This document shows positions 1-64,000 of a DNA stretch of 64,000 bases, piece by piece. The notes under the pieces were generated by a model. It was given only the letters and a program-made list of their open reading frames with translations. It was not told the DNA's origin and searched no databases. The stretch covers positions 1 to 64,000 of the forward strand of contig CAWFAD010000005.1 of the NCBI GenBank assembly GCA_963813815.1. Direction: 5' to 3'. The translations under genes and the position numbers were made by a program. Each line of letters begins with the position of its first letter. Position 1 is the first letter of the stretch. This DNA comes from an uncultured bacterium. Lineage in GTDB: Bacteria; Krumholzibacteriota; Krumholzibacteriia; Krumholzibacteriales; Krumholzibacteriaceae.

Positions 1-23
1 TCTGTTAAAACCTCTCTCCTCCC

Positions 24-956
24 CTAGTGAACGGGCTGAAGCTCGCGCAGCAGATTCACCGCGAGCTCGTTCTCGGGATCGAGCTCGAGAACCATCTCGA
101 GATTCCGCATCGCTTCGTCGCGCGAGCCCTTTTCGTACAGGGCGAGCGCGAGATTGAGACGGGCCTTGAGATAGTCGGGATTGATCTTCAGCGCGAGCCC
201 GAACTCGATGATCGCGTCATCCGTCATTCCCTGATTCGCGTACGCGATGCCGAGGAGATTGTGTATATCGGGATAATGCGGGTTCACTGCGATCGATTTC
301 CTGAGTTCGCCGACGGCCGCGGCATAGTCGCCGTTCTGGATCGACTCGAGCGCGAGCTGCTTGCTGATCTGCGCGGAGCTCGGGCGCTCTTCGAGCAAAC
401 GCCGGAAGTGAACCGTCCGCTCTTCCGGCGAGGAGTCCGCGCGATGGAGACGGATGAGCTCGGTCACCTGTTCGGCCAAGAATCCGGGCACGCAGGCGAG
501 GCTCCTCTCGAGCTCCGCGATCGCGCGCGAATCGTTCCCTTCCTCGCTGTAGCTGCGGGCGAGCATGATGCGCGCCTTGAGGTAGCCGGGGTTGATGTCG
601 AGCGCCCGGTTGAAGCAATCGCGCGCGTCCTCGATGCGTTCGAGGGCGGTGTATTCGACGCCGAGACTCGAGTGAACGTCGGCGTACCGCGGTTGGACCG
701 AGACGGCCTTCTCGAGCGTGCGGGCCGCGTCCGTATGTTTGCCGTCGCTCGAAAGGCGCTTCGCGTGCTCGAGATATGACTCGACCATGTACATGCGTAC
801 CATTTCCTGGTCCTGGCTCTTGCCCTCCCCGCAGGCGCTCGCGAAATAGGCCTCGAATTCCTTGCAGGCCTTGCGGTAATCGCCGCTGTTGAAGCTGGTG
901 AGAGCCTTCTTGAGCGCGTTGCGCGGAACGAATCGGAAAAAGCGTTCGACAAACAT
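24..956 (-). CDS. Tetratricopeptide repeat protein
   Basis: 310-aa ORF with several TPR-like repeats (YADVHSSLG...ALDINPGY, YPDIHNLLG...ALKINPDY); GGGAG SD upstream. Confidence 0.85.
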   Translation of the reverse strand: MFVERFFRFVPRNALKKALTSFNSGDYRKACKEFEAYFASACGEGKSQDQEMVRMYMVESYLEHAKRLSSDGKHTDAARTLEKAVSVQPRYADVHSSLGVEYTALERIEDARDCFNRALDINPGYLKARIMLARSYSEEGNDSRAIAELERSLACVPGFLAEQVTELIRLHRADSSPEERTVHFRRLLEERPSSAQISKQLALESIQNGDYAAAVGELRKSIAVNPHYPDIHNLLGIAYANQGMTDDAIIEFGLALKINPDYLKARLNLALALYEKGSRDEAMRNLEMVLELDPENELAVNLLRELQPVH

Positions 957-1056
957 CGCTGCTCCCTATGTGTTGTGCTCGGTTTTCGGTGTCGCAAGCC
1001 GAAACGTCATTTCGGCCACAATATCAGGAGCAAGGAGCGCGCCAAGCGGCAAGGAT

Positions 1057-2435
1057 TCATCGCGTTCCATCGGGGCCGGAGGCGGCGGCGACCGGGGAAA
1101 GCAGCTTGCTCGCGCGCCGCACGGTGAGATACTCCCTCGAGGAATACGTCGGTTTCGCGATTATGACGAGGCTCAGCTTGCATTTTGCAAGCTCCTCCGC
1201 GTCCGGGCACGGAACCTCGATCCTGCGCTTGATGACCCCCGGCGGCAGGATGTAGTCGGGAAGGAGGGTGAATCGATCCTTTCCGCTCTCGTCGCGCAGG
1301 ACGAGCGAAATGTCGGCGTATTCGGTCAGCAGGAAGGATACTTCGACGGCGCAGCGCTTCGCGCCCGTGAAGAACGTCAGACGGTCCGCGCTGAAGCGCA
1401 ACACGTCGGTCCCGACCCAGAAGTACCGCGCGCCCGCGCGCTCGGACACGAAGATCTGCCCGAACCGGCGGCAGCAGGTTATGCCCCGCGGCTCGTCGAG
1501 CTTCGCCTCCCCCTTCCCGCCTCCGTAGGCCACGATATAGGAAAGGTACCGGCTGAACTTGTGGATCCTCCCCTGCTCCGGGTCGGTCACGTACATGCCC
1601 CCGTAGTAGTCGATCGCCACGTGGCCGAACGACCCGCGGCCCTCGAGCGTCGAGCGCCGCACGAGTCCGACCGTCTTGCCGTCCGGCGTGAGCTTCCAGA
1701 GCCGCTGTCCGAGACTGTCCGTGACCGCGATGAAATAATCGTTATAGTAGAACCACTCGTCGCCGGCGCTCACCACGGCGAGCGAGAGCGGCCCCGAGAG
1801 CTTCGCCCCTTCCATTCGGCGCCGAACGATTTGACGAAGGCTCCGTCGGGACGGAAGACCGCGATGCGGTCGTTCCCCGTATCCGCCACGAAGATCACAC
1901 CGCCGCCGATCGCCACCCCGAACGGTCCCCGCAGCGGCCTTTCGGCCGGGCCGCGGATCTCCTTGACCCAGACGAGCTCGTCGTCCATGCCGTATCGGAG
2001 ATGCGCGATGCGGTCGTTCCCCGTATCGGCCACATAGAGGTTTCCCGCCGCGTCGCCGGATAAGGCGAGCGGCCGCCGGAACCGCATATCCCCCGCGCCT
2101 TCCCCGCCGACGATGCCGATCGACGTGAGGCTCTTGTTGTAAATGATATCGTGGTTGCCGCTGTTGACGCCGTACACGGTGAGCTCGTCGTCGTCCCTCG
2201 GAACGTCGGGCTTATCCTCGCTCGCGAGCTTGACGCAGAAGAGCCCCTGCGGATCATTGAATTTCTCCCGGTATCCGGAATAGACGTCGAGATGAAACTG
2301 CGTCACCTTGTGGAGCCCGAGGCAATGAGTCCAGGGAGGCGCGACGAGGGTCGTGCCGGACTCTTCCGCCGGGCTTCCGAAGGGGAACGCGGCCATGATG
2401 ATCGCAAGCACCACCGGTGAGATATACGACTTCAT
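1057..2435 (-). pseudogene. Secreted NHL-repeat beta-propeller protein, split by a 1-nt frameshift near 1806-1809 (probably an assembly error)
   Basis: ORF from ATG 2435 (MKSYISPVVLAII..., signal peptide; YVADTGNDRI NHL repeats) switches to ORF 1057..1815 (YVTDPEQGRI) at a G4 run. One extra G gives the continuous sequence ...AEWKGAKLSGP... Confidence 0.75.
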
Positions 2436-4644
2436 CTCGCCGTCACCTGTTCCGTCGCGCCGATCGCGCGATACCTGCACATCGATTCGAGCACCTTGCC
2501 CACGTACGAGCGCGTCTCCCGGGGACCGATGAGCGCCATCGCAACCATCGGATCGCCGGAAGGATCGAACTGTTTCCTCCAGCGCGACATCCGGCCCTCT
2601 CCGCCGTTATACGCCGCGAGAGCGCCGACGAGGGATCCGTCGAAGCGTCCGAGGAGGTAGGCGAGGTACCACGCTCCGACCGCGACGTTGCAGGTCGGGT
2701 CGCGGAGATCGTTGCAGTGTTTCCCCTGCCATCCCTGTCTGCGGGCCATCCACCGCGCCGTCGAGGGCATGAGCTGCATGAGGCCGATCGCCCCCACGCG
2801 CGATACCGCGCCGGGATCAAAGGCACTTTCTTCGCGCATCACCGCGAGCACGAGCTCCGGAGGAATTCCCGCCGTCCCGGCAGCCGCTATGGCGCCCGAA
2901 AAGGCGACCGGGTAACGCAGCCCCTCGGCGGGGTCTCCGCCGACGCCGTTCCCGGCCGACGGGCCGAGGAGCCTCATCGCGAGACCGTGAAAGCCGCGGA
3001 TTCTCGCGTCCCGGTACAGATCCATGGTCCCCGCTGCTGCGCCGCCGCCCCTTATCAGCGCGGAGGCGCAATCCGACGCCTCCCCGGCGAGGCCGCAATC
3101 GAGGAAATATCGGTAGGCGGCGTACGCCTCGCTCGCGCCGAGAGCGCTGTCCGTCCCGAAGCAAGCGGCTAGGGAATCGACGTACCGCCGGTCCGAGGCC
3201 GCCATGCGATCGATGCGGTCTTCAGGCTTCCGCCGCGCATCCGCGAGAAGCGAGTCGAGGTGCCCGCGGGCCGCGAACGCGTACGGGGAACGCGGATGAT
3301 CGCCGCGAGCGCCGCGAGGATCCGTTCCTTCGCCGCGCCCTCTGGCGCCGCCCTCCAGAGCCAATAGAGTATCGACGGCGAGGAGCGCCGTCCCGCGTCC
3401 TCGTATCTCGCTCCGGGCGGCTGACCGGGCGACACGCGCGCGTCGATGACCCGAAACGCCTCCTCTTCGCGTCCGAGGACGCAGCCGAGGGCGGCCGCGG
3501 CCCCAACATCGTCGGCGTTCGGAGGCGTGGATTCCGCCCGCTCCCGGGCGAGGATCCCGCAGAGAGCCGCAAACGCGCGATCGAGACGGCCGAGCGATAT
3601 GTCGATACGGGCGCCGAAGGGAAGAAGCCCCGTGTCGCCGAACCGATCGGCGTGCTCGCGGCACAGATCAACCGCCCGCTCGCGATGCCCGAGGTCGTAC
3701 TCCAGATAGACGATTCTTCGGTGCGCCTCTTTCTTCGTTTCATGCGACGCGCCAGACTCGAGGATTTGATAGCAGATCGCCTCCGCGTCCCGAGCCCGCC
3801 CTTCCTTCCCCAGAAGACCCGCCTTGAGAAGCAGCGCCCTCCCGTCGTCCGCGTTTCGATCGAGGAGATGCTCGACGATCCGCCGGGCGGCCCCGTGCAG
3901 ACCCGCCGAGAGCGCGTTCGACGCGGTCTCCAGCAGATCGTCGGGCGTCATGTCCCGCAGATACCGCTCGCCGAAATCCAGCGCCTCTTCGAGAACGTCC
4001 CTGTCCTCAGGCGCCCAATACCCCCGTAACGCGCCCCTGATTTCAGCGGCGCCTATGGAATCGTTTCCCGCGCGCAGGAGCGCCCGGCCGAGGGAATAGC
4101 GCGCCCTGCCGGAAAGCGTCGACGCATCCGGCGGAAGCCCCTCGACGGCGAGCAGGCTGTCGCATTTCGCGAGTATCGCGGCCTCCATTTCCCGCACGCG
4201 GACGTGGAACCGGCTGGATCGTTCGCGCGCGGTTCCCGGTTGATACGGAATCGCCCGGAGCGCCGAGAGCGCCTCGGAGAGGCGTCCCGCGCCGAGAAAG
4301 GCGCGCGCCGCATGATAGAGACGGAAACGCTCGAGATACGGATTGGGCGAGGGCCGTCGAAGGAGCTCGCCGGCCTCTTCGTACCTCTCCGCCAGCGAGG
4401 CGATGATCCCCTTCCGCAGCGAATCGGCGTCCGGTTTGAGCGCGGCGAACGCCTCCTCGTACCGAAGGGCCGCGGTCAACCGAGCGGCGGCGTCGAGGGA
4501 ACCTTCCCGCGATTCCCCGATGCTCACGGCGGCCGCCACCATCCCGGGCGTCTGTATCGGAAGCCCGCTCGCCGAGGCGGCGGCGCCCAGGGCGAGATGC
4601 ACGGCGAGAGCAGCGAACGGTCGATGAATATTCCAGCGAGTCAC
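2432..4644 (-). pseudogene. slt: Slt-family lytic murein transglycosylase with N-terminal helical/TPR-like region, frameshifted near 3300
   Basis: The C-terminal frame has Slt motifs (AVMREESAF, GAIGLMQLMP, ALAAYNGG, ETRSYV). The N-terminal frame (GTG 4644, signal-like) joins it at ...ILAALA/DHPRSPY with one base missing. Confidence 0.75.
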
Positions 4645-4741
4645 AGCGCGGCGATCCTTCCCTCTTCCCCGGCAACGCCGGGGCATCCTCTCATGAGGGG
4701 CAAGTTGAATGCCAGAAGAGGAAGGAATCGCCTCGCGGGCC

Positions 4742-6292
4742 CTACTCCCACTCGATCGTGCTCGGTGGTTTCGAGCTGATGTCGTACACGACGCGGTTCA
4801 CGCCGTGCACCTTGTTGATGATCTCCGTCGACACCTGCTGCAGAAACTCGTAGGGCAGTCGCGCCCAGTCCGCGGTCATGCCGTCGAGGCTCGTCACGGC
4901 GCGGAGCGCCGCCGCGCGCTGATACGTTCTCTCGTCCCCCATGACCCCGACGCTCCGCACCGGCAGGAGCACCGCAAAGGCCTGCCAGACGCTGTCGTAG
5001 AGCCCCTCGCGCAGCAGGGCATCTATGAAGATCCGGTCGACGCGCCGAAGGAGTTCGAGATCCTCGCGCGTCACCGCCCCGGGTATGCGCACGGCGAGCC
5101 CGGGACCCGGGAACGGGTGCCGCTTTACCGAGCGGTCGGGAAGCCCGAGGTATCTCCCGACCTCACGCACCTCGTCCTTGAAGAGAAGATCGAGCGGCTC
5201 GATGAGCTTGAATTTGAGATTTTCGGGAAGGCCGCCGACGTTGTGGTGGGACTTGATCGTCGCCGAGGGGCCGACCGTTGAGCGGCTCTCGATCACGTCG
5301 GGATAGAGCGTGCCCTGAGCCAGAAACTCGAAGGGGCCGAGGCGCCTGCTCTGCTCCTCGAAGACGTCGATGAAGCTCGCGCCGATGATTTTTCGCTTCT
5401 TCTCCGCGTCGGTCACTCCCTCGAGCCGGCCGACGAAGGTATCCGACGCGTCCACGAACACGAGCTCGGCCGTGAGATGCTGCGAAAGGAGCTCTTGCAC
5501 CTCCTCCACCTCGTGCAACCTGAGCAGCCCGTTATCGACGAAAACCGGGACGAGCTGTTTTCCGATCGCCCGGTCGACGAGACAAGCCATGACGCTCGAG
5601 TCCACCCCGCCGCTCACCGCGCAGAGAACGCGCGCGTCCCCGACGCGCTCGCGGATCTTCGACACCTCGCGGTCCACGAAGGAACCCGAATTCCAGTTCG
5701 GCGTGCAGCGGCAGACGCGGAACAGGAAGTTGTGAATAATCTCGGCGCCGTAGGCGGTGTGATACACCTCGGGGTGAAACTGCAACGCATAGAGGCGGCG
5801 GGAACGATTCTCCATCGCCGCCAGCACGCCGCCGACCGTGGTCGCCGCCACGGCGAATCCCTCGGGGAGCCGCAGGGCCCGGTCGCCATGGCTCATCCAA
5901 ACGCGCTGCTCGGACGGAGTCTCATGAAACAGCTCGCTCTCCCCCTCGACGCCGATGACCGTGTGGCCGTACTCCCTGCGATCGGCCTTCTCGACTTCGC
6001 CACCGCCCGCGACCGTCATGAGGTGCAGCCCGTAACAGATGCCGAGGACGGGGACCCCCAGGGAGAGAACGCCCGGATCGAGCGTGGGGGCGCCCGCGTC
6101 GCTAACGCTCGCCGGACCGCCGGAGAGGACGACGCCCACGGGCCGCGCGGCCCGCACTTCGGCGAGCGAGGCCTTCGGCGAGAGGATCACGGAAAACACC
6201 TTTTGCTCCCTGATCCTCCGCGCTATGAGCTGCGTGTATTGCGATCCGAAATCGAGAATGACGATCGACTCGCCGTTCCAGTTCTCCATCAT
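4742..6292 (-). CDS. guaA: GMP synthase (glutamine-hydrolysing)
   Basis: ILDFGSQY, GICYG, QFHPE, SGGVDS, TIKSHHNVGGLP, RHPFPGPGL and KPPSTIEWE motifs. Confidence 0.98.
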   Translation of the reverse strand: MMENWNGESIVILDFGSQYTQLIARRIREQKVFSVILSPKASLAEVRAARPVGVVLSGGPASVSDAGAPTLDPGVLSLGVPVLGICYGLHLMTVAGGGEVEKADRREYGHTVIGVEGESELFHETPSEQRVWMSHGDRALRLPEGFAVAATTVGGVLAAMENRSRRLYALQFHPEVYHTAYGAEIIHNFLFRVCRCTPNWNSGSFVDREVSKIRERVGDARVLCAVSGGVDSSVMACLVDRAIGKQLVPVFVDNGLLRLHEVEEVQELLSQHLTAELVFVDASDTFVGRLEGVTDAEKKRKIIGASFIDVFEEQSRRLGPFEFLAQGTLYPDVIESRSTVGPSATIKSHHNVGGLPENLKFKLIEPLDLLFKDEVREVGRYLGLPDRSVKRHPFPGPGLAVRIPGAVTREDLELLRRVDRIFIDALLREGLYDSVWQAFAVLLPVRSVGVMGDERTYQRAAALRAVTSLDGMTADWARLPYEFLQQVSTEIINKVHGVNRVVYDISSKPPSTIEWE

Positions 6293-6300
6293 CCCCGCTC

Positions 6301-7863
6301 CTAGTGTCTGAAATGCCGCCGTCCCGTGAGCATCATGGCCATGCCGAGCCGTTCTGCGGCGGCGATGACCTCCGCATCCCTGATCGATCCTCCCGGCTGC
6401 GCGATCGCCGTCACGCCCGCCGCGGCGAGCACCTCCACGCCGTCGGGGAACGGAAAGAACGCGTCGCTCCCCGCCGCGGTGCCCTCGAGCGCGAGCCCGG
6501 CGCGGCGCGCCTTGTCGACGGCGATGCGGCAGGAATCGACGCGGCTCATCTGCCCGGCGCCGACCCCGATCGTCCCGGTGCCGTTGCAGATGACGATCGC
6601 GTTCGACTTGACGTGCTTCGCGATGCGCCAGGCGATATCGAGCTCCCGCTCCTCCTCGCTCGTGGGGCGCCTCGAGGTCGCGACGCTCCACGAGGAGAGC
6701 TCGGGAAATCCCTCGTCGCGGTCCTGCAGCAACAGGAGATTGCCGATCTCCCGCGCGACGAAGCTCCGGTCCTCATCGTCCCAATCCGCGTCCGGAACGG
6801 ACACGAGCCGCAGATTCTTGCGCTTCGCGAGAATCTCGAGGGCATCGGGTTCGAACGCGCGCGCCACCACGACTTCGAGAAAAATGTCCGAGCAGGCCTC
6901 CGCGAAAGCGCGGTCGGCGGCGTCGTTCACCGCAACCACGCTCCCGAAGGCGGAGGTCTCGTCGGTGATCCGCGCGCGACGGAAGCTGTCCGCCGCGGTC
7001 GCGCACGCCGCCGCCCCGCACGGGTTCATGTGCTTGATGACGGCGCAGGAATGGCGTCCGAGATCCCGCGCGAGGAGAAACGCCGCGTGAAGGTCCTGCA
7101 GGTTGTTGTACGAGAGTTCCTTCCCCTGCACCTGCTCCAGTCCCGCAAGCCCCGCGGTCGCCCCGTCGAGCGCGTAGAGCGCGCCCCGAAGATGGGGATT
7201 CTCCCCGTAGCGAAGCGTCTGAATCCTCCGGTAGGCCGCCACGCGGCGTTCGGGAAGCTCGTCCGGCGCAACGGTGCGTTCGAACCAGCGCGATATCGAC
7301 GCGTCGTAGGCGGCGGTGTGGAAGAACGCCTTGGCGGCGAGCCGGCGGCGCATTTCGAGCGGGATGACGCCCTCGTGCTCGTCCATCACACGCAGGATCG
7401 CCGGGTAATCCGCGGGATCGACGACGACGGCGGCCGAGTGGTAGTTCTTCGCGGCCGCCCGTATGAGCGCGGGGCCGCCGATGTCGATCTCCTCGACGAT
7501 CTCCCGCTCGGTGAGCGCCTGGTTCGCGGCCGCCCGGCCGAAGCGATAGAGGTTCACGACGACGAGATCGATGAGCCGTATGCCGTGCTGCTCGGCCTGT
7601 TCGAGATGGCTCTTCTTGTCCCGGTCGGCGAGAATACCGCCATGAATCTTCGGATGCAACGTTTTCACCCGTCCGTCCATGATCTCCGGAAATCCCGTCA
7701 CGTCGGTGATTTCGCGCACGGCGACGCCCGCGGCCGTTATCGAGCGGGCCGTCCCTCCCGACGCCACGATCTCGACTCCCCTGCGCGACAGCTCACGCAC
7801 GAACGAGTCGAGACCGCCCTTGTCCGTGACGCTCACGAGGGCGCGCTTGATTGCTGCCTTCAT
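6301..7863 (-). CDS. purH: Bifunctional AICAR transformylase/IMP cyclohydrolase
   Basis: RALVSVTDK, GRVKTLHP, IDIGGP, LRYGENPH, GAGQMSRVD, QPGGSIRD and RHFRH motifs. Confidence 0.98.
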   Translation of the reverse strand: MKAAIKRALVSVTDKGGLDSFVRELSRRGVEIVASGGTARSITAAGVAVREITDVTGFPEIMDGRVKTLHPKIHGGILADRDKKSHLEQAEQHGIRLIDLVVVNLYRFGRAAANQALTEREIVEEIDIGGPALIRAAAKNYHSAAVVVDPADYPAILRVMDEHEGVIPLEMRRRLAAKAFFHTAAYDASISRWFERTVAPDELPERRVAAYRRIQTLRYGENPHLRGALYALDGATAGLAGLEQVQGKELSYNNLQDLHAAFLLARDLGRHSCAVIKHMNPCGAAACATAADSFRRARITDETSAFGSVVAVNDAADRAFAEACSDIFLEVVVARAFEPDALEILAKRKNLRLVSVPDADWDDEDRSFVAREIGNLLLLQDRDEGFPELSSWSVATSRRPTSEEERELDIAWRIAKHVKSNAIVICNGTGTIGVGAGQMSRVDSCRIAVDKARRAGLALEGTAAGSDAFFPFPDGVEVLAAAGVTAIAQPGGSIRDAEVIAAAERLGMAMMLTGRRHFRH

Positions 7864-8768
7864 CACAGATACCTTTCGATGTGAATGTCCGGAAACAGGA
7901 GAGCGAGCGCCATGCGATAGCGCTCGGACGTCTTCGCGACGACCTCCTCGGGCAGCGCCGGCGCGGGAGGCGAGTGGTCCCAACCGGCGCCGTCGAGGTA
8001 ATCTCGCACGAACTGCTTGTCGAGGCTCGGCGGAGATATTCCCGGGCGATACTCCGAGGCGAGCCAGAAGCGCGACGAATCGGGGGTGAGCACCTCGTCG
8101 ATGAGCGATACCCGGCCGTCGATGACGCCGAATTCGAACTTCGTATCGGCGATGATGATGCCGCGCCGGGCCGCGTACTCCCGGGCCCGCCCGTAGATCG
8201 CGAGGCTCAGCCGCTGCGCCTCGCGCACGACCTCCGCGCCGGCGATCCTTTCCGCCTCCTCGACCGTGATGTTCACGTCGTGTCCCGAATCCGCCTTCGT
8301 CGAAGGAGTGAAAATCGGCTCGTCGAGCCGCTCGGATTGCACGAGCCCGGGCGGCAGGAGGATGCCGCACACCGATCCGTCGTTTCGGTACTCCTTCCAG
8401 CCCGATCCCGCCAGGTAGCCACGCACGACGCATTCGAGATCGATCCGCTTCGCCTTCCGGACCAGCATGGAACGCCCCCCGAGCTCGCGCGCGAAGGCGT
8501 TGAACGGAGCGGGGTACTCGGAAGGCTCGGTGTTGATGATATGATGCGGCACATCGGCGAGCCATCTCGTCCAGGCCGCGGAGAGCGTGGATAGAACGAT
8601 CCCCTTCCCGGGCACCGGGGTCGGCAGAATCGCGTCGTACGCGGATATGCGGTCCGACGCGACGACGATGAGCCGGTCCCCGAGATCGTAGACGTCGCGC
8701 ACCTTTCCCCTGAATGCGGGATCGATGCCGGGGAGCGATCCCCCGCCGCGTTCCTTCTCACTGGCCAT
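7863..8768 (-). CDS. purC: SAICAR synthetase
   Basis: GKVRDVY, SDRISAYD, ECVVRGYLAGS, DTKFEFG, TPDSSRFW and SLDKQFVRD motifs. Confidence 0.97.
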   Translation of the reverse strand: MASEKERGGGSLPGIDPAFRGKVRDVYDLGDRLIVVASDRISAYDAILPTPVPGKGIVLSTLSAAWTRWLADVPHHIINTEPSEYPAPFNAFARELGGRSMLVRKAKRIDLECVVRGYLAGSGWKEYRNDGSVCGILLPPGLVQSERLDEPIFTPSTKADSGHDVNITVEEAERIAGAEVVREAQRLSLAIYGRAREYAARRGIIIADTKFEFGVIDGRVSLIDEVLTPDSSRFWLASEYRPGISPPSLDKQFVRDYLDGAGWDHSPPAPALPEEVVAKTSERYRMALALLFPDIHIERYL

Positions 8769-9384
8769 CACGGATAAAGACCTTCCTTCCCTCGACGCGC
8801 ACCCGGCCTTCGGCGATGAGCCGCACCGCCTCCGGGTAGGCGACGTGCTCCTCCGCGAGAATGCGCTCGCTCAGGCTCTCGACCGTGTCCCGCGGCGATA
8901 CGGGAACGACCCTCTGGACGAGGATGGGGCCCGTATCGACCCCCTCGTCGACGAAATGCACCGTGCAGCCCGCGTACCGCACGCCGTACTCGAGCGCCTG
9001 CCGCTGTCCGTCGAGCCCCTTGAAGCTCGGTAAAAGCGCCGGGTGTATGTTGATCATCCTTCCGCGGTACTCCTGCATGAGATCGCCCTTCACGATTCTC
9101 ATGAAGCCGGCGAGACAGACGAGACCGACGCCGCGCTCGCGGCAGAGCCGGCCCATCTCGGCGCTCGATTCGGGGCTCATCGAGCCCTTCTTCGGACCGC
9201 AGTCGACGACTCGCCGCTCGATGCCGAACGAATCGGCGATCGCGAGAGCCCCCGCCCCCTCGTTGTCCGAAAGGAGGAGAGCGATGCGCGCGGGAAACGA
9301 CTCTCCGCGGCAGGCCTCCGCGAGCGCCGCGAAGTTGCTCCCCCGCCCCGACGCGATGACCGCTATGTTCAGCGCATCCCTCAT
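8758..9384 (-). CDS. purN: Phosphoribosylglycinamide formyltransferase
   Basis: SGRGSN, LAGFMRI, NIHPALLP and GCTVHFVDEGVDTGP motifs. Confidence 0.97.
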   Translation of the reverse strand: MRDALNIAVIASGRGSNFAALAEACRGESFPARIALLLSDNEGAGALAIADSFGIERRVVDCGPKKGSMSPESSAEMGRLCRERGVGLVCLAGFMRIVKGDLMQEYRGRMINIHPALLPSFKGLDGQRQALEYGVRYAGCTVHFVDEGVDTGPILVQRVVPVSPRDTVESLSERILAEEHVAYPEAVRLIAEGRVRVEGRKVFIRDGQ

Positions 9385-9448
9385 GTCCGTTTTTCACGCC
9401 CCGATGAACGACGACCCGGCGCCGGAAGCTCCGGTCACCGGATGGAAT

Positions 9449-9481
9449 ATTATAGTATGGGCGCCCGGCACGCCAAGTCAA
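9449..9481 (-). promoter_or_regulatory. Putative sigma70 promoter of the pur/gua operon
   Basis: TTGACT-N16-CATACT with an overlapping TATAAT in an AT-rich patch, about 65 nt upstream of purN. Confidence 0.55.
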
Positions 9482-9508
9482 GCAATGTGATGGCCGTCTC
9501 CGTCCCGC

Positions 9509-11350
9509 TCATCGCGCGCTCCCCGGAGCGGGCCGATCGGGATCGATTCGGCCCCCCTCGGCCTGACCCGGGAAACGCGGCTCAACGATGGCGCAGCGAA
9601 GCGCCGATTCCCCGGCCGGGATAGCCTCTCCCGGCGGCGGCGGCTCCGGCGCCATGACGGTTACGACGAGGCCGCGCGAGGCGAGCCTCGATTCTCCGGC
9701 CGCTATCATGATCGACATCCCGCGCTCGCCGAGCGTCGAGAGCCGCCCGCGATCCCGAACGGCCAGGCACGCTCCACAGACGATCTTCTCGAGCTCGATG
9801 CGGCGGGCGAGTTCGAGCACGCCGTGGCGCTTCGGCAGGGACTGCGGCACGAGGACGCACCACGCGACCTTCCTCGCGCCGTTCTTCCAGATCTCGCGTG
9901 CGAGACGCCCGGCCTCCGACGCGCCGAAGGTTTTGCCGAGAAAAACCACTCCACCGCCGGATCCGCAGTACACGTACCCCCTCCCGGCGATGAGCGAAGG
10001 CCCGTCGCCGCCGCTGGACCCCGCGCATCGCGAGGACCCGGGCGCGACGCCGATCAAGGCCGGAATACCGAACGAGAGGGCGACGCACGCTCCGGCGGCC
10101 ATCAGCATGGGCCCCCTCCGTTTTCTCGACTTCGCGAGCGCCACCGCCGCCACCGCCACACCGCAACCGTACACGAACGGAATGCCGTCGCCCGCGATGA
10201 CGGCCGGATGCCGTCCCTGCGCGAGGGCGGAGGGCGCCTCGTCGAGAAAGCGACACAGGATCTCTATCATCGGCGCGAGCACCGAGCGAAGAGGAGCCAC
10301 CGGCGCGAACACGTACGCCGCCCCGGCGTAGATCAGCGCCGTGAACGGGAGCGACACCATCACGTTCGCGACCGGCGAAACGACCGGCGCGCGGCCGAAG
10401 AGCGAGACCACGAGCGGCAGCGTGGCGAACTGCACCGCGCATGTTATGACCGCGGGGTACGCGGCGAGACGCGCCCCCGCGCCCGCCGCCCCGCGCGGAA
10501 GGCGCGCATCGATCATCCCGATGACGGGAAGCGCGATGAGCGCGATCGCCATAACAGCCGCGAAGGAGAGCTGGAATCCCGCATCGAGAATCACGTTTTC
10601 GTCGAAGGCCGCGACGAGGAACCCTCCGGCGATGAGCGAGCCCGCGAGATCCACGTGAAAGCCGGCGAAGCGATATGCCATGACGGCGGCGCTCAGCGCG
10701 AGCGCGCGGACGAGGGAAGAGGGAAAGCACGCTATCGACGAGTAGATCGCGAGCAGCCCGAGAAGCGCCGCGTCCCGCGCGGCCCGGCGGCGAATGAGGA
10801 GCGATAGGAGCTTCGCGAGAGGAACGGCGATGACGCCGAGATGCAGGCCGCTCAGCGCGAGAAAATGCGATATACCGAGATACGAATACCGGTCCCGCAG
10901 GGCCGGGGGAAGACCGCGGCGGTCGCCAAGAACGAGCGCCGCCACGAATCCCCTTCCGCGCCGCGAGAGCCGGCCGTCATCGAGGCGGGAAACGAGGCTG
11001 GATCTCGCGCCCTCCATCGAAAAGGCCGCGATGCCTCCCCCGGCCCCCTCCGGCCCCGCCCCGGGCGCCGTTTCGCGCGCCGCGTGCGCGAACCCGCCTG
11101 CCTGCCACAGAACGAGGGCGCAGGCGGCGAGGACGGCCCATCGCGCGCACGCCCTTCCCGGCGCGCCGCCGGCCGCGGCCCCTCCGCCCATCCGAGCGCC
11201 CCGCCCGGCGACGACCGCGCCGGCGGCGGCGGCGACCGCCGCCGCAATGGCGACGAGCGCCGTTTCTCCCGTCCCCGGCGGGTACGCCAAGCCGCAAACA
11301 AAAAACGCAGCCCACCACCTCATCATCATCCGCCTCCCGCGCCGCGTCAT
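9509..11350 (-). CDS. comEC: ComEC/Rec2-family competence membrane protein
   Basis: ALVLGDR, GISHFLALSGLH and GFQLSFAAV competence-domain motifs with multiple TM segments; start codon uncertain. Confidence 0.8.
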   Translation of the reverse strand: MTRRGRRMMMRWWAAFFVCGLAYPPGTGETALVAIAAAVAAAAGAVVAGRGARMGGGAAAGGAPGRACARWAVLAACALVLWQAGGFAHAARETAPGAGPEGAGGGIAAFSMEGARSSLVSRLDDGRLSRRGRGFVAALVLGDRRGLPPALRDRYSYLGISHFLALSGLHLGVIAVPLAKLLSLLIRRRAARDAALLGLLAIYSSIACFPSSLVRALALSAAVMAYRFAGFHVDLAGSLIAGGFLVAAFDENVILDAGFQLSFAAVMAIALIALPVIGMIDARLPRGAAGAGARLAAYPAVITCAVQFATLPLVVSLFGRAPVVSPVANVMVSLPFTALIYAGAAYVFAPVAPLRSVLAPMIEILCRFLDEAPSALAQGRHPAVIAGDGIPFVYGCGVAVAAVALAKSRKRRGPMLMAAGACVALSFGIPALIGVAPGSSRCAGSSGGDGPSLIAGRGYVYCGSGGGVVFLGKTFGASEAGRLAREIWKNGARKVAWCVLVPQSLPKRHGVLELARRIELEKIVCGACLAVRDRGRLSTLGERGMSIMIAAGESRLASRGLVVTVMAPEPPPPGEAIPAGESALRCAIVEPRFPGQAEGGRIDPDRPAPGSAR

Positions 11351-11395
11351 CCATCGCGCGGAAGAGACGCCAGCGGCGCCTCCCCGCGATCATCC

Positions 11396-12691
11396 TCACT
11401 CGCCGCTGAATACGACCCTGTTTTTCCCCTCCTCTTTCGCGTCATAGAGAGCTTTGTCCGCCACGCGGAGGAGCTGGCTCTCGTTCTGCGCGCTTTCGGG
11501 ATAGATGCATCCCCCGACGCTGATCGTCACTTTCACTTTGCGGCCGTCCCCGATCGCGTGCTCGGCGCGCGCGACGACGCCGCGGATACGCTCGGCCGTG
11601 CGCCGGGCCGAATCGGCCCCGGCCCCCGGCAGAATGATCACGAACTCCTCTCCCCCGTAGCGGAAGATGAGATCGATCCGGCGGAGCGACCGGCGGACCG
11701 TTTGCGCGACGAGGCGCAGGACGCCGTCCCCCGTCTCGTGGCCGTACGTGTCGTTGACCTTCTTGAAATCGTCGATGTCGATGATGAGAAATGCGAAGCT
11801 GGAACGCGAGCGGTTCGCGCGCTCGATCTCGAGCGGGAGCTGCATCTCGTAGTAGTTCCGGTTATGCACCCGGGTGAGCCGGTCGATCGAGACCATCTTC
11901 TCGAGATGCCGATTGTTCTCGACCAACCGCACGATCCCCTGTCCGAGGAGGTGAAAGCTCGAGAGCGACGCGGCGTCGAGCGACTCGACGGGCAGGTGCA
12001 CCTCGAGAACGGCCCAGCGGATGTCGCGGGCGAGGAGCGGTATCAGCAGCACGGAAGCGGCGCCGGGAGACATGTCGAAGACGCTCCCCTCCGGCAGCGA
12101 ACCGGCGAGGCGGACGAGCGTGTGCGGCGCGCTCCCCGTGAGACAGTCGCGGTAGAATCCGCGCTTGAGCGCCTCGTTCTGCGGCAGGAAGGCCACCGAA
12201 TCCCGCGGCCATTCGCGAATCGAAGGCACCGTGTTGACGAAGAGCAGCTTCCCTCGGGCCCCCTCGACGATATGCCGGGCGAGCGCGAGAACCTCCTCGA
12301 CCCTTCCCACGATCGTCTTCGGCGAATCGTTGAGCGCGAGCGAGGATATGATGCCGGCGAGCACCGACGGGAGAATGCGATCGCCCGCTCCGCCGCGCCC
12401 GGTCACCGATCGCCATTCGTCGCCGCTCATCACGAGGCTGAGCCGCATCGCCTCCCGCGTGGAGCGGTACGTGAGGAGGGCGCTTCTCTCCGTCAGCGTC
12501 CGGCCGTCGCGACGGAACTCGCCGAGCGCGCAGAGGTCCTCGAGCGCCAGATACGCCTCCTTGACGCAGTCGAGACGGGCGCCTCCCGCGAGGGCGGCAT
12601 CGACCGCCGTCCGGCGGGCCGGCGAGAGAGATCGGCGCGGAATGATCCGGGAGAGAAGGTAACGGTAGTCTTTGTCGCTCTCGCGGTGCAT
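11396..12691 (-). CDS. Diguanylate cyclase (GAF-like + GGDEF)
   Basis: DRLTRVHNR, DIDDFKKVNDTYGH and RYGGEEF, with an RxxD I-site (RRID). Confidence 0.92.
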   Translation of the reverse strand: MHRESDKDYRYLLSRIIPRRSLSPARRTAVDAALAGGARLDCVKEAYLALEDLCALGEFRRDGRTLTERSALLTYRSTREAMRLSLVMSGDEWRSVTGRGGAGDRILPSVLAGIISSLALNDSPKTIVGRVEEVLALARHIVEGARGKLLFVNTVPSIREWPRDSVAFLPQNEALKRGFYRDCLTGSAPHTLVRLAGSLPEGSVFDMSPGAASVLLIPLLARDIRWAVLEVHLPVESLDAASLSSFHLLGQGIVRLVENNRHLEKMVSIDRLTRVHNRNYYEMQLPLEIERANRSRSSFAFLIIDIDDFKKVNDTYGHETGDGVLRLVAQTVRRSLRRIDLIFRYGGEEFVIILPGAGADSARRTAERIRGVVARAEHAIGDGRKVKVTISVGGCIYPESAQNESQLLRVADKALYDAKEEGKNRVVFSGE

Positions 12692-12818
12692 GGCTCGCCT
12701 TCTTCGCCCGACGGGGGTGCGGATCGCTCTTTCTCAACCTTAAGTATACTACAGCTCCCGCTCCCTTTCCAGCGAACACCTCGGACGCCGGCGGATGGGT
12801 CGCGGCGGCGACAAAAGC

Positions 12819-12847
12819 TTGTACGGGAATTCCCCATACCGTATATT
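12819..12847 (+). promoter_or_regulatory. Putative sigma70 promoter of mltD
   Basis: TTGTAC-N17-TATATT, ending 7 nt before ATG 12855. Confidence 0.55.
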
Positions 12848-12854
12848 GAGCCCG

Positions 12855-14749
12855 ATGCGTTCACTCGCTCCATCGATCCCCCTCCGCGGCATGGCGGCGC
12901 TCATCGGCTCCGCGCTGCTCTTCGCCGCGGGGTGCGGCCCCTTCGCCGCCGGTGCCGGGGGACCCTCGCCCGGCGCGCCCCAGGACCTCGACGGGCTCGA
13001 ACAGAGCCTCCACCATCGATATCCCCAGCTCGGACTGCTCGAGCAAAAGCTCGACCGCTCGTCGGCGCATTTTTACTTCGGCGAATACGAGCTGGCGGCG
13101 TCCGAGGCGCGCGATCTCGTTTCGAACGTCGTCGAGCTCCGGGCGGCCTCGCGCGACGCCGACCTGTGCGACCGTCTCGAGTATCTCGAGGAACGCGCCA
13201 TGAGCCTCCTGCAGCGCATGTCGGACGACGAAATCGAGGGGATGAGCAGCTCCGGCGTGACGGCGCTCATCGACTCGCTCGCCCGCACGACGGTCGTGGA
13301 ACATGAGATCGAGATCGAGTTCAACGCAAAGACGAACCACTGGATAGACTATTTCCGCGGAAACGGACGGAAGCATTTCGCGAAATGGCTCGCACGGGTC
13401 GAGGATCACCGCGGAGTCATCGAGCCGATCCTCGTCGAGGAGGGCATCCCCCGGGATCTGCTCTACCTCGCCGTGATCGAGAGCGGGCTCAACCTTTCGG
13501 CCCGCTCGTACGCGAAGGCCGTCGGTCCCTGGCAGTTCATGCAGGGCACGGCGTCGCTCTTCGGCCTCAGGATCAACTGGTGGATCGACGAGCGAAAGGA
13601 CATCGTCGCGGCGACCTACGCGGCCGCGAATTACCTCAAGTATCTCTACGAAATCTTCGGATCGTGGCCGCTGGCGCTCGCGGCGTACAATTCCGGCGAG
13701 CACCGCGTCGCCTACGCCATATCGCGCCAGCGAACGGTGGACTACTGGCGCCTCGATCTCCCGACGCAGACGGAATGGTTCGTTCCGAAGTTCATGGCGG
13801 CCCTCGCCATCGGCCGCGACCCGGAAGCGTACGGATTCGTGAGGCCCGGCGAAGCCCCCCCTCCTTCGACATCATCGAGGTCGACCGGCCCATCGAACTC
13901 CGCGCCATTGCGAAGGCCGCGGGCTGCTCCCTCGAGGACATCAAGGATCTCAACCCGCAATTCAAGCGATGGGTCACGCCCCCCGACATGGTGGTCGAGG
14001 TAAAGGTCCCCCGCGGCGCCGGAATCGCGGCGGCCGAGCGCATCGCGGACCTCAAGACGGCGAGCGTCACGACGATCGTGCAGCACCGCGTGAAACGCGG
14101 CGAGACGCTCTCGTCGATCGCCGCCCAGCACGAGGTGACGATCAAGGATCTCAAGCGGGCCAACGAAATGGGAAAATCGAACACGATCCGGGCGGGCAAC
14201 ATGCTGCTCGTCCCGGTCAAGGATCTCCAGAGATCGACCCGCATCGCGAGCAGGCCCTCCTACCGCTCCCCCACCCGTCTTCCCTCCCGCCCCTCGCTTC
14301 CGCTCCTCTCGGCGGTCGACGGGGAACGAGTCATCAAGCACGTCATGAGGCGCAACGACACGCTCGTCAAGGTCGCCGAGCGATACAACGTGCATCTCGG
14401 AGATCTGCGCCAATGGAACAAGCTGACTCACGAATCGATCCCGAGCGCCGGCGATACGCTCACGATCCGCCTCGCGCCGGAACGATCCTCCGCTGGCTCC
14501 GCGACGGGCGAATCGGTCTCCGCGGGCGGCGGGGCGCGCTCCGAAACCCGCGTCTCCGCGCGCGCCGCCGGGGCTCCCGGCGTCGGCGCCGAATGGCTCG
14601 TTCACGTCGTTCGCCGCGGAGACACGCTGAGCGCCATCAGCCGCCGCTACAAGGTCCGTCTGTCGGATGTTCTCGCCTGGAACGGAAAAACGAAGCGCAG
14701 CACCCTGCATCCGGGAGATCGCATCAAGATTCGCGTCGAGAAGAACTAG
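12855..14749 (+). pseudogene. mltD: MltD-like lipoprotein lytic transglycosylase with three LysM domains, frameshifted in a C7 run at 13855-13861
   Basis: Lipobox-like LFAAGC, LAVIESG, AVGPWQFM and ALAAYNSG in the first frame; LysM repeats (HRVKRGETL, HVMRRNDTL, HVVRRGDTL) in the second. A C8 run would restore the frame. Confidence 0.85.
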
Positions 14750-16017
14750 AGCCGCTCATCCCCCGCCACGTAGTACCCGCCGTCTTCGATGTCCGCGTCC
14801 GGAATCCGGCCGCCGTCGAGGGGACCGCACACGAGGCAGTTCGTTCCGATGCGCACGAGCGGTGGGATAATCGTTCTCTTGCCCACGAGCGTGATACCCG
14901 AATCGAGGTATCCGGGCTGCAGGCGGTTCGGGACGGAGGCGTTTCCGATACCGACACGGGCTCGCCCGCCGACCGCGCATCCCTTGTCCATGATGACGCC
15001 CTTCACGACGGCGCCCGCGTGGACGACGCAGTCGTCGAACAGAATCGAATCGACTACTTTCGCGCCTCGCTCCACCCTGACGCCCGGAGAAAGGATGCTT
15101 GATCGCACGGAGCCGTTTATGACGCAACCGTTGCAGACGAGCGAGTTGCGGAGATCGGCGCCGCCGCCCACGATGAACGGAGCCCTGTCGTCGGGAACGC
15201 TCAGAACGGGCGACCGACGGCTCTGGAGCTTGAGGCGGGGCTTCTCGGAAAGCAAATCGAGGCTTGCGAGATAGTAGCTCTTGATCGTGCCGATATCGAG
15301 CCAGTACCCCGTGTAGCGAAAGGCCGACACCTGCCGGCGGGAGACGAGGTGCGGAATGACGTGCTTTCCGAAATCGAGGCAGTCGTGCCGCGCTTCAAGT
15401 TCCTTGAGAAGCGATACGAGAAAGTCCTTTTCGAATATATAGATGCCCATCGAGGCGAGATTGCTTCTGCTTCGCTTCGGCTTTTCCTCGAACTTCGTGA
15501 TGTTGCCCCCTTTATCGAGGGAAGCGATTCCGAACTCGCTCGCGAGCCCGCGCGGGATTCTCACGACCCCGAGGGAAGCCGGCTTGCCGGAGCGTGCGTG
15601 GAAATCGAGGAATCCCCGGTAATCCATGCGATAGACGTGGTCGCCCGATAGAATGAGGATGCGATCGGCGTCGAGATTCCGCAGCAGCGGGAGATTCTGA
15701 AAGAGCGCGTCCGCCGTCCCCCGGTACCAATCGACCGCCTGATACCCGAGGTGGGGATGGAGCACGTGCAACCCTCCCGTCATGCGGTCGAGATCCCATG
15801 GCTTTCCGATTCCTATGTGCCGCACGAGAGAACGGGAAATGTACTGCGTGAAAACGTACACCTCGTCGATTCCCGATCTGATGCAGTTCGTGAGCGTGAA
15901 ATCGATGATGCGGTAGCGCCCGCCGAATGGCACGGCCGGCTTGGCGCGATAGCGGCTCAGCAGGCTGAGCCTCTTTCCCACCCCTCCCGCGAGTATGAAC
16001 GCGATCGTTTTCCCCAT
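14746..16017 (-). CDS. glgC: Glucose-1-phosphate adenylyltransferase (GlgC family), copy with canonical motif
   Basis: LAGGVGKRL, RAKPAVPFGGRYRIIDF, WYRGTADA, LSGDHVY, FEEKP, YWLDIGT and a C-terminal beta-helix. Confidence 0.9.
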   Translation of the reverse strand: MGKTIAFILAGGVGKRLSLLSRYRAKPAVPFGGRYRIIDFTLTNCIRSGIDEVYVFTQYISRSLVRHIGIGKPWDLDRMTGGLHVLHPHLGYQAVDWYRGTADALFQNLPLLRNLDADRILILSGDHVYRMDYRGFLDFHARSGKPASLGVVRIPRGLASEFGIASLDKGGNITKFEEKPKRSRSNLASMGIYIFEKDFLVSLLKELEARHDCLDFGKHVIPHLVSRRQVSAFRYTGYWLDIGTIKSYYLASLDLLSEKPRLKLQSRRSPVLSVPDDRAPFIVGGGADLRNSLVCNGCVINGSVRSSILSPGVRVERGAKVVDSILFDDCVVHAGAVVKGVIMDKGCAVGGRARVGIGNASVPNRLQPGYLDSGITLVGKRTIIPPLVRIGTNCLVCGPLDGGRIPDADIEDGGYYVAGDERL

Positions 16018-16019
16018 GG

Positions 16020-17213
16020 CTATCGCCGCCTTCCCACGGCCGCGTTGGGCTCGACGGCGCTGCCGCGCGGGACCGATGCTCCGGCGGCGATGCGGGATTT
16101 TCTGCCGACGACCGTGACGCCCTCCGCCGCGTCGCGACAGGCCCGCGTCGAGGCGCCCCGCGCCGCCCCCCCCACGCGGGCCCGCCCGCCCACCGAGACG
16201 AACTTGTCGAGAACGGCGCACCGAATGATCGCGCCGACGCCGATGCGAGAGAAGGAAAACACGATGCTGTCCTCGACGCGCGCGCCCCGTTCCACCGTGA
16301 CCCCGGGGAAGAGAATCGAGCCGCGCACGGAGCCTTCGATGCTGCAGCCGTCGGCGATGATGGAGTTCGAAACCCGGGCCTCCGGGGAGCAGCGCGCCGG
16401 CGGCAGGTCGCTCCCCCTCGTGAACACGGGCCGGTGCTGATCCGTGATGAGCGAGCGCCGGCCGAGGATCTCGAGCGAGGCGCGGTAGTAGCTCGTTATC
16501 GATCCGATATCCTCCCAGTACCCGTCGAACGGGTACGCGGCGACCGCCCCGCGCCTGATCGCCGGCATGATGATGTCGAACACGATGTCGACGCGATCGG
16601 AACCGAGGGCGCGCAGCAGGAACTCGCGCCGGAAGGCGTAGATGCCGAGCGAGGCGGATCGAAAACTCGACGAGGTCGGCTTCTCCCGAAAGGCCGTGAC
16701 GAGCCCGTCCCGCGAGCAGCGGACCATGCCGAAGCGCGAGCGCTGCGCGGCCGGCACGCGCTTCGTCGCGAGCGTCGCGTCCCGTCCGCGGGAAATATGA
16801 TGCTCCACCATCCGGCGGTAATCCATCTCGTACACCTGATCCCCCGACAGGACGAGAATCGTTTCCGCCTTCGAGTTCCGGATGAGATCGATGTTCTGAT
16901 ACAGCGCGTCCGCCGTGCCGAGATACCAGGTGGCCGCCTCTCCGTTGTGCGTCGGCTGGAGGATGGCCACGCCTCCGCTGCGGCGGTCGAGATCCCACGG
17001 GCTCCCCGTTCCTATGTGATCGATGAGCGATTTCGGCGAATACTGAGCCAGGATCGCGATGTCGGAGACACCGGAATGAACGCAATTCGAAAGGCAGAAA
17101 TCGATGACGCGGTAGCGCCCGCCGAACGGCACGGCGCTCTTGGCGCGCTGGCGGGTGAGCACGCCGAGCTCGGTACCGGTGCCTCCGGCGAGTATCAACG
17201 CGAGAATGTTCAC
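16020..17213 (-). CDS. glgC: GlgC/GlgD-like ADP-glucose pyrophosphorylase paralogue
   Basis: GTG start; LAGGTGTEL, RAKSAVPFGGRYRVIDF, WYLGTADA, LSGDQVY, FREKP and YWEDIGS. Confidence 0.8.
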   Translation of the reverse strand: MNILALILAGGTGTELGVLTRQRAKSAVPFGGRYRVIDFCLSNCVHSGVSDIAILAQYSPKSLIDHIGTGSPWDLDRRSGGVAILQPTHNGEAATWYLGTADALYQNIDLIRNSKAETILVLSGDQVYEMDYRRMVEHHISRGRDATLATKRVPAAQRSRFGMVRCSRDGLVTAFREKPTSSSFRSASLGIYAFRREFLLRALGSDRVDIVFDIIMPAIRRGAVAAYPFDGYWEDIGSITSYYRASLEILGRRSLITDQHRPVFTRGSDLPPARCSPEARVSNSIIADGCSIEGSVRGSILFPGVTVERGARVEDSIVFSFSRIGVGAIIRCAVLDKFVSVGGRARVGGAARGASTRACRDAAEGVTVVGRKSRIAAGASVPRGSAVEPNAAVGRRR

Positions 17214-17259
17214 GAAACCCCTGAATCCCCGATATCCGCCCGCCGGAGCCCGCCGCCGC

Positions 17260-18309
17260 TCATCGCGCCGCCATGAGGGAAACGCGATGCGTCGCGTCGA
17301 GCTCGTCGTGCACGAGCAGAGCGTAATCGAATCCGAGCGATACGTTCCACGGGCCGAAGTCCTCCACGAGGATGCCGACCCCCGCCGTGGGGCGTCCCAT
17401 GTCGTATCCCCCGCGCAGCGCCACGAGATTGCGGATCCGAAGCTCCACGCCCGCGTGCACGTCCGCGCTCGCCCGGCCGATCCAGAGCTGCGCCCCACCC
17501 CTGCGGTTCTCGAATCGGAAATCGCCGTCCACCGCCACGACGATCGTGCTCGTCAAAGACGGCAGATCGAGCGGATACGCGAAACCGAGCTTGAACGAGG
17601 GGTAGATGAATTCCTTCTCCCCCGTGCTCCATCCGATGTAGGTGCCCGTGGCGTCCTGCAGCTTTGCGCCGACGGCGAGATCCTTCCAGATCCCCCTCCG
17701 CAGGAAACCGATATCGACGCCGATCCCGAAGCTCGTGACGCCGGCGATCTGGTCGTTCCGGATGATCTTGACGCTCGCGCCGGCCGTTCCGAACGGGAGG
17801 CTCTGGGCGTACGATCCGAACACGGCGATGTCATTGGCGCTCTCGAGCGGATACTCCGTGTAATCGAAATTGATGTACTCGCCCTGATCCGGCTCGAAGC
17901 GGTCGTCCCCATCCGAGTTGCCGATCATTCCGGCTTCGAGCGGAATGACTCTGATGTCGTCGATCCCCATGTGAATGACCGACACGCCCCATCCCGAATC
18001 GCCGTTCCGCCCGGGGAACGCCGCCGAGAAGAAGTTGTAATCGATGAGATCGCCGAACCGCTCGGAGTGCATGAGGACGGCCTGCCACGACTCCGGCCGG
18101 GAGGTCGACGATCCGAGGGAGGCGAGTCCGGCCGGATTCCAGAAACACGTCGTCGCGTCGTCGGCGACGGCGATGAACGCTCCCCCCATCCCCATTGCCC
18201 GCGCCCCCCCTCCGAGCGCCATGAACTCGCCGGCGTATTTCGTCGCGTGCAGCCCCGACGGGAGAAGAACCGAGAGAGAGATGCAGAGGACGAGGATCAG
18301 CGCTCGCAT
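17260..18309 (-). CDS. PorV/PorQ (UPF0164)-like outer-membrane beta-barrel protein
   Basis: Signal peptide; GARAMGMGGAFIAVADDAT..WNPAGL signature; C-terminal LRGGY...DYA...THRVSL strands. Confidence 0.8.
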   Translation of the reverse strand: MRALILVLCISLSVLLPSGLHATKYAGEFMALGGGARAMGMGGAFIAVADDATTCFWNPAGLASLGSSTSRPESWQAVLMHSERFGDLIDYNFFSAAFPGRNGDSGWGVSVIHMGIDDIRVIPLEAGMIGNSDGDDRFEPDQGEYINFDYTEYPLESANDIAVFGSYAQSLPFGTAGASVKIIRNDQIAGVTSFGIGVDIGFLRRGIWKDLAVGAKLQDATGTYIGWSTGEKEFIYPSFKLGFAYPLDLPSLTSTIVVAVDGDFRFENRRGGAQLWIGRASADVHAGVELRIRNLVALRGGYDMGRPTAGVGILVEDFGPWNVSLGFDYALLVHDELDATHRVSLMAAR

Positions 18310-18393
18310 GGGTTCCTCCGATATCGCCAGGGGATGTGACGGTTTGACAGCCTGTATACAGCGGCGGCGCGTCGTCATATGAATCTCATTATC

Positions 18394-18422
18394 AGTATAA
18401 CAGGTGCGGCGCTGCCGCACAA
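18394..18422 (-). promoter_or_regulatory. Putative sigma70 promoter of the PorV-like gene, overlapping a GC hairpin that may terminate the upstream operon
   Basis: TTGTGC-N17-TATACT with extended TG; inverted repeat GTGCGGC/GCCGCAC at 18404-18420, just after the upstream stop codon. Confidence 0.5.
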
Positions 18423-18425
18423 TTC

Positions 18426-19904
18426 CTAATCTCCGCCCGTTCCGAGGCCGTACTCCCTGATCCGCCGGTAGAGCGTCCGCTCCGATATCCCGAGCTGCCT
18501 CGCGGCTTTGCGGCGGTTGCCCGCGTTCGAGGCCAGAGCCTCCCGTATGGCCTCCCGCTCCATCTTTTCGAGGTTGCGGGGCTCCTCTTCCTTTACCTCG
18601 ACGTACCCCCGCCATCCCGGCTGAGCGGCCGGCGGCTCCCCGCGCACGAGCCGGAGAATCTCCCGCACGTCGTTGTGGAGCGAGAGGAGCGAGTTCAGGA
18701 CGAGCTCGCGCTCGACCTCGTCGCGAGTTCTCCGTACGTGCACCGGCAAATCGGGAAAGGGCGCCGCGGTCGCGGTTTCCTTGAGGCGCTTCTCCACCTC
18801 GGCGGCGCCGATCGTTCCCTCGCGGCTCAGAATCGTGAGGTTGTCGACGACGTTGGCGAGCTCCCTCACGTTGCCCGGCCACGGATGATTCACGAGGAGA
18901 TCCATGCCCTGCTTTTCCACGCTCTGCACGCGCTTCGCGTGACGCCGGGCCGACTGCGCCATGAAGTAGTGCACGAGCACGGGGATATCCTCCGTCCTCG
19001 CCCTCAGCGGCGGTATGGCTATCCGCACGACCTTGAGCCGGTAATAGAGATCCTTGCGGAACTCCCCGCGCTCCACCGCGTTCTCGAGCTCGCGATTCGT
19101 CGCCGCGACGATCCTCGCGTCGGTATGCAGCCGCTGGCCCCCTCCCACCCGCATGAACTCGCCCGTTTCGATGACGCGCAGCAGCTTCACCTGCATGTTG
19201 AGCGGCATCTCCCCCACTTCGTCGAGGAAGAGGGTGCCGTGGTTCGCTCGCTCGAAAACCCCCTCGCGCCGCGCGATGGCCCCCGTGAACGATCCCCGCT
19301 CGTGACCGAAGAGCTCGCTCTCGAGCACCCCCTCCGCGAACCCCCCACAGTTGACCGCCTCGAAGGGGCGCTCGCCCCGCCGGCTCATGAGATGGATGGC
19401 TCGCGCCGTGAGCTCCTTGCCGGAACCGCTCTCTCCCACGATGAGCACGGGCACCTCGGTCGGCGCCACCTGCAGCACCGTCTGGAGCATCTCGCCGAGC
19501 GCCGGGGATCTGCCGACGATGCGCGCGGCGGTCTTCACCCGGCGCAGGGCGGCCGTCTCGGCGAAGGCCAGCGCGAACTCCTCCGCGTCGAGCGGCAGCG
19601 CAACGTACCGGTCGACGCCGAGCAGACGCTCGCGTTCGATCGAGCGCTCGTCCCTCGGGGGACCGAAAACGAGGCAGTCGAGGAAAAAGAAGGTTTTCTG
19701 CACGCGGTGGACGACGGTGAGGTAGTTCTTGAGCTTGCTCGTCGCATCGATCGCGAGGATGACGCCGCCGGGAGGCTCCTGCGCGGAGAGAACGTCGGCC
19801 AGGTTCGCGAACGCGCGGAGCTCGATCCCGCCGGACGCCGCTGCCTCGCGCAGCGCCGCCTCGATCCCGGGATCCTGAACCAGCGTCCAGAGAACCGGCT
19901 GCAT
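18426..19904 (-). CDS. Sigma54-dependent transcriptional activator with degenerate receiver-like N-terminus
   Basis: GESGSGKE, ESELFGHERGSFTGA, LFLDEVGE, FRKDLYYRL, WPGNVREL and a C-terminal Fis HTH. Confidence 0.92.
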   Translation of the reverse strand: MQPVLWTLVQDPGIEAALREAAASGGIELRAFANLADVLSAQEPPGGVILAIDATSKLKNYLTVVHRVQKTFFFLDCLVFGPPRDERSIERERLLGVDRYVALPLDAEEFALAFAETAALRRVKTAARIVGRSPALGEMLQTVLQVAPTEVPVLIVGESGSGKELTARAIHLMSRRGERPFEAVNCGGFAEGVLESELFGHERGSFTGAIARREGVFERANHGTLFLDEVGEMPLNMQVKLLRVIETGEFMRVGGGQRLHTDARIVAATNRELENAVERGEFRKDLYYRLKVVRIAIPPLRARTEDIPVLVHYFMAQSARRHAKRVQSVEKQGMDLLVNHPWPGNVRELANVVDNLTILSREGTIGAAEVEKRLKETATAAPFPDLPVHVRRTRDEVERELVLNSLLSLHNDVREILRLVRGEPPAAQPGWRGYVEVKEEEPRNLEKMEREAIREALASNAGNRRKAARQLGISERTLYRRIREYGLGTGGD

Positions 19905-19920
19905 ATCCCCCCTGCGTCCG

Positions 19921-21291
19921 CTATTCGATCCGGTAGAGCTTTATCTTTTCGCGGAGCGTCTGCCGGCTGATGCCGAGCACCCGCGACGCCTTCGACTTGT
20001 TTCCCGCCGACTCCCGAAGCGTGCGATCGATGAGGAGCCGCTCCATCTCCTCGATGCTGATCGGATACAGCCCGTCGAGCGCCGGCGCGCCGGCTGACGG
20101 GGGAACGGCCGCATCGCCCTGCGAGATTTCCGGCGGCAGGTGCGCCGGCAGGATCTCGTCATCGGCCTCGAGCAGCATGGCCCTCTCGATCACGTTCTTG
20201 AGCTCCCGCACGTTGCCCGGCCATGAATAGCGTTCGAGCTTCTTCGAGAGCTCCGGTCCCGCCTTCTTCACGCTCTTCTTGAATTCGCGGTTGAACGACG
20301 CGATGAAATGATTGGCGATCGGCACGATGTCCTCGACGCGTTCTCTCAGCGGAGCGAGCGCTATGGGAATCACTTTGAGCCGATAGTAGAGATCGTTCCG
20401 GAACCGGCCCTCCTCGATCGCCTTCTTGAGATCGCGGTTCGTGGCGGCGATGATCCGCGTGTTCACCCGCAGATCCTTGACGCCGCCGACGCGGCGGAAG
20501 GTCTTGTTCTCGATGACCCGCAGGAGCCGAGTCTGCAGCGTGATTCCCATCTCTCCGATCTCGTCGAGAAAGATCGTGCCGCCCTCGGCGAGCTCGAAGA
20601 GCCCCTTCTTGCGATACTTCGCATCGGTGAAGGCGCCTTTTTCGTGGCCGAAGAGTTCGCTCTCGAGCAGCGTTTCGGGAAGCGCCGCGCAGTTGATCTC
20701 GAGAAACGGCCAGCGCGGGCCGCCCGACGCCTCGTGAATCGCCCGGGCCACGAGCTCCTTCCCCGTGCCGCTCTCCCCATTGATGAGGATCGTCGTGGCC
20801 TTGCTCGCCCCGATCTTCTTGATCGTTTCGAACACGGCGGTCATGGCGGGGCTGCGGCCGATGAAGTTCTTGAAGCCGAAGCTCTCGCGATCGCGCTTGC
20901 GGATGTCGTCGAGCTCGGCCCGCATCGAGCTCGACTCGAGCGCGTTGCGGATCGAGATCTTCATCTTCTCGAGCTGAAAGGGCTTCTGTATAAAATCGTA
21001 CGCCCCGCCCCTGATCGCTTCGACCGCCGTCTCGATCTCGCCGTAGGCCGTCATCATGACCACGGGGACGTCCTGCTCGATTTCCTTCACCTTCCGGAGC
21101 ACGGAGAGGCCGTCGCCATCGGGCAGCTTGAGATCGAGAATCACGCCGTCCGGCGGATCGCTCTCGAACTTCTTGACCCCCTCCGCCGCATTCGGCGCCT
21201 CTTCGATTTCGTAGCCGGCCGCCTTGAGGGCCTCGCCGAGCGACCAGCGGATTGCCTTCTCGTCGTCGATGATGAGAATGCGCTTGCCCAT
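19921..21291 (-). CDS. NtrC/AtoC-family sigma54 response regulator
   Basis: REC domain (IIDDE, LDLKLP, MMTAY, QKP), GESGTGKE, GAFTDA, WPGNVREL and HTH. Confidence 0.95.
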   Translation of the reverse strand: MGKRILIIDDEKAIRWSLGEALKAAGYEIEEAPNAAEGVKKFESDPPDGVILDLKLPDGDGLSVLRKVKEIEQDVPVVMMTAYGEIETAVEAIRGGAYDFIQKPFQLEKMKISIRNALESSSMRAELDDIRKRDRESFGFKNFIGRSPAMTAVFETIKKIGASKATTILINGESGTGKELVARAIHEASGGPRWPFLEINCAALPETLLESELFGHEKGAFTDAKYRKKGLFELAEGGTIFLDEIGEMGITLQTRLLRVIENKTFRRVGGVKDLRVNTRIIAATNRDLKKAIEEGRFRNDLYYRLKVIPIALAPLRERVEDIVPIANHFIASFNREFKKSVKKAGPELSKKLERYSWPGNVRELKNVIERAMLLEADDEILPAHLPPEISQGDAAVPPSAGAPALDGLYPISIEEMERLLIDRTLRESAGNKSKASRVLGISRQTLREKIKLYRIE

Positions 21292-21301
21292 GTCCTCCCC
21301 T

Positions 21302-23395
21302 TCAGTTCGGCGCAGGAGCCGTCGCGCGGCCCGCCGAAACGAGCGTCATGCGCGGAAGCTCGACGAAGAAACTCGCGCCCGCGCCGGGAGCGCTCCGGTG
21401 GCGGATGCGCCCCCCGTGGCTCTCCGCGATCTTGCGCGAGATCGAAAGGCCCATCCCCGTTCCGTCGGGCCTCGTCGTGAAGAACGGATTGTACAGCTTG
21501 TCCGCTATCTCCTCGCTGATGCCCGATCCCGTGTCGGCGAGCTCGATCTCGACGAATGCGGGATCGGCCCCCTCCCGGAGCGTCACGGTCACGCGGCCTC
21601 CCGGCGCGCACGCCTGGATGCCGTTGAGGGCGATGTTGAGTATCACCTGCTTGATCTGATCGCCGTCGAGAATGCAGCGATCGTCGGCGAGCGAGCTCTC
21701 GAACCGCAGATCGATCTCTCCCTCCTGCGCCCGATCCTCGACGAGGCGGAGCGCCTCCCGTACCACCTCGCCGAGCGCGAGCTCGACGGGGCACGGAGCG
21801 ACCGGGCGGGCGAAGGTGAGAAAGCTCTTGATGATGCCGTCGAGTCTCGCGATCTCGCCGAGAATGACGTCGAGATACGGGAGGCGATCGCCGTCCCCCG
21901 CGAGCTTCTCCCGCAGCACCTGCGCCGTCGTCGCGATGCCGGTGAGGGGGTTGCGGATCTCGTGCGCGATCCCCGCGGAAAGCTCCCCGAGCGAGCGCAG
22001 CCGGTCGGCCCGGCGGAGCTCCTCCTCCATCTCCTTCTGCGCCGTGAGATCCTCGAACACGACGATCACGGTCCGTCCGTGGTGCTCGTCGCGTGTGACG
22101 CGCGCCGTGTTGAGCCGCACCGGGATCGAGCGTCCGACCGGCCGCGCGAGAAGGCATTCGAAGGTGCAGCTCTCCTCGCTCCGCGCCAGCAGATGTTCGA
22201 AGATGCCCCCGTGACCGAATGGATTGGCGAAGAGATCGTCGAGCGGCCGGCCGAGCGGCGCGCCGCCGGCCAGCTCCCTCGCGCGCTCGTTGAGAAACTC
22301 GATCCTGCCGGAGCCGTCCGTCGTGAGGACGCCGCCGTTCATGTTCTCGAGCACCGTCTCGTTGAAGTCCTTGAGCTGCCGCAGGCGGCTGATGTTGACC
22401 GCGTTCGCGACCTCCTCCGCCAGAATCGTCTGAATCGTATTGAAAAAGTAATAGTCGTCCAAGTAGGCCTTCCGCGAACGGTAGGCCTTGCGCACGATCA
22501 GGAATCCGAGCCAGCGATTCTTGTAGAGAAGGGGCACGGCCGTATGGGACCAGGGGGCCGTCATGGAAAGGCACGTGCGAGCGGCGTCCGGCCCGACGGC
22601 GTCGAGATTGATGATCTCCGTGGGAAGAAGGTCGCACCGTTGCGCGGCCGCGAGACGCTCGACCGCTCCGTCCACGAACGCCGGCTCGAGCTGATACGCC
22701 GTCCGGACCTTGAGCACTTGCGCGTTGTTGCTGAACAAGAGGAGCGCCGAGCCGTCGGCGTCGAGATACCGGCAGAGCGCCATGAGAAAACGGTCGAGGG
22801 CGTCGCTCCAGTTTTCGTTCGTGCTGATTTCGCGGCCCATCTGATACAGCACCCGCAACCGCGTCACGTGGCGTTTCAGCAGCTCGTTCGCCTGTCGGAG
22901 CTCCTCGTTGATCCTCGCGAGCTCGCGGGCGAGCGCCTCCTTTCCCTCCTCGAGCCTGCGATTCTGCGTCTCGAGACGCACGAGGATTTCCTCGCTCTCG
23001 CTCCGCAGGCGGGCCTGGGCCACCGCCGACTCCACGGCCTCTCCGATCTTCGCGAGATCGAACGGCTTGAGGATATAGTCGAAGGCGTTCAGCCGCAGCG
23101 CCGCGATCGTGCTCTCGACCGACGCGAAGGCGGTCATGATGATGCAGGCCATCGAGGGATTCGTTTCCGAGAGCGGCGCGAGAAGATCGATGCCCGTCCG
23201 GTCGGGCAGCTTAAGATCCACGAGGGCGACGTCGAAGCGCTCATTCGCGGCGAGCGCCAGGGCCTCGGTCGCGGTGCCGGCGCCCGCGACACGGTATCCC
23301 CGGCCCGCGAGAAACTGAGAGACGAGCTCGAGGATCCCCGGCTCGTCGTCGACGACCAGTACCGAAGCGGACGCATGCTCCGACCGGTGAGCCAT
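21302..23395 (-). CDS. Hybrid sensor histidine kinase (REC-coiled coil-GAF-like-PAS-HisKA-HATPase)
   Basis: N-terminal REC (VVDDE, VDLKLP); AHEIRNPL H-box; NIALNGIQA, DTGSGI and FFTTR..GTGMGL boxes; no TM segment seen. Confidence 0.93.
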   Translation of the reverse strand: MAHRSEHASASVLVVDDEPGILELVSQFLAGRGYRVAGAGTATEALALAANERFDVALVDLKLPDRTGIDLLAPLSETNPSMACIIMTAFASVESTIAALRLNAFDYILKPFDLAKIGEAVESAVAQARLRSESEEILVRLETQNRRLEEGKEALARELARINEELRQANELLKRHVTRLRVLYQMGREISTNENWSDALDRFLMALCRYLDADGSALLLFSNNAQVLKVRTAYQLEPAFVDGAVERLAAAQRCDLLPTEIINLDAVGPDAARTCLSMTAPWSHTAVPLLYKNRWLGFLIVRKAYRSRKAYLDDYYFFNTIQTILAEEVANAVNISRLRQLKDFNETVLENMNGGVLTTDGSGRIEFLNERARELAGGAPLGRPLDDLFANPFGHGGIFEHLLARSEESCTFECLLARPVGRSIPVRLNTARVTRDEHHGRTVIVVFEDLTAQKEMEEELRRADRLRSLGELSAGIAHEIRNPLTGIATTAQVLREKLAGDGDRLPYLDVILGEIARLDGIIKSFLTFARPVAPCPVELALGEVVREALRLVEDRAQEGEIDLRFESSLADDRCILDGDQIKQVILNIALNGIQACAPGGRVTVTLREGADPAFVEIELADTGSGISEEIADKLYNPFFTTRPDGTGMGLSISRKIAESHGGRIRHRSAPGAGASFFVELPRMTLVSAGRATAPAPN

Positions 23396-23429
23396 CTACC
23401 ACCTCTCGTGTGCGGGAAGGAGCCGTCGA

Positions 23430-23789
23430 TCAGCCGGCGAGCCTCGACTTGATGAATCGGTCGAGGCTCTTGAGCGAGATCTCGTTTACATAGGTGAACA
23501 GTATGGCGACCCGGTACCGGGAGATCGCGGGGTCCTTCTTCTCGGGCTCCACGCGCACGACGATGCCGTCGCACGTTACCGACGCGTCGCTCCGCTTCGG
23601 GTCGGGGAGCGGCACGCGCAGCTCGAGCCGGACCTTGGTCAGGGGCTCCATGAAATGCGGCGATTCGAAATAAATGCCGCTCCTGCTGATGTTGAGCGCT
23701 TTGCCTTGCGCCGTGCCGGGCCCGCCGGTGACCGTGACCGCGAGATTCGCTTCGACCCGCTGCGCCTTCCGTCGTTCCGTTTCTATCAT
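23430..23789 (-). CDS. PilZ domain protein
   Basis: RRKAQR (RxxxR) and NISRSG (D/NxSxxG) c-di-GMP-binding motifs. Confidence 0.85.
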   Translation of the reverse strand: MIETERRKAQRVEANLAVTVTGGPGTAQGKALNISRSGIYFESPHFMEPLTKVRLELRVPLPDPKRSDASVTCDGIVVRVEPEKKDPAISRYRVAILFTYVNEISLKSLDRFIKSRLAG

Positions 23790-23830
23790 GGGACGCCGCT
23801 CTATCTCCCGTTATCCGATCAACGTGATCG

Positions 23831-23926
23831 TCAGCGTATTTTCTTCTTGTGGCGATTCTTGCGGAGACGCTTCTTCCTCTTGTGCGTCGCGATCTTCTTG
23901 CGTTTCCGCTTCTTTCCGCTTGGCAT
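23831..23926 (-). CDS. 30S ribosomal protein bS22-like (AURKAIP1/COX24-domain) 31-aa basic protein
   Basis: Read directly from the sequence: MPSGKKRKRKKIATHKRKKRLRKNRHKKKIR*, with a GGGAGG SD 4 nt upstream. Too short for the ORF track. Confidence 0.88.
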   Translation of the reverse strand: MPSGKKRKRKKIATHKRKKRLRKNRHKKKIR

Positions 23927-24029
23927 GTGTCCTCCCTATCGATCGACCGCCGCCGTCCGGCGACGCCGCTCCCGGGTCGGGCGCGCGGCAAGGCGCGCAT
24001 CCACCGCCGGACGCGACAGCAATAATCCG

Positions 24030-24305
24030 TTACGTGTTGACGAGCGCCCGGAGCTCGTTCGACGCCTTGAAATACGGCACGAGCTTCGCCGGCACTTCCA
24101 CCGCCGTGCCGGTGCGGGGGTTGCGGGCCTTGCGCGACTTGCGGCTCTTCACCTTGAAGCTTCCGAAGCCGCGGAGCTCAACCTTATCACCCTCGGCGAG
24201 CGCCTTGATGAGATTGTCGATGATGAGGTTGACGACGATGCTCGTGTCCTTCTTGCTCAGCCCGGTTTCCTTCGAGATTTCCTCGACGAGATCGGCCTTT
24301 GTCAT
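24030..24305 (-). CDS. HU/IHF-family DNA-binding protein (IHF-beta-like)
   Basis: MTKADLVEEIS...VELRGFGSF...ARNPRTG...VPYFKAS. Confidence 0.95.
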   Translation of the reverse strand: MTKADLVEEISKETGLSKKDTSIVVNLIIDNLIKALAEGDKVELRGFGSFKVKSRKSRKARNPRTGTAVEVPAKLVPYFKASNELRALVNT

Positions 24306-24405
24306 ATTCCGTCACCCCGCTCCTTACTTCGCGGTTCCCCGTAAGAGTGATCGCCCTCGATCCTCTCGCACGCAAAACGAATGAGCATGCGTAACGTCTT
24401 TGTAT

Positions 24406-24443
24406 TGCTATCACAATGCCGATGGCGTGTCAAAATATATTTT
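24406..24443 (-). promoter_or_regulatory. Promoter region of the HU/IHF operon: TTGACA -35, overlapping sigma54-like GG-N10-GC element and AT-rich palindrome
   Basis: Minus-strand TTGACA at 24428-24433; CGGCATTGTGATAGCA at 24406-24421; perfect palindrome AAAATATATTTT at 24432-24443. Confidence 0.5.
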
Positions 24444-24485
24444 TGCGCGAAAGGGCGGCGCCGCGAGGCGGAATCAATCGAGCGG

Positions 24486-24515
24486 TTGCACGGAGGGCGT
24501 CGAGTGTGCTATCAT
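24486..24515 (+). promoter_or_regulatory. Putative sigma70 promoter driving a non-coding RNA
   Basis: TTGCAC-N18-TATCAT with extended -10 TG; the predicted start at about 24522 coincides with the 5' end of a long stem. Confidence 0.6.
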
Positions 24516-24521
24516 AAAATT

Positions 24522-24623
24522 AAAGTTCCCCGTTCGTACCGTGTACCCCTGGTCGGTGGTTTTCAGCAACACGTGAGGATGTGAAACACCTCAGGGACAA
24601 AGCACGGGTAAACAGGGAACTTT
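24522..24623 (+). ncRNA. Unidentified ~102-nt structured non-coding RNA
   Basis: Terminal 9-bp stem AAAGTTCCC/GGGAACTTT plus further stacked helices; lower GC than the flanks; no credible ORF; own promoter. Confidence 0.6.
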
Positions 24624-24859
24624 CCGCGTGCATCGAGGCACTTCATCAAGAGTTGTGCCATTTCGCGGCGCCTACGGCGCCATGCCACAACCCGCGGACG
24701 CGCAATCAGTTGCGCCCGCTCCATCACGCCGCGTCCGCCCGCGTCGCGCTTGCCGCAACACGCATTCGCCACGCGGGCGGACGCCCGGTGTTGCGATTTA
24801 CACGATGTGCCTTGGTTGAGAGCGGAGAGTTGCTGCGATTCCTCGGCCCGCGCGGTCCG

Positions 24860-26260
24860 TCAGAGCGATCCGCCGCCGAGGCGGCAGATGCGGAAGAGCG
24901 TTTTGAAGAGCTCGACGTGAGCTTCGCTGAAGGGAACGTCGCGCCGATCCATCATCGTCCTCGCCGTATCGATCGCCTCGTCGAGCTCGAAGCGCACGTA
25001 CTCCGGCTCGAGCAGCCACGTGAAGCTCGGAACGAGCTTCGGAGGAAACCCGCTCGAGACGACGTTCGCGTTGAACCCGACCACAGCGCCCGTGTTGAGC
25101 CGCGAGTTGATCGCCACCTTCGCGTGATCGCCGATCGTCGCGCCGAGAAACCGGCGTCCCGTGTCGCGCATGCGCCCGGCGGTCCATGCCCGCACGAGGC
25201 CGTAGTTGTTCTTGAGATCGCTCGTGCAGCTGCCCGCCCCTATGTTGACCCACGAGCCGATGTAGGAATGACCGACGAACCCCTCGTGCTGCTTGTTGCT
25301 GAAGGGCGAGATCACGCTTTCCTCTATCTCGCCCCCCACCCGGCACCGGCGTCCGATCGTGGTGCCGCGGCCAATCTTGGCGCCGCCGCGCACGATCGAA
25401 CCCTCGCCGATCGCGCAGGGGCCGAAGATGATCGCGTTCGGCTCCATGCGCACGCCGTTGGCGATGACGATCGCGCCCTCGCTCGCGTCGAGCACCGTTC
25501 CCGATCGCACCTCCACGTCCGCGCCGATCACGATGTCGTTCTCGTTGATGAGCTCGACGCCCTTGAAGAGCTCCGTTTCAGGGGCCGTGCCGCGGAGCGG
25601 CGATTTCTGAAAATCGTCGACGATGCAGGCTCGATTCTCGCCGATGAGCTGCCAATAGTGCGACACGAGGCGCATGCTCGATTCCTCGAGCTTCACCCCG
25701 CTCTGCGAAGCCCACTTGGCGAGCGCCCTGCCGCGCGACGCATCCCCCTCCTCCCGGGCGGATACCGCCCCTCCCGTCTCGGAAGAGGAGACCCGTTTGA
25801 TCTCGGCCGCCGTTTTCTCCACGTGCGCGTTTGAAATCATGGAACCGATGTACCCCGCGAGGGCCGAGGCGCTCTCCCCCGCGAGCCTCGCCCCGACGAT
25901 CGTCCCTTTCTTCCTGTGGAGCGTTCCCGTCTCGACACGCGATACGAAGTCGCGAAGCTCCGTGCCGTACGCGAGCAGCCGGCCGTTCAGAAAGAGGATC
26001 TCCTCGCCCCCGGGCAGTGAGTTCACCGTGCCGGGGCGTCCGCCCTCGATCGCCTCGTCCGCGGCGAGAACGGCCGCCAGGTACGGTCGACAGAGGAGGG
26101 CCAACGATCGCGGATCGATCTCGTCGACGATGCGGCCCCTGAGGCTCTGAAGCCCGATCGCGAGATCGAAAACCGGATGGGCGAGGGAGAGGGGAAAGAA
26201 ATCCGCGTAACGATCGTCCTCGAATATGCAGAGGGCGGCAGACGGTTTGCTGTTATTCAT
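24860..26260 (-). CDS. Alternative GlmU-like putative sugar nucleotidyltransferase with hexapeptide repeats
   Basis: CIFEDD..FFPLS..PVFDL..G, FLNGR, SNKQHEGFVGHSYIG.WVNIGAG..SDLKNNY and hexapeptide repeats. Confidence 0.85.
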   Translation of the reverse strand: MNNSKPSAALCIFEDDRYADFFPLSLAHPVFDLAIGLQSLRGRIVDEIDPRSLALLCRPYLAAVLAADEAIEGGRPGTVNSLPGGEEILFLNGRLLAYGTELRDFVSRVETGTLHRKKGTIVGARLAGESASALAGYIGSMISNAHVEKTAAEIKRVSSSETGGAVSAREEGDASRGRALAKWASQSGVKLEESSMRLVSHYWQLIGENRACIVDDFQKSPLRGTAPETELFKGVELINENDIVIGADVEVRSGTVLDASEGAIVIANGVRMEPNAIIFGPCAIGEGSIVRGGAKIGRGTTIGRRCRVGGEIEESVISPFSNKQHEGFVGHSYIGSWVNIGAGSCTSDLKNNYGLVRAWTAGRMRDTGRRFLGATIGDHAKVAINSRLNTGAVVGFNANVVSSGFPPKLVPSFTWLLEPEYVRFELDEAIDTARTMMDRRDVPFSEAHVELFKTLFRICRLGGGSL

Positions 26261-26338
26261 TCGGAAGTCCGCTCGCGCCCGGCAGCGCCGGCGCGAGACG
26301 CGCCAGCGCAACCCGGGTCTTGCTCGATGATGGTAAAA

Positions 26339-26414
26339 TGGTGGAGTTGACGGGGCTCGAACCCGTGGCCTCTTGACTGCCAGTCAAGTGCTCTCCCAGC
26401 TGAGCTACAACCCC
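26339..26414 (-). tRNA. tRNA-Ala (GGC)
   Basis: 76-nt cloverleaf GGGGTTGTAGCTCAGCTGGGAGAGC...CTGGCAG...GGTTCGAGCC...ACCA with the G3:U70 Ala determinant. Confidence 0.97.
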
Positions 26415-26426
26415 ATGCAGATTTCT

Positions 26427-26454
26427 ATACTAATAGGATACGGCCCGTAGTCAA
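26427..26454 (-). promoter_or_regulatory. Putative promoter of tRNA-Ala
   Basis: TTGACT-N16-TAGTAT. Confidence 0.55.
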
Positions 26455-26494
26455 GCAGTAAATTGCCGCGCAGCCGCTCCCCGCGCAATTGGAC

Positions 26495-26523
26495 TTGGGC
26501 GGCGCGCCGCTCTGCGCTATACT
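26495..26523 (+). promoter_or_regulatory. Putative promoter of tRNA-Leu
   Basis: TTGGGC-N17-TATACT. Confidence 0.45.
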
Positions 26524-26549
26524 CCGGAGGAGTCTTCGCCGGATTTCGT

Positions 26550-26637
26550 GCCGGAGTGGTGGAACTGGTATACGCAGGGGACTCAAAATCCCCCGGGGCT
26601 TAGCTCCGTGAGGGTTCGATTCCCTCCTCCGGCACCA
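26550..26637 (+). tRNA. tRNA-Leu (CAA)
   Basis: 88-nt cloverleaf with long variable arm, anticodon loop CTCAAAA, GGTTCGATTCC T-arm and encoded CCA. Confidence 0.97.
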
Positions 26638-27679
26638 TACTATTCAACTCAACGGGTCGCCGATCTCCGTTCGCGGCCGCGTTTTTCATGATGCGATCGA
26701 CGCACATCGAAGGGGCGAGGTGCTTCTCGAAATATGAGCGGGCATTGCGCTCGAGCCGGCGCCGGTAGTCCCCATCCTCGACGATCAGACGGATCGCTTC
26801 CCTGATCCCCTCGACGGAGCCGTCGACGAAATGTATGTGCGTTCCGTGCTCCAGGGGCGCCGGAAGCTCCCGGCTCAGCGGCGTCGATATGATCGCCTTG
26901 CCGAGAGCGCAGTATTCTCCCAGCTTCCATCCGTGGCAGCCGTACACCGCCGGCGTGTTGAACGCGACGACGGAGCGCTTCACCTTCGCGAGGTACTCGG
27001 GGAACGTGTAGCGCCTGTCGATCATGAGAGCCTCGAATCCCGGCGCGTAGCCGCTCGGCCGCGGAGCAAAGCCGCCCTCGAATCGGATGCCGGCCATGTC
27101 CCGGCAGGCTTTGATGAAGCCGGCCCTGTGCTCGTTGCACCGCACGCAGCCGAGCTCTCGGCGCCACAGCGACGTCAGAAAAAATACATAGCCGTCCTCC
27201 GTCCGGCCCGGCTCGAACGCGGAGAGGGGAAGACGATAGTGGTACTGCCGCCAATAGTTGGCGAAGAGCTCCCGAACGGCGTGGAGTCCGCTCATCATCG
27301 CGCCCGATCTCCGAAAGTTCCCGGCGGCGAGCGTCCCCGCCCGCATCAGACCCCAGATCCGGATTCCGAAGCTCGGCCCGATCGACAGCACTTTGCTCCT
27401 CGCCTCTCCCCCGAGCGCTCCGGCGTCGACGTTTATTTTCGCGTAGGAATCGCACCAGTCGAGCGACTCCTCGTACAGAGCCGAGGAATCCTGCGTGTCG
27501 ACGAACACCTTGGCGCCCTCCGGCTCCACGCGGAAGGCCAGCGAATGCGGCTCGTGCCCGCCGGGGAAACCGTCGCGAGAGAAGCGAATGGAGCGGGGCC
27601 CGAAGATCTCCTCGATTCCCGCGAGATAGTACGAGCAGTAATAGGCGTCGAAATCGGGCCGAATGACGATACGCGGCAT
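26600..27679 (-). CDS. Putative glycosyltransferase (GT-B-like C-terminal domain)
   Basis: C-terminal part of ORF 26600..29419 from ATG 27679; NTPAVYGCHGWKLGEYCALGKAIIST...RRRLERNARSYFE resembles a GT-B C-terminal domain. The stop lies inside tRNA-Leu on the opposite strand. Confidence 0.7.
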   Translation of the reverse strand: MPRIVIRPDFDAYYCSYYLAGIEEIFGPRSIRFSRDGFPGGHEPHSLAFRVEPEGAKVFVDTQDSSALYEESLDWCDSYAKINVDAGALGGEARSKVLSIGPSFGIRIWGLMRAGTLAAGNFRRSGAMMSGLHAVRELFANYWRQYHYRLPLSAFEPGRTEDGYVFFLTSLWRRELGCVRCNEHRAGFIKACRDMAGIRFEGGFAPRPSGYAPGFEALMIDRRYTFPEYLAKVKRSVVAFNTPAVYGCHGWKLGEYCALGKAIISTPLSRELPAPLEHGTHIHFVDGSVEGIREAIRLIVEDGDYRRRLERNARSYFEKHLAPSMCVDRIMKNAAANGDRRPVELNSMVPEEGIEPSRS

Positions 27680-27697
27680 ATTTCCATCCGGTGATGG

Positions 27698-27750
27698 ATT
27701 CCCCTCGGCGCCCGGCTCCCTCAGGGATCGACTCTCCCCTCCGGCGCCAT
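27698..27750 (+). repeat. Degenerate direct repeat of the 3' half of tRNA-Leu (att-like scar)
   Basis: 27723-27750 AGGGATCGACTCTCCCCTCCGGCGCCAT matches tRNA 26611-26638 AGGGTTCGATTCCCTCCTCCGGCACCAT at 23/28; about 40/53 over the extended alignment (manual count). Confidence 0.7.
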
Positions 27751-27753
27751 TTC

Positions 27754-29568
27754 TCATTCCAACCCCCCGCTCGCGTCGAGCATCTTCCGCACCCCGGCCG
27801 CTTTGCCGTACGCGCCCGTCGCCTCGAGGCAGCGAATGATCCCCTCCATCGCATCCCGGTTGCCCGGCTCTATCCCCAGGATGCTTTCGTACGCTCGTCC
27901 CGCGTCCACCATCCGGTCCATCTTCTCGCAGCAATCGGCGAACATGACGAGCGCCTCCTTGGCCCGAGGATCGGACGGGAGGACGTTCGCGAGCGCCGAG
28001 ATCGCCTCGTCGCACCGCCCGCGCTCGTACCAGAGAACGCCGAGCTTGAAGTAAATATCCTGCGCCATGGCGGCGTAATACCGCGACGGCGCTTGCTCGA
28101 ACGCCCGCCGCGACGCCCCGAGCTCGCGCAGAACGCCCTCCTCGTTCCCGCTCCTCATGTGCGCTCCGGCGAGGGTGTAGTGCGCCATCGCGAGGTGCTG
28201 CGCGCGGCTCTTGAAAAAGGACGGATAGCTCGCGTTCGCGATCGCAAAGAACGCGACCACGAGAGCGCCGGCGCGCGCGAGCGCCCCACGGCGCCGCCCG
28301 CGCGCCGATTCGAAGCACTCGACGAGCGTCCAGGCCGCGAAGATGACGAGCACCGGCGCGGCCGGAAGACGATAGCGCGCCACGACGAAAAAGGCGACGA
28401 CGCCGACCAGGTACGCGAGCACGAAGAGATAGAGCAGCGAGAGCTCCCGGCGCCGGGGCCACAGCAGCGCCATCGCCGCGAGCGCGAGCGGCGAAACGAG
28501 CCAGAACCCCGGGAGCTGCGCCCGCCCGAGCCCGAATCGATGCCAGAAGAAATAGAGGTATTTTTCGTTGGAGCGCTCCGGCCCCTCCCAGAACATGTAA
28601 AGCTTTTTGAGCGCGAGCACGGCCGCGCCCCCGGGATCCGAGGCGATCCACGAGAGCCCCTTCCGCAGGTAGAGGTTCGACGCCTCCGCCGCTTTGAGCG
28701 GCCGCCCCGCTTCCGACGCCGCGAGCGCGAGGGCCTCGTCCCCCCCTCCCATCCATTCCGCCCCCGCGGCGGGGAGGAACGCGCTGCGTCCGTCGGAGGA
28801 GGCGTTGTTGCCGATGTAGAAGTTCAATCCGCCCGACCACGTTACCGGCACGAACGCCCTCTCGGCGCGATAATTGTGGATCGCCGCCGGGAGCAGCATC
28901 ACGAGCGCCGCGGCCGCCGCCGCGAGTCCGAGGCGCAGCCGGCGCGCGCGAGAGGCCGGCGCGTCGCCATCGGCGCGCGAGGCCAGATACACGATCGGGA
29001 TCGCGGGAAGCAGCGCGAGAATGGTCGGCCGCGCCAGCGCGGCGAGCCCGATGAGCGCGCCCGCCGTTACCGATCCCGCCGCCGTCGGCCGCGCCGCCGC
29101 CCGCGCGAGGCGCCAGAGCCCGAGAACCGCGAGCAGGATGAACACGGGTTCGATCAGGATCTCGCCCTCGAAGTAGATCATCGGCCAGTAGAGCGCCGCG
29201 AGCAGCCCGGCCGTGATCGCCACCGCGCGACCGAAGTACTCGCGCGCGAGGAGGTACACGAGGGCGCAGGTCGCCGCGCCGGCGGCATGATTCAGAAGAA
29301 CCGCGGCCGCGACGCTCCCGCCGCTCGCCCGGTAGACGAGCGAGAGGAGATACGGAACGAGCGGGCCGCGGAAATAGACGCCCCCACTCCCTTCTCCCGC
29401 CGCCAGAGCTCTCGCCCATTGGTCGATGTGGGCGGAGTCCATGATGAGATAGTCGAAGGCGGGGTTTCCCCGCGCGTTGAGAAAGAAAGCGACGAGGCGA
29501 ACGGCCGCCGCGGCCGCCGCCACGAGCGCGACATCCCTCCAGACGATGGAGCGCGGAGTCGACGTCAT
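27754..29568 (-). CDS. GT-C (ArnT/PMT-like) membrane glycosyltransferase with C-terminal TPR
   Basis: IMDS, RGPLVPY, YFEGEILIE, GLAALARP, SGGLNFYIGNN and RYRLP motifs; many TM helices; TPR tail. Confidence 0.82.
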   Translation of the reverse strand: MTSTPRSIVWRDVALVAAAAAAVRLVAFFLNARGNPAFDYLIMDSAHIDQWARALAAGEGSGGVYFRGPLVPYLLSLVYRASGGSVAAAVLLNHAAGAATCALVYLLAREYFGRAVAITAGLLAALYWPMIYFEGEILIEPVFILLAVLGLWRLARAAARPTAAGSVTAGALIGLAALARPTILALLPAIPIVYLASRADGDAPASRARRLRLGLAAAAAALVMLLPAAIHNYRAERAFVPVTWSGGLNFYIGNNASSDGRSAFLPAAGAEWMGGGDEALALAASEAGRPLKAAEASNLYLRKGLSWIASDPGGAAVLALKKLYMFWEGPERSNEKYLYFFWHRFGLGRAQLPGFWLVSPLALAAMALLWPRRRELSLLYLFVLAYLVGVVAFFVVARYRLPAAPVLVIFAAWTLVECFESARGRRRGALARAGALVVAFFAIANASYPSFFKSRAQHLAMAHYTLAGAHMRSGNEEGVLRELGASRRAFEQAPSRYYAAMAQDIYFKLGVLWYERGRCDEAISALANVLPSDPRAKEALVMFADCCEKMDRMVDAGRAYESILGIEPGNRDAMEGIIRCLEATGAYGKAAGVRKMLDASGGLE

Positions 29569-29702
29569 GGAAGCATCACCCTCTCTCGGGATGGAGACAC
29601 CCCGCCCGCCGGCGGGCGTTCGCGCGAGCCCGGCCGGCCGCGAGCCGGTTGCCCGAGTTTATAATCGACGAGCCGATCTTGCAAGCGCGGGAAACGGCGG
29701 CG

Positions 29703-30845
29703 TCATGCGCCCGCCCCCTCTACCGATCGCGCGTAGACGATCCCCCGCTCGCGAAGCCCCTCGAGCATGAACTCCACGCAGCGCGGCTCCCTGCCGATGA
29801 ATTCGGGCGGATTGACGCCGGGACGGCGAAACATCCCGCGGGCCATCATGCGCACGGCCTGCGTCGCCGTGTAGCCGGTCGTTCGCGCCATCGAATGAAC
29901 GCGCGTGACGGCGTCGTACCGGTCGAGCATGTCGTAGGTGTAGCGAACCGGCGCTCCCCCCTTCGTCCCCTCGGCGATCAGCTTGAAGACGGTGATGTCG
30001 CGATCCCCTTCCCCGAGGGACCACTTCCGAAACAGCAGCTTGGCCGAGAGGTCGATCGGCCGCACGCGCGCTCCGCCGACCTCCACTTCCTCCGAGCCCA
30101 GAAAGCCCGCTTCCCGCAGCACGCTCATCGTTTCGGCGTGGCCTCGATAGCGAAGCGTCTTTTCCTTCATGTTCACGGCCTTGATCGTCCGGGTCAGAGT
30201 GCGCAATCCGTCGGTGTTGAAGGCTTCGAGCGTGCCGATCCCGGGAACGTCGATGAGCTCGCGCTCCGAGAGGGCGGGCCGCACGACGATCTCGCCGTGC
30301 TCAACGAGCCGCGCCGGCCTCAGATACTCCTCGAGCACGTCGACGGGGGAAAACACCGCCCGGTATTCGAACGGCCACTCGCGCACCTCGGGCAATCCCC
30401 CGACGTAGATCGTGAGCGAGCGCATCGTATCGAGAAGCGACTCGACGTGGCCCGAGAGGATGTTCGACATGCCCGGAGCCACGCCGCAATCGACGATCGC
30501 CGTGACGCCGCGCCGCCGAGCCGCCTCGTCGAGCAGGAACGGATCCTCCGCGAAAAAGGCGATGTCGACGACGCTCTTTCCGGCGTCGATCACCGTCTGC
30601 AGCGTTCGAAAGCCCAGGAATCCCGGCACCGCGCTCAGCACGATGTCGCAGTCCGCGACGACGCGGCTCACCGCCCGCGCGTCGGAAAGATCCTCGCAGG
30701 CGGTCCGCACGCCGCACGCCTTCTCGAGCCGGGCGAGCGCCGCCCGATCGATATCGACCGCGCTGACCTCGAATTCGGAATCCCGGGCGAGATCGGCGGC
30801 CATGGGGCCCCCCACGAGACCCGCGCCCAAAACGACGATTTTCAT
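29703..30845 (-). CDS. Saccharopine dehydrogenase-like / lysine 6-dehydrogenase family oxidoreductase
   Basis: GAGLVG Rossmann fold, DCGVAPGMSN, VGGLP, EAFNTDGLRTL, KTLRYRGH and SMARTTGY. Confidence 0.88.
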   Translation of the reverse strand: MKIVVLGAGLVGGPMAADLARDSEFEVSAVDIDRAALARLEKACGVRTACEDLSDARAVSRVVADCDIVLSAVPGFLGFRTLQTVIDAGKSVVDIAFFAEDPFLLDEAARRRGVTAIVDCGVAPGMSNILSGHVESLLDTMRSLTIYVGGLPEVREWPFEYRAVFSPVDVLEEYLRPARLVEHGEIVVRPALSERELIDVPGIGTLEAFNTDGLRTLTRTIKAVNMKEKTLRYRGHAETMSVLREAGFLGSEEVEVGGARVRPIDLSAKLLFRKWSLGEGDRDITVFKLIAEGTKGGAPVRYTYDMLDRYDAVTRVHSMARTTGYTATQAVRMMARGMFRRPGVNPPEFIGREPRCVEFMLEGLRERGIVYARSVEGAGA

Positions 30846-31009
30846 TCGCACCTCGCTTGACGGATGACGAACATGGATGACGACGGATTATCTCGAGCGG
30901 CGGGACCAGGGGATATTATAGGCCGTTGAAGCGGTTGAGGTAGAGCACGAGCTGCATTTCCGTCACGCGGTCCTTTCACCCGGGGCAAGGGCGCCTCCGG
31001 CGGTGATTC

Positions 31010-31039
31010 ATTATGCCTGAACGTCCGGCCCGCTGTCAA
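31010..31039 (-). promoter_or_regulatory. Putative sigma70 promoter of the saccharopine dehydrogenase-like gene
   Basis: TTGACA-N18-CATAAT; a second TATAAT lies at 30915-30920. Confidence 0.5.
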
Positions 31040-31064
31040 GAACGAGCCGGCGGCCCCTTTTCCC

Positions 31065-31093
31065 TTGCACACGGCGCGATTCCAGCATACAAT
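31065..31093 (+). promoter_or_regulatory. Putative sigma70 promoter of the radical SAM-glycosyltransferase pair
   Basis: TTGCAC-N17-TACAAT. Confidence 0.6.
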
Positions 31094-31171
31094 TTGCTAC
31101 TGCTTTGCGCTGCAAGCGCTTTTTCGATTTTTTCGACCCGTTTTCGTCCACGATTCGAGGACGGTCACCCG

Positions 31172-32191
31172 GTGGAATGCGCGATCATAACGACCTACCG
31201 CTGCAACGCACGCTGCCGCATGTGCAACTGCTGGCAGAACCCCTCGAAATCCGCCGAGGAGTTCGATCCCGAGATACTGCGCAAGCTCCCCGGAGGCATG
31301 ACGCGCCTCAACATCACGGGCGGGGAACCGCTTCTCCGGAAGGATCTCATGCGCATCGTCGAGATCCTCGACGCGAAAACGAGGCGTCTCGAGATATCGA
31401 CGAACGGCTACTTCGACGAGAAGATAGAGGAAATCGCGCGCCGCTTCCCGCGGATCACGGTCCGGGTGAGCGTCGAAGGCCTTCCCGCGACGAACGACGA
31501 GCTGCGCGGCATCAAGGACGGCTTCGATCACGCCCTGCGGACAATCCTCCGCCTCAAGCGTCTCGGGATCGAGGATATCGGTTTCGCGATGACCGTCTCC
31601 GGGGAGAACTGCCGCGATCTCCTCGACGTTTACACGCTCGCCGCGTCGCTCGACGTCGAGCTCGCGAACGCCGTCGTTCACAACTCGTTCTACTTTTTCA
31701 AGGACGACAACGCCATCGCGAACCCGGCCGAGGTGGAAGAGGCGATGTGCCGCTTCATGGAGGCCCTGCTTCGCTCGCCCCGCCGCAAGCCCGCGAAAAG
31801 GGTCAAGGACTGGTTTCGCGCGTATCTCAACCTCGGCCTTCTCTCCCACGTGATGGGACGCTCGCGCCCCATCTCCTGCGGCGCGGGAACGGACACCTTC
31901 TTTCTCGATCCATGGGGCCACGTGCTCGCCTGCAACGGCTCCGCGGAACCGTGGATCATGGGCGATCTCAAAACCCAGTCCTTCGACGAGATCTGGAACG
32001 GGCCCGCGGCGCGCGAGATGCGCGCCCGCGTCGCCTCCTGCTCGCGGAACTGCTGGATGACCGGCACGGCCGTCCCCGCCATGCGCCGCCGGATCTGGAT
32101 ACCGGCGCTCTGGGTGGCGAGGGCCAAGCTCCGGCTCTGGACGGGCCGAAACGCCGTCTGCCGCGAAGCGAACCCGGCGGGCGATTCATGA
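31172..32191 (+). CDS. Radical SAM protein with SPASM/twitch domain
   Basis: GTG start after GAGGA; CNARCRMC, TGGEP, STNG; C-terminal CGAG...ACN...CSRNCW. Confidence 0.9.
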   Translation: MECAIITTYRCNARCRMCNCWQNPSKSAEEFDPEILRKLPGGMTRLNITGGEPLLRKDLMRIVEILDAKTRRLEISTNGYFDEKIEEIARRFPRITVRVSVEGLPATNDELRGIKDGFDHALRTILRLKRLGIEDIGFAMTVSGENCRDLLDVYTLAASLDVELANAVVHNSFYFFKDDNAIANPAEVEEAMCRFMEALLRSPRRKPAKRVKDWFRAYLNLGLLSHVMGRSRPISCGAGTDTFFLDPWGHVLACNGSAEPWIMGDLKTQSFDEIWNGPAAREMRARVASCSRNCWMTGTAVPAMRRRIWIPALWVARAKLRLWTGRNAVCREANPAGDS

Positions 32192-33309
32192 ACATCGCGA
32201 TACTCGGGATCAAGGGAGTGCCGGGGCATCACGGCGTCGAGGTCGTCGTCGATTCGCTCATCCCCCATCTCGTCTCTCTCGGACACCGCCTCACGGTGTA
32301 CGGATACGCGAGCTACGCGAAGGATTCGGACGATTACGCGGGGGCCCGCGTGCGGACCGTTCGCGGCATCGATTCGAAGAACCTCGAAATGATCTCCCAC
32401 ATGTGGCTCGCCTCGCTCGCGGCCCGCCGCGAGCGATACGACGTCGTTCACATTCACAGCACCGACCCGTGTCTCCTCGCCTGGCTTCCCGGCCCGCGAC
32501 TGGGGCTCGTCGCCACGTCCCACGGCCAGGCGTACATCCGCAAGAAATGGAGCCGCGCGGCGCGCGTCATGTCGAAAGCCGCCGAGCGCCTCTACATCCG
32601 GATCCCCGACGCCGTGACGTGCGTGTCGCGCCCCCTCTGCGATCTCTATCGCGAGCGGTACCGCCGCGAGGTGCTGTACATACCGAACGGGATCACATTC
32701 CACGAGCCGCCCGACGAATCCTCGCTGGCCTCGTGGAATCTCCCGCCGCGCGGTTATCTCTTCGCCTCGGCGGGACGCATCGAGCGCACGAAGGGGCTCA
32801 GCACGCTCATCGAAGCCTACCGGCTCTCCGGCACGACCCTCCCTCTCGTCATTGCCGGCGGCGGGAGCGCCACCGACACTCGCTATTTCGAGGAGCTCAA
32901 GGCGGCGAAACCCGACGGCGTACGCTTCGTCGGGTTTCTCACCGGAGAGGCGTACCACGCCCTCTACGCCCACGCGCGGGCGTTCATATTTCCCTCCGAA
33001 TACGAGGCGATGTCGATGGCCCTGCTCGAGGGCCTCTCTTTCGGCGTCCCGACCATCTACAGCGACATTCCCGAGAACGAAGCGGTCGCGCGTGGCATCG
33101 GATACGCCTTCGCCGTTTCGAACGCCGCCTCCCTCGCCGAGCGGATCTCCCACGTGATCGATAACGACGCCGAGGCCCGCTCGCTCGCGGCGGCGGCGCG
33201 CGAGACCGTCCGCCGCAACCACGACTGGTCCGCCATCGCCCGGCGATACGACAAGGTGTATCGCTCGGTCGCGGAGGGTCGGACCGCGCGCCCGATCGTT
33301 TCCCGCTGA
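32188..33309 (+). CDS. Glycosyltransferase family 4
   Basis: MNIAILGIKGVP, GRIERTKG, FPSEYEAMSMALLEGLSFG and SDIPEN; ATGA coupling to the upstream gene. Confidence 0.92.
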   Translation: MNIAILGIKGVPGHHGVEVVVDSLIPHLVSLGHRLTVYGYASYAKDSDDYAGARVRTVRGIDSKNLEMISHMWLASLAARRERYDVVHIHSTDPCLLAWLPGPRLGLVATSHGQAYIRKKWSRAARVMSKAAERLYIRIPDAVTCVSRPLCDLYRERYRREVLYIPNGITFHEPPDESSLASWNLPPRGYLFASAGRIERTKGLSTLIEAYRLSGTTLPLVIAGGGSATDTRYFEELKAAKPDGVRFVGFLTGEAYHALYAHARAFIFPSEYEAMSMALLEGLSFGVPTIYSDIPENEAVARGIGYAFAVSNAASLAERISHVIDNDAEARSLAAAARETVRRNHDWSAIARRYDKVYRSVAEGRTARPIVSR

Positions 33310-33347
33310 TCGTCGATGAATTGCGCGCGAGGAGAAGCGGCGGCCGC

Positions 33348-33881
33348 CTAGCGCTTGAAGATCAGAATCTCGCTCAATGGGCGGCGGGATTTTTCCGGGG
33401 GGTTTTCATCCGGATAGCCGAGCGTGATGAGGGCCGGCACGTCGTAGGCGGCCGGGATGCCGAGAACCTTTCGAACGGCCTTCTTGTCGAACCACCCGAT
33501 CCAGCAGGTGCCGAGCCCGAGCTCCGTCGCTCGAAGCACGAAATGCTCCCCCGCTATGCCCGCGTCGAGCACGTGATAATCGATCCCCTTGATGCGCCCG
33601 CCGAGTCGATTCGTGACGACACCGAGCTTCATGGCGATCGCGATGATCACCGGAGCGCCGGCCGCGAATTTGTTCGGGACGATCCCGCCGAGACATTCAT
33701 CGGCGACCCTTCCGGCGAGCCCTCCCTCGGCGACATAGAACCGCCAGCCCTGCGTGTTCGACGCGGTCGGGGCGTAGCGGGCGGCATCCACGCATGATTC
33801 GACGAGCTCCCGCGGCACCGGATCGCTCCGGTACCTGCGAACGCTGCGCCGAGCCTCAACGAGTCGGGTAAATGATTCCAT
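33348..33881 (-). CDS. Nitroreductase family protein
   Basis: RRSVRRY, APTASNTQGW, ELGLGTCWIG and ITLGYP. Confidence 0.92.
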   Translation of the reverse strand: MESFTRLVEARRSVRRYRSDPVPRELVESCVDAARYAPTASNTQGWRFYVAEGGLAGRVADECLGGIVPNKFAAGAPVIIAIAMKLGVVTNRLGGRIKGIDYHVLDAGIAGEHFVLRATELGLGTCWIGWFDKKAVRKVLGIPAAYDVPALITLGYPDENPPEKSRRPLSEILIFKR

Positions 33882-33894
33882 ATTTCTTTCTTGC

Positions 33895-33923
33895 AGTATG
33901 TTAGAACGTTTATCTAATGTCAC
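33895..33923 (-). promoter_or_regulatory. Promoter with operator-like inverted repeat upstream of the nitroreductase
   Basis: GTGACA-N17-CATACT, whose spacer is TTAGA-N7-TCTAA (33901-33917). Confidence 0.5.
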
Positions 33924-35332
33924 TTCGAGGCGTCGAAGGCCCTCTTGCGCGCATCGAAGGCGTCCTTGCCGGCCAGCAGGGCCGCGGCCACCGGAAGCCT
34001 GCGGGAGGCGATTCGGCACATCTCGTCCGCGATCTCTCGAATCTCCCACTGCGCCGCCCCGTCGCATCGCAGGCGGGAAAAATGGTAGAGCTCGCGGAGG
34101 TTGCAGGCGAAGAGAACGCGCCGCCGGTGCGCGTTCGTGAGGACGTAGAGCGCGGCCATGCCGAGAGCCCTATGGTGCAGGCGATAGAATTTTTCGGCCG
34201 CCTTCGTCCCCGCGCGAAGCATCCCCGCCGCGCCCGCCGCCCTTACCCTCGACGGCGCGGATACGCCGAGCGAGATATCGTAATCCTGCGGCAAGAGCGC
34301 GGCCATGCGGTGCCGCTTGAGCTGAGCGTAGCACGAAGCCGACACGACGAGATCGAAGATGAGCTCGACGCATTCGAACTCGCGCCAGACGGCGTCATGG
34401 GGCCCGAGACGGCGCATGGTCGTTCGTATGACGCACGCGATCGACCGGGCCGGGAGGCGCCCCGCCGCGCTCTCCGCCTCCGCCATCGACAAGCCGCCGG
34501 CCGAATAGAGAAGACACGCCGCAAGCTTTCTCTCGGCGCCGGGGGTCATCGACGCGAGCGCGACCCGCCCGGCCTCGGCGCGCCGGACGCCGCGGCGGCG
34601 CCTCGCGATCGCGGCGATCTCGCGCCGCGCATCGGGCATTTCCCGGCAATGCTCCGTGGGCGCCGGATAGCGGATGAGCGAGGGAACGATCGGCTTCGAC
34701 ACCCGGAAGAGCCCGCGCGACAGGGTGCGAAGCTCCGCGAGAGGGTGCGCCGCGAGCCGCATGATCACGTACTCGAGCTCTCGCGCGTTCACCGTCATGC
34801 CGAGCTGCGTCGAGGTCGCGAGCGGCATGAGGTAGCGCGCGTCCTCTTTCGCGGCGCCCTCCTCGACTCCGGCGGAGGCGATCCGCCGGTACGTCTCTTC
34901 GTACCGCTCGTGGAGCCCCCGGACGACGGAGCGAAACTCCCGCGCGAGCCCCGCCGCGCGTATCTCGGGGGGCAGAACGAGATCGCGCCCGAGGCGGATG
35001 TATCGCTGCGATTTTTCGGTGAAGGAAGCGAGACGAAAACGCTCGATCTCTTCGACGGCGAGACGCGAGATCCCCGTGACGTCGAAGTTGAGAACGGCGT
35101 GCTCGGCGACGGAGGCGTGGCCGAGCCCGAAGACGATGCGCTCGTTCGAGCGCCGGGCCTTGGCCACGTCGCGCATCGCCTCGGCCCGCAGCGCGCCGAC
35201 GGGGCGCGCGTCGCGGCTGATGCGGGCGTAGGAGGCGGAAAGCACCTCCGGAGTCACGCCCTCCCCCTCGCGTCGCCGCGCGCGGTCGAGGATCGAGGAG
35301 TCGACGTTGTAACCGGCGAGAACCACCTTCAT
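33920..35332 (-). CDS. thyX: FAD-dependent thymidylate synthase with two tandem Thy1 domains
   Basis: YARISR, GHASVAEHA, RLASFTEKSQRY, EDARYLMP and NAREL; second domain REFE..., QLKRHR, NLRELYHF..LR...AQWEIR. Confidence 0.85.
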   Translation of the reverse strand: MKVVLAGYNVDSSILDRARRREGEGVTPEVLSASYARISRDARPVGALRAEAMRDVAKARRSNERIVFGLGHASVAEHAVLNFDVTGISRLAVEEIERFRLASFTEKSQRYIRLGRDLVLPPEIRAAGLAREFRSVVRGLHERYEETYRRIASAGVEEGAAKEDARYLMPLATSTQLGMTVNARELEYVIMRLAAHPLAELRTLSRGLFRVSKPIVPSLIRYPAPTEHCREMPDARREIAAIARRRRGVRRAEAGRVALASMTPGAERKLAACLLYSAGGLSMAEAESAAGRLPARSIACVIRTTMRRLGPHDAVWREFECVELIFDLVVSASCYAQLKRHRMAALLPQDYDISLGVSAPSRVRAAGAAGMLRAGTKAAEKFYRLHHRALGMAALYVLTNAHRRRVLFACNLRELYHFSRLRCDGAAQWEIREIADEMCRIASRRLPVAAALLAGKDAFDARKRAFDASK

Positions 35333-35345
35333 GGCCGGCCCCCGA

Positions 35346-38300
35346 TCAAAAACTGAAGAGCACGCTCCCGAACCATTTCCATTGCTTCCCCTCGTAGACC
35401 GTCGTGAACTCGTACGGTTTCGTATACACGATCTCGTCGATCCCATAGGCGCCCTCGAGCTCGAGCGCGATGGGGTAGCTGTGAAAGGTGAATCCCTTGA
35501 GCCGCAGCTCGAACCCCGCGTCGCGCTTCAGACGATCCACGTCGAAGGCGTCTCCGACCCACGCGTCCCCCGCCTCGAAAAAGGCGCCCGCGTAGAGCGA
35601 ACCGAGATAGAGGGGCGACACCTGCCGGTCGATGCCGCGCCAGACGGGGAATCGGTAGGTGAGGCGCGCCATGGCGATCCTCTCTCCTCCGAGACTGTAG
35701 TAGGTGTACCCGCGGAGCCCCTCGGCGCTCCCGGCATAAAGATAAAAGAAATCGTCAATCCGGTCGCTGCTTTCGAGGGCGGCGCCCCGCAGGCGCAGCG
35801 ACAGCGCATGACGCCAGAAGGGGAGCGGCAAGTGCTCCTCGTACTGCATCTGAAAACGCCAGAAGTCGTTCGTATCGTAGCTCGGCATGAAGCCGTACTC
35901 GAACCCCGCCTCCAGCTTGTCCCACGCCCGCGTAATCTCGAGGTCGACGCTTCGCCCGCCGCGGGGATTGATGTCCGCGTCCACCTCGCGCCGTATCCCC
36001 CGGTAATGGTAGAGAAGCGACGCCTCGTCCGCTTTAAAGTAGTTCCATCCCCCTTCCCCCTTGAACTCGCGCTGATCGAGAAGCGCCCAGAGCTCGATAT
36101 TGACACCGTACTCCCCGTGGTTGTACTGGAGCACGGCCTCGTTCCGGGCAAAAGGCGTCGTCGGTCTGAACTCCAGCCCGCAGGTGAAATACGCGTCCCA
36201 GAGATCGTAGCGGATGTCGAAATCGACCGCCGATTCGACGCCGGGATCGATCTCGGGGTCGAGCTCGATATTGTCGCGGTAGCTGTAGTATTTCCGGATC
36301 CGGTAGAGCTCGAACCCGAAGGTCGGCTTGAACTGCCGGGTGGCGATCGACAGGTTGAAATCGAAATCGCCGTTCGTCCCGTACGTGAAGCCGCCGAACA
36401 CCGTCTGCCGGTCGAGAAGGTCTCCCGAATCGACGAACGCGCCCGCGCGGAACACCCCGTCGTAGATCATGACGCGCGGATAGACGAAAAGCCTCGTGAA
36501 GGTGATTCCGAAAGGCGTGGAATCGGCCGCGGTGCGACCGTCTGCCCCCTCCGGGGTCGAGGCGATCGCGAGACGCGCGCTCATGAGCGCCTCCGCTTCG
36601 TCCCCGGGAACCGCTCCCGCCGCCCCCGAGCGCCAGTCGGCGAGCCGGAATATCTGGAATCCCGCCTCCCCGTATCCGGAATAGACGAGACCCTTCCCGC
36701 AGGGCGCGGGGCCGAAGGCGCCTCCGACGACGTTCGTCACCATGAGATCGGTCGAATCCGCCGCCCCGCGGAAATAGACGTTGAAAATGCCCGTCCGATC
36801 GCTCGCGTAGAAAAATCCGTCGCCGCCGACGTTCCACCGCGGATCGCGCTCGTCGGCCGCCCCCGCCACGAGCGGCGACTCCGCGCCGGTCGCGGGGTCG
36901 ACGAGAACGATGTCGCGGCTCGAGCCGTCGAAACGCGCCGCGAGGATGCCCCCCTCTCCCCACGAGAGGGACGAGTACTCTCTCCCGTGCGCCGCCGGCG
37001 TGAGGAGCCGGTGTGCGCCCGTCGCCGCGGCGACCACGGCAATGCGGTGCGATCCCGTTTCGGTGACGACACAGGCTATGCTCGCGCCGTCGGGCGACCA
37101 GGCAGGATACGAGGCGCGAAGCCCCCTCGTGAGCCTGCGCTCCTTCCCGGAGGCGACGTCGAGGACGAAGAGATCGCTCCGCAGGTAGCCGCGCTCGTTC
37201 TTCCGGGTGGTTCTCGGAAAACAGATCCGAGCGCCCTCGGGGCTCACATCCGCGCGCGCGCCGGCGTCGGCGACGACCGTTTTCTCCGCGCCGTCGGCTC
37301 CCCGCCGAACGATATCGAGGCTCATGTAGTCGCGGCCCCTGTTCGAAAGATACCAAACGCCCCCGTCCGGATCGACCGCGGGAAACAGGTTGAGAAATCC
37401 CTTTCCCGCGATCCGCTCCCCGGCCGTCTCCCGCGAGCGCACCCGCGCGGCGGCGGGATCGTAAACCGCTCGAAGATCCTCCAGCCAGAGGCGGTAGAGC
37501 TCCTTCGCTCCGACACCGAGCGCCTTCTCGCACGCACCGCCGATACCCCACGTTCGCGTGCCGGAATACGCCGTCGCCAGCGCGCAGAGCTTCTCCGGGC
37601 CGAAACGCTCCGCCATGAAGCGGACGAGCGAATACCCCTGATTATAGACGAGCTCGGACCGGCGGCTGTCCTTGCCGAAGACCCCCATCTCGTCGAGCGT
37701 GAGCAATCCGCCCGAGAGATACGCCGAGCGCAGCAGCATATCCCGGTGCGAGTCCCAAAAATCGTGACGCGCCTTGCCGCATTGATACTGGGCCATGCCC
37801 TCGGCGAGCCAGTTCGGCGCCGTCTCGCCCGGGATCGGAACGGATACCATGAGGTTCGGATACCCCGTGAGAACGTCCGGCCGCTTTTCCTTTTCGAAAT
37901 CGATCGTCTGGAAATAACCCGAGGGCAGCCAGATGGGAAACTTCATCGTCTTTTGCAGCGAAACGAGGTGCGTGAACTCGTGGGCGACGACGTTCTCGAT
38001 CCACGCCGCCGAACCGCGGAACCAGAAGTCGTAGGGAGCCACGCTGATGTCGACCCGGTTGAGATAGTAATAGGTGGTGCCCTGCGCGTCATCCTCGAGA
38101 TCGGAGATGTTGATAAAGATCCGGGGGTCCGGCTCGTATCCGTAGAGCGCGGTGATGGGGCCGTATATCGATTCGGCGATTTCCGCCACGCGCGCCGCAT
38201 GCCATTCGAGGCCGGGATGATACTGAACGCTGAAATGCTCCGTTTGAATCGTCAGCCAGCGAATCTCGGAGTGGTTCCAGGCGAGCGTTCGCGCGGGAGC

Positions 38301-38363
38301 GAGCTGCGCCGCGATCATAACGGCCCCGAGCAATCCGACGCGTACCGAATGCTTCAAACCCAT
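35346..38363 (-). CDS. Outer-membrane protein: HExxH peptidase-like domain + TolB/PD40 propeller + Omp85-like barrel
   Basis: Signal peptide; AHEFTH...WLAEGMAQY; PAWSPDG, DPRW and FYASDRTG repeats; LRGY barrel motif; terminal Phe. Confidence 0.75.
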   Translation of the reverse strand: MGLKHSVRVGLLGAVMIAAQLAPARTLAWNHSEIRWLTIQTEHFSVQYHPGLEWHAARVAEIAESIYGPITALYGYEPDPRIFINISDLEDDAQGTTYYYLNRVDISVAPYDFWFRGSAAWIENVVAHEFTHLVSLQKTMKFPIWLPSGYFQTIDFEKEKRPDVLTGYPNLMVSVPIPGETAPNWLAEGMAQYQCGKARHDFWDSHRDMLLRSAYLSGGLLTLDEMGVFGKDSRRSELVYNQGYSLVRFMAERFGPEKLCALATAYSGTRTWGIGGACEKALGVGAKELYRLWLEDLRAVYDPAAARVRSRETAGERIAGKGFLNLFPAVDPDGGVWYLSNRGRDYMSLDIVRRGADGAEKTVVADAGARADVSPEGARICFPRTTRKNERGYLRSDLFVLDVASGKERRLTRGLRASYPAWSPDGASIACVVTETGSHRIAVVAAATGAHRLLTPAAHGREYSSLSWGEGGILAARFDGSSRDIVLVDPATGAESPLVAGAADERDPRWNVGGDGFFYASDRTGIFNVYFRGAADSTDLMVTNVVGGAFGPAPCGKGLVYSGYGEAGFQIFRLADWRSGAAGAVPGDEAEALMSARLAIASTPEGADGRTAADSTPFGITFTRLFVYPRVMIYDGVFRAGAFVDSGDLLDRQTVFGGFTYGTNGDFDFNLSIATRQFKPTFGFELYRIRKYYSYRDNIELDPEIDPGVESAVDFDIRYDLWDAYFTCGLEFRPTTPFARNEAVLQYNHGEYGVNIELWALLDQREFKGEGGWNYFKADEASLLYHYRGIRREVDADINPRGGRSVDLEITRAWDKLEAGFEYGFMPSYDTNDFWRFQMQYEEHLPLPFWRHALSLRLRGAALESSDRIDDFFYLYAGSAEGLRGYTYYSLGGERIAMARLTYRFPVWRGIDRQVSPLYLGSLYAGAFFEAGDAWVGDAFDVDRLKRDAGFELRLKGFTFHSYPIALELEGAYGIDEIVYTKPYEFTTVYEGKQWKWFGSVLFSF

Positions 38364-38533
38364 TCTCTCAACCTCGCCCCGAGCTCTTGTGCAGGGGTGA
38401 CGCCCGCCCGCAGGCATCCCGGATGGAAAGCGGCGCACTTCCGACGCGAGAAATATAGCTCATCGCCATCCGCTCTTCCGCCATTATTTTGATCGCCCCC
38501 CCCCGGGGACGCGCGCGCCCCGCCCCCGCTCTC

Positions 38534-39637
38534 TCACCGATCCGTCCGGCGGTAGGCGAACCGCGCCCGGCAGGTGCCCTCGCTCGAAACCATGCACGGC
38601 CCGAAGGGATCCTTCGGCGTGCAGGAGCGGCCGAAGAGGCCGCATTCCTCGGGCTCGATCTCTCCGAGCATGACGCGATGGCATTGGCAGCCCGGACGGA
38701 CGTCGACCGCCTCGCCCTCCGTCGAAAGGCCGAGAGAGCGGACGGCGTCGAGATGCCCGTACTCCTCCCGCAGCGCGAGACCGGACGCCGGAATGACGCC
38801 GATGCCCCGCCACGTCGCGTCCGCAGGGGCGAAACAGCGGTCGATCGTCCCGCGCGCCCTCGGGTTCCCCTCGTCGCGAACCGCCCGCCGGTACTCGTTC
38901 AACACCTCCGGCCTCCCGCCTTCGGCTATCCGCGCGAGGAGCGCGTGCACCCCCCGCAGGATATCCACGGGCTCGAAACCGGCGATGACCGACGGAACGC
39001 CGAACTCCTCATCGAGAAAGCGGTAGCCGCTGCGTCCTATGATGACGCTCACGTGGCCCGGAAGGACGAACCCGTCGATCCTCCCCGGCCCGCGCGCGAG
39101 AAGGAAGCGCAGCGCCGGAGGAATCACGCGAAGGGACGGAATGATGAAGAAATTCCGAGGAGGATCCGCCGCCAGCGCCGCGGCGATCGGCGCCGCGGTC
39201 GTCTCGAAGCCGACGGCCATGAGCACGACGGACGCGCCGGGACGCTCGCGCGCAATCGCGATCGCGTCGGACGGCGAATAAACGACCCGGACGTCGGCTC
39301 CCTCGGCGCGCGCCCGCTCGAGGGAGCCCTCCGTCGCCGGAACGCGCATCATGTCGCCGAAGGTCGCGAGAACGGTGTTCTCGCGGCGCGCCGCAGCCAT
39401 CGCGCGATCGACGTCGCGCGCCGGACACACGCAGACGGGGCAACCCGGTCCCGCGATGAGGCGCACGCCGCCGGGCAGGAGCGAGCGGATGCCGGCGCGC
39501 GCGATGGCGTGCTCGTGCGTGCCGCACACGTGCATGAGGGTGATCGCGCGGTCGACACGGAGCGCCCCTATGGCGCGGGCGATCGCGGCCACCGCCTCCG
39601 GGGAGCTCCATCCGTCGATCGCGCGCGGATCGATCAC
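38534..39637 (-). CDS. hypD: Hydrogenase maturation protein HypD
   Basis: MHVCGTHE, GPGCPVC, GFETT, PGHVS and GPCMVSSEGTC. Confidence 0.97.
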   Translation of the reverse strand: MIDPRAIDGWSSPEAVAAIARAIGALRVDRAITLMHVCGTHEHAIARAGIRSLLPGGVRLIAGPGCPVCVCPARDVDRAMAAARRENTVLATFGDMMRVPATEGSLERARAEGADVRVVYSPSDAIAIARERPGASVVLMAVGFETTAAPIAAALAADPPRNFFIIPSLRVIPPALRFLLARGPGRIDGFVLPGHVSVIIGRSGYRFLDEEFGVPSVIAGFEPVDILRGVHALLARIAEGGRPEVLNEYRRAVRDEGNPRARGTIDRCFAPADATWRGIGVIPASGLALREEYGHLDAVRSLGLSTEGEAVDVRPGCQCHRVMLGEIEPEECGLFGRSCTPKDPFGPCMVSSEGTCRARFAYRRTDR

Positions 39638-39870
39638 GCCGGGCCTTCCCCCCTCCCGGCCTCGTAGACCCGCCGGATGAGATCGAGCGTCTCGAGCGCC
39701 TCGCGCTCGTCGATGCGCTCGATGGCGTAGCCGGCGTGGATGAGGACGTAATCGCCGATCGCCACGTTATCGATCAAATCGAGGCGGATGCGTTTCCGCA
39801 CCGAGCTGCTCGCCGCGACGGCGTCGTTGCCGTCGCGCTCGACGATCAGCATGGGAATTCCGAGACACAT
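39634..39870 (-). CDS. hypC: Hydrogenase assembly chaperone HypC
   Basis: MCLGIP N-terminus and GDYVLIHAGYAI. Confidence 0.96.
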   Translation of the reverse strand: MCLGIPMLIVERDGNDAVAASSSVRKRIRLDLIDNVAIGDYVLIHAGYAIERIDEREALETLDLIRRVYEAGRGEGPA

Positions 39871-40532
39871 CAGCGTCCCCCCGCCGAGGCGGCGAATCGC
39901 TCGACCCAGGCCTCGAATCGATCGAGCCCCTCTCCGGTCACGCACGAAAGCTCGACGATGTCGAGACGCGGCTGTATTTCGAGCGCCTCGCGCCGCGCCT
40001 TCGCGACGTCGAACGAAACGTGGGGCAGCAGGTCGATCTTGTTCAGCACGAGAAGCTGCGCCTCGTGAAACATGAGGGGATACTTCTTCGGTTTGTCGTC
40101 CCCCTCCGAAACGCTCAGCAGCATCACGCGGGCGTCCTCCCCGAGATCGAACTCCGCCGGACAGACGAGGTTCCCCACGTTCTCGATGAGCAAAAGATCG
40201 ATCGCGTCGAGATCGAATCGGTGGAGCGCCGAGTGCACCATCGCCGCGTCGAGATGGCACACGCCGCCCGTCTGTATCTGGTACACCGGAACGCCGAGGG
40301 CCGCGACGCGCTCGGCGTCGGCGGTTCCTTGAATGTCCCCCTCGATGACGCCCACGGCCCGATGCTTCGCGAGCAGGGGGATGGCGCGGACGAGGAGCGA
40401 CGTTTTGCCGGCCCCCGGAGCGCTCATGAGATTGAGCGTCGCGACGCCGTGGGAACGCAGATGCTCTCGGTTCTCCGCCGCGATCACCCGGTTCCGGTCC
40501 CGCAGATCCTCTCCGATCCGTATTTCGTGCAT
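39870..40532 (-). CDS. hypB: Hydrogenase nickel incorporation GTPase HypB
   Basis: SAPGAGKT, EGD, GVCHLDA, ENVGNLVCPA, EGDDKPKKYP and NKIDL. Confidence 0.97.
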   Translation of the reverse strand: MHEIRIGEDLRDRNRVIAAENREHLRSHGVATLNLMSAPGAGKTSLLVRAIPLLAKHRAVGVIEGDIQGTADAERVAALGVPVYQIQTGGVCHLDAAMVHSALHRFDLDAIDLLLIENVGNLVCPAEFDLGEDARVMLLSVSEGDDKPKKYPLMFHEAQLLVLNKIDLLPHVSFDVAKARREALEIQPRLDIVELSCVTGEGLDRFEAWVERFAASAGGR

Positions 40533-40543
40533 CGCCCCTTCCT

Positions 40544-40915
40544 CTATTCCTTCGCGCTCTCGTCCCCCGGCTCGTCGTCCGTCAGGATGTAGTCGACTTC
40601 CATTTCCCGTCCGCCGAGAATATCGATCTCGGTCGAGCCGCACCTCTCGCAGGCGAAAACGAAATTTGCCGGCCGCGCCTCCGCCGCGCACCCCCGGCAC
40701 CGGACGCGGAGCGGAACGCTCTCGCATTCGAGACGACCGCCCTGGGCGACGGTGCCCGGCGCGAGCGCCTCGAAGGCGAAGCTCAGCGCGTCGATATTGA
40801 CCCCGGCCATCTCGCCGATGCGCAGATGCACGACGCGGACGCGCTCGCCGCCCGCCTCGCGAGCCGCGCGCCCGACGATGGCGAGCAGATTTCCCATGAG
40901 AGCGGTTTCATGCAT
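40544..40915 (-). CDS. hypA: Hydrogenase nickel metallochaperone HypA
   Basis: MHE N-terminus, two CxxC pairs and GGREM. Confidence 0.95.
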   Translation of the reverse strand: MHETALMGNLLAIVGRAAREAGGERVRVVHLRIGEMAGVNIDALSFAFEALAPGTVAQGGRLECESVPLRVRCRGCAAEARPANFVFACERCGSTEIDILGGREMEVDYILTDDEPGDESAKE

Positions 40916-41414
40916 TCGGCCGCTTCCGTTCGCCGAGCCCGCGCGATACGCGCGTCGAGGCACGCCCCAAAACCTCCCCCGCGATCTCCTCGACGAGTCC
41001 CGGCAGCGCCCCGGCGACGGCCTCCGTGCACTCTTCGCCGAGCGTCAGCGCGTCGGCCACCTGCACGGCGTACACCTTCACCTCGGCCGGCATCGCCAGT
41101 CCGAGCCGGCGCCCGAGCGCGAGCGCGGTCACGAGATCGATGTCGTGGAGGGAGGCGAGCCTCGCGGTGATGCGGAGATCGTCGGGCTCGAGGCGGAAGA
41201 CGGTTCCCGGATCCTCTCCCTCGAGCTGGATCGAGTCGATGATAAAAGCGCGGTCGTACCCGCGCAGCAGCTCGACGAGATCGAGCCCCGCGCTCGCCGA
41301 TTCGCGGCAATCGGCGGCGCCGTCGACCCGGCCGGCGAGCGCCCGGACGGCGTACACGCCGACGCCGTCGTCCCGGAGAATGGTGTTGCCGAGACCGAGA
41401 ATGAGCGTTTTCAC
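40908..41414 (-). CDS. Hydrogenase maturation protease
   Basis: LGLGNTILRDDGVG, IIDS and SLHD motifs. Confidence 0.93.
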   Translation of the reverse strand: MKTLILGLGNTILRDDGVGVYAVRALAGRVDGAADCRESASAGLDLVELLRGYDRAFIIDSIQLEGEDPGTVFRLEPDDLRITARLASLHDIDLVTALALGRRLGLAMPAEVKVYAVQVADALTLGEECTEAVAGALPGLVEEIAGEVLGRASTRVSRGLGERKRPNA

Positions 41415-41442
41415 GATCGCCCCCCCTGCCGCCGCGCTCCTC

Positions 41443-42906
41443 TCACGACCGAGAGATCGTGCGGAGCGTCTCGCCGGCGCTGTTTTTCAATTCGACAACG
41501 AGAGGCATCTGACCGGGGAGGCTGTGCGTCGCGCAGCTGAAACAGGGATCGAAGATGCGGAACGCCATCTCGACCGTGTTGAGAAGCCCTTCGGTGACCG
41601 CGCCGCCGGCGCCGATGAACTTCTGGGCGGCCTTCTTGACCGCCATCGAGATCGGCGCGTTGTTGTTCGTCGTGCCGACGATGAGGTTCGCCTTCGTGAC
41701 GATGCCCCGTTCGTCGGTGACGAAGTGGTGCGTGAGCGTCCCGCGCGGCGCTTCGACGATGCCCACTCCCTCGGACGGCGTCGCCGACGGGATGACGCGG
41801 ACGTTCGGATCCAGTATCTCCGGATCGGCGACGAGCTCGGCGAGACGTTCCGCCGCGTAGACAAGCTCGATGAGCCGCGCCCAGTGGTGGGCCATGAGCT
41901 TGTGCACGGGCTTGCCGCCGAAGGTCGCGTACATCCTCTCGTACGCCTCCTGCGCCTTCGGGGTCGCCATGCCGACCGAGGCGTTCAGCCGCGCGAGCGG
42001 CGCCGCCTGATAGATCGAGGTGCCCTTCCCTTCCTTGAAGCCCTGCCAACCGAGCTTCTTGAGGTACGGGAACTTGAGATACGAGTACGGCTCGACGTGC
42101 TCGGCGACGTGCTCGAGGTACTCCGATTCGCGGTACCGGTCGATCTCCGCGCCCTCCGGATCGACGACGCGGACCGTCCCGTCGTAGAGCGTGACGCGGT
42201 TGCGGTCGTCGACGAGCCCCATGTAGTTCGTTACGAGCTCGAAGCCGTCGCCGAGGATGAGATCGAGGTAGGCCTTGTTCTTAAGCACGATGTCGTCGAA
42301 AAGCTTGAGACCAAGCTCGCCGAAGGAAACCAGCCCCGGAACGAAACCCTTGATCGTTTCGAGATCCGCCGGCGCGAGCGCCCGCGAGACCCCGCCCGGA
42401 AGGTTCCAGACCGGATGCGTCGCCCGCCCGCCGACCATCTGCTGGATGAGCTGCGTGATCTCGCGCTGGCGGATCACCTCTCGCCCGAGATCGAGGCCCA
42501 CCTTGCCGATGAGGCCGAGGATGTTGCGCTCGGCCGGGGGAGCGCCCGGCCCGACGACGAAATCGGGCGCCGCGAGCGCGTAGAAATGCGCCGTGTGGCT
42601 GTGCATGAAGTGCGCCATGTAGTACAGCTCGCGCAGCTTCGCGGCCACCGCCGGAATCTTCACCTTGTATACTGCATCTACGGCCTTACCCGAGGCCATG
42701 TGGTGTGCGGCCGGTCAAACCCCGCAGATGCGCGTGACGACCCTCGGTATCTCCTCGACGGGCAGACCTTCGACGAACTTTTCGAATCCCCTCAGCTCGG
42801 GGATCTGGAGGTACGCGTTCTCAACCGCGCCCTCGTCGTTCACGAAGATCATGATCTTCCCGTGCCCTTCGAGGCGAGTGATCGGGTCGATCGCGATGCG
42901 CTTCAT
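41443..42906 (-). CDS. mvhA: [NiFe]-hydrogenase large subunit MvhA (group 3c type), 487 aa, with in-frame UGA at codon 64 (putative selenocysteine)
   Basis: DPITRLEGH, ELRGFE, RICGV-TGA-PAAHH all in one frame; EAPRGTLTHH; C-terminal DPCFSCATH plus a cleavable tail. Confidence 0.92.
42680..42699 (-). promoter_or_regulatory. Putative bacterial SECIS element
   Basis: Stem ATGGCCT/AGGCCGT with loop CGGGTA; the loop starts 22 nt downstream of the UGA. Confidence 0.65.
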
Positions 42907-43856
42907 ATCCTCTTCCTCCTCGGTATCGATGACGCGAGGCTGAACCGGTGGAGCGTCGTGAGCGGCGCCACCACCGTGTCGAGCGTCGCATTGATCTCGT
43001 TTTCCTCCTTGCCGTCGATGACGGACGCGAGCGCGCTCAGCATCTTGAGCCCCTGATCCGTCACGCCGTCGAGCGGCCCGTAGCAGCCCCGGCAGGGCAC
43101 CCCCGACTTGATGCAGCGCGAGCCGCACCCCGAACGCGTCGCCGGACCGAGGCAGAGGTACCCCTGCTCGAGAAAGCACGTTTCGGGATCGGGGAGCTTC
43201 TCGTGCGTGCGGTAGATCCGCGTGATCTTTTTTTCGCTCTTTATGCGCGCGCATTCGTCGCAGAGGGCGCGTTCGCCGGCGCCGATCACGCTCCCCTTCC
43301 GAGGCAGCATGTCGTCTGCGATGAGCCCGATCGCCGAATAGATCTGGAGGGAGGCGGGCGGACAGCCGGGGATCGTGTAATCGACCTCGACCACCTGCGA
43401 GAGCGTCTTGACGGTATTGTAGAAGCGCGGCAGCTCGAGCTCGAGCCCGTCCTGCACGGTCCGTTCCTCCGGCAACACTCCGCCCGGGTTGTCGGTCGAT
43501 TCCGATTCGATATAAACGCGGCGCAACGTCTCGTCGCGCGTGAACATGTTCGAGAGCCCCGGGATGCCCCCGACGTGGGCGCAGGCGCCGAGAGCGATCA
43601 TCATTTTCCCCTTCCGGCGGAGGAGCTTCGCGATCTCCTCGTTTTCCGAATTGCGGATGGCGCCGCTGAAGAACACCGCGTCGAGAAAACCGTCGGGCAT
43701 GGCGCGCACGTCGTCGTACTTGAAATCCATCGCGATCGGCCAGAAGAGGATGTCGGCCGCCCCCGCGATCTCGAGAATCTTTTCGTGCGTGTCGAGAATC
43801 GCGACGTCGCATCCCCCGCACGCCGCTCCCCAATATATGCCGATCTTGAGCTTCAT
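42903..43856 (-). CDS. mvhG: [NiFe]-hydrogenase small subunit MvhG
   Basis: ACGGC, GACA..GGIPGL, IPGCPP, LCDEC, CFLEQGYLCLGPATRSGC and PCRGCYGP. Confidence 0.95.
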   Translation of the reverse strand: MKLKIGIYWGAACGGCDVAILDTHEKILEIAGAADILFWPIAMDFKYDDVRAMPDGFLDAVFFSGAIRNSENEEIAKLLRRKGKMMIALGACAHVGGIPGLSNMFTRDETLRRVYIESESTDNPGGVLPEERTVQDGLELELPRFYNTVKTLSQVVEVDYTIPGCPPASLQIYSAIGLIADDMLPRKGSVIGAGERALCDECARIKSEKKITRIYRTHEKLPDPETCFLEQGYLCLGPATRSGCGSRCIKSGVPCRGCYGPLDGVTDQGLKMLSALASVIDGKEENEINATLDTVVAPLTTLHRFSLASSIPRRKRI

Positions 43857-43860
43857 CTCG

Positions 43861-44337
43861 TCATACTCCGGTTTCTTGCGCCGCCGCGCCTTCGCCGTGC
43901 AGGACGTCCCGCTTCATGCTTTCGAGCACCGACTCCTTGAGAGCGAGCGGGCCGAGGGCGCGGATCTGCTCGGTGAACTCGTCGACGACGCGTCCGAAGC
44001 GATCCCCCTCCGATGCGGAGATCCACTCGAGACGCACCCTCTCGGGCTCGATGCCGTACTCGGGAAGGACGCGTCTGAGGAGGAGATACCGCCGCAGCGC
44101 CTTGTAATTTCCCTCCAGATAATGGCAATCCCCCGGGTGGCATCCGCCGATGAGCACCCCGTCGGCTCCCTCCGCGAGCGCCGTCAGGATGAACACGGGA
44201 TCCACGCGACCGCTGCACATGACGCGTATCGACCGGACGTTCGGGCTGTACTTCACGCGCGCGGTCCCTGCCAGATCGGCGCCCGTATAGGTGCACCAGT
44301 TGCAGAGGAACCCCACGATTCTCGGTTCAAACGCCAT
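43861..44337 (-). CDS. mvhD: MvhD [2Fe-2S] subunit
   Basis: FLCNWCTYTGADLAG, VMCSGRVD, GCHPGDCHY and WISASE. Confidence 0.97.
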   Translation of the reverse strand: MAFEPRIVGFLCNWCTYTGADLAGTARVKYSPNVRSIRVMCSGRVDPVFILTALAEGADGVLIGGCHPGDCHYLEGNYKALRRYLLLRRVLPEYGIEPERVRLEWISASEGDRFGRVVDEFTEQIRALGPLALKESVLESMKRDVLHGEGAAAQETGV

Positions 44338-44362
44338 AGTTCGTTCCCTCTCGACTTCGCCC

Positions 44363-46381
44363 TCAGGTCACCGACAGCAGACCCTCGATCTCGGCGAGTA
44401 TCTGCTCGTTGCCGAAATGCTTGGCCTTGATCGCGTTGCTCGGGCACGCCGCCACGCACGTGCCGCATCCCTTGCAGAGCGCCTCGTTGATAACGCTGAC
44501 CTTCTTCTCCTCGTCGAACCTGATCGCGAGATACGGGCAGAGATTGTTGCAGATGCGGCAGCCCGAGCAGCGCTCCTCGTCGATCTCGGCCGTCGCAGCC
44601 TCGATCTCGATCTGCCCGCGCATGATCATGGAGAGCACGGCGCTCGAGGCCGCTGACGCCTGCGCGACCGTGTCGGGGATGTCCTTCGGCGACTGGCACG
44701 CGCCGGCGATGAAAACGCCGTCCGTCGCCGTCGACACCGGCCCGAGCTTCGGATGCTTTTCGATGATGAAGCCGTCCTTGCCGACGCTCACGCTGCATTT
44801 CTTCGCGAGCTCGGGAAGCCCCGCGGGCGCCTCGAGACCCGTGCAGAGAATCACCATGTCGACGGGAATGCGCCGCACGACGCCGACGAGCGTATCCTCG
44901 ACGCGCACGACGAGTTTGCCCTTTTCCCCCTCGTGTATCGGCAGGTCGGTGATCTCGCCGACCTTTCCGCGGATGAAACGGACGTCCTCGCCGAGCAGGC
45001 GGTCGTAAAACTCCTCGTACCCTTTGCCGAAGCACCGCAGGTCGATGTAGAAATTGTAGACCTCAGCCTCGGTCTTTTCCTTGATGAGGTGCGCGAACTT
45101 GAGCGCGTACATGCAGCAGACGCGCGAGCAGTACTCGTGCGCGTCCTTGTCGCGGCTTCCGATGCAATGGATGATGCCGATCGCCTTCGGCGTCGAGCCG
45201 TCGGCGAGAACGATCTTTCCGTCCGTGGAACCCGCGGCGCAGTTCATCATCTCGAACTCGATCGCCGTCACGACGTTCGGCAGGACGCCGTAACGGTAGC
45301 GCTTCATGGCCGCCGGATCGTAGGTCCGGAGCCCCGCGGCGATGATGATGTTGCCGACCTCGAACTCGTGAACGCGATCCTCCATGTCGTACCGGATCGC
45401 CTTGCGCTCGCAGATCTTCTCGCAGACGCGGCACTTTCCTTCCTGAAAGTAGCGGCACGAATCGCGGTCGATGACGGGCACCGCCGGAACCGCTTGCATG
45501 AACGGCATGTAGATGGCCGGCGCCGGATTCTGCTTGCCGCTCGATTTCTTGGCCCCGCGCGTGCCGATCGTGAGCTTGCGGTGGATGTTCGTCTCGTCCT
45601 CCGGGATGCGGCAGCCGGGGCAGCGTTCCCAGCACATGCCGCAGCCGTTGCAGAGCTCCCGGTCCACGTAGCGGGCCTTCTCGCGAATCTTCACCTTGAA
45701 GCTGCCGACGAATCCGCTCACTTCTTCGATCTCGGAGTAGGTGAGCAGCTTGATGTTCGCGTGCTGGCCGACCTGAACCATTCTCGGCGTCAGGATGCAC
45801 GCCGCGCAGTCGAGCGTCGGAAAGGTTTTGTCGAACTTCGCCATGTGTCCGCCGATCGAGGGCTCTCGTTCGACGAGCACGACCTCCTTGCCGGCGTCGG
45901 CGAGATCGAGGGCCGCCTGTATCCCCGCGATCCCCCCGCCGATGACGAGCGTGCGCGGGTTGATGGGCACGACGCGCTTCTCGAGCGGCTCCTGCCACGT
46001 GGACCGCCGGGCCGCCGCCGCGAGAAGGGCCTTCGCCTTCTCGGTGGCCGTTTTCCCGTCGATATGAACCCAGGAGCACTGCTCGCGGATGTTCGCCATC
46101 GTGAAGAGGTACGGGTTGACGCCCGATCGCTCGCATACCTTTCGGAACGTGTTCTCGTGCATGAGGGGCGAGCAAGAGGCTACGACGACGCGATCGACGA
46201 GCCCCTCCCGGATGTCCTTTTCGATCATGGCCTGACCGGGATCGGAGCACATGAACTTGTAATCGCGCACGATCTCCACGTTCGGAAGGGTTTTCGCATG
46301 TTCGACCACGGCGTCGACGTCGATTTTGCCGGCGATGTTCGTGCCGCAGTGACAGACGTATACTCCTATCCGTTCAGCCAT
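44363..46381 (-). CDS. hdrA: Heterodisulfide reductase subunit A (FAD, Fe-S)
   Basis: YVCHCGTNI, NIREQCSWVH, GGGIAG, KTFPTLDCAAC, HCIGSRD, YCSRVCC, PKDIPD and a C-terminal 2x[4Fe-4S] domain. Confidence 0.97.
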   Translation of the reverse strand: MAERIGVYVCHCGTNIAGKIDVDAVVEHAKTLPNVEIVRDYKFMCSDPGQAMIEKDIREGLVDRVVVASCSPLMHENTFRKVCERSGVNPYLFTMANIREQCSWVHIDGKTATEKAKALLAAAARRSTWQEPLEKRVVPINPRTLVIGGGIAGIQAALDLADAGKEVVLVEREPSIGGHMAKFDKTFPTLDCAACILTPRMVQVGQHANIKLLTYSEIEEVSGFVGSFKVKIREKARYVDRELCNGCGMCWERCPGCRIPEDETNIHRKLTIGTRGAKKSSGKQNPAPAIYMPFMQAVPAVPVIDRDSCRYFQEGKCRVCEKICERKAIRYDMEDRVHEFEVGNIIIAAGLRTYDPAAMKRYRYGVLPNVVTAIEFEMMNCAAGSTDGKIVLADGSTPKAIGIIHCIGSRDKDAHEYCSRVCCMYALKFAHLIKEKTEAEVYNFYIDLRCFGKGYEEFYDRLLGEDVRFIRGKVGEITDLPIHEGEKGKLVVRVEDTLVGVVRRIPVDMVILCTGLEAPAGLPELAKKCSVSVGKDGFIIEKHPKLGPVSTATDGVFIAGACQSPKDIPDTVAQASAASSAVLSMIMRGQIEIEAATAEIDEERCSGCRICNNLCPYLAIRFDEEKKVSVINEALCKGCGTCVAACPSNAIKAKHFGNEQILAEIEGLLSVT

Positions 46382-46382
46382 G

Positions 46383-47258
46383 TCATGCTCCCTGGAATAT
46401 TTCCTTGATCGGTTTCGTGAGCTTCACCGCGAGACGGTTGAGTCCGAGCTTCTCGGGCGGCAAGCCCAGCGCCACGCCGATGAGCTGGGTGAAGTAGAGA
46501 ATCGGAAGATTGAATTTCGTCTTGAACAGGGCGTTCACCTTTCCCTGGTACACGTCGAGATTCATCTGACAGAGCGGGCACGTCGTGACGAGGCAGTGCG
46601 CCCCCCTGCGCTCGGCGTCGAGGAGCAGGTTCCTGCAGAGCCGCATGGCGAGCTCCTCCTGCGTCCCCATGAGGGATGCGCCGCAGCAGGCGGTTTTCAT
46701 CCGGTAATCGACGTTTTCCGCCCCGAGCTTCTCGATGAGCTTGTTCATCTTGACCGGATCGTCCGGATCGTCGAAATCAGTCTCGGGACGGACGATCTGG
46801 CATCCGTAGTACGGCGCCACCTTGAGCCCCGTGAGCTTCTTCACGACGAGCGAGCCGATCGTGTCGCAACCGACGTCGCTGCACACCACGTCGAGCAGGT
46901 GGCGGACCCGCACGTTGCCGCTGTAGCTGAGGCCTCCCGCCTCGAGCGCCTGGCCGATCTTCTTGCGCAGATCCGGATATTCGGCGAAATACCGGTTCGT
47001 CTTGTTGAGAACGGTGTAGCAGGCGCTGCACGGCGTCACCACGTCGCGGTGATGCTGCTCGGCGAGCGCGAGGTTGCGCGCCGAGATCGCGAAGCTCATG
47101 AGCTCCTTCACCGACATGTAGGCGGTCGCGCCGCAGCAGTTCCAATCCTCGAGCTCCTCGAGCTCGAGCCCGAGCGCCGGCGCGATCGCGTCGATCGAGT
47201 CCCGATAGATGTTGGCGGTCGCGCGGACGGAGCAGCCGGGATAGTACGTGTATTTCAT
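46383..47258 (-). CDS. hdrB: Heterodisulfide reductase subunit B
   Basis: Two CCG domains (YYPGC..WNCCG..PCSAC and YYGC..CCG..CPLCQ). Confidence 0.95.
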   Translation of the reverse strand: MKYTYYPGCSVRATANIYRDSIDAIAPALGLELEELEDWNCCGATAYMSVKELMSFAISARNLALAEQHHRDVVTPCSACYTVLNKTNRYFAEYPDLRKKIGQALEAGGLSYSGNVRVRHLLDVVCSDVGCDTIGSLVVKKLTGLKVAPYYGCQIVRPETDFDDPDDPVKMNKLIEKLGAENVDYRMKTACCGASLMGTQEELAMRLCRNLLLDAERRGAHCLVTTCPLCQMNLDVYQGKVNALFKTKFNLPILYFTQLIGVALGLPPEKLGLNRLAVKLTKPIKEIFQGA

Positions 47259-47834
47259 CTAGATCTCCCCGAGCTCGTCGACCCTCTTGAGTATCTTTCG
47301 CAACTGCTGAATGTTCTTGATGCGATGCGGCAGGAGCGGGAGACGCCCGTTCGAGAAGAGTCGCCAGCCCTGCGGAACGAACTTGAACGCATGATGCGGT
47401 TCGGCTTCGAGAATATACCGCGCCATGAGCTCCGTCTCGTGGTTGCGGCCGTACTTGTTGACCATGCGCGCGAAGTTACGCGAAAGCACGACCGCTTTCT
47501 TCCCCTTGGTCTTGCCTTCGGCGACGGCCAGGCGCTTGAGGGCGTACATGACGTCGGTGATCTTTATGTTCTTCGGACACCGCACCGAGCAGGTGTAGCA
47601 GGACGAGCAGTACCATATCGTGTTCGAACGGAGGACCTCGTCGCGGAAGCCCGCCCGGATGAGGGAAAAGATCTTGCGCGGGCCGTGGTCCATGACGTAG
47701 CTCAGCGGGCAGGAGCTGCTGCACGTTCCGCACTGGATGCATTTCTTGATTTCGTGCCCTCCGGGGAGGGAGTAGATCTCGGTCAGAAAATCATGATCGA
47801 GCTTGTATTCGGCCACGATGTCCCTGTCGAGCAT
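47259..47834 (-). CDS. hdrC: Heterodisulfide reductase subunit C
   Basis: CIQCGTCSSSCP and WYCSSCYTCSVRCP; AGGAG SD. Confidence 0.95.
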   Translation of the reverse strand: MLDRDIVAEYKLDHDFLTEIYSLPGGHEIKKCIQCGTCSSSCPLSYVMDHGPRKIFSLIRAGFRDEVLRSNTIWYCSSCYTCSVRCPKNIKITDVMYALKRLAVAEGKTKGKKAVVLSRNFARMVNKYGRNHETELMARYILEAEPHHAFKFVPQGWRLFSNGRLPLLPHRIKNIQQLRKILKRVDELGEI

Positions 47835-47916
47835 TGCGACTCCTACGTTACGGGCGGGAAGGTGTCACGTATCCTGCAGCATCGAATCCTTGCCGTGGTT
47901 GGGCCATGAGCGCCTC

Positions 47917-48028
47917 ATAATACAGACATTTCTTGATTCGTCAACGATAATTCAAAAGTCGCCCTTTGGCGAAAATGGGGTTCCCGGGCGCCCTTCATCA
48001 TTATAATTACGCTATACCGCAAAATCAA
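47917..48028 (-). promoter_or_regulatory. Tandem putative sigma70 promoters of the hdr-mvh-hyp operon
   Basis: TTGATT-N17-TATAAT (48000-48028) and TTGACG-N16-TATTAT (47917-47944) in an AT-rich intergenic region. Confidence 0.55.
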
Positions 48029-48204
48029 CGACAAAATGCGAAGCGGAGCCCAAATCGCCTACCCCGCCCTTTTCTCGGGCGCATCGACGCCTCGGCGGCC
48101 GCTATTTTTTCATTCCCACGCGCCGTCCCCCCTGCCTTATATTGTTTCTGATACCGCTCATCCTTGAGGGCACATCGAACCGCTCAAAGAAGGGAATAAC
48201 GCAC

Positions 48205-49347
48205 ATGTCGAAAATGCCCCTCCTCGCCGCTCTTCTCGCCGCCTTTCTGTCGCTCGCGGGCTGCGGGACCGAGAAGTCGATCGCCCTCTATAACGATGGA
48301 ATCGACGCGGCCGCCCGCGAGGATTACGAGGAGGCCGCGCGGCTTTTCGCGCTCGCCGTCGAGCGCCGCGCCGACGATCCGCAGGCGCGCTACAACCTCG
48401 GCCTCGCCCTCATCGAGCTCGACCGCTTCGCGGAGGCCGAGACGCACCTCAGGGAGGCCGCCGCGCTCGATCCAATGGACCCCGAAGCGCAGGAGCTGCT
48501 CGGCACGAGCCTCGAGAAGCAGGGCAAGCTCCCCGAGGCCAAGGCGGCCTACCGGGCTTCCCTCAACATCAAACCGACTCACGTGCCCGCGTTGCTGGGG
48601 CTCGCGGCAATCGCTCTCGCGGAGAACCAGAACCGCGCCGCGCAGGATTACGCGACCGAGGCATCCGATCTCGACCCGAACAATCTCGAGGCGAACGTTC
48701 TGCTCTCGGAGGCATATTTCCGAAACGGCGAGTACAGCTCGGCCTACGGACAGATCCTCACGGCGAAGCGCCTCAAGCCGACCGACGAGACCGTTCAATT
48801 CCTCTTCGGGAAAATAGCCTACAGCCGGCGCATGTACGAGGATGCGCTCGACGCCCTCGCCGGCGCCCGCTCGCTCGGGCTCGCGAGCGACGAGCTCTTC
48901 CTCTACCTCGGGCTCACGAATCTCGCGCTCGGATCCCTCGGCGACGCGGAGCGCGATTTTCGGCTCTCGATCTACAAGAACGACGCGAACCCCCGCGCGT
49001 GGAGAGGGCTCGGAGAGACCTACATGGTCATGAAGAAATGGGCCGATGCGAACGACGCGATCGGGCGGGCCACCGGGCTCGATCCGGACGACGACCAGCT
49101 GGCGCTCGACCGAGCGCTCATCGCCATGAACACGGGAGATCTCGATCGCGCGGCGGCCGATCTCGAAGCGGTGATCGCGAAACCCGGCGCGCCGCAGACG
49201 ACGGGCTACTACTTGGGCCATGCCTATCTGAGACTGAGACGCGACGCCGATGCGAGAGCCGCCTTCGAGCGTTTCATAGCGATCTATGAGGGCGGAGGCG
49301 CTCTCCTCGACGAGGCGCGCGCGATCGTGGATCGTCTATCGCCCTGA
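48205..49347 (+). CDS. TPR-repeat lipoprotein
   Basis: Lipobox LAGC followed by many TPR repeats. Confidence 0.85.
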   Translation: MSKMPLLAALLAAFLSLAGCGTEKSIALYNDGIDAAAREDYEEAARLFALAVERRADDPQARYNLGLALIELDRFAEAETHLREAAALDPMDPEAQELLGTSLEKQGKLPEAKAAYRASLNIKPTHVPALLGLAAIALAENQNRAAQDYATEASDLDPNNLEANVLLSEAYFRNGEYSSAYGQILTAKRLKPTDETVQFLFGKIAYSRRMYEDALDALAGARSLGLASDELFLYLGLTNLALGSLGDAERDFRLSIYKNDANPRAWRGLGETYMVMKKWADANDAIGRATGLDPDDDQLALDRALIAMNTGDLDRAAADLEAVIAKPGAPQTTGYYLGHAYLRLRRDADARAAFERFIAIYEGGGALLDEARAIVDRLSP

Positions 49348-50250
49348 GCCGGCCGGCTCCCTCCCCGAAGACGGCGCCGCGCCGAATCGCAGGACGATAG
49401 CGATTCCCGCGAGCGCCACCGCGCCTCCCGCAACGGCCGTCCAACCCGGCGCCTCTGCGAGAACGAGCAACGCGAGAACGCTCGCCCCCACGGGTTCCCC
49501 GAGCGACGCGATCGCGACGACCGTCGCATCGAGATGCCGAAGCGCCCAGTTGAAAAGCGAATGTCCGATCGCCTGGCAGACGAGCGCCATGAGAAAGGCG
49601 TAGAGATACGTTCGCGGCTCCCAGCCGGCGAGCGAATCGCCCGAAACGGCCGCTCCCGCCACGAGCAGGACCGCCGCGATCGAGTAGACGGGAAAAACGT
49701 AGGCCGCGATCGACAGCTTGCGTCGCAGCGAGCTTCCCACGAGAAAATAGCCGGCGACGGCGATTGCGCCCCCGATCGCGAGAACGTCGCCTCCGGAGCG
49801 GGCGCTTCCCGGCGCGAGGTCCCCGCCGCCAATGACCGCTCCTCCCGCCAGCGCGAGCGCGAGACCCGCCCAGAACGCCGCAGGGACGCGCTTGCGCGAA
49901 ATCACCGCCGCGTAGAGGCCGACCCACAGGGGGCTCGTCGAAACGAGCACGACGCTGCTCGCGATTCCGGTTCGCGAGAGCGACGAGATCCACAGAATGA
50001 AGTGGAGCGCGAGAAAGCCGCCGGCGAGCGCGAGCGCCCCCCACTCCCCTCGCGAGAGGCCCCGTAGTTCCCGCCGCGTCGCCGCCGATCCGAGCGCCGG
50101 CGCGGCCACGAGAAGCGCCGAGAACACCATGCGCAGCGCCGCCACGACGGAGGGCGGCGCATCGGCGAGCCGCGCGAAGATCGCGCCGAACGAGAGCGCG
50201 ACGATCCCCGCTCCGAGAATGGAATGACACGTTGCGCGACCCGGGCTCAT
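49336..50250 (-). CDS. EamA/DMT-family transporter
   Basis: About 10 TM helices; ALHFILWISSL..T.IASS, GHSLFNWAL and LGEPVGA. Confidence 0.9.
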   Translation of the reverse strand: MSPGRATCHSILGAGIVALSFGAIFARLADAPPSVVAALRMVFSALLVAAPALGSAATRRELRGLSRGEWGALALAGGFLALHFILWISSLSRTGIASSVVLVSTSPLWVGLYAAVISRKRVPAAFWAGLALALAGGAVIGGGDLAPGSARSGGDVLAIGGAIAVAGYFLVGSSLRRKLSIAAYVFPVYSIAAVLLVAGAAVSGDSLAGWEPRTYLYAFLMALVCQAIGHSLFNWALRHLDATVVAIASLGEPVGASVLALLVLAEAPGWTAVAGGAVALAGIAIVLRFGAAPSSGREPAGSGR

Positions 50251-50386
50251 CGATCCTCCGCCGCGGCCCGCCGCTCCGCATCGAGTGGAAGAAGCGTCCG
50301 CGCCTTTTCTCTCAAGCACCGAATCATATTGAACGGGGACGGCTATTCAAGTAGATTCTGCCATCATCCGCGCTGGAGCGGCCGCC

Positions 50387-51169
50387 ATGAATGATAAGAC
50401 CGAAGAACGATCGCGCGACAGAGTCCTCGGGGAAGAATGGCTCGACTGGCACGGGAGCGCCGAGCCTTCCGTTATCCGCGAAGGGAAACGGACCTTTCTC
50501 TTGCTTTCGCTCGTCGTGCTCGCCGTTTTCCTTCTCGCCGCCGCTCTCTTCTGGTACCTCGTCCTTCCCCGCTTCGAGCAGTACGGTCGCGGGGCCGCCG
50601 CCGCCTTCACGGTGGTCGCGGCGTCCGGGGCCGCGTTCCTTCTCTTCTGGTACGGCCTCCTCATCGGATCCGTTCTCTCGCGCCGGCTCTATCTCGCCCT
50701 CTGCATGAGCCGCGGCCGCAGGCTTCTCTTCATGCTCTTTCCGTTCGTCGCGCGGCTCGCCTCGTCCCTCGGCATCTCGCGCGACCGCATCGGCCACTCC
50801 TTCATAGAAGTGAGCAACCGGCTCACCGCGGCATCCGGGGGAAGCGGCGTCGTGCTCGCGCTCATCCCCCGCTGTCTCCGCCCGGAGCTCAAGCGGGAGC
50901 TTCGGGAAATCTGCTCGGCCCATCCGGACGTCGTGCTCCACACGGCTCCCGGCGGCACCGAAGCGCGCGCCTACATCCGCGAGCTGCATCCGCGGGCGAT
51001 CGTCGCGGTCGCCTGCGAGCGCGATCTCATGGGAGGAATCCATGACGTCGCTCCGCACATCCCGGTCATCGGCGTTCCGAACTCGCGTCCGGCCGGCCCC
51101 TGCAAGGAGACGGTCATCGACATCGACGCCTTTCGCGAAGCGCTGCGGTTCTTCGGCGGGCCTTCGTGA
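50387..51169 (+). CDS. DUF116 domain membrane protein
   Basis: Two N-terminal TM helices; LIPRCL, PGGTEAR, AVACERDL..G and GPCKET. Confidence 0.85.
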   Translation: MNDKTEERSRDRVLGEEWLDWHGSAEPSVIREGKRTFLLLSLVVLAVFLLAAALFWYLVLPRFEQYGRGAAAAFTVVAASGAAFLLFWYGLLIGSVLSRRLYLALCMSRGRRLLFMLFPFVARLASSLGISRDRIGHSFIEVSNRLTAASGGSGVVLALIPRCLRPELKRELREICSAHPDVVLHTAPGGTEARAYIRELHPRAIVAVACERDLMGGIHDVAPHIPVIGVPNSRPAGPCKETVIDIDAFREALRFFGGPS

Positions 51170-51193
51170 AACCGGGGGCGGCGGACGGCAGGT

Positions 51194-51577
51194 TCAGATG
51201 GATTGAACGTTGTTTCGGGCGAGGAGCTCCGCGATCTTCTCGAGCAGCGTCCCCGTATTGAAGGGCTTCTCCATCCAGATGTCGGGGCTTATCGACGCCT
51301 CGTCTCCCTGTCCCCAACGGCTATGCGCCGTGAGCATGATCACGGGGACCCCGCTCAGTCCCTCGGCGCGGCGTATCCCGCGGCACACCTCCGCTCCGTC
51401 GAGCACCGGAAGCGTGAGATCCAGTATGACGAGATCGGGACGTTGCGCGAGCGCCGTCTCGAGACCCTCTTTTCCGTCGTGCGCGCTGATGGTTTCGTAT
51501 CCCGCGCGTTTCAGGATGAACTCCAGAATCTTCACGAGATGAACCTCGTCGTCGATTATGAGAATCCTCGGGGCCAT
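51194..51577 (-). CDS. Single-domain response regulator
   Basis: ILIIDDE, LDLTLP, MLTA and EKPF. Confidence 0.9.
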   Translation of the reverse strand: MAPRILIIDDEVHLVKILEFILKRAGYETISAHDGKEGLETALAQRPDLVILDLTLPVLDGAEVCRGIRRAEGLSGVPVIMLTAHSRWGQGDEASISPDIWMEKPFNTGTLLEKIAELLARNNVQSI

Positions 51578-51797
51578 TCTATCGCCCGTCCTCCGATGTC
51601 GAGATCGCGTTCGAGCGTCCTTGGTTCGATGGAGCCGCCTCAGGTTTCCCTTGAAAGATGCATGCCAGAACAAGTTCTATCCACTCGACATCCGCGCGGG
51701 GGATGTGATATAATAACAGCATTGGAAGCAATTCGTTGCTTGAAGCGTTTATAAATCGGCATTAAGTAGCTAGTATAACATCATGGGAGGAAATAAG

Positions 51798-52193
51798 ATG
51801 CGCAAGGCTACTTACGCTGTTTCGATTTTCACCGTCGCGGCCATGCTTCTTTTTGCGACAACCGCCGCATTTGCGGCGCCCGCCGCGGTGAAAAAGAGCG
51901 TCCAGAAGCTCGAGAACGGCAACTACCTCATCAAGCTCGTCGTCACGGCGGAGAGAGGCGAGCTGTACGCCTTCGAGCTCAAGGATCCGCAGAGCGCCAT
52001 CATCGACGTCTACGCGCCGAAGAGCTGGTGCATGCTCACCGACGGCGCCGCGCTCCTCTCGCGCACGGAGTCGGCTCCGATCGACGCCAAGAGAGGCCTC
52101 GAGTTCATCATCCACGCGACGAGCCCCGACGCGCAGTTCGTCTGGACGTTCTTCGACCGCGTGAAGCAGATCGGCGCTCCCGAAGTTCTCTAG
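51798..52193 (+). CDS. Hypothetical secreted protein (131 aa)
   Basis: GGGAGG SD, signal peptide ending AFA and typical codon usage; upstream TCGACA-N18-TATAAT. Confidence 0.75.
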   Translation: MRKATYAVSIFTVAAMLLFATTAAFAAPAAVKKSVQKLENGNYLIKLVVTAERGELYAFELKDPQSAIIDVYAPKSWCMLTDGAALLSRTESAPIDAKRGLEFIIHATSPDAQFVWTFFDRVKQIGAPEVL

Positions 52194-52284
52194 GCTTCGC
52201 GCCACGGCATTGACATCACCCGGGGCGATCCTCTCACACGTGAGGATGGATCTCCTCGGGTGATTCTTTTTGCGGGGGACCATT

Positions 52285-53730
52285 TCAATCCATGCTGTAT
52301 TGGCCGACATCGACGTCGCGCACCGGATTGTCGAGTATGCCGACGATGCGGCGCAGGGGCTTCTTGGTGAGGGGGTCCAGCTCTCCGAGATCGATCACGA
52401 TCTCGTCGCCGACCGCTTCGCCGGATGGGCTCGTCAAGAGTCGAACGCGCGCGATCTCCTTGCCCGGCGCGCCGAATTCGACCACGACGGCGGTCTCGCC
52501 GGTCGAGAGCTTCAGCACGCTCCCGATCGGAATGTTCCCGAGCATGCGCAGGAATACGTTGAAGAAATCCCGGTGGAACTCGGTCCCGCTCCCCTTCGCC
52601 ATCAGCTTGATGGCCTCGTACGGATTGAGCTGCCGGCGGTACGGGCGTCTCGTCGTGAGCGCGTCGTAGGTATCGGCGATGCGGACGATCTCGCTTCCCT
52701 TGTGCGCCGTGAATCCGGGCTTCGGTTTGGGATAGCCCACGTAGTCGTGCCGCATATGATGCTCGTAGGCGACGCGCCGGCAGAGAAGGTCGAATCCCTC
52801 CTCCCTCAATATGCGCTCGCCGTCGACGGGATGCCGCTTCATTGCCTGCCATTCGCTCGGCGTCAGGCGCCCCGTTTTCCGGATAATCTCGAGCGGCACG
52901 TAAAGCTTTCCGATGTCGTGCATGAGCGCCGCATGCGCGATACCGTCGATGAAACCCTCGGAGAACCCGAGCGCGCTCGATATCGCCGCCGCTATGACGG
53001 CCACGTTGATCGAATGCGTGAAGGTGTAGTCGTCGAACTCTCTCAGCGAGTTGAGGAGCAGGATGGTCGCCGTGTCGCGCCCCTCCCGCTCGATGACGCC
53101 CATGATCGCCTCGCCGGCATTCGCCCCGTCCTTCGACTGGAGCTTTTCGAGCCGCTGGAGAATGCCGTGAACGACCTTCCCCATGGCCCCGCCGCCCGCT
53201 CCGCCCGCCGCTCCATCGCGCTCTTCGTTCAGCACGAGGTCGCGTCCGGCCGGAACGAGAGAGCGCTCGGGCGCGATGTCCGCCGCCGCAGACCGGTTCC
53301 GCACGCGGATGCTGCGAACCTGCGCGCCGAGCGTCGCGAAATCGGCCCCGGCGACGCCGCAAGGAGGCGCCGCGAGCAGCCGCGCGAAGCACGCGAGCTC
53401 TTCGGACGTCGTTTCCCGCTGAAACTCGATCTCGCCGATAGCGTGCCTCGTGAGCGACTCGCGCAGGAGAAGAGCGGCCTGATCGTGCGTCTCCCGCAGG
53501 TCGACCACGAAATTGAGGCAATGAAGGGATTTTCCCGAAAAGAAAAGCTGCACGGATTTGCGGCGCTCGAGAAGCACGCCGAGATGCAGGTGGGCCTGCT
53601 TGAGCGCTTTTTTCACGGACGGATGCCCGGCCGGAAACAGGCGCGACTGCAGAACGAGCTGCGCGAGGGAACTGATCGACTCGCGTAGCTGCTGAAACTC
53701 GAGCGGCAATGCCTCCAATACTGCCTGCAT
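52285..53730 (-). CDS. HD-GYP domain phosphodiesterase
   Basis: YTFTHS, LMHDIGK, HHMRHDYVGYP and IADTYDALTTRRPYR. Confidence 0.92.
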   Translation of the reverse strand: MQAVLEALPLEFQQLRESISSLAQLVLQSRLFPAGHPSVKKALKQAHLHLGVLLERRKSVQLFFSGKSLHCLNFVVDLRETHDQAALLLRESLTRHAIGEIEFQRETTSEELACFARLLAAPPCGVAGADFATLGAQVRSIRVRNRSAAADIAPERSLVPAGRDLVLNEERDGAAGGAGGGAMGKVVHGILQRLEKLQSKDGANAGEAIMGVIEREGRDTATILLLNSLREFDDYTFTHSINVAVIAAAISSALGFSEGFIDGIAHAALMHDIGKLYVPLEIIRKTGRLTPSEWQAMKRHPVDGERILREEGFDLLCRRVAYEHHMRHDYVGYPKPKPGFTAHKGSEIVRIADTYDALTTRRPYRRQLNPYEAIKLMAKGSGTEFHRDFFNVFLRMLGNIPIGSVLKLSTGETAVVVEFGAPGKEIARVRLLTSPSGEAVGDEIVIDLGELDPLTKKPLRRIVGILDNPVRDVDVGQYSMD

Positions 53731-53910
53731 CGACCCTCTCTTGCGCGGACGATTCAATCAGTAAACGGAATAACCCGTTGCCATTAAATGCAAATATCAT
53801 ACCTATAGGACGGCCCCCGGCCCCTTGTCGTCCACGAAACGACGTTGATTCCGGGGAAGCGCCGCCGTAAGATGTCCGTCATGACGACCTCGTCGCGCAA
53901 AATCACGAGT

Positions 53911-55926
53911 ATGCTCCGCGGCTCGGGCCCGGCAATCGCCCTGCTCGCTTTCCTTCTCTCCTCTTGCGCGTTGCATCCAGAACGGAGGCAAGTCGTTGAG
54001 GAAGCAGATTTTATCGAGCAGATACCGCAGGCGGAGCGAGTCGATCTCGCCGAGCGCATAGCGGCGCTCTCCGGGGAAATCGAGCTCGATTTCAAAAACG
54101 CCGAGCTCCATCGCCGCCTCGCGGTTCTTTATCGGCTGCAAGGTACCCCCCGCAGCCGTCTTCTCTCCTTGGAGGAAATCGACCGGGCGATCATGCTCGA
54201 TCCGGGGAACGCAGTCTACCGGGTCGAAAAGGGCCTCACCCTCGCCGCCCGCCGATTCGCGGGCGAAGCGGAAGCGGCCTTCCTCGAAGCGACGCGGCTC
54301 GATCCGCGATGCTCGGCGGCGTGGTTCCAGCTCGGCCGCCTCGAGCGCGACGAGTACCTCGCCACGATGTGCTATCCGGATCATCTCGCGAAGGCGATCG
54401 AGCATTTCGGCAAGGCCCTGCAGCGCAACCGCAAGGATGAGGAAACGCTTCTCAATCTGGCGTTCCTCCATTCGCTCCGTCAGATGCACCGGACGGGCTT
54501 GCAGCACGCCACCCGCGCCGCCGCATACCATCCGCGGAGCGCCCGCGCACGTCTGCTCGCCGGGATGCTCCTCACGAAGCTCATGCGATTCGGAGCGGCC
54601 GACTCATCGTTCGCGAGCGCCTTTCTCCTCATGAGCGAGGAAGAGCGCAAGCCGTACGAGAACATCGCTCCGCTCCTTTCGGACGAGGAGCGCGAGCTCT
54701 ACCTTTCGTCCCTCCCGGCGAAGCGCGAGGACTGGAACCGCCGATTCTGGGCCGAAGCGGATCCGACGCCGGCGACCGAGGCCAACGAGCGGCTGCTCGA
54801 GCACTACAGCCGCGTCGTCATCGCCGACTGGGCGCTGTCGAACGAGCGGATGGATCTCGTCGGGTCGCAATCCGACCGCGGCGCCGCGCTCATCCGCTTC
54901 GGGGTGCCCGACCGGAAGTACCACGATCTCGGCTCGGGCACGTCCGGCGCATGGGTCGTTTGGGGCTATAACCTGCCCGGCGGCGCCATGCTCCTGTATT
55001 TCAACGACGAGTTTCTGAACGGCGACTACCATTTCCCCATCAGCGACTATTACGGCGCCGTTTCGCGCCGGATGCTCGAGACGGCCCCCCAGCGGTACGA
55101 ATATCCGATCGCCTACGCCGCGTTTCCGATCGGCGTCGAGATGGCGGAGCTCCGCGGCTCGGATGAGCGGACGCGCATAGAGTTTTCGCTGGCGATCCCC
55201 GATTCGACGAGGACGGGCGGCGGGAGATGGAACCTCTTTCTCACGCTCTTCGACTCCGAGTGGAACCGCTTCTCGCGCGACCGCTTGACGTTTCGCTCCG
55301 ACAGTCTCGTGCGGATCGAAAAACCGGGCGGCGCTTACTTCGTTTACTCCGCCGCGATCGAGACGCTGCCGCGCGAGCTCGGCGGCACCTGCGTTCTCGA
55401 GCTCGTCGACGACGCGAGCCGAAAGAAGGCCGTGCGCCGCTATCCGCTCGCGCTGCGCTCCCTGCACGGCCGTTCCCTCAAGATCTCGGACATCAAGTTC
55501 ACGATGCCCGCGGGGGGCGCCTGCGGGAGCGTCGTCGACCCGCTGTCCCTCTATTTTCGGAAGGACTCCCTCTGCCTCTCCTACGAAGTGTACAACCTCG
55601 AGCCCGGCGCGGACGGAATGTCTCGCTATCGCATCACGTACGCCATCCAGAAGCCCGGCCCGGAAGAGGGCGACTCTCGGGCGAGCCCGCGGCGCACGCT
55701 ATCCTACATGTGGCGCGGAATACGCGGGGGAAAGGATGACGAGAAACCATACGTGAAGAGCAGCTTCGAGCAGCGCACGAACGCCACCGTCGTCGTCGAC
55801 CGTCTTCGCATCGACCTCGGCTCGCTCGATCCGGGAGCCTATCTCCTCGTTTTGCTCGTCGAGGATCTCGAAACGGGGCAGTCGGCCGGCGGGAGCAGGA
55901 GATTCACCATCAGCGACTCAAGCTGA
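53911..55926 (+). CDS. TPR + GWxTD-like domain lipoprotein
   Basis: Lipobox LSSC; TPRs; RFWAEADPTPATEANE..EHYSR and SDRGAALIRFGVPD; C-terminal Ig-like region. Start codon uncertain. Confidence 0.78.
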   Translation: MLRGSGPAIALLAFLLSSCALHPERRQVVEEADFIEQIPQAERVDLAERIAALSGEIELDFKNAELHRRLAVLYRLQGTPRSRLLSLEEIDRAIMLDPGNAVYRVEKGLTLAARRFAGEAEAAFLEATRLDPRCSAAWFQLGRLERDEYLATMCYPDHLAKAIEHFGKALQRNRKDEETLLNLAFLHSLRQMHRTGLQHATRAAAYHPRSARARLLAGMLLTKLMRFGAADSSFASAFLLMSEEERKPYENIAPLLSDEERELYLSSLPAKREDWNRRFWAEADPTPATEANERLLEHYSRVVIADWALSNERMDLVGSQSDRGAALIRFGVPDRKYHDLGSGTSGAWVVWGYNLPGGAMLLYFNDEFLNGDYHFPISDYYGAVSRRMLETAPQRYEYPIAYAAFPIGVEMAELRGSDERTRIEFSLAIPDSTRTGGGRWNLFLTLFDSEWNRFSRDRLTFRSDSLVRIEKPGGAYFVYSAAIETLPRELGGTCVLELVDDASRKKAVRRYPLALRSLHGRSLKISDIKFTMPAGGACGSVVDPLSLYFRKDSLCLSYEVYNLEPGADGMSRYRITYAIQKPGPEEGDSRASPRRTLSYMWRGIRGGKDDEKPYVKSSFEQRTNATVVVDRLRIDLGSLDPGAYLLVLLVEDLETGQSAGGSRRFTISDSS

Positions 55927-56326
55927 ACGGAACGCGCACGAAGGGAATCGGCTTTCCGCTGTCGGAGTCGGTCGACGCCTCTTCCTCTTCGCCCGGATCA
56001 ATCATCATGTACACCAGGTAGCCGACGGCAGCCGCCACGATGGCGACCATGACGACTTCCTTGTAGATCCCCGGTCCCTCTTCTTCCTCGAGCTCGACGT
56101 CGAACGTTTCCACGCTGTCCTGGCCCGAGGCGGAGAAGAGCGCCGGGGCTCCGCCCAGAGCCTCATCCGCTCCGGAGACGAGCTCGAGCCGCGGGGCGCT
56201 GCCCGCGGCCGGCCCGAGGATCCCGCTCGAGTCGAACACGCTCTCGCTCCGCGAGGGCGAGGTCCACAGCAGCGACCAGGCGAGCATCGAGACGAGGGCG
56301 ACCGGCGTACCTATTCTCTTTCGCAT
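55910..56326 (-). CDS. Hypothetical exported/membrane protein
   Basis: Signal peptide plus one TM helix; GGAG SD overlapping the upstream stop region. Confidence 0.65.
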   Translation of the reverse strand: MRKRIGTPVALVSMLAWSLLWTSPSRSESVFDSSGILGPAAGSAPRLELVSGADEALGGAPALFSASGQDSVETFDVELEEEEGPGIYKEVVMVAIVAAAVGYLVYMMIDPGEEEEASTDSDSGKPIPFVRVPFSLSR

Positions 56327-56332
56327 GCTCCA

Positions 56333-56875
56333 TCACTTCCACAAATCGGTTTCGGTTTTGTCCCAGCGGTCGTACCTGAGAATATCCTCGAGCGCCTTGC
56401 GCGGCCGCACGACGCGTTCGCCGGAGGGATACCCTATCGGCGTGAGGGCGACGATCTTTTGGTCGTCGGGAACGCCGAGAACGGCGCGCACCTCTTCCTC
56501 GAGAAAGGCGCCGATCCAGCACGTGCCGAGCCCCTCGGCCGAGGCCGCGAGCATGAGATGCTCAAAGGCTATGCCGATGTCGACCGGCAGGCTGTTCCAG
56601 TACCCGCCCATCTTCTGATACGCCATATCTTCGCGCCCGCACGCGGCGACGACGACCGGCGCCTCGGCGATGAAGCTCTGGCCCTTGCACGCCGGAACGA
56701 GCCGCAGCTTCGTCTCGCGATCCGTCACGACGACAAAGGTCCACGGCTGCCCGTTCTTTCCCGAGGGCGCGAGTCGGGCCGCATCGAGAACGCGGCGCAG
56801 CTTGTCCGGCTCAACGGGATCGGACCGGTAAGCGCGCACGCTCGTCCGAAGTGTGATTGCGTCATAGATGTCCAT
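56333..56875 (-). CDS. Nitroreductase family protein
   Basis: RTSVRAY, APSGKNGQPW, EGLGTCWIG and PIGYP; GGAGG SD. Confidence 0.92.
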   Translation of the reverse strand: MDIYDAITLRTSVRAYRSDPVEPDKLRRVLDAARLAPSGKNGQPWTFVVVTDRETKLRLVPACKGQSFIAEAPVVVAACGREDMAYQKMGGYWNSLPVDIGIAFEHLMLAASAEGLGTCWIGAFLEEEVRAVLGVPDDQKIVALTPIGYPSGERVVRPRKALEDILRYDRWDKTETDLWK

Positions 56876-56975
56876 CGAGCCTCCTCGGTTCCACCCGCTC
56901 GCATGTAAATATAGTATGCCGGGCGTCGAAATTCCACGATAACCCTTCCGCCGGGCGCGGGTTCGGCGCGCGTTC

Positions 56976-57005
56976 TTGCATTCTCCCCCCCGCCGACCGT
57001 ATACT
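56976..57005 (+). promoter_or_regulatory. Putative sigma70 promoter of the TonB-like gene
   Basis: TTGCAT-N18-TATACT. Confidence 0.5.
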
Positions 57006-57086
57006 GAAACCGGAGGGCGGCGGCAGCGCGCGTCCCCCGGGGACATCGATCGCCGAGGCGCCGCCTTCCGGCGCGAGGAATTCTTT

Positions 57087-57737
57087 ATGCATGCCGACGA
57101 AAACGGTCCGTTCCCGAAGCGGCGGCGCAGCAACCGCCAGTGGGCGCTCATCGTGTTGTGCGCGCTTCTGTTCCATGCGGCGCTTCTCCTTTTCTTCAGG
57201 CCGCAGTACCTCACGTTCCTGCGCCGGGATATCCCTGAGGGCCAAGAGGAATGGGGCCGATTCCCGTACCTCGACAACCCGTTTCAGGTCATTCCCACGA
57301 TGCCGGCGAACCCCTCCTCTCCCCTTCATCCCTCGATTCCCCTCGACCCCCGCGAAACGGGGGACGAGGAGCCCGCGGATTTCGTCATCGGAGAGCCGCA
57401 GAGCGATATGCCTCCGCTGCAGCGCCCGGCGGGAGGCGCCGGCGCCGCCGGCCGCCCCGCCGCGCGCGCGACGACCGTGCAGCCGAAGCCGCTCTACATC
57501 CCGTGGCCCACCTATCCGAGGGGAGTGAAGGAAACTCAGGGAAGCGTCGAGCTGCTCGTTCTCGTGAACGAGCGGGGGGAAGTCGAGGAAGTCACCGTCG
57601 CCAAGAGCCTCCCCGAGCGCGAGCTCAACCGGATCGCCGTCGATGCGGCCCGCAGGATCCGCTTCATTCCCGGAATGGAGCGCGGGGTGCGAGCCTCCAT
57701 GTGGGTCCGCCTCTCCATCGGCTTTCAACCCCGGTAG
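57087..57737 (+). CDS. TonB-family energy transducer
   Basis: N-terminal TM with His (ALLFHAALL), Pro-rich linker and TonB_C domain (PTYP..QGSVELLVLVNERGEV..AVDAARRIRFIP). Confidence 0.85.
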   Translation: MHADENGPFPKRRRSNRQWALIVLCALLFHAALLLFFRPQYLTFLRRDIPEGQEEWGRFPYLDNPFQVIPTMPANPSSPLHPSIPLDPRETGDEEPADFVIGEPQSDMPPLQRPAGGAGAAGRPAARATTVQPKPLYIPWPTYPRGVKETQGSVELLVLVNERGEVEEVTVAKSLPERELNRIAVDAARRIRFIPGMERGVRASMWVRLSIGFQPR

Positions 57738-57798
57738 AGCCGGTTCCGGCTCCGCCGCGAAGCGCCGTCGCCCCGCTTGCGCGGGCGAGCAGGGCTCC

Positions 57799-58572
57799 TC
57801 ACCACACTTCGCGGCGCGCGTAGACGTCGAAGACGCGGATCGAATAATCGGCGAACTCCCCGATCACCTCGGGATATCCGTCGCTGTTCATGTCCGCCAC
57901 GGCTATCCGATCCCCGAACGGCTTGTCCCATTCGACCTCGACGTTGAGAAAGCGAGAGTCGAGGATAATGCCGCTGTTGAGTATGATCTCGAGCTGCGGG
58001 TCCTTGTCGACGTTCTCGATCAGGATCTCGCCGGCGGTGAAGCTCCGCGAGCTCACCCATTGCCTGCTCTTCGTAAGGCCGTCGTAAATCTGAAGGCGGC
58101 CATCGGCGAGGAAGACGAGCTCGAGCTGGGGATCGGAATCCACGTTCGCGACGTCGATCGCGTCGATGCTCTGATAGCGATCCTCGAGGTTCTCCCAGAG
58201 ATTGACGTAGCTCTCCATGCTGTAGGTGAGCAACCGGCCGCTCGTCGTCGCGACGACGAACTCCATCGTTCCGTCCGCCTCGAGGTCGCAGAAAAAGAAC
58301 CTGCGCACTTTAGCGCTAAGGTTCGTGACCTCCCATTCGAGCTTCCACCCGCGCTCGGTGGCGCGCAGCAGATGCAGCTTTCCGTAGGTATCGGCGTACA
58401 TGACGCCCCACGCGTCCACGGTATCGAGCGCCACGACCTGCACGAGCGGGAATCGGCAACAGAGCCGCTCCACGCCGCGAAAATCGACGGCCGTCTCCTC
58501 CGCGCCGGCCGCGCAGGAGACGAGCGCGCCCGCTCCCGCGAGAATCGAAACAACGAGGGTTCGGAACAACAT
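57799..58572 (-). CDS. Secreted FG-GAP/VCBS-like repeat protein
   Basis: Signal peptide; repeats DLEADGTMEF, NVDSDPQLEL, NVDKDPQLEI and DMNSDGYPEV. Confidence 0.75.
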   Translation of the reverse strand: MLFRTLVVSILAGAGALVSCAAGAEETAVDFRGVERLCCRFPLVQVVALDTVDAWGVMYADTYGKLHLLRATERGWKLEWEVTNLSAKVRRFFFCDLEADGTMEFVVATTSGRLLTYSMESYVNLWENLEDRYQSIDAIDVANVDSDPQLELVFLADGRLQIYDGLTKSRQWVSSRSFTAGEILIENVDKDPQLEIILNSGIILDSRFLNVEVEWDKPFGDRIAVADMNSDGYPEVIGEFADYSIRVFDVYARREVW

Positions 58573-58585
58573 CCCCCTGCTCCTT

Positions 58586-60307
58586 TCACCGTGTGCCGCT
58601 ATCGACGATATCGACGCCCGCGGCGGCGCCCCCGCCCCGGGGATCGCTCACGCCGCACGGACAGGCGCCGCCCATGTGTATCGCCTGCACGTCCCCGATC
58701 GAATCGGATCGCTCATCGATGGAGTGCCCCCGGTCCTCGAGGCGGCGGCGAAGGCGCTCCGTGAGAATTCCGGGCTCGAACCGGATGGCGTCCGGAAGCC
58801 ATTGGTGATGAAAACGGGGCGCCGCCACCGCCTCCTCGAGGGTCATCCCGAAATCCACGATATCGACGATGACCTGCGCGACGGTCGTGATGATGGTCGA
58901 TCCCCCGGGCGTTCCGAGAACGAGCACGGGCTTCCCCTCGCGCAGCACGATCGTCGGCGCCATGGAGCTCAGCATTCTCTTCCCCGGCTCGATCGCGTTC
59001 GCCTCGCCTCCGACGAGCCCGTAGAGATTCGGCGCACCCGCCTTGACCGAGAAATCGTCCATCTCGTTGTTGAGAAGAAAGCCCGCTCCCTCCACCATGA
59101 ACCGCGAGCCGTAGCTGTCGTTCAGGGTGACGGTCGTCGCGACGGCGTTTCCTCGTTTGTCGACGACGCTGTAGTGCGTCGTTTCGCGCTTTTCCCGGCC
59201 GGCCGCATCCGCCCCCGCGACGCTCGACGAACTCGACGCCCGCGGCGCAATCGTCCGGGCGAGCTCCCCGGCGTAGTCCTTCGAGGTGAGAAGCGCGCTC
59301 ATGTCCTCCACGAAGTCGGGATCGCCGAGATAACGGGCGCGGTCGGCGAACCCGCGCCGCTCCGCCTCGACCGTGACATGTATCGCCTCCTCCGAGAAGG
59401 CGTTCATGGCCCCGAGGTCGAATCGCTCGAGCACATTGAGGATCTCGATGAGAATCGCGCCCCCCGAGCTCGGCGGCGGCGCGGAGATGATTTCGAAACC
59501 GCGGTAGTCCCCCCGCACCGGCGCTCGCTCCGCGGTCGCATAGGCGGCGAGATCTTCCTTCGAGATGATTCCTCCGCCGTCGCGCGTCCCCGCGACGATG
59601 AGATCGGCGATCGGCCCGTCGTAAAACCCACGCGGGCCGTCGCGCGCGATGATTTCGAGCGTTCCCGCGAGCTCCGGCTGGACGAGCGTGTCGCCCGGCG
59701 CGAGCGCCGACCCGTCGGGCCTCCTGAATCGCCGCAGCCCCGGATAGCGTTCGATATACGGCTCGAGCCGCTCGAGGGACGCCGCGAGCCGCGCGCTCAC
59801 GGGGAAGCCGCCGCGCGCGAGCGCGACGGCGGGCGCGAGGAGATCCGCCCATGGCAGCGTGCCGTGCAGCTCGTGAGCGCGATGCAGACCCGACACCGAG
59901 CCCGGCACGCCCGCGGCCAGCGCCCCGAGGAGGCTCAGATTCTCGATGATCTCCCCCCGCTCGTCGAGATACATGTCCCGGCGCGCGGCGAGCGGCGCCC
60001 TCTCGCGAAAATCGAGAAAGGTCGTTCGACCCGACCCGAGCCGCACGAGCATGAATCCCCCGCCCCCGATGTTCCCCGCCTGCGGATAGGTTACCGCGAG
60101 CGCGAAACCGACCGCCACGGCGGCGTCCACCGCGTTTCCGCCTCTCTCGAGGATCCCCGCTCCGACGGCGGAGGCGATCGGACACGCGCTCGCCACGATC
60201 CCTCCGCGCGCGCAGACCTCTGCGGCGCGGGCCGCCGGCGCGAAGGCGAGCGCGAGCGCGAGGGACAGGGCGACACGGACCGCGATTGACGCTGATAACC
60301 GGAACAC
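58586..60307 (-). CDS. ggt: Gamma-glutamyltransferase
   Basis: GGNAVDAAVA, DFRERAP, ETTHYSVVD (catalytic Thr), LNNEMDDF, LSSMAP and GTPGGSTI; signal peptide after GTG 60307. Confidence 0.96.
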   Translation of the reverse strand: MFRLSASIAVRVALSLALALAFAPAARAAEVCARGGIVASACPIASAVGAGILERGGNAVDAAVAVGFALAVTYPQAGNIGGGGFMLVRLGSGRTTFLDFRERAPLAARRDMYLDERGEIIENLSLLGALAAGVPGSVSGLHRAHELHGTLPWADLLAPAVALARGGFPVSARLAASLERLEPYIERYPGLRRFRRPDGSALAPGDTLVQPELAGTLEIIARDGPRGFYDGPIADLIVAGTRDGGGIISKEDLAAYATAERAPVRGDYRGFEIISAPPPSSGGAILIEILNVLERFDLGAMNAFSEEAIHVTVEAERRGFADRARYLGDPDFVEDMSALLTSKDYAGELARTIAPRASSSSSVAGADAAGREKRETTHYSVVDKRGNAVATTVTLNDSYGSRFMVEGAGFLLNNEMDDFSVKAGAPNLYGLVGGEANAIEPGKRMLSSMAPTIVLREGKPVLVLGTPGGSTIITTVAQVIVDIVDFGMTLEEAVAAPRFHHQWLPDAIRFEPGILTERLRRRLEDRGHSIDERSDSIGDVQAIHMGGACPCGVSDPRGGGAAAGVDIVDSGTR

Positions 60308-60530
60308 TCTTGAACCCTTTGCGGTTAGGCCGCGGGTCAGTAAAACAGGGGATGGATACTGAACAATTCTACCAGCGCCGCGCTCCCCTGTAAATCCTGA
60401 AATGCGAGCCCCCGTTCGATTCCCCCTTGACCGCCCCCCGCGTTTCATCTAAAATCCCCAGTCGCAGCCCCCGACAAAGCGCCAGAGCGAACATCAACGT
60501 GGTATAATCATGGAAACGGCGGTAAACAAC

Positions 60531-62117
60531 ATGAGAAAGCTCGTCCTCGCCCTCATCGCGATTGCGCTCCTCCCCTCGCTCGGCCTCGCGGCGCCGGGGG
60601 ACGTCGAAAAGAAAATCCCCCTCCCCCTCCACCACCCGACCGGGATCGCATGGGACGGGACGTGCATCTGGGTCGCGGATCGAAAAGCCGACAGATTCTA
60701 CCGGCTCGATCCCGCGACCGGCGCGGTCCGGGACTCGATCGAATCCCCCGGCTATTTCCCCTCGGGCCTCGCCTGGGACGGAAAGCTCCTCTGGAGCACC
60801 GATCCGGCGGAGCAGAAGATCTACGCCACGGACACGGCCTCGGGACGAACGGTCGCGACCCTCGACGCCCCCTCCTCCGGAGTCACGGGCATCGCCGCGG
60901 AAGGGGCCTATCTCTGGATCTGCGACAACGCGGACGATCGCATCTCGAAAATCGATCCCGGCGACGGAACGACGATCCACTCGTTCCGCGCTCCGTCGGG
61001 CGATCCGCGCGGCCTCGTCTTCGGCGGCGGCTATCTGTGGTGCTCCGATCGAATCAAGGATCAGATCTACATGATCGATCCCCGCAACGGCCACGTCGTC
61101 CTCATCATGGACGCGCCCGGCAAGTACGCCTGGGGCCTCGCCTGGAGCGACGGCCGTTTGCTCTGCGCCGACTATCAAGACGACGCCGTCTACGCCCTCG
61201 TCGTCAGGGACGGCGATCTTTACCGGACGTACGACGCCCGGCGCGCCTCGATCGATTTCACGACTGAAATTTCGATCTCGGGGGAAGGATCGGTCGCGTC
61301 CCTCGATCTTTTTTACGCGGTTCCGCCGGAGCGGCCGAACCAAAAGCTCCTCTCGCCCATCGAGTACACGAGCGTCCCGACGGCCATCGAGAAGGACCGA
61401 TGGGGGCAGGAGGTCGCCGTGTTCCGCTTCACCGGCCTCGCGCCGTCGCGGACGACGGAGATCGGCATGCGCCTGCGTCTCGAAACGTCGGCGATCCGCT
61501 ATTTCATCTACCCCGACAAGGTCGGCGCGGAGATCCCGGCGGAGATCAAGAAGCGCTATCTCGCCGACGACATGAAGTACGACGTCGGCAACCCGTACAT
61601 CCGACGGATCGTCGATGAGACCGTCGGCGCGGAAAAGAATATGTACTGGAAGGCGCGGCTCCTCTATCAGTACGTCATCGACCATATGGAATACCTCCTC
61701 GCCGGCGGCTGGAACACCGCGCCGACCGTTCTCAAGCGGGGCAACGGCTCCTGCTCCGAGTATACCTTCAGCTACATCGCGCTCTGCCGCGCCGCCGGCA
61801 TTCCGGCGCGCTACGTCGGATCGCTCGTCGTTCGCGGCGATGACGCGAGCTACGACGATGTGTTTCACCGCTGGTGCGAGATTTATCTCCCCGGCTACGG
61901 CTGGGTGCCCGTCGACGCCAACGCGGGAGACCGGGAATCCCCCGCGGATCAGGCGGCGGCCTTCGGCGGCATCGCGAACCGCTTTCTCGTCACGACCGAG
62001 GGAGGCGGGTCCTCCGAGTACCTCGATTGGAACTACAACGCTCAAGCCAGATGGGAGACCGTCGGTAAATGTCGCGTCCGGATCGAGAGCATTGCCGAAT
62101 GGGAACCGCTGCCATGA
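60531..62117 (+). CDS. Secreted beta-propeller + transglutaminase-like domain protein
   Basis: Signal peptide; GLAWDG..LW repeats; catalytic GSCSEY, HRWCEIY and WVPVD; extended -10 TGGTATAAT upstream. Confidence 0.85.
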   Translation: MRKLVLALIAIALLPSLGLAAPGDVEKKIPLPLHHPTGIAWDGTCIWVADRKADRFYRLDPATGAVRDSIESPGYFPSGLAWDGKLLWSTDPAEQKIYATDTASGRTVATLDAPSSGVTGIAAEGAYLWICDNADDRISKIDPGDGTTIHSFRAPSGDPRGLVFGGGYLWCSDRIKDQIYMIDPRNGHVVLIMDAPGKYAWGLAWSDGRLLCADYQDDAVYALVVRDGDLYRTYDARRASIDFTTEISISGEGSVASLDLFYAVPPERPNQKLLSPIEYTSVPTAIEKDRWGQEVAVFRFTGLAPSRTTEIGMRLRLETSAIRYFIYPDKVGAEIPAEIKKRYLADDMKYDVGNPYIRRIVDETVGAEKNMYWKARLLYQYVIDHMEYLLAGGWNTAPTVLKRGNGSCSEYTFSYIALCRAAGIPARYVGSLVVRGDDASYDDVFHRWCEIYLPGYGWVPVDANAGDRESPADQAAAFGGIANRFLVTTEGGGSSEYLDWNYNAQARWETVGKCRVRIESIAEWEPLP

Positions 62118-62170
62118 CGGCGATCTGACTCGTCCGGCGGCATCGCGACTCTGGAAGGAGGTTGGTTCCG

Positions 62171-63550
62171 ATGAGCATCCGGCAACGGGTGCGCGATTAC
62201 GCCACGGATAAGATCGTCTCCGAGATCATGTCCCACGTCGCGACCGCATCCCCCCGCGACATCGTCCGCATGATACGCCTCGCCGAGAAGCTCACGAAAG
62301 ACGAAGAATACCGCACACGCACGGCCGAGCTCCGGCGCCTCTTCGAGGAGGGGCATCCCTCGGCGCTGCTCGCCCGGGACGTCATGGCGCGGCTCTCCCC
62401 GCGCGTTCGAGAGCGGCTCATCCGCAACCTCTTCATCAACGCGCTCCTCACCGGCATCAATACGCGCAAAGGGATACTCCGCGAGGAGGGATGGCAACCG
62501 CCCCAGTTTCTCGTGATCAGCCCGACGATGCGCTGCAATCTCAAATGCCCCGGCTGCTACGCGGGCGAGTACGATCAGGACCGGGGGCTGCCCGTCGAGC
62601 TCATCGACCGGGTGCTCGAGGAATGCAAGGACCTCGGCATGTACTTCAATACGATGAGCGGCGGGGAGGTGCTCACCCGGAGGGACATCTTCGAGCTCTG
62701 GCGCAAGCATTCGGACATGTACTTCCAGATCTACACGAACGGCACCCTGATCGACGAGCGCATGGCCGACGAGCTCGCCGAGCTCGGCAACGTGGCGCCG
62801 ATGGTCAGCCTCGAGGGGTTCGAGGAGGAGACGGACGCGCGCCGCGGCAAGGGCACCTTCGCCCGGGTCATGAGGGCGTTCGACCTCATGCGGGAGCGCG
62901 GCATGGTCTTCGGCGCCTCGCTCACCGAGACGCGGAACAACATCGAGGCGATCGGCAGCAACGAGTTCGTCGATCTCTGCATAGAAAAAGGGTGCATGGT
63001 GCTCTGGTACTTCCAGTACATTCCGATCGGGCGCTGTCCGTCTCTCGATCTCATGCCCGCGGCCTCGCAGCGCGACTGGCTCCGCCACCGCGTGAGGGAG
63101 CTTCGCGACTCGCGTCCGATCTTCATCGGCGACTTCTGGAACGACGGGCCGTACGTGCACGGATGCATCGCCGGCGGCAGGGAGTATCTCCACATCAACG
63201 CGAAGGGGGACGTCGAGCCCTGCGTCTTTTGCCACTTCGCCGTCGACAACATCAAGAATGTCTCGCTCCGCGAGGCCATCAACTCGCCGTTCATGCGGAG
63301 AATTCGCTCGTTCCAGCCCTACCGCGAGAACCTGCTCACCCCGTGCATGCTCATCGACGCCCCCGAGGTGCTCCGGGCGGTCGTGACGGAGTTCGAAGCG
63401 CGCCCCACCTGCGAGGGGGCCGGGGAGCTCATCACGAATTTCGCGAAGGATATCGACCGGTACGCCGCGGAATATCGCGCGTACGCCGACGCCGCATGGA
63501 AATCGGAATGGAACGGATCCGCGGCGCCGGAGCGCGCCGCGTCGAGCTAG
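62171..63550 (+). CDS. Radical SAM protein with SPASM/twitch domain
   Basis: CNLKCPGC, SGGE, YTNGT, GCIAGGREYLHIN..GDVEPCVF and PCMLID. Confidence 0.92.
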   Translation: MSIRQRVRDYATDKIVSEIMSHVATASPRDIVRMIRLAEKLTKDEEYRTRTAELRRLFEEGHPSALLARDVMARLSPRVRERLIRNLFINALLTGINTRKGILREEGWQPPQFLVISPTMRCNLKCPGCYAGEYDQDRGLPVELIDRVLEECKDLGMYFNTMSGGEVLTRRDIFELWRKHSDMYFQIYTNGTLIDERMADELAELGNVAPMVSLEGFEEETDARRGKGTFARVMRAFDLMRERGMVFGASLTETRNNIEAIGSNEFVDLCIEKGCMVLWYFQYIPIGRCPSLDLMPAASQRDWLRHRVRELRDSRPIFIGDFWNDGPYVHGCIAGGREYLHINAKGDVEPCVFCHFAVDNIKNVSLREAINSPFMRRIRSFQPYRENLLTPCMLIDAPEVLRAVVTEFEARPTCEGAGELITNFAKDIDRYAAEYRAYADAAWKSEWNGSAAPERAASS

Positions 63551-63556
63551 CGGGCG

Positions 63557-64000
63557 TCATCCCTTGACGCACACGAGCGGCCGCAGCCGCGCGACGCGGC
63601 GGCTCACGAGCGCCCCCTCCATGATCCCGACCACGCGCTCCACGTCCTTGTAGGCTCCGGGGGCCTCCTCCGCGGCGCCCGGTTTGCTGTGGACGCGCAC
63701 GACGATGCCGCACCGGCCGAGCTCGGCTATGACGTTCTCGCCCCGGTACTCCCGAAGGGCCTGCTTGCGCGACGCCCGGCGTCCCGCTCCGTGAATCGAG
63801 CTCCCGAACGTCTCCTCCATCCCCCGCTCCGTTCCGACGAGAACGAACGAGCTCGTGCCCATCGTCCCGCCGACGAGCACGGGCTGCCCGACGCCGCGAT
63901 AGCGCTCCGGCATTCCGGCGCGTCCCGCCGCGAACGCGCGCGTGGCGCCTTTGCGGTGAACGAGGAGCTCCCTCTCGACGCCATCGACGGAGTGCTTCTC
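63557..64000 (-). CDS. rtcB: RtcB-family RNA ligase (C-terminal part; 5' end outside the window)
   Basis: VHRKGATRA, PVLVGGTMG, SSIHGAGR, EEAPGAYKDV and LRPLVCVKG. Confidence 0.93.
   Translation of the reverse strand, partial: EKHSVDGVERELLVHRKGATRAFAAGRAGMPERYRGVGQPVLVGGTMGTSSFVLVGTERGMEETFGSSIHGAGRRASRKQALREYRGENVIAELGRCGIVVRVHSKPGAAEEAPGAYKDVERVVGIMEGALVSRRVARLRPLVCVKG

Follow-up and report, generated by a model that had tools for sequence, protein, structure and literature searches.

The systems closest in layout to the element described here are GlmY of Enterobacteriaceae and the Qrr small RNAs (sRNAs) of Vibrio. According to the respective reports, glmY has a sigma-54 promoter, an upstream-bound NtrC-type regulator, GlrR (QseF), and a requirement for IHF (PMC3045617); the glmY gene of Proteus lies in an operon with the qseE-qseG-qseF genes behind it (PMC8745638); and the Qrr sRNAs are sigma-54-dependent and activated by LuxO (10.1101/2021.07.01.450815). 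A comparable arrangement is found in the window, i.e., the stretch of 64,000 nucleotides from an uncultured bacterium of the phylum Candidatus Krumholzibacteriota that was analysed here (Table 1). Because its layout matches that of glmY and of qrr/LuxO, the element is read as a stand-alone sigma-54-dependent regulatory sRNA, transcribed from the window's minus strand from approximately 24634 to 24514. This reading is probably correct, with the strand, promoter type, conservation and structure of the sRNA being based on sequence comparison.

The likeness to GlmY and GlmZ lies in the sigma-54 promoter and in the position of the sRNA near genes for a kinase and an NtrC-type regulator; in the window, these genes lie on the same strand as the RNA and are accompanied by an upstream box and an IHF-like box. 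However, the window RNA has no Rfam match at E<=10, and its fold is a single rod, whereas GlmY and GlmZ are composed of three hairpins. Furthermore, the HU and PilZ genes are placed between the RNA and the kinase gene, and the sigma-70 promoter of the window is convergent (antisense), whereas that of glmY is overlapping and has the same direction. With the Qrr sRNAs, of which qrr1 adjoins luxO, the RNA shares a (predicted) sigma-54 dependence, a length of approx. 100 nt and a (putative) terminator at its end, but it differs in its lack of an Rfam match and in its single copy per genome. The kind of element, a sigma-54-dependent sRNA beside a two-component system, is already known, and the RNA family, which has no Rfam match and occurs in two uncultured phyla, is most likely new. 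Among the papers listed under the name Krumholzibacteriota, the subjects are metabolism and ecology, and nothing on RNAs of this phylum appears.

Table 1. Coordinates of the predicted sRNA, its promoter region and the neighbouring genes in the window
Feature	Position	Strand	Basis or remark
Predicted sRNA, approx. 115-120 nt	24514..24634	-	R1 match, fold, covariation
Single-stranded 5' tail GCACGCGG	24624..24631	-	invariant in all 23 A2 sequences
P1 5' arm AAAGUUCCCUGUU	24611..24623	-	pairs with 24522-24534
5' arms: P2 24603-24606, P3-P5 24582-24598	24582..24606	-	A4 alignment
16-nt apical loop CAUCCUCACGUGUUGC	24566..24581	-	anti-Shine-Dalgarno-like CCUC and palindromic CACGUG
3' arms: P3-P5 24545-24565, P2 24540-24543	24540..24565	-	A4 alignment
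P1 3' arm AACGGGGAACUUU	24522..24534	-	A4 alignment
U-rich tract UUUAAUUUUAU directly past P1	24514..24524	-	terminator-like end together with the rod
Predicted sigma-54 promoter TGGCACAACTCTTGA (TGGCAC-N5-TTGA)	24660-24646	-	-24 GG 24659-24658, -12 GA 24647-24646
Spacer from -12 element to start, with first transcribed bases	24632..24645	-	free sequence, 13-15 nt
IHF-like box CAA-N4-TTG	24700..24716	-	by eye; between upstream box and promoter
Conserved upstream box, GTTGCGATTTACACGATG on + strand	24790..24807	-	131-148 bp upstream of -24 GG
Extended -10-like promoter, TTGCAC + 18-nt spacer ending TGC (C 24509) + TATCAT	24486..24515	+	points into the sRNA gene
HU sigma-70-type promoter	24404..24433	-	TTGACA 24433-24428, TGTGATAGCAAT 24415-24404
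HU/IHF-family gene, 91 aa	24030..24305	-	PF00216, 111.8 bits
PilZ protein	23430-23789	-	Pfam
Hybrid kinase REC-PAS-HisKA-HATPase	21302-23395	-	Pfam
NtrC-type regulator REC-AAA+-HTH	19921-21291	-	Pfam
Second sigma-54 activator	18426-19904	-	Pfam

Fold, conservation and coding strand

The initial annotation had described a rod beginning at 24522, and this rod is borne out. Within 24522-24623, the left end AAAGTTCCC (24522 onwards) forms pairs with the right end GGGAACTTT, which stops at 24623, and the fold is more stable than those of shuffled sequences on both strands (plus strand, -39.2 kcal/mol, z -3.10, equalled by 0/200 shuffles; minus strand, -41.8 kcal/mol, z -4.38, bettered by none of 200). 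The predicted minus-strand RNA (24513-24634) reaches -42.9 kcal/mol (z -3.02). RNAalifold returned only the outer stem from the raw plus-strand alignment, and the inner helices required a hand-set structure.

The class is not represented in Rfam: among all 4227 models, none matched 24505-24640, or the RNA within 24300-24900, at E<=10, and at the gathering score the whole window yielded only two tRNAs, both outside the element. The covariance models for Qrr, GlmY and GlmZ (which we take to be RF00378, RF00128 and RF00083, respectively) likewise gave no match to the RNA at E<=10. The SRP RNA model RF00169, for which at least 40 bits are needed, had no match in the window, and the 6S models RF00013 and RF01685 had none to the window RNA at E<=10. 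The genome's SRP RNA was located at C7:345616-345715 (72.1 bits) and its canonical 6S RNA at C11:161550-161736 (83.3 bits, RF00013), with RF01685 (6S-Flavo) matching nowhere in the genome. Since these genes lie elsewhere, an SRP or 6S identity of the element was rejected, in agreement with the earlier statement that it is neither SRP, tRNA nor 6S. In shape, the window RNA (approx. 115-120 nt) forms a continuous rod that has small loops internally and one of 16 nt at its apex; the 6S hallmarks, a length of approx. 180 nt and a large central bubble separating the closing stem from the terminal stem, are absent. A small protein was also rejected: in the window, TGA comes after the GAGGATG of the plus strand, the length of the promoter spacer is variable, and substitutions follow a compensatory pattern with no three-periodicity.

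Conservation was assessed at two depths. By BLAST, the stretch was found in 23/41 genomes, the window's own included (16/24 in family f1, 1/1 in f2 and 5/8 in f3), and it was not found in the 7 genomes of families f4-f8. The aligned relatives share a conserved block from approximately 24505 to 24665, in which two invariant blocks, TTTCCGCGTGC and TCAAGAGTTGTGCCA, enclose a freely varying stretch of 13-15 nt. When the hand-set structure was applied to the 23 minus-strand sequences (alignment A2, 21 distinct), 92.4% of 708 cells were paired, 8 pairs showed double changes, and G.U exceeded A.C by 77 to 10 (21 sequences). The covariance model R1, run with stricter filters in the larger searches, detected the RNA in 41/151 genomes of the phylum (f1 28/32, f2 1/1, f3 5/6, f4 5/61 and f9 1/9; none in the 41 genomes of f5-f8), with a single forward-strand match per genome; the match in the window spans 24513-24631 (-) and scores 129 bits. 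For alignment A4, 50 loci were supplied to the model, some of them one site fetched twice, giving 49 sequences (41 distinct), and the cut-off was tightened from 1e-5 to 5e-6, which removed four reverse-strand matches. In the 41 distinct sequences, 91.9% of 1378 cells (34 pairs) are paired, compared with 35-57% in slid controls, and double changes occur in 22/34 pairs, as against 11.9+-1.9 in shuffles (0/500 reach 22). These values favour the model's own structure because A4 was fitted to the model, but the strand asymmetry is unaffected by this. The earlier view of a conserved, structured and probably stand-alone non-coding RNA is supported.

The asymmetry concerns the coding strand. The initial annotation had placed the RNA on the plus strand, divergent from HU, i.e., as a transcript of approx. 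102-180 nt from a TTGCAC/TATCAT promoter. The plus strand also folds well (see the z value above), and some genus-level relatives, inspected by eye, have a plus-strand hairpin followed by a U-rich tail. However, read on the minus strand, A4 contains 150 G.U against 17 A.C cells, so that the plus-strand reading carries 150 A.C mismatches and the minus-strand reading only 17; pair by pair, G.U predominates in 20 and A.C in 2, and pairing falls from 91.9% on the minus strand to 82.2% on the plus strand. When the latter is read, the helices contain many C.A mismatches (e.g., C10.A93 in most sequences), and changes of CAGGGA to CAAGGA or CAGGAA break pairs, whereas the minus strand has U.G wobbles and C-to-U transitions at such positions and retains the pair. 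The excess of G.U over A.C thus argues that the selected structure belongs to the window's minus strand, co-directional with HU. A functional plus-strand RNA of the kind first proposed appears very improbable. More generally, the balance of G.U and A.C is able to correct the strand call for near-palindromic rods.

The same observations bear on the idea that the conserved unit acts at the DNA level, e.g., as a repeat or as a palindrome bound by protein, rather than as an RNA. In favour of this, the element is an inverted repeat between two promoters, and the complement of the P1 arm recurs within the promoter spacer of several genera. Nonetheless, a repeat is at odds with one forward-strand match per genome, and neither the strand-asymmetric G.U pattern nor the compensatory changes would be expected for a DNA site, which makes this explanation hardly credible.

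Within the predicted minus-strand sRNA, the most widely retained part comprises the basal helices P1 and P2. In P1, 94.7% of cells are paired, a U.G wobble is present in 38/41 sequences, and distant homologues show double changes from A-U to U-A and from C-G to U-A; P2 is 99.4% paired, and 16/17 pairs of P3-P5 show double changes. It had been suggested that TTTCA and TGAAA could form a kissing interaction in a three-way junction, but the two form an ordinary helix, in which relatives show a double change from A-U to U-A. At the order level, the 5' tail GCACGCGG is invariant, but it is not kept in the six distant homologues. The apical loop CAUCCUCACGUGUUGC is near-invariant in f1 and f2, has a related form, CUCUCCGUGUUGUA, in f4 and is replaced in f3. 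A loop-tail pseudoknot (CACGUG with CGCGUG) was rejected, as it shows no covariation and f3 loses the loop while keeping the tail invariant. Directly after the stem, at least 5 U are found within 12 nt in 41/42 homologues, and the distant homologues carry clean U runs such as AUUAUUUUUU. A simple terminator scan of 24000-25000 returned 0 terminators; it missed the rod and U tract because the stem and loop exceed the limits of the scan. The same scan shows no plus-strand terminator, which again speaks against a functional plus-strand transcript.

The second hairpin of the original description (24624-24668) occurs only in this window, and its GGCAC arm falls within the freely varying 13-15-nt stretch. 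This 3' tail shows no covariation as a hairpin and is reinterpreted as the sigma-54 promoter and spacer of the minus strand; it is a conserved tail without a role in a plus-strand RNA, yet it fits a sigma-54 promoter exactly. The borders first given for the RNA are accordingly replaced by those in Table 1, of which the 5' end near 24634 is placed by the usual spacing of sigma-54 promoters, at which transcription starts approx. 12 nt past the -12 element, and the 3' end is placed by the U tract.

Promoters and gene neighbourhood

The predicted sigma-54 promoter TGGCACAACTCTTGA shows the -24/-12 pattern with the exact GG-N10 spacing and is followed by the free spacer and the invariant GCACGCGG. 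The pattern GGCA[CT]-N5-[CT]TG[ACT] lies upstream of 42/42 distinct homologues (the 41 of A4 and L078). The -12 element reads TTGA, versus the canonical TTGC, in 36/42; in the six distant homologues, the sequence around the promoter is changed, and the -12 element is TTGC or CTGC in two. In the genome, TGGCAC-N5-TTGC occurs at 10 sites, compared with 0 at the N4 and 0 at the N6 spacing, and TGGCAC-N5-TTGA at 4 sites, including the one at 24660-24646. The genome encodes rpoN (PF04552, 211.6 bits) and enhancer-binding proteins (17 PF00158 matches, two of them in the window 3-6 kb downstream of the RNA). Hence, two features expected of a sigma-54-dependent sRNA, a -24/-12 promoter directly upstream and a genome with rpoN and enhancer-binding proteins, are present.

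Further upstream, the conserved box is kept in genus-level relatives, and related boxes were recognized by eye at the family and order levels. Its sequence TGTAAATCGCAA occurs once in the 2.53-Mb genome, and it has no clear dyad; the box is a candidate site for an enhancer-binding protein. The IHF-like box, in a region that is A/T-rich in relatives, is a partial match to the IHF consensus WATCAANNNNTTR, and its assignment is weak.

Several side observations concern this region and its promoter type. The interval from the upstream box to the sigma-54 promoter holds a long G+C-rich hairpin (24731-24784), which Rfam microRNA models match by chance; relatives do not obviously conserve it, and it may terminate transcription of the gene upstream (24860-26311, minus strand). 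In several f1 genera (L056-L068, L071 and L036), the 14-nt promoter spacer reads CAGG(G/A/T)AAC(T), which is complementary to the P1 5' arm located 12 nt further downstream and creates an inverted repeat around the predicted start; this repeat is absent from the window's genus. Elsewhere in the genome (G000, C9:31341 and C9:33019, plus strand), 1.7 kb separates two canonical sigma-54 promoters of nearly identical sequence, TTGGCACCAGTGTTGCGTT, and a Shine-Dalgarno-like GGAGGC stands behind each of them.

On the opposite strand, the letters of the plus-strand promoter first described are present (TTGCAC 24486-24491, TG 24507-24508 and TATCAT 24510-24515). TTGCAC agrees with TTGACA at 3/6 positions, and a simple consensus scan of 24000-25000 found 0 sigma-70-like sites. 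A strict TTGnnn-N14-17-TGnTAnnnT directly follows the predicted sRNA terminator in 29/42 homologues, f3 included, with fixed bases that are those that matter in extended -10 promoters. Such rightly spaced TTG, TG and TAnnnT elements would suit a functional plus-strand RNA. However, they are absent in 13/42, including all six distant homologues, where the RNA and its sigma-54 promoter persist, so that the site cannot be regarded as the promoter of the structured RNA. Its conservation in 29/42 implies that the opposite strand may be transcribed too: the promoter may well be genuine, and a cis-antisense RNA may start from it at approximately 24522. That such an antisense partner accompanies the minus-strand sRNA, which does not exclude the main reading, is put forward tentatively.

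The gene neighbourhood is conserved together with the RNA. In the loci of other genomes that were examined, HU and PilZ lie downstream of the RNA in 14/14 (HU adjacent in 13), and in every one of these loci HU and the RNA point the same way. Further downstream, 10/14 carry the kinase and regulator genes in conserved order, namely all order-level loci and that of f9. The four f4 loci contain other REC and kinase genes and lack the kinase/activator pair, which indicates that the proposed regulator is not universal. Within the window, the two sigma-54 activators are arranged in tandem (18426-21291, minus strand), the first with a receiver domain and the second with 128 N-terminal residues that have no Pfam match. 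Two divergent tRNA genes (26342-26414, minus strand, and 26550-26634, plus strand; 68 and 52.8 bits) are situated just past a sugar nucleotidyltransferase gene.

Given this co-directional arrangement, the RNA could instead be a cis-acting leader, with the sigma-54 promoter driving an HU-PilZ-kinase-activator operon and the rod serving as a conditional terminator (attenuator). It would agree with such a role that, in 16/16 loci of Candidatus Eisenbacteria (see below), HU has a related RNA upstream of it and that glmY of Proteus is reported to be co-transcribed with its own kinase/regulator genes (PMC8745638). On the other hand, HU has a promoter of its own after the predicted terminator, with a TTGACA past the RNA and ahead of the HU start in 22/22 relatives inspected by eye, and its placement after the rod argues that HU does not need the sigma-54 promoter. 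Moreover, the 165-250 nt from the rod to HU are poorly conserved, the transcribed part shows no alternative pairing of anti-terminator type that is conserved, and in Eisenbacteria the RNA is furnished with its own terminator and parted from HU by an sppA-like gene. An attenuating leader is thus improbable. The HU promoter region (24404-24445, minus strand) also has an extended -10 element and an A/T-rich stretch upstream; it occurs order-wide and shows the sigma-70 consensus of the lineage.

Proposed mode of action

For the stand-alone sRNA, the start, stop, regulator and mode of action are inferred. The sigma-54 RNA polymerase would bind TGGCACAACTCTTGA (24660-24646), and an enhancer-binding protein, most likely the NtrC-type regulator of the downstream pair, would open the promoter complex, acting from the box approx. 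130-150 bp upstream, perhaps with the help of an HU/IHF-type bend. Transcription would begin near 24634, and the transcript would fold into one imperfect rod (P1-P5) and end at the U tract (24524-24514), with the closing stem P1 doubling as the terminator stem. The finished RNA would then act in trans. Base-pairing through the CCUC-containing apical loop and the 5' tail, which would occlude ribosome-binding sites, is conceivable, with slightly less than even chances, whereas protein binding via the conserved basal helix seems somewhat unlikely. A target scan with RNAduplex, in which the loop and tail were compared with 15,316 crude start sites, gave no clear target: the best value was -25.4 kcal/mol (mean -13.2, sd 2.8), and most matches fell in doubtful ORFs. 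Two sequencing runs contributed five 151-nt contigs of low depth and unclear kind, which are uninformative on strand or ends.

Related RNAs in Candidatus Eisenbacteria

The NCBI taxonomy treats Candidatus Eisenbacteria as a candidate phylum of its own. A loose pattern scan of genome contigs (GTTCCCTG-N70-95-CGGGGAAC) gave at least 120 loci, almost all due to chance, and among the matches listed, the useful ones were one Krumholzibacteriota-type and three Eisenbacteria loci. In three Eisenbacteria genomes, two or three weak R1 matches each were obtained, which represent three paralogue types with a common closing stem, GUUCCCUG/CGGGGAAC. The type A RNA was detected by BLAST at E<=1e-25 in 26/121 Eisenbacteria genomes, eight more having only short, weak matches. 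The core pattern is present in 20/26 of these loci, and a GG-N10-GC promoter lies 29-46 nt upstream in all 20 core-matching loci. Type A folds into a rod and has the same P1 U.G wobble as the window RNA in 16/16, with an HU gene approx. 1.1 kb downstream in 16/16 and an sppA-like frame between. The RNAs of the two phyla thus have in common the closing stem GUUCCCUG/CGGGGAAC with its fixed U.G wobble, the promoter type and the linkage to HU.

The type A model R2 missed the window sRNA in filtered whole-genome searches; applied to loci with filters off, it found the RNA in 7/7 Krumholzibacteriota loci, each time in the correct position and orientation (20.6-36.7 bits). In turn, type A obtained R1 scores of 24 bits (E 0.003 for the genome concerned) and, in another genome, 15.2 bits (E 1.05).

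The Eisenbacteria loci also display features of their own. The type A loci (L224-L249) combine the sigma-54 promoter with a 107-nt rod that has an invariant apical part, GGUCCUGAGCUGAUCCCCUCGACGAGACGACGCAGUU, and they are flanked by phosphoglycerate-mutase-like and sppA-like frames (named from reading the translations). Two more paralogue types (L217-L222), with the closing stem GAAGUUCCCUG/CGGGGAACUUCC, stand behind sigma-70-type promoters, and each is conserved between three Eisenbacteria genomes; Rfam matched no family to L219 and L220, which belong to these types.

With respect to 6S RNA (RF00013), the window RNA is similar in its rod shape and, by eye, in its basal helices (UUCCCU...CCGUG / CACGG...GGGGAA), which resemble the closing stem of the genome's own 6S RNA; it differs in length (approx. 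115 nt vs. approx. 185 nt) and in lacking a central bubble. The Rfam 6S model gives type A 26-30 bits, which is under the cut-off of 46.4, over a span comprising the closing stem and the CUGAGCUGA stretch, and a canonical 6S RNA lies elsewhere in 5/5 Eisenbacteria genomes tested; type A may be a truncated 6S paralogue. Pairwise comparison of the window sRNA with the genome's own 6S RNA was not significant (p 0.15-0.2), and R1 found only fragments at the genome's own 6S locus (E 4.5 and 7.2). Because the window RNA itself has no 6S match, R1 does not find the genome's own 6S RNA and the pairwise comparison is non-significant, the 6S link is a lead and not a finding. In its fullest form, it would posit that Krumholzibacteriota and Eisenbacteria have in common a hitherto undescribed family of miniature 6S-like RNAs with sigma-54-dependent transcription, which bind RNA polymerase or another protein, and not mRNA, and which are checked in most Krumholzibacteriota by a sigma-70-driven cis-antisense RNA from the plus-strand promoter. 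So extended a proposal is rather improbable. The top-ranked literature on 6S RNA, sigma-54 and paralogs holds nothing on sigma-54-driven 6S-like RNAs.

With the stand-alone sRNA as the preferred reading, the locus provides an uncultured phylum with a proposed circuit that is complete and open to testing, comprising a kinase, an NtrC-type activator, an upstream box, a sigma-54 promoter and a small RNA, and this circuit adjoins the genes of HU and of PilZ, a c-di-GMP receptor. The design known from glmY and qrr would thereby be carried far beyond Proteobacteria, and the link with the 6S-like RNAs of Eisenbacteria, if true, would bear on the diversification of 6S-type RNAs.

Follow-up and report, generated by a model that had tools for sequence, protein, structure and literature searches.

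An in-frame UGA codon at the Ni-Fe bridging cysteine position of an Hdr-linked hydrogenase large subunit from Krumholzibacteriota is probably read as selenocysteine

We found that mvhA, the gene for a [NiFe]-hydrogenase large subunit in a genome of the Krumholzibacteriota, carries an in-frame UGA at codon 64, where the second cysteine of the N-terminal metal-binding motif would be expected to bridge nickel and iron. Selenocysteine (Sec) is, on comparative sequence evidence, the best reading of this codon, and we assign it a probability of roughly 85%. The codon is conserved among relatives and alternates there with Cys codons, it is followed by a conserved hairpin, the genome encodes the Sec machinery, and residue 64 aligns with the bridging cysteine of hydrogenases of solved structure. 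The original prediction, made from the letters of the window alone (the whole stretch of DNA analysed, 64,000 nucleotides), held that UGA64 is recoded as Sec at the bridging position of an Hdr-linked hydrogenase, a proposal that the comparison with related genes supports well. Feature coordinates are compiled in Table 1.

Table 1. Features of the hydrogenase locus, in window coordinates, with profile matches (E-values) or remarks.
Feature	Position	Strand	Profile match or remark
mvhA, [NiFe]-hydrogenase large subunit	41443..42906	-	487 codons + terminal TGA; PF00374 6.3e-36
In-frame TGA (UGA), codon 64 of mvhA	42715..42717	-	second (Ni-Fe bridging) Cys position of RxCGxC; plus strand reads TCA, hence TGA on the minus strand
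Candidate SECIS hairpin, codons 70-76 (M-A-S-G-K-A-V)	42681..42698	-	U-GGCCU / loop CGGGUA / AGGCC-G (centroid fold)
C-terminal DPCFSC motif, codons 453-458	41533..41550	-	D453-P-C455-F-S-C458-A-T-H461
mvhG, hydrogenase small subunit	42903..43856	-	PF01058 1.9e-21; NCBIfam VhuG 1.8e-65, below its cut-off
mvhD	43861..44337	-	NCBIfam VhuD 9.5e-37; C-terminal part of HdrA2 2.6e-53
hdrA, 672 aa	44363..46381	-	NCBIfam HdrA2 1.2e-233, below its cut-off; no in-frame TGA
hdrB, CCG domains	46383..47258	-	PF02754 3.4e-29
hdrC, 4Fe-4S dicluster, first gene of the operon	47259..47834	-	
HycI-type hydrogenase maturation endopeptidase	40908..41414	-	PF01750 1.3e-11
hypA-hypB-hypC-hypD block	38534..40963	-	listed ORF limits overlap, so the true starts probably lie further in
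hypA	40544-40963 (ORF)	-	PF01155 9.6e-30
hypB	39870-40727 (ORF)	-	PF02492 1.4e-22
hypC	39634-39900	-	PF01455 1.8e-24
hypD	38534-39637	-	PF01924 1.1e-132

Translation of the read-through frame on the minus strand (42906..41443) is uninterrupted over its 487 codons up to the terminal TGA, and its N-terminal stretch reads M1...R59-I-C61-G-V-[UGA64]-P-A-A-H-H-M-A-S-G-K. Under genetic code table 11 the gene is split into two ORFs (42715..42906 and 41443..42699) with no frameshift between them, which agrees with the initial description of a TGA at the bridging-Cys position within one frame. Both metal-binding motifs, the N-terminal RxCGxC and the C-terminal DPCxxCxxH, were found, with the UGA codon occupying the fourth ligand position. 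The C-terminal motif had been described as having Cys at both positions; the translation bears this out, so that there is no Sec at the position used by canonical [NiFeSe] enzymes.

The read-through protein matches the large-subunit family PF00374 with 124.8 bits (cut-off 25.8). Its closest solved structure is 7t2r_D (9.6e-113), named simply 'NiFe hydrogenase large subunit', and residues 2-464 align with 5odc_F, the MvhA of the Hdr-Mvh complex (3.8e-109); in both chains the second Cys of RICGIC is the residue aligned with position 64. In the alignment with E. coli Hyd-1 (3uqy_L; query residues 2-117 to chain residues 17-132), residue 64 corresponds to C79. The best NCBIfam family for MvhA is VhuA, at 395 bits against an equivalog cut-off of 800, and the models for the canonical type gave 151.7 bits (HysA, cut-off 780) and 163 bits (NiFeSe_hydrog, cut-off 600). 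Since VhuA, VhuG, VhuD and HdrA2 are the best families for their respective proteins but all score below their equivalog cut-offs, we regard the locus as an Mvh/Hdr-type system and not as a methanococcal orthologue.

Beyond mvhA, the remainder of the operon had been taken to be intact, and profile matches for all genes confirm this: 11 genes follow one another in the order hdrC, hdrB, hdrA, mvhD, mvhG, mvhA, hycI-like protease, hypA, hypB, hypC and hypD. The first six are contiguous on the minus strand and form the gene neighbourhood of Hdr-linked Mvh-type hydrogenases (HydDB Group 3c), with the small subunit gene adjoining mvhA upstream and the protease and hyp genes lying downstream. Upstream of hdrC there is a gene for a TPR protein on the plus strand.

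To see how codon 64 is written elsewhere, a read-through search was run on 41 related genomes and yielded 30 loci, 19 with TGA and nine with TGC or TGT at this codon; no call was made for the remaining two (L029 and L034), which lack the N-terminal motif, either through N-terminal incompleteness or because the motif is missing. Tabulating TGA against TGY had been put forward as a check on the Sec reading, and the alternation of Sec and Cys codons is indeed seen. TGA recurs in 14 of the 15 other genomes of the same genus and in five further genera. A strict CxxU pattern was present in 21 of 208 Krumholzibacteriota genomes, with 0 hits in the reversed control, and in 3 of 401 sampled Acidobacteriota genomes. 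One Acidobacteriota metagenome-assembled genome (MAG; locus L046, 63% identity) has TGA at codon 64, and the orthologue in a Myxococcales MAG has TGT. The codon that ends mvhA differs between species, being TGA, TAG or TAA, which indicates that nothing else constrains stop-codon identity in this gene, whereas codon 64 is found only as TGA or TGY. A metagenome scan for the CxxU motif returned at least 119 stretches; among the matches listed, 56 of 119 are MvhA-like, with 36-91% identity to the protein of the window, and the other 63 show no similarity to MvhA, being either chance matches or too short to tell.

Bacterial SECIS elements, by the criteria of bSECISearch, are stem-loops shortly downstream of the UGA with a G in the apical loop. 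The hairpin in mvhA has both the position and the apical G: its stem, 6 bp long or 7 bp in the centroid fold, starts 20 nt beyond the U of the UGA, and its loop, CGGGUA, is separated from the UGA by 22 nt. Among 18 distinct full-length Sec-type genes, 14 of which come from one genus and are thus not independent, the synonymous codon difference is 0.136 in codons 65-78 versus 0.395 gene-wide. This 14-codon segment ranks second of 473 for lowest synonymous change, the eight lowest segments all start at codons 63-71, and each of codons 71-75 is written with a single codon in 18/18 genes. In the nine Cys-type orthologues, by contrast, the same segment scores 0.693 versus 0.564 gene-wide (rank 471 of 476). 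Some of the hairpin's sequence constancy could stem from the conserved peptide A-S-G-K-A, although third positions are free to vary in Cys-type genes that encode the related A-A-G-K-A. As judged from the compared Sec-type and Cys-type genes, the downstream RNA element appears to be present only where the TGA is. One locus with TGC at codon 64 (L022) retains the hairpin letters, as would be expected after a recent reversion from Sec to Cys.

The same element recurs in the metagenomes, where GGCCUCGKGYAAGGCY stands at the same offset in 51 of the 56 MvhA-like matches listed, the remaining five of these having different hairpins at nearly the same place. Distant CxxU homologues carry other hairpins whose offset is nearly identical: L078 and L080 have CUUCGC-AGGC-GCGAAG, and L059 has GGCGUC-CGUGAA-GGCGCU. 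In an alignment of 68 distinct sequences, from which one that had met the motif filter by chance (L098) was removed beforehand, 95.1% of cells are paired, versus 1-49% when the partner is slid. No pair in these 68 sequences changed on both sides, and the observed score is matched or exceeded by 67 of 500 shuffles, so that covariation cannot be used in support of the hairpin. Taken as a whole, the 86 nt that follow the motif have no better fold than shuffled sequences (z = 0.64), which leaves the small hairpin as the one meaningful structure, and an Rfam scan of window positions 30000-55000 with E up to 10 returned no SECIS-type family; a match to IRES_Bip over the hairpin region (19.1 bits, gathering score 40) was set aside as a sub-threshold chance match. 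The hairpin is thus supported by its conservation, its position and its link to the TGA, and not by base-pair changes.

A search of the genome for Sec machinery had likewise been proposed as a check, and selA, selB, selD and tRNA-Sec were all found in the assembly (16 contigs, 2.53 Mb, 90.8% complete). Profile matches identify selA (3.6e-124), a SelB winged-helix domain (7.2e-18) and selD (5.2e-110), which carries an in-frame TGA of its own in the context CAG-U-AAK. The tRNA-Sec predicted by ARAGORN is 98 nt long with a UCA anticodon and discriminator G, and scores 71.3 bits against Rfam RF01852 (gathering score 47). A 'tRNA-???' that ARAGORN placed at window positions 21683-21773 has no Rfam match and was taken as a false call. 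SelA is present in 41/41 related genomes, Cys-type ones included, which is consistent with Sec use and does not discriminate between the two types.

Such machinery could in principle deliver a different amino acid. The same hairpin and SelB might recode UGA64 as Cys by means of a CysRS-charged tRNA of the tRNA(ReC)/SelC* type, which would yield an ordinary all-Cys [NiFe] enzyme. A tRNA(ReC)-type molecule decodes SECIS-linked UGA as Cys and is present in some genomes with hydrogenases of the N-terminal Sec type, according to excerpts of Takano et al. 2026 (PMC13582414), which refer to Vargas-Rodriguez 2018 on this point, and Cys is evidently functional at this position in orthologues, given the nine TGY loci. 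Against this, the one UCA tRNA that ARAGORN finds in the whole genome is the Rfam-confirmed tRNA-Sec with discriminator G, there is one SelB-type match only, and a costly UGA and hairpin would have been kept in more than 20 species with no obvious selective reason. Among long GCA tRNAs the sole candidate for a tRNA(ReC) is an 85-nt 'tRNA-Cys(gca)' from contig 13; it was rejected because its acceptor stem is mismatched and Rfam gives no tRNA match. SECIS-directed Cys insertion, which the original prediction had named as its alternative, stands as a rival although no tRNA of that kind was found; it is improbable, and the small share we leave to it reflects the incompleteness of the genome.

It is less probable still that the TGA terminates translation, either because mvhA is a pseudogene or because it is expressed as an N-terminal peptide of 63 residues and a separate protein of 418 residues that starts at Met70. 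The split ORF under table 11 and the in-frame ATG at Met70 would fit such an arrangement, but the TGA and both its flanks are conserved over many species in two phyla. Differences in codons 1-63 are more frequent at third than at first plus second positions (for example 30 vs 9 against L026), which argues that this short upstream piece is translated in the mvhA frame, and codons 65-69 (PAAHH) are conserved in frame; by these substitution patterns, both flanks of the TGA are under purifying selection in a single frame. A break at codon 64 would also part the two N-terminal nickel ligands and lose the bridging one, and the rest of the operon and the maturation genes are intact. The case already made against a pseudogene on the strength of the operon is upheld and broadened by these observations. 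The ideas of an error in sequencing or assembly, or of UGA being reassigned throughout the genome (codes 4 or 25), have nothing in their favour beyond the single codon and can practically be dismissed, given that the identical TGA occurs in independent assemblies with no other letter at the codon among the matches listed from four public runs, and that TGA ends mvhA itself and 895 of 1482 ORFs of at least 500 codons, where it is the commonest stop and thus shows no reassigned code. These four runs (two DNA and two RNA-library) were searched as Logan assembled contigs and not as raw reads, so they establish that the TGA form is present in independent data sets, the two RNA-library runs included, and are no proof of transcription or of read-level depth.

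Returning to Sec as the reading of UGA64, we examined how the two states are distributed among relatives. Of the 30 full-length proteins in a maximum-likelihood tree, 20 are Sec-type and 10 Cys-type; the tree, rooted at the midpoint only, requires at least 3-4 changes of state. It contains a supported clade of 23 rows (95/89) that unites Krumholzibacteriota with two Acidobacteriota genes and comprises 19 Sec-type and 4 Cys-type members. Under the midpoint root, this clade and its shared hairpin suggest that the Sec state arose once in an ancestor, was passed between phyla and reverted to Cys at least twice. A further Acidobacteriota gene of the Sec type (L166) is placed in another clade and its downstream sequence is not the same, so it looks like a separate gain.

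In the mechanism that we propose, SelB carrying Sec-tRNA(Sec) would bind the hairpin that starts 20 nt past the UGA, and Sec would be inserted at position 64 in place of termination. From the alignment we infer that the selenium would then bridge nickel and iron, the ligands of the 487-residue MvhA being Cys61 (terminal), Sec64 (bridging), Cys455 (terminal) and Cys458 (bridging). Maturation would be carried out by HypABCD and the HycI-type protease encoded downstream. Working with MvhG, MvhD and HdrABC, the mature subunit would form part of an Hdr-coupled cytoplasmic hydrogenase, and by analogy with methanogens the complex may bifurcate electrons.

A wider reading joins these elements and is offered tentatively, as something we think rather less likely than its negation. 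These genes may represent a natural clade of Hdr-coupled, Group 3c-like [NiFeSe] hydrogenases with a Ni-Fe selenolate bridge, going back to a single gain of UGA and hairpin common to Krumholzibacteriota and some Acidobacteriota and followed by reversions to Cys, in which the selenium bridge might adapt catalysis to the low H2 of anoxic soils and sediments, for example through a higher H2 affinity such as that of Hyd-1 C79U.

To our knowledge, selenium sits on a terminal nickel ligand in all characterised [NiFeSe] hydrogenases. Its presence there is held to speed up H2 production and to ease recovery after damage by O2. Should the reading be true, a natural enzyme bearing selenium between nickel and iron would show the role of selenium at a different place in the active site, a question for which, going by Evans et al. 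2021 (PMC8020662), only an engineered E. coli variant has so far been used. Because standard gene callers split these genes in two, hydrogenase surveys of soils and sediments would miss them or call them broken, and the conserved hairpin offers a simple DNA signature by which such genes can be found.

How the enzyme compares with known systems depends on the position of its Sec. Like the canonical [NiFeSe] hydrogenases (Desulfomicrobium baculatum 1cc1, Desulfovibrio vulgaris HysAB and Methanococcus Vhu/Fru), it appears to have exchanged one Cys ligand for Sec through a UGA. In the canonical enzymes, however, Sec is the first residue of the C-terminal UxxC and a terminal nickel ligand, whereas here that motif is DPCFSC and the predicted Sec lies in the N-terminal motif, at a bridging position; lacking Sec at the first residue of DPUxxC, the present enzyme is not of the canonical type. 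The listing of MvhA/VhuA/VhuU in the 2026 prokaryotic selenoproteome review (PMC13188914) gives, in its excerpted text, the UxxC motif only. With the methanogen MvhAGD-HdrABC complex (5odc) the locus shares the gene set hdrABC, mvhD, mvhG and mvhA, but its host is a bacterium and the methanogen enzyme has Cys at the position in question.

The closest experimental counterpart is E. coli Hyd-1, each active-site ligand of which was replaced by Sec (Evans et al. 2021, PMC8020662). In the extracts of that study, the C79U variant oxidises H2 at 13% of the native level, more than any of the other three single Sec variants; its Km for H2 is lower and its activation enthalpy higher, and it retains almost no activity at 10% O2. 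C79U has Sec at the same ligand position as that predicted here, the N-terminal bridging Cys, but it is an artificial construct, made by UAG suppression in an O2-tolerant Group 1 enzyme, and was not naturally selected.

Our literature search found neither a clade of Hdr-linked CxxU hydrogenases nor a purified natural enzyme with bridging selenium. The excerpts on Krumholzibacteriota hydrogenases and on NiFeSe Group 3c contain no mention of a CxxU variant, and those on Desulfobacterium autotrophicum, Syntrophobacter and Asgard archaea do not state the position of Sec in MvhA-type subunits. Individual sequences of the kind have been catalogued. As relayed in extracts of Takano et al. 2026 (PMC13582414), Baltazar et al. 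2011 reported CXXU in one sequence of Group 3 and two of Group 1, for which a Sec bridging nickel and iron was predicted. The same extracts count 47 Group 4 sequences with an N-terminal Sec, 27 of them CXXU, and give the second residue of the N-terminal motif as the bridging one. From these surveys, the CxxU variant appears to be rare and natural, and we found none that has been characterised as a natural enzyme.

It is with these predicted variants, so far as the extracts describe them, that the present genes agree most closely. In both, a UGA takes the place of the second Cys codon of the N-terminal CxxC and a Ni-Fe bridging Sec is predicted, a SECIS-like hairpin follows just downstream, selABCD are present in the genome and the gene cluster is otherwise unchanged. 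The marks of the N-terminal CxxU type, a conserved in-frame UGA with Cys in orthologues and a genome encoding selA, selB, selD and tRNA-Sec, are all found here. Unlike the Group 4 CxxU enzymes, which are described as membrane complexes, this mvhA is Hdr-linked, Mvh-type (Group 3c-like) and from Krumholzibacteriota. The original prediction went too far in proposing a candidate new type of [NiFeSe] enzyme, since N-terminal CxxU had already been reported in Group 1, 3 and 4 sequences; by their sequences, the genes described here add many new members to a variant that had already been catalogued, and do not constitute a new type.

The selD gene of the same genome carries an in-frame TGA of its own and thus encodes a Sec-type selenophosphate synthetase, so at least one gene other than mvhA uses Sec. 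For the alternative reading, in which UGA64 would give Cys instead of Sec through a tRNA(ReC), the tRNA-Cys(gca) called on contig 13 is an unconvincing candidate, given the mismatches in its acceptor stem and the lack of an Rfam tRNA match to this locus. Since Rfam gives no match to the tRNA call within the window at E values up to 1, this call is probably false.

Features discussed in this section, with their coordinates
Feature	Location	Positions	Strand	Details
selD (L003)	G000 contig 10	174414-175340	+	Own in-frame TGA, context M-A-S-C-A-G-[TGA]-A-A-K-L
tRNA-Cys(gca) (L169)	G000 contig 13	13414-13498	-	ARAGORN; 85 nt, several mismatches in acceptor stem
'tRNA-???'	window	21683-21773	-	ARAGORN; 91 nt, anticodon of two bases
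IRES_Bip match	window	42631-42716	-	Rfam; 19.1 bits (gathering score 40), E 0.054
CxxU MvhA-like gene (L166)	G442 (Acidobacteriota sample)	1516-1575		Second such gene, separate clade

An orthologue from the same family (L022, genome G020) has TGC at codon 64, but downstream of it the letters of the candidate SECIS hairpin, GGCCTCGGGTAAGGCC, are preserved exactly. This gene looks like a recent Sec-to-Cys reversion carrying a fossil SECIS. Among the metagenome matches listed, numerous CxxU MvhA-like genes (identity ~60-65%; e.g. L053, L060 and L066) read M-A-S-C-K-A, with Cys at codon 73, and their hairpin loop is CGUGYA, replacing CGGGUA. The weak IRES_Bip match overlapping the hairpin region most probably arose by chance, the stretch being GC-rich and structured. 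The Acidobacteriota gene L166 groups in the tree with a Cys-type sister gene (support 98/89), and its downstream sequence differs; Sec was probably gained there independently at the same position.

Follow-up and report, generated by a model that had tools for sequence, protein, structure and literature searches.

Selenocysteine (Sec) variants of the hydrogenase N-terminal motif, namely CXXU, UXXC and UXXU, have been described together with SECIS hairpins in group 4 [NiFeSe] hydrogenases (PMC13582414). Both a pre-existing hairpin and a remnant SECIS have been discussed for these enzymes in the same work. Citing Baltazar et al. 2011, it describes the residue at the second place of the N-terminal motif as bridging Ni and Fe, and states that Sec there had earlier been reported for one group 3 sequence only. 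For the hairpin itself, the Fig. 2 legend of PMC13188914 summarises the bacterial SECIS (bSECIS) model of Zhang and Gladyshev 2005. In this model the upper stem has 4-16 bp and carries an apical loop of 3-9 nt; a G occupies loop position 1 or 2, or both, and the next base is usually G or U; 16-37 nt separate the UGA from the apical loop; and the minimum free energy (MFE) is no higher than -7.5 kcal/mol.

Here we describe a hydrogenase large subunit gene, mvhA, within a window comprising the whole 64-kb stretch of DNA that was analysed. The gene is predicted to encode a rare N-terminal CxxU group 3c [NiFeSe] hydrogenase, a type common in Krumholzibacteriota, and the hairpin at 42699-42680 is very probably the bacterial selenocysteine insertion sequence (SECIS) for its UGA codon 64. 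It is comparison with homologues, rather than the single sequence, that carries this reading beyond chance.

The mvhA gene and its in-frame TGA

The gene lies on the minus strand in an operon with the order hdrC-hdrB-hdrA-mvhD-mvhG-mvhA, an order also found in related loci.

41443..42906, minus strand: mvhA-like [NiFe]-hydrogenase large subunit gene, 488 codons with a single in-frame TGA read through
42717-42715, minus strand: in-frame TGA at codon 64, in place of the second Cys in RxCGxC, the N-terminal nickel-binding motif (CxxU form)
42903..47834, minus strand: upstream operon genes hdrC (47259-47834), hdrB (46383-47258), hdrA (44363-46381), mvhD (43861-44337) and mvhG (42903-43856), none with an in-frame TGA
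38534..41414, minus strand: downstream maturation genes, namely a hydrogenase maturation protease (40908-41414), hypB (39870-40727), a hypC-like gene within 39634-40260, and hypD (38534-39637)

The ATG of mvhA overlaps the stop codon of mvhG (ATGA). The product belongs to Pfam PF00374 (E 6e-36), finds its best NCBIfam match in VhuA with 395 bits, below the equivalog cut-off of 800 bits, and has 7t2r_D and MvhA (5odc_F) as its nearest solved chains. The enzyme would be of group 3c, Mvh-type and Hdr-linked, a subgroup name taken from operon context and not from a classifier. At the N-terminal motif the translation reads RICGV-U-PAAHH and aligns with RICGICP of 7t2r_D, which sets codon 64 opposite the second Cys of RICGIC. 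The gene thus has the N-terminal CxxU arrangement, with the putative Sec as the second residue of RxCGxC. The C-terminal motif is DPCFSC, with Cys retained, rather than the canonical DPUxxC. A reassigned TGA does not account for the codon here, because 31 of the 43 open reading frames of the window stop at TGA, mvhA and mvhG included.

Scans of these 43 frames, covering 64 kb of the genome, found no selA, selB or selD, and no tRNA-Sec was found in the 64-kb window; an odd ARAGORN call at 21683-21773 is not a tRNA-Sec according to Rfam. No stop codon aligned to a Cys was seen in hdrA, hdrB, mvhD, mvhG or the protease, either in the window or in 80 related loci. A GC3-based screen of the window for other genes with an in-frame TGA missed the mvhA site, and its 18 candidates resemble antisense frames.

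A hairpin 3' of the UGA

Directly after the TGA come a short spacer and the hairpin.

42714-42700, minus strand: 15-nt spacer from TGA to hairpin, codons 65-69 (PAAHH), with varying synonymous sites
42699-42680, minus strand: putative SECIS hairpin, ATGGCCTCGGGTAAGGCCGT, codons 70 to 76.2 (M A S G K A V)

The preliminary description of the minus strand is borne out: a 5' arm (42699-42693), a 6-nt loop CGGGTA (42692-42687) and a 3' arm (42686-42680) form a 7-bp stem with one U-G pair, which begins 15 nt past the TGA and places the loop 22 nt from it. The isolated hairpin has an energy of -9.2 kcal/mol. Loop and stem lengths, a G at loop position 2 followed by another G, the distance to the loop and the energy all fall within the four constraints of the bSECIS model. 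Location agrees as well; as in the consensus, the hairpin sits within the coding region directly 3' of its UGA, here one that aligns with Cys in homologues. It differs from the consensus in that a loop sub-pattern pairing the first with a later base is absent (C and U in mvhA), no conserved lower stem was found, and no curated RNA family matched. At gathering thresholds Rfam returned only two tRNAs for the whole window, and a permissive scan of 42500-42900 (E <= 10) gave four chance-level matches, none of them to a SECIS family. A search of the window for a second copy, using the 16-nt core with up to 3 mismatches, recovered only the hairpin's own site, with 1.1 chance matches expected.

The SECIS of E. 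coli fdhF likewise lies just past its UGA and has a G-G-U run in a 6-nt apical loop, as does the mvhA hairpin; SelB binds its upper stem-loop. The fdhF stem starts 11 nt after the UGA, compared with 15 nt in mvhA, and contains a bulged U that the mvhA stem lacks.

Taken in the mvhA sequence alone, the hairpin is weak evidence, barely above chance. Folding z-scores are +0.51 for a 71-nt piece and +0.58 for a 50-nt piece, with 127/200 and 142/200 shuffles at least as stable, respectively; the MFE structure of the 50-nt piece is a competing fold, and the hairpin shows in its centroid only. The window is GC-rich and contains 1365 UGA trinucleotides. A simple hairpin that agrees with the bSECIS model comes after 133 of them (9.7%), and for 66 (4.8%) its energy is -9.2 kcal/mol or lower. 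Five of the seven stem pairs are dictated by the amino-acid sequence, and all seven are possible in 6 of 28 homologues that have a Cys codon at this position and encode the same peptide, MASGKAV; in part, then, a hairpin of such shape simply follows from the protein. The peptide-dictated pairs, the insignificant z-scores and the 4.8% frequency speak for an explanation in which the hairpin is irrelevant to decoding and arises from the conserved peptide MASGKAV being encoded in GC-rich DNA, while the TGA reflects either pseudogene decay or misassembly. The homologues described below make that explanation extremely improbable.

Codon usage around the hairpin is also anomalous, as had been noted: 7 of the 16 sense codons from codon 63 to codon 79 end in A or T, compared with a gene-wide fraction of 0.125. 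No 16-codon window in mvhA has a higher value, and only the two that begin at codons 63 and 64 reach it; with boundaries set post hoc, the binomial P is 0.002.

Conservation among homologues with TGA or Cys codons

The comparison set comprises 81 homologous genes (80 loci and the window), of which 22 have TGA at codon 64 (21 loci and the window) and 59 have TGC or TGT. The TGA genes are mutually related, 14 of them falling in one clade; relatives occur in one deltaproteobacterial and one Bacillota genome. Conservation of the hairpin in TGA-bearing homologues had been set in advance as a refutation test, and the 20-nt hairpin proves identical in 22/22 TGA genes, with variation at the flanking synonymous sites. 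It is exact in only 1/59 Cys genes, that of locus L014.

The frozen stretch stands out within the gene. Across the TGA genes, 202 columns have an invariant degenerate amino acid; 190 of these vary synonymously and 12 do not. Five of the 12 are codons 71-75, in the hairpin, which form the sole consecutive run of frozen codons in the gene, the other invariant codons being isolated. No run of five arose in 200,000 permutations, and a subset of 11 diverse genes gave the same result. The codons GCC TCG GGT AAG GCC are kept in all TGA genes across gene-wide A/T-ending fractions of 0.10 to 0.41, so codon bias is not the cause. In the adjacent spacer, for example, codon 67 is GCA in 12, GCG in 4, GCT in 4 and GCC in 2 of the 22 genes. 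The 28 Cys genes that encode MASGKAV use 12 different loop sequences, with CGGGTA in two of them and the exact 20 nt in L014 alone.

The preliminary description had held the RNA sequence here to be under selection, and frozen synonymous sites confined to the TGA genes bear this out; it had also preferred recoding to sequencing error, and the 22/22 conservation favours the same choice. As a trace of such selection, the A/T-ending codons that it listed fare unevenly: GGT73, in the loop, is invariant, and each of the other six is found in between 12 and 20 of the 22 genes. Most are gone from L012 and L033, where 2/16 and 3/16 codons, respectively, end in A or T. A suggested extension of the stem by GCA/TGC has to be dropped. 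Its third pair is broken in 6/18 distinct rows, the other two are fixed by alanine codons, and the extension is absent from the RNAalifold consensus of the post-UGA region, in which the hairpin is the only element. None of the seven stem pairs varies among the TGA genes, leaving no changes to count as covariation; since the pairs are invariant, the predicted structure draws on conservation and not on compensatory change.

The same comparison bears on the notion of a lesion or assembly error. The TGA recurs in 21 independent assemblies as well as the window, and the five synonymous sites are frozen in TGA genes only. Reading frames stay open past the TGA in every TGA gene, continuing for about 420 more codons to a stop in 20/22 and running off the locus in L011 and L016. 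Met70, where gene callers restart after the TGA, is the exact start of 63 among the 120 best protein clusters.

A different explanation grants the read-through and dispenses with SECIS: a near-cognate tRNA would decode the UGA in a weak UGA-C context, and the hairpin would act as a general roadblock or hinder the release factor. C does follow the UGA in 22/22 genes, but a proline codon dictates it, and it is likewise present in the Cys forms. The small size of the hairpin and its lack of an Rfam match, along with the finding of no Sec machinery in the window, fit this explanation. A roadblock, however, needs stability only, yet synonymous positions of the unpaired loop (the G of TCG and the T of GGT) are invariant in 22/22 genes, and alternative codons that would preserve the pairs (GCT/AAA, GCT75) are never used in TGA genes. 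The UGA, moreover, sits exactly on a metal-ligand Cys, a typical Sec/Cys pair. We consider SECIS-independent read-through very improbable on these grounds.

One Cys gene deserves comment. L014 has TGC and yet keeps the 20-nt hairpin, much like the remnant SECIS-like structures reported in Cys genes descended from Sec ancestors (PMC1794560, Fig. 4 legend). Compared with the remnants in that legend, the one in L014 differs in being letter-perfect, and it therefore points to a very recent change or a polymorphism.

Decoding, a possible larger fold and known hydrogenases

With the hairpin read as a SECIS, decoding would proceed as follows. With UGA codon 64 in the A site, the ribosome would enclose the mRNA behind it and some 12-15 nt ahead, which would leave the 7-bp stem and 6-nt loop, 15 nt downstream, able to fold at the mRNA entrance. 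The loop and upper stem would be bound by SelB together with its Sec-tRNA(Sec); delivery of selenocysteine to the UGA would compete with release factor 2 and yield a full-length large subunit with a Cys-x-x-Sec N-terminal metal-binding motif. From established bacterial Sec decoding we infer SelB binding, Sec as the inserted residue and release of the hairpin by the ribosome.

The same hairpin could in principle recruit SelB with a tRNA that carries cysteine, a tRNA(ReC)-type recoding of UGA that would produce an ordinary CxxC hydrogenase. Genomes that encode N-terminal Sec-type group 4 hydrogenases are reported to contain tRNA(ReC)-like tRNAs, and work is cited in which such tRNAs recode UGA given a downstream SECIS (PMC13582414). 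Nothing in the window identifies the tRNA used for the mvhA UGA, and no tRNA(ReC)-type tRNA was seen there. We regard cysteine insertion as improbable; a costly recoding signal kept in 22 species for a residue that TGC would give offers no obvious benefit, and TGC is a one-base change away, as L014 shows.

Two further segments flank the TGA and hairpin.

42670..42679, minus strand: 3' flank, from the last base of codon 76 through codon 79 (GTA GAT GCA GTA), A/T-ending and kept in most GC-rich relatives
42722..42731, minus strand: candidate 5' partner (tentative), codons 59.2-62.2 within R-I-C-G, a 10-bp complement of 42674-42683

The 3' flank may serve to insulate the hairpin, or it may pair with sequence 5' of the TGA. 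Among 467 degenerate columns in the GC-rich clade of 14 genes, only 10 retain an A/T-ending codon in 85% or more of the genes, six of them within codons 63-84. For the flanks alone across all 22 TGA genes, 4/12 columns are conserved compared with 25/185 (P 0.08, not significant). Pairing of 42731-42722 with 42683-42674 appears in the MFE structure of codons 55-100 and would leave the hairpin's 3' arm masked; as a tentative alternative, only the first 5 nt (42727-42731) would pair, with 42674-42678, and so close a three-way junction. All 10 upstream pairs are possible in 15/22 TGA genes compared with 1/59 Cys genes, and L012, L015, L016 and L040 can form only 8/10. An RNAalifold consensus retains the 5-bp closing helix together with the SECIS hairpin, that is, it prefers the junction with the SECIS folded. 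The 10-bp pairing showed no covariation support and did not exceed a shuffle control.

What is predicted for the hairpin depends on the RNA included. When nine upstream codons are present the hairpin is out-competed, with a median probability of 0.01 and a value of at least 0.5 in 4/22 genes. Excluding the RNA 5' of codon 69 or 64 raises the four central G-C pairs to a median probability of 0.93-0.99; with upstream RNA excluded and six 3' extents considered, the probability is at least 0.5 in 19-22 of 22 TGA genes, compared with 3-13 of 59 Cys genes. One could imagine the SECIS as part of a larger ribosome-operated fold, in which the upstream arm masks the 3' arm in free mRNA until unwinding by the ribosome frees the SECIS just in time at the mRNA entrance. 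We rate such a fold as unlikely. If it were true, masking would account for the rare codons GTA76 and GAT77 kept in GC-rich relatives.

The mvhA TGA, read as a programmed recoding site and not an error, calls for the annotation of one 488-residue selenoprotein instead of a 418-residue fragment, and the same reannotation would apply to the 63 of the best 120 protein clusters that start at Met70. Sec at codon 64 would mark a whole lineage of Hdr-linked hydrogenases in Krumholzibacteriota. For finding further genes of this kind the frozen 20-nt element is a simple DNA signature, and L014 offers a natural Sec-to-Cys pair for enzyme comparison. A literature search did not find Krumholzibacteriota and selenocysteine together; the articles naming both Krumholzibacter* and selen* have a single taxon mention each and, judging by title, none concerns such hydrogenases. 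Krumholzibacteriota are absent from the text of PMC13582414.

Close counterparts are the group 4 hydrogenases, which share with mvhA, as predicted, Sec in the N-terminal nickel-binding motif and, in the hairpin, a loop G at a third codon position (PMC13582414). Their SECIS-like stem-loop, about 50 nt downstream, counts as a further likeness, as do their Cys-type relatives, which keep a hairpin-like sequence and lose the loop G synonymously (PMC13582414). Where they are membrane-bound and energy-converting, however, mvhA would encode a cytoplasmic group 3c enzyme of the Mvh type from an hdrCBA-mvhDGA operon. With the canonical [NiFeSe] hydrogenases of groups 1 and 3 (HysA; VhuA/VhuU, FruA) the mvhA product has in common its PF00374 family, VhuA as best NCBIfam match and, as predicted, Sec as a ligand of the Ni-Fe site. 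In those enzymes the C-terminal motif begins with Sec (UxxC), whereas in mvhA Sec would be the second residue of the N-terminal motif, with Cys at the C terminus. In essence, the type of signal is already known, and its position in the enzyme is unusual.

The mvhA gene and the hairpin after its UGA

The mvhA gene closes the catalytic part of an operon ordered hdrC-hdrB-hdrA-mvhD-mvhG-mvhA, and is followed by a maturation protease, hypB, hypC and hypD. Its codon 64, an in-frame TGA, occupies the second cysteine position of the N-terminal RxCGxC nickel-binding motif and aligns to the Cys of RICGICP in 7t2r_D, the closest solved large subunit; the C-terminal motif of the product is an ordinary DPCFSC. 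The mvhG stop and mvhA start share ATGA at 42903-42906 (minus strand), and this overlap makes it probable that the two genes are translationally coupled. Upstream of the mvhA ATG, a stop-free in-frame ORF overlapping mvhG reaches 43833. The features under study are as follows.

42906-41443, minus strand: mvhA, [NiFe]-hydrogenase large subunit (Pfam PF00374), 488 codons, ATG at 42906 and end at 41443
42717-42715, minus strand: in-frame TGA, codon 64, within RICGV-TGA-PAAHH
Between TGA and hairpin, minus strand: spacer of 15 nt
42699-42693, minus strand: hairpin 5' arm, 7 nt
42692-42687, minus strand: hairpin loop, CGGGTA
42686-42680, minus strand: hairpin 3' complementary arm

The preliminary description had placed a SECIS-like hairpin and a codon-usage anomaly directly after the TGA, and both are present, the hairpin exactly where it was reported. 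Its stem comprises seven pairs, including one U-G, and its loop lies 22 nt from the TGA. Across codons 63-79, A or T is the last base of 7 of 16 sense codons, against 12.5% gene-wide, a count reached in no other 16-codon stretch of mvhA. The hairpin fits the bacterial SECIS model, as set out in the Fig. 2 legend of PMC13188914, in all four respects: a loop of 6 nt on an upper stem of 7 bp (model 3-9 nt and 4-16 bp), a G at the second loop position with another G after it, a UGA-to-loop spacing of 22 nt (16-37 nt) and an energy of -9.2 kcal/mol (at most -7.5 kcal/mol). The finer sub-pattern, a pairing of the first loop base with a later one, is absent.

By itself, a single sequence offers weak evidence for such an element. 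Folding was no more stable than in dinucleotide shuffles (z +0.51 for 71 nt, +0.58 for 50 nt), and the minimum-energy fold of the 50-nt piece is a competitor in which CGGCC, directly after the TGA, pairs with the hairpin 3' arm. When all 1365 UGA trinucleotides of the window were scored for an unbulged hairpin fitting the published model, 133 (9.7%) were followed by one, and 66 (4.8%) by one at least as stable as -9.2 kcal/mol. A search of the hairpin region against Rfam returned no match.

Synonymous sites in TGA-type and Cys-type homologues

Among the best 120 clusters of a protein search, 63 have MASGKAVD as their exact start and so begin at Met70, the point at which a gene caller restarts after a TGA; a further 55 are full-length proteins containing CGxC, and two take other forms. 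One truncated cluster, P0118, begins MASGQAVD instead, and this Lys-to-Gln substitution would change the A of the closing U-A stem pair. An alignment of the window protein and 15 truncated forms was then used to scan GTDB species genomes, where 250 stretches matched and 192 encoded relatives, of which the best 80 were kept. Within this set, genomes of Candidatus Krumholzibacteriota and UBP1 supply the closest relatives, at 92% protein identity. Counting the window, codon 64 is TGA in 22 of the 81 genes (hereafter TGA genes) and TGC or TGT in 59 (Cys genes). The frame stays open after the TGA in all 22; 20 reach a stop about 420 codons later, and in the loci L011 and L016 it leaves the end of the locus.

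All 22 TGA genes carry the same 20 nt, ATGGCCTCGGGTAAGGCCGT, so that the hairpin is conserved in TGA-bearing homologues, as had been asked of it beforehand. Synonymous sites on either side vary: codon 67 occurs as GCA, GCG, GCT and GCC, codon 68 as CAC or CAT, codon 76 as GTA, GTC or GTT, and codon 77 as GAT or GAC. Of 202 degenerate columns with an invariant amino acid, 190 vary synonymously and 12 do not; five of the 12 are consecutive (codons 71-75, GCC TCG GGT AAG GCC) and the other seven isolated. Label shuffling gave a run of five in none of 200,000 trials, and a subset of 11 diverse TGA genes presents the same picture. Codon bias does not account for this, since the share of A/T-ending codons ranges from 10% to 41% across the 22 genes, and codons 71-75, including the non-preferred GGT, are the same in all.

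The Cys genes serve as a control for what the protein alone dictates. The peptide MASGKAV, which fixes five of the seven stem pairs, is encoded by 28 of the 59 with twelve different loop sequences; two of the 28 have the loop CGGGTA, and a single locus, L014, has the exact 20 nt. Only two pairs depend on synonymous choice, that between the third bases of codons 71 and 74 and that between the G of ATG and the third base of codon 75. All seven pairs are possible in six of the 28 genes, and six pairs in 19. With five pairs fixed by the peptide, a hairpin of this shape is latent in the protein sequence. The TGA genes stand out because none of their five free positions changes, two unpaired loop bases included, and because alternatives that would preserve the pairs never occur; the absence of any variation at the seven stem pairs leaves no compensatory changes to count. 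This pattern bears out the earlier suggestion that the RNA is under selection; it points to selection on both hairpin stability and loop identity, and would fit an RNA element bound by protein.

Folding context and a possible larger fold

The predicted behavior of the hairpin depends on the RNA upstream of it. When the folded stretch covers codons 55-100 and so takes in nine codons before the UGA, the hairpin is out-competed: its four central G-C pairs have a median probability of 0.01, and 0.5 is reached in only 4 of 22 TGA genes. Once the RNA 5' of the UGA, or 5' of codon 69, is excluded, the hairpin dominates (median probability 0.93-0.99), and across six downstream extents probabilities of at least 0.5 occur in 19-22 of 22 TGA genes compared with 3-13 of 59 Cys genes. 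Folds lacking upstream RNA would correspond to a ribosome whose A site holds the UGA, a situation in which the hairpin may come to dominate. Overall, we consider it very probable that this hairpin is a true bacterial SECIS element.

The stem extension by GCA/TGC proposed in the preliminary description does not hold: alanine codons dictate two of its pairs, and in 6 of 18 distinct rows the remaining pair cannot form; applied to the region after the UGA, RNAalifold returns the 7-bp hairpin and nothing else. With codons 71-75 left out, flank conservation across the 22 TGA genes is not significant (4/12 vs 25/185, P 0.08). Within a GC-rich clade of 14 genes, the A/T-ending codons around the hairpin stand out all the same: a codon of this type is kept in at least 85% of genes at only 10 of 467 degenerate columns, six of which are codons 63, 73, 76, 77, 78 and 84. 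Loci L012 and L033 have lost most A/T-ending codons of the hairpin region (2/16 and 3/16), and a less robust hairpin is predicted for both; these are two cases only.

A ten-base complementarity links 42731-42722, in the R-I-C-G codons shortly upstream of the TGA, with 42683-42674, the 3' arm and its flank (minus strand). In free RNA this pairing is predicted to prevail over the hairpin, and 15 of 22 TGA genes vs 1 of 59 Cys genes could form all ten pairs; it lacks covariation and does not exceed a shuffle control. RNAalifold offers as an alternative a junction in which the hairpin stays folded, with a 5-bp closing helix (complete in 15/22 TGA vs 1/59 Cys genes) and a 4-bp hairpin bearing the UGA in its loop (20/22 vs 4/59). 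These contrasts arise in part because amino acids differ between the clades, and a larger fold including the region before the UGA is a tentative lead.

Distribution and relation to known selenoproteins

When the 81 proteins (the window and the best 80 of 192 relatives) are placed on a maximum-likelihood tree, TGA forms appear at three places, requiring at least four TGA/Cys state changes. Nineteen fall in a 28-gene clade centered on Krumholzibacteriota; the remainder are two paralogues from one deltaproteobacterial genome, L029 and L040, and L033 from one Bacillota genome. The paralogues (L029:386 and L040:1508) lie on two contigs of MFD03726.bin.2.155 and share the hairpin within different flanks. 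The hairpin is identical across all TGA forms, down to 65% protein identity, and on the sequences compared the element is frozen over at least three phylum-level lineages. L014 (2741-2810, plus strand; Krumholzibacteriota) has TGC at codon 64 and a letter-perfect 20-nt hairpin, the sole such case among the 59 Cys genes. It is probably either a very recent Sec-to-Cys change, the best reading, or a polymorphism, and provides a natural Sec/Cys pair.

Reassignment of TGA is ruled out, as 31 of the 43 ORFs in the window end in TGA. No selA, selB or selD was found among these ORFs, and no tRNA-Sec in the 64-kb window. An ARAGORN call at 21683-21773 (minus strand), a 91-nt 'tRNA-???' whose anticodon has two bases, falls within a sensor histidine kinase ORF (21302-23395); it matched no tRNA or tRNA-Sec in Rfam and is probably a false positive. 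At 63557-63913 (minus strand) an RtcB-family RNA ligase is represented by its C-terminal part, for which the top NCBIfam match, an intein-containing RtcB model, scores 143 bits, far under the cut-off; the gene extends upstream in another frame segment, and the adjoining ORF leaves the window end.

In methanogens and Deltaproteobacteria, the selenoproteins of such operons are usually HdrA and MvhD. Neither hdrA nor mvhD (43861-46381, minus strand) contains an in-frame TGA, nor do their counterparts in the 80 loci, leaving mvhA alone with one; no second selenoprotein gene was found in the operon, or in the flanks of the 80 loci. Our literature search found no pairing of Krumholzibacteriota with selenocysteine, and supplementary files of the cited papers may list group 3 cases.

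Bacterial selenoproteins of the mvhA/frhA type in hdrA-linked operons are already described in PMC1794560 and PMC2702500, and a table row of PMC13188914 lists MvhA/VhuA/VhuU with a UxxC motif. The canonical Sec position in such hydrogenases is this C-terminal UxxC, whereas here it would be the N-terminal codon 64. The perfect hairpin of L014 resembles the remnant SECIS structures in the Fig. 4 legend of PMC1794560. Among group 4 hydrogenases, N-terminal CXXU, UXXC and UXXU forms are reported in PMC13582414, where the SECIS follows the same pattern: its loop carries a G at the third position of a codon, and Cys relatives have lost this G through synonymous change. Citing Baltazar et al. 2011, that paper says that the residue at the CxxU position forms a bridge between Ni and Fe, and that Sec there had been reported in a single group 3 sequence. 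This kind of SECIS is itself known, and the mvhA hairpin is a further case.
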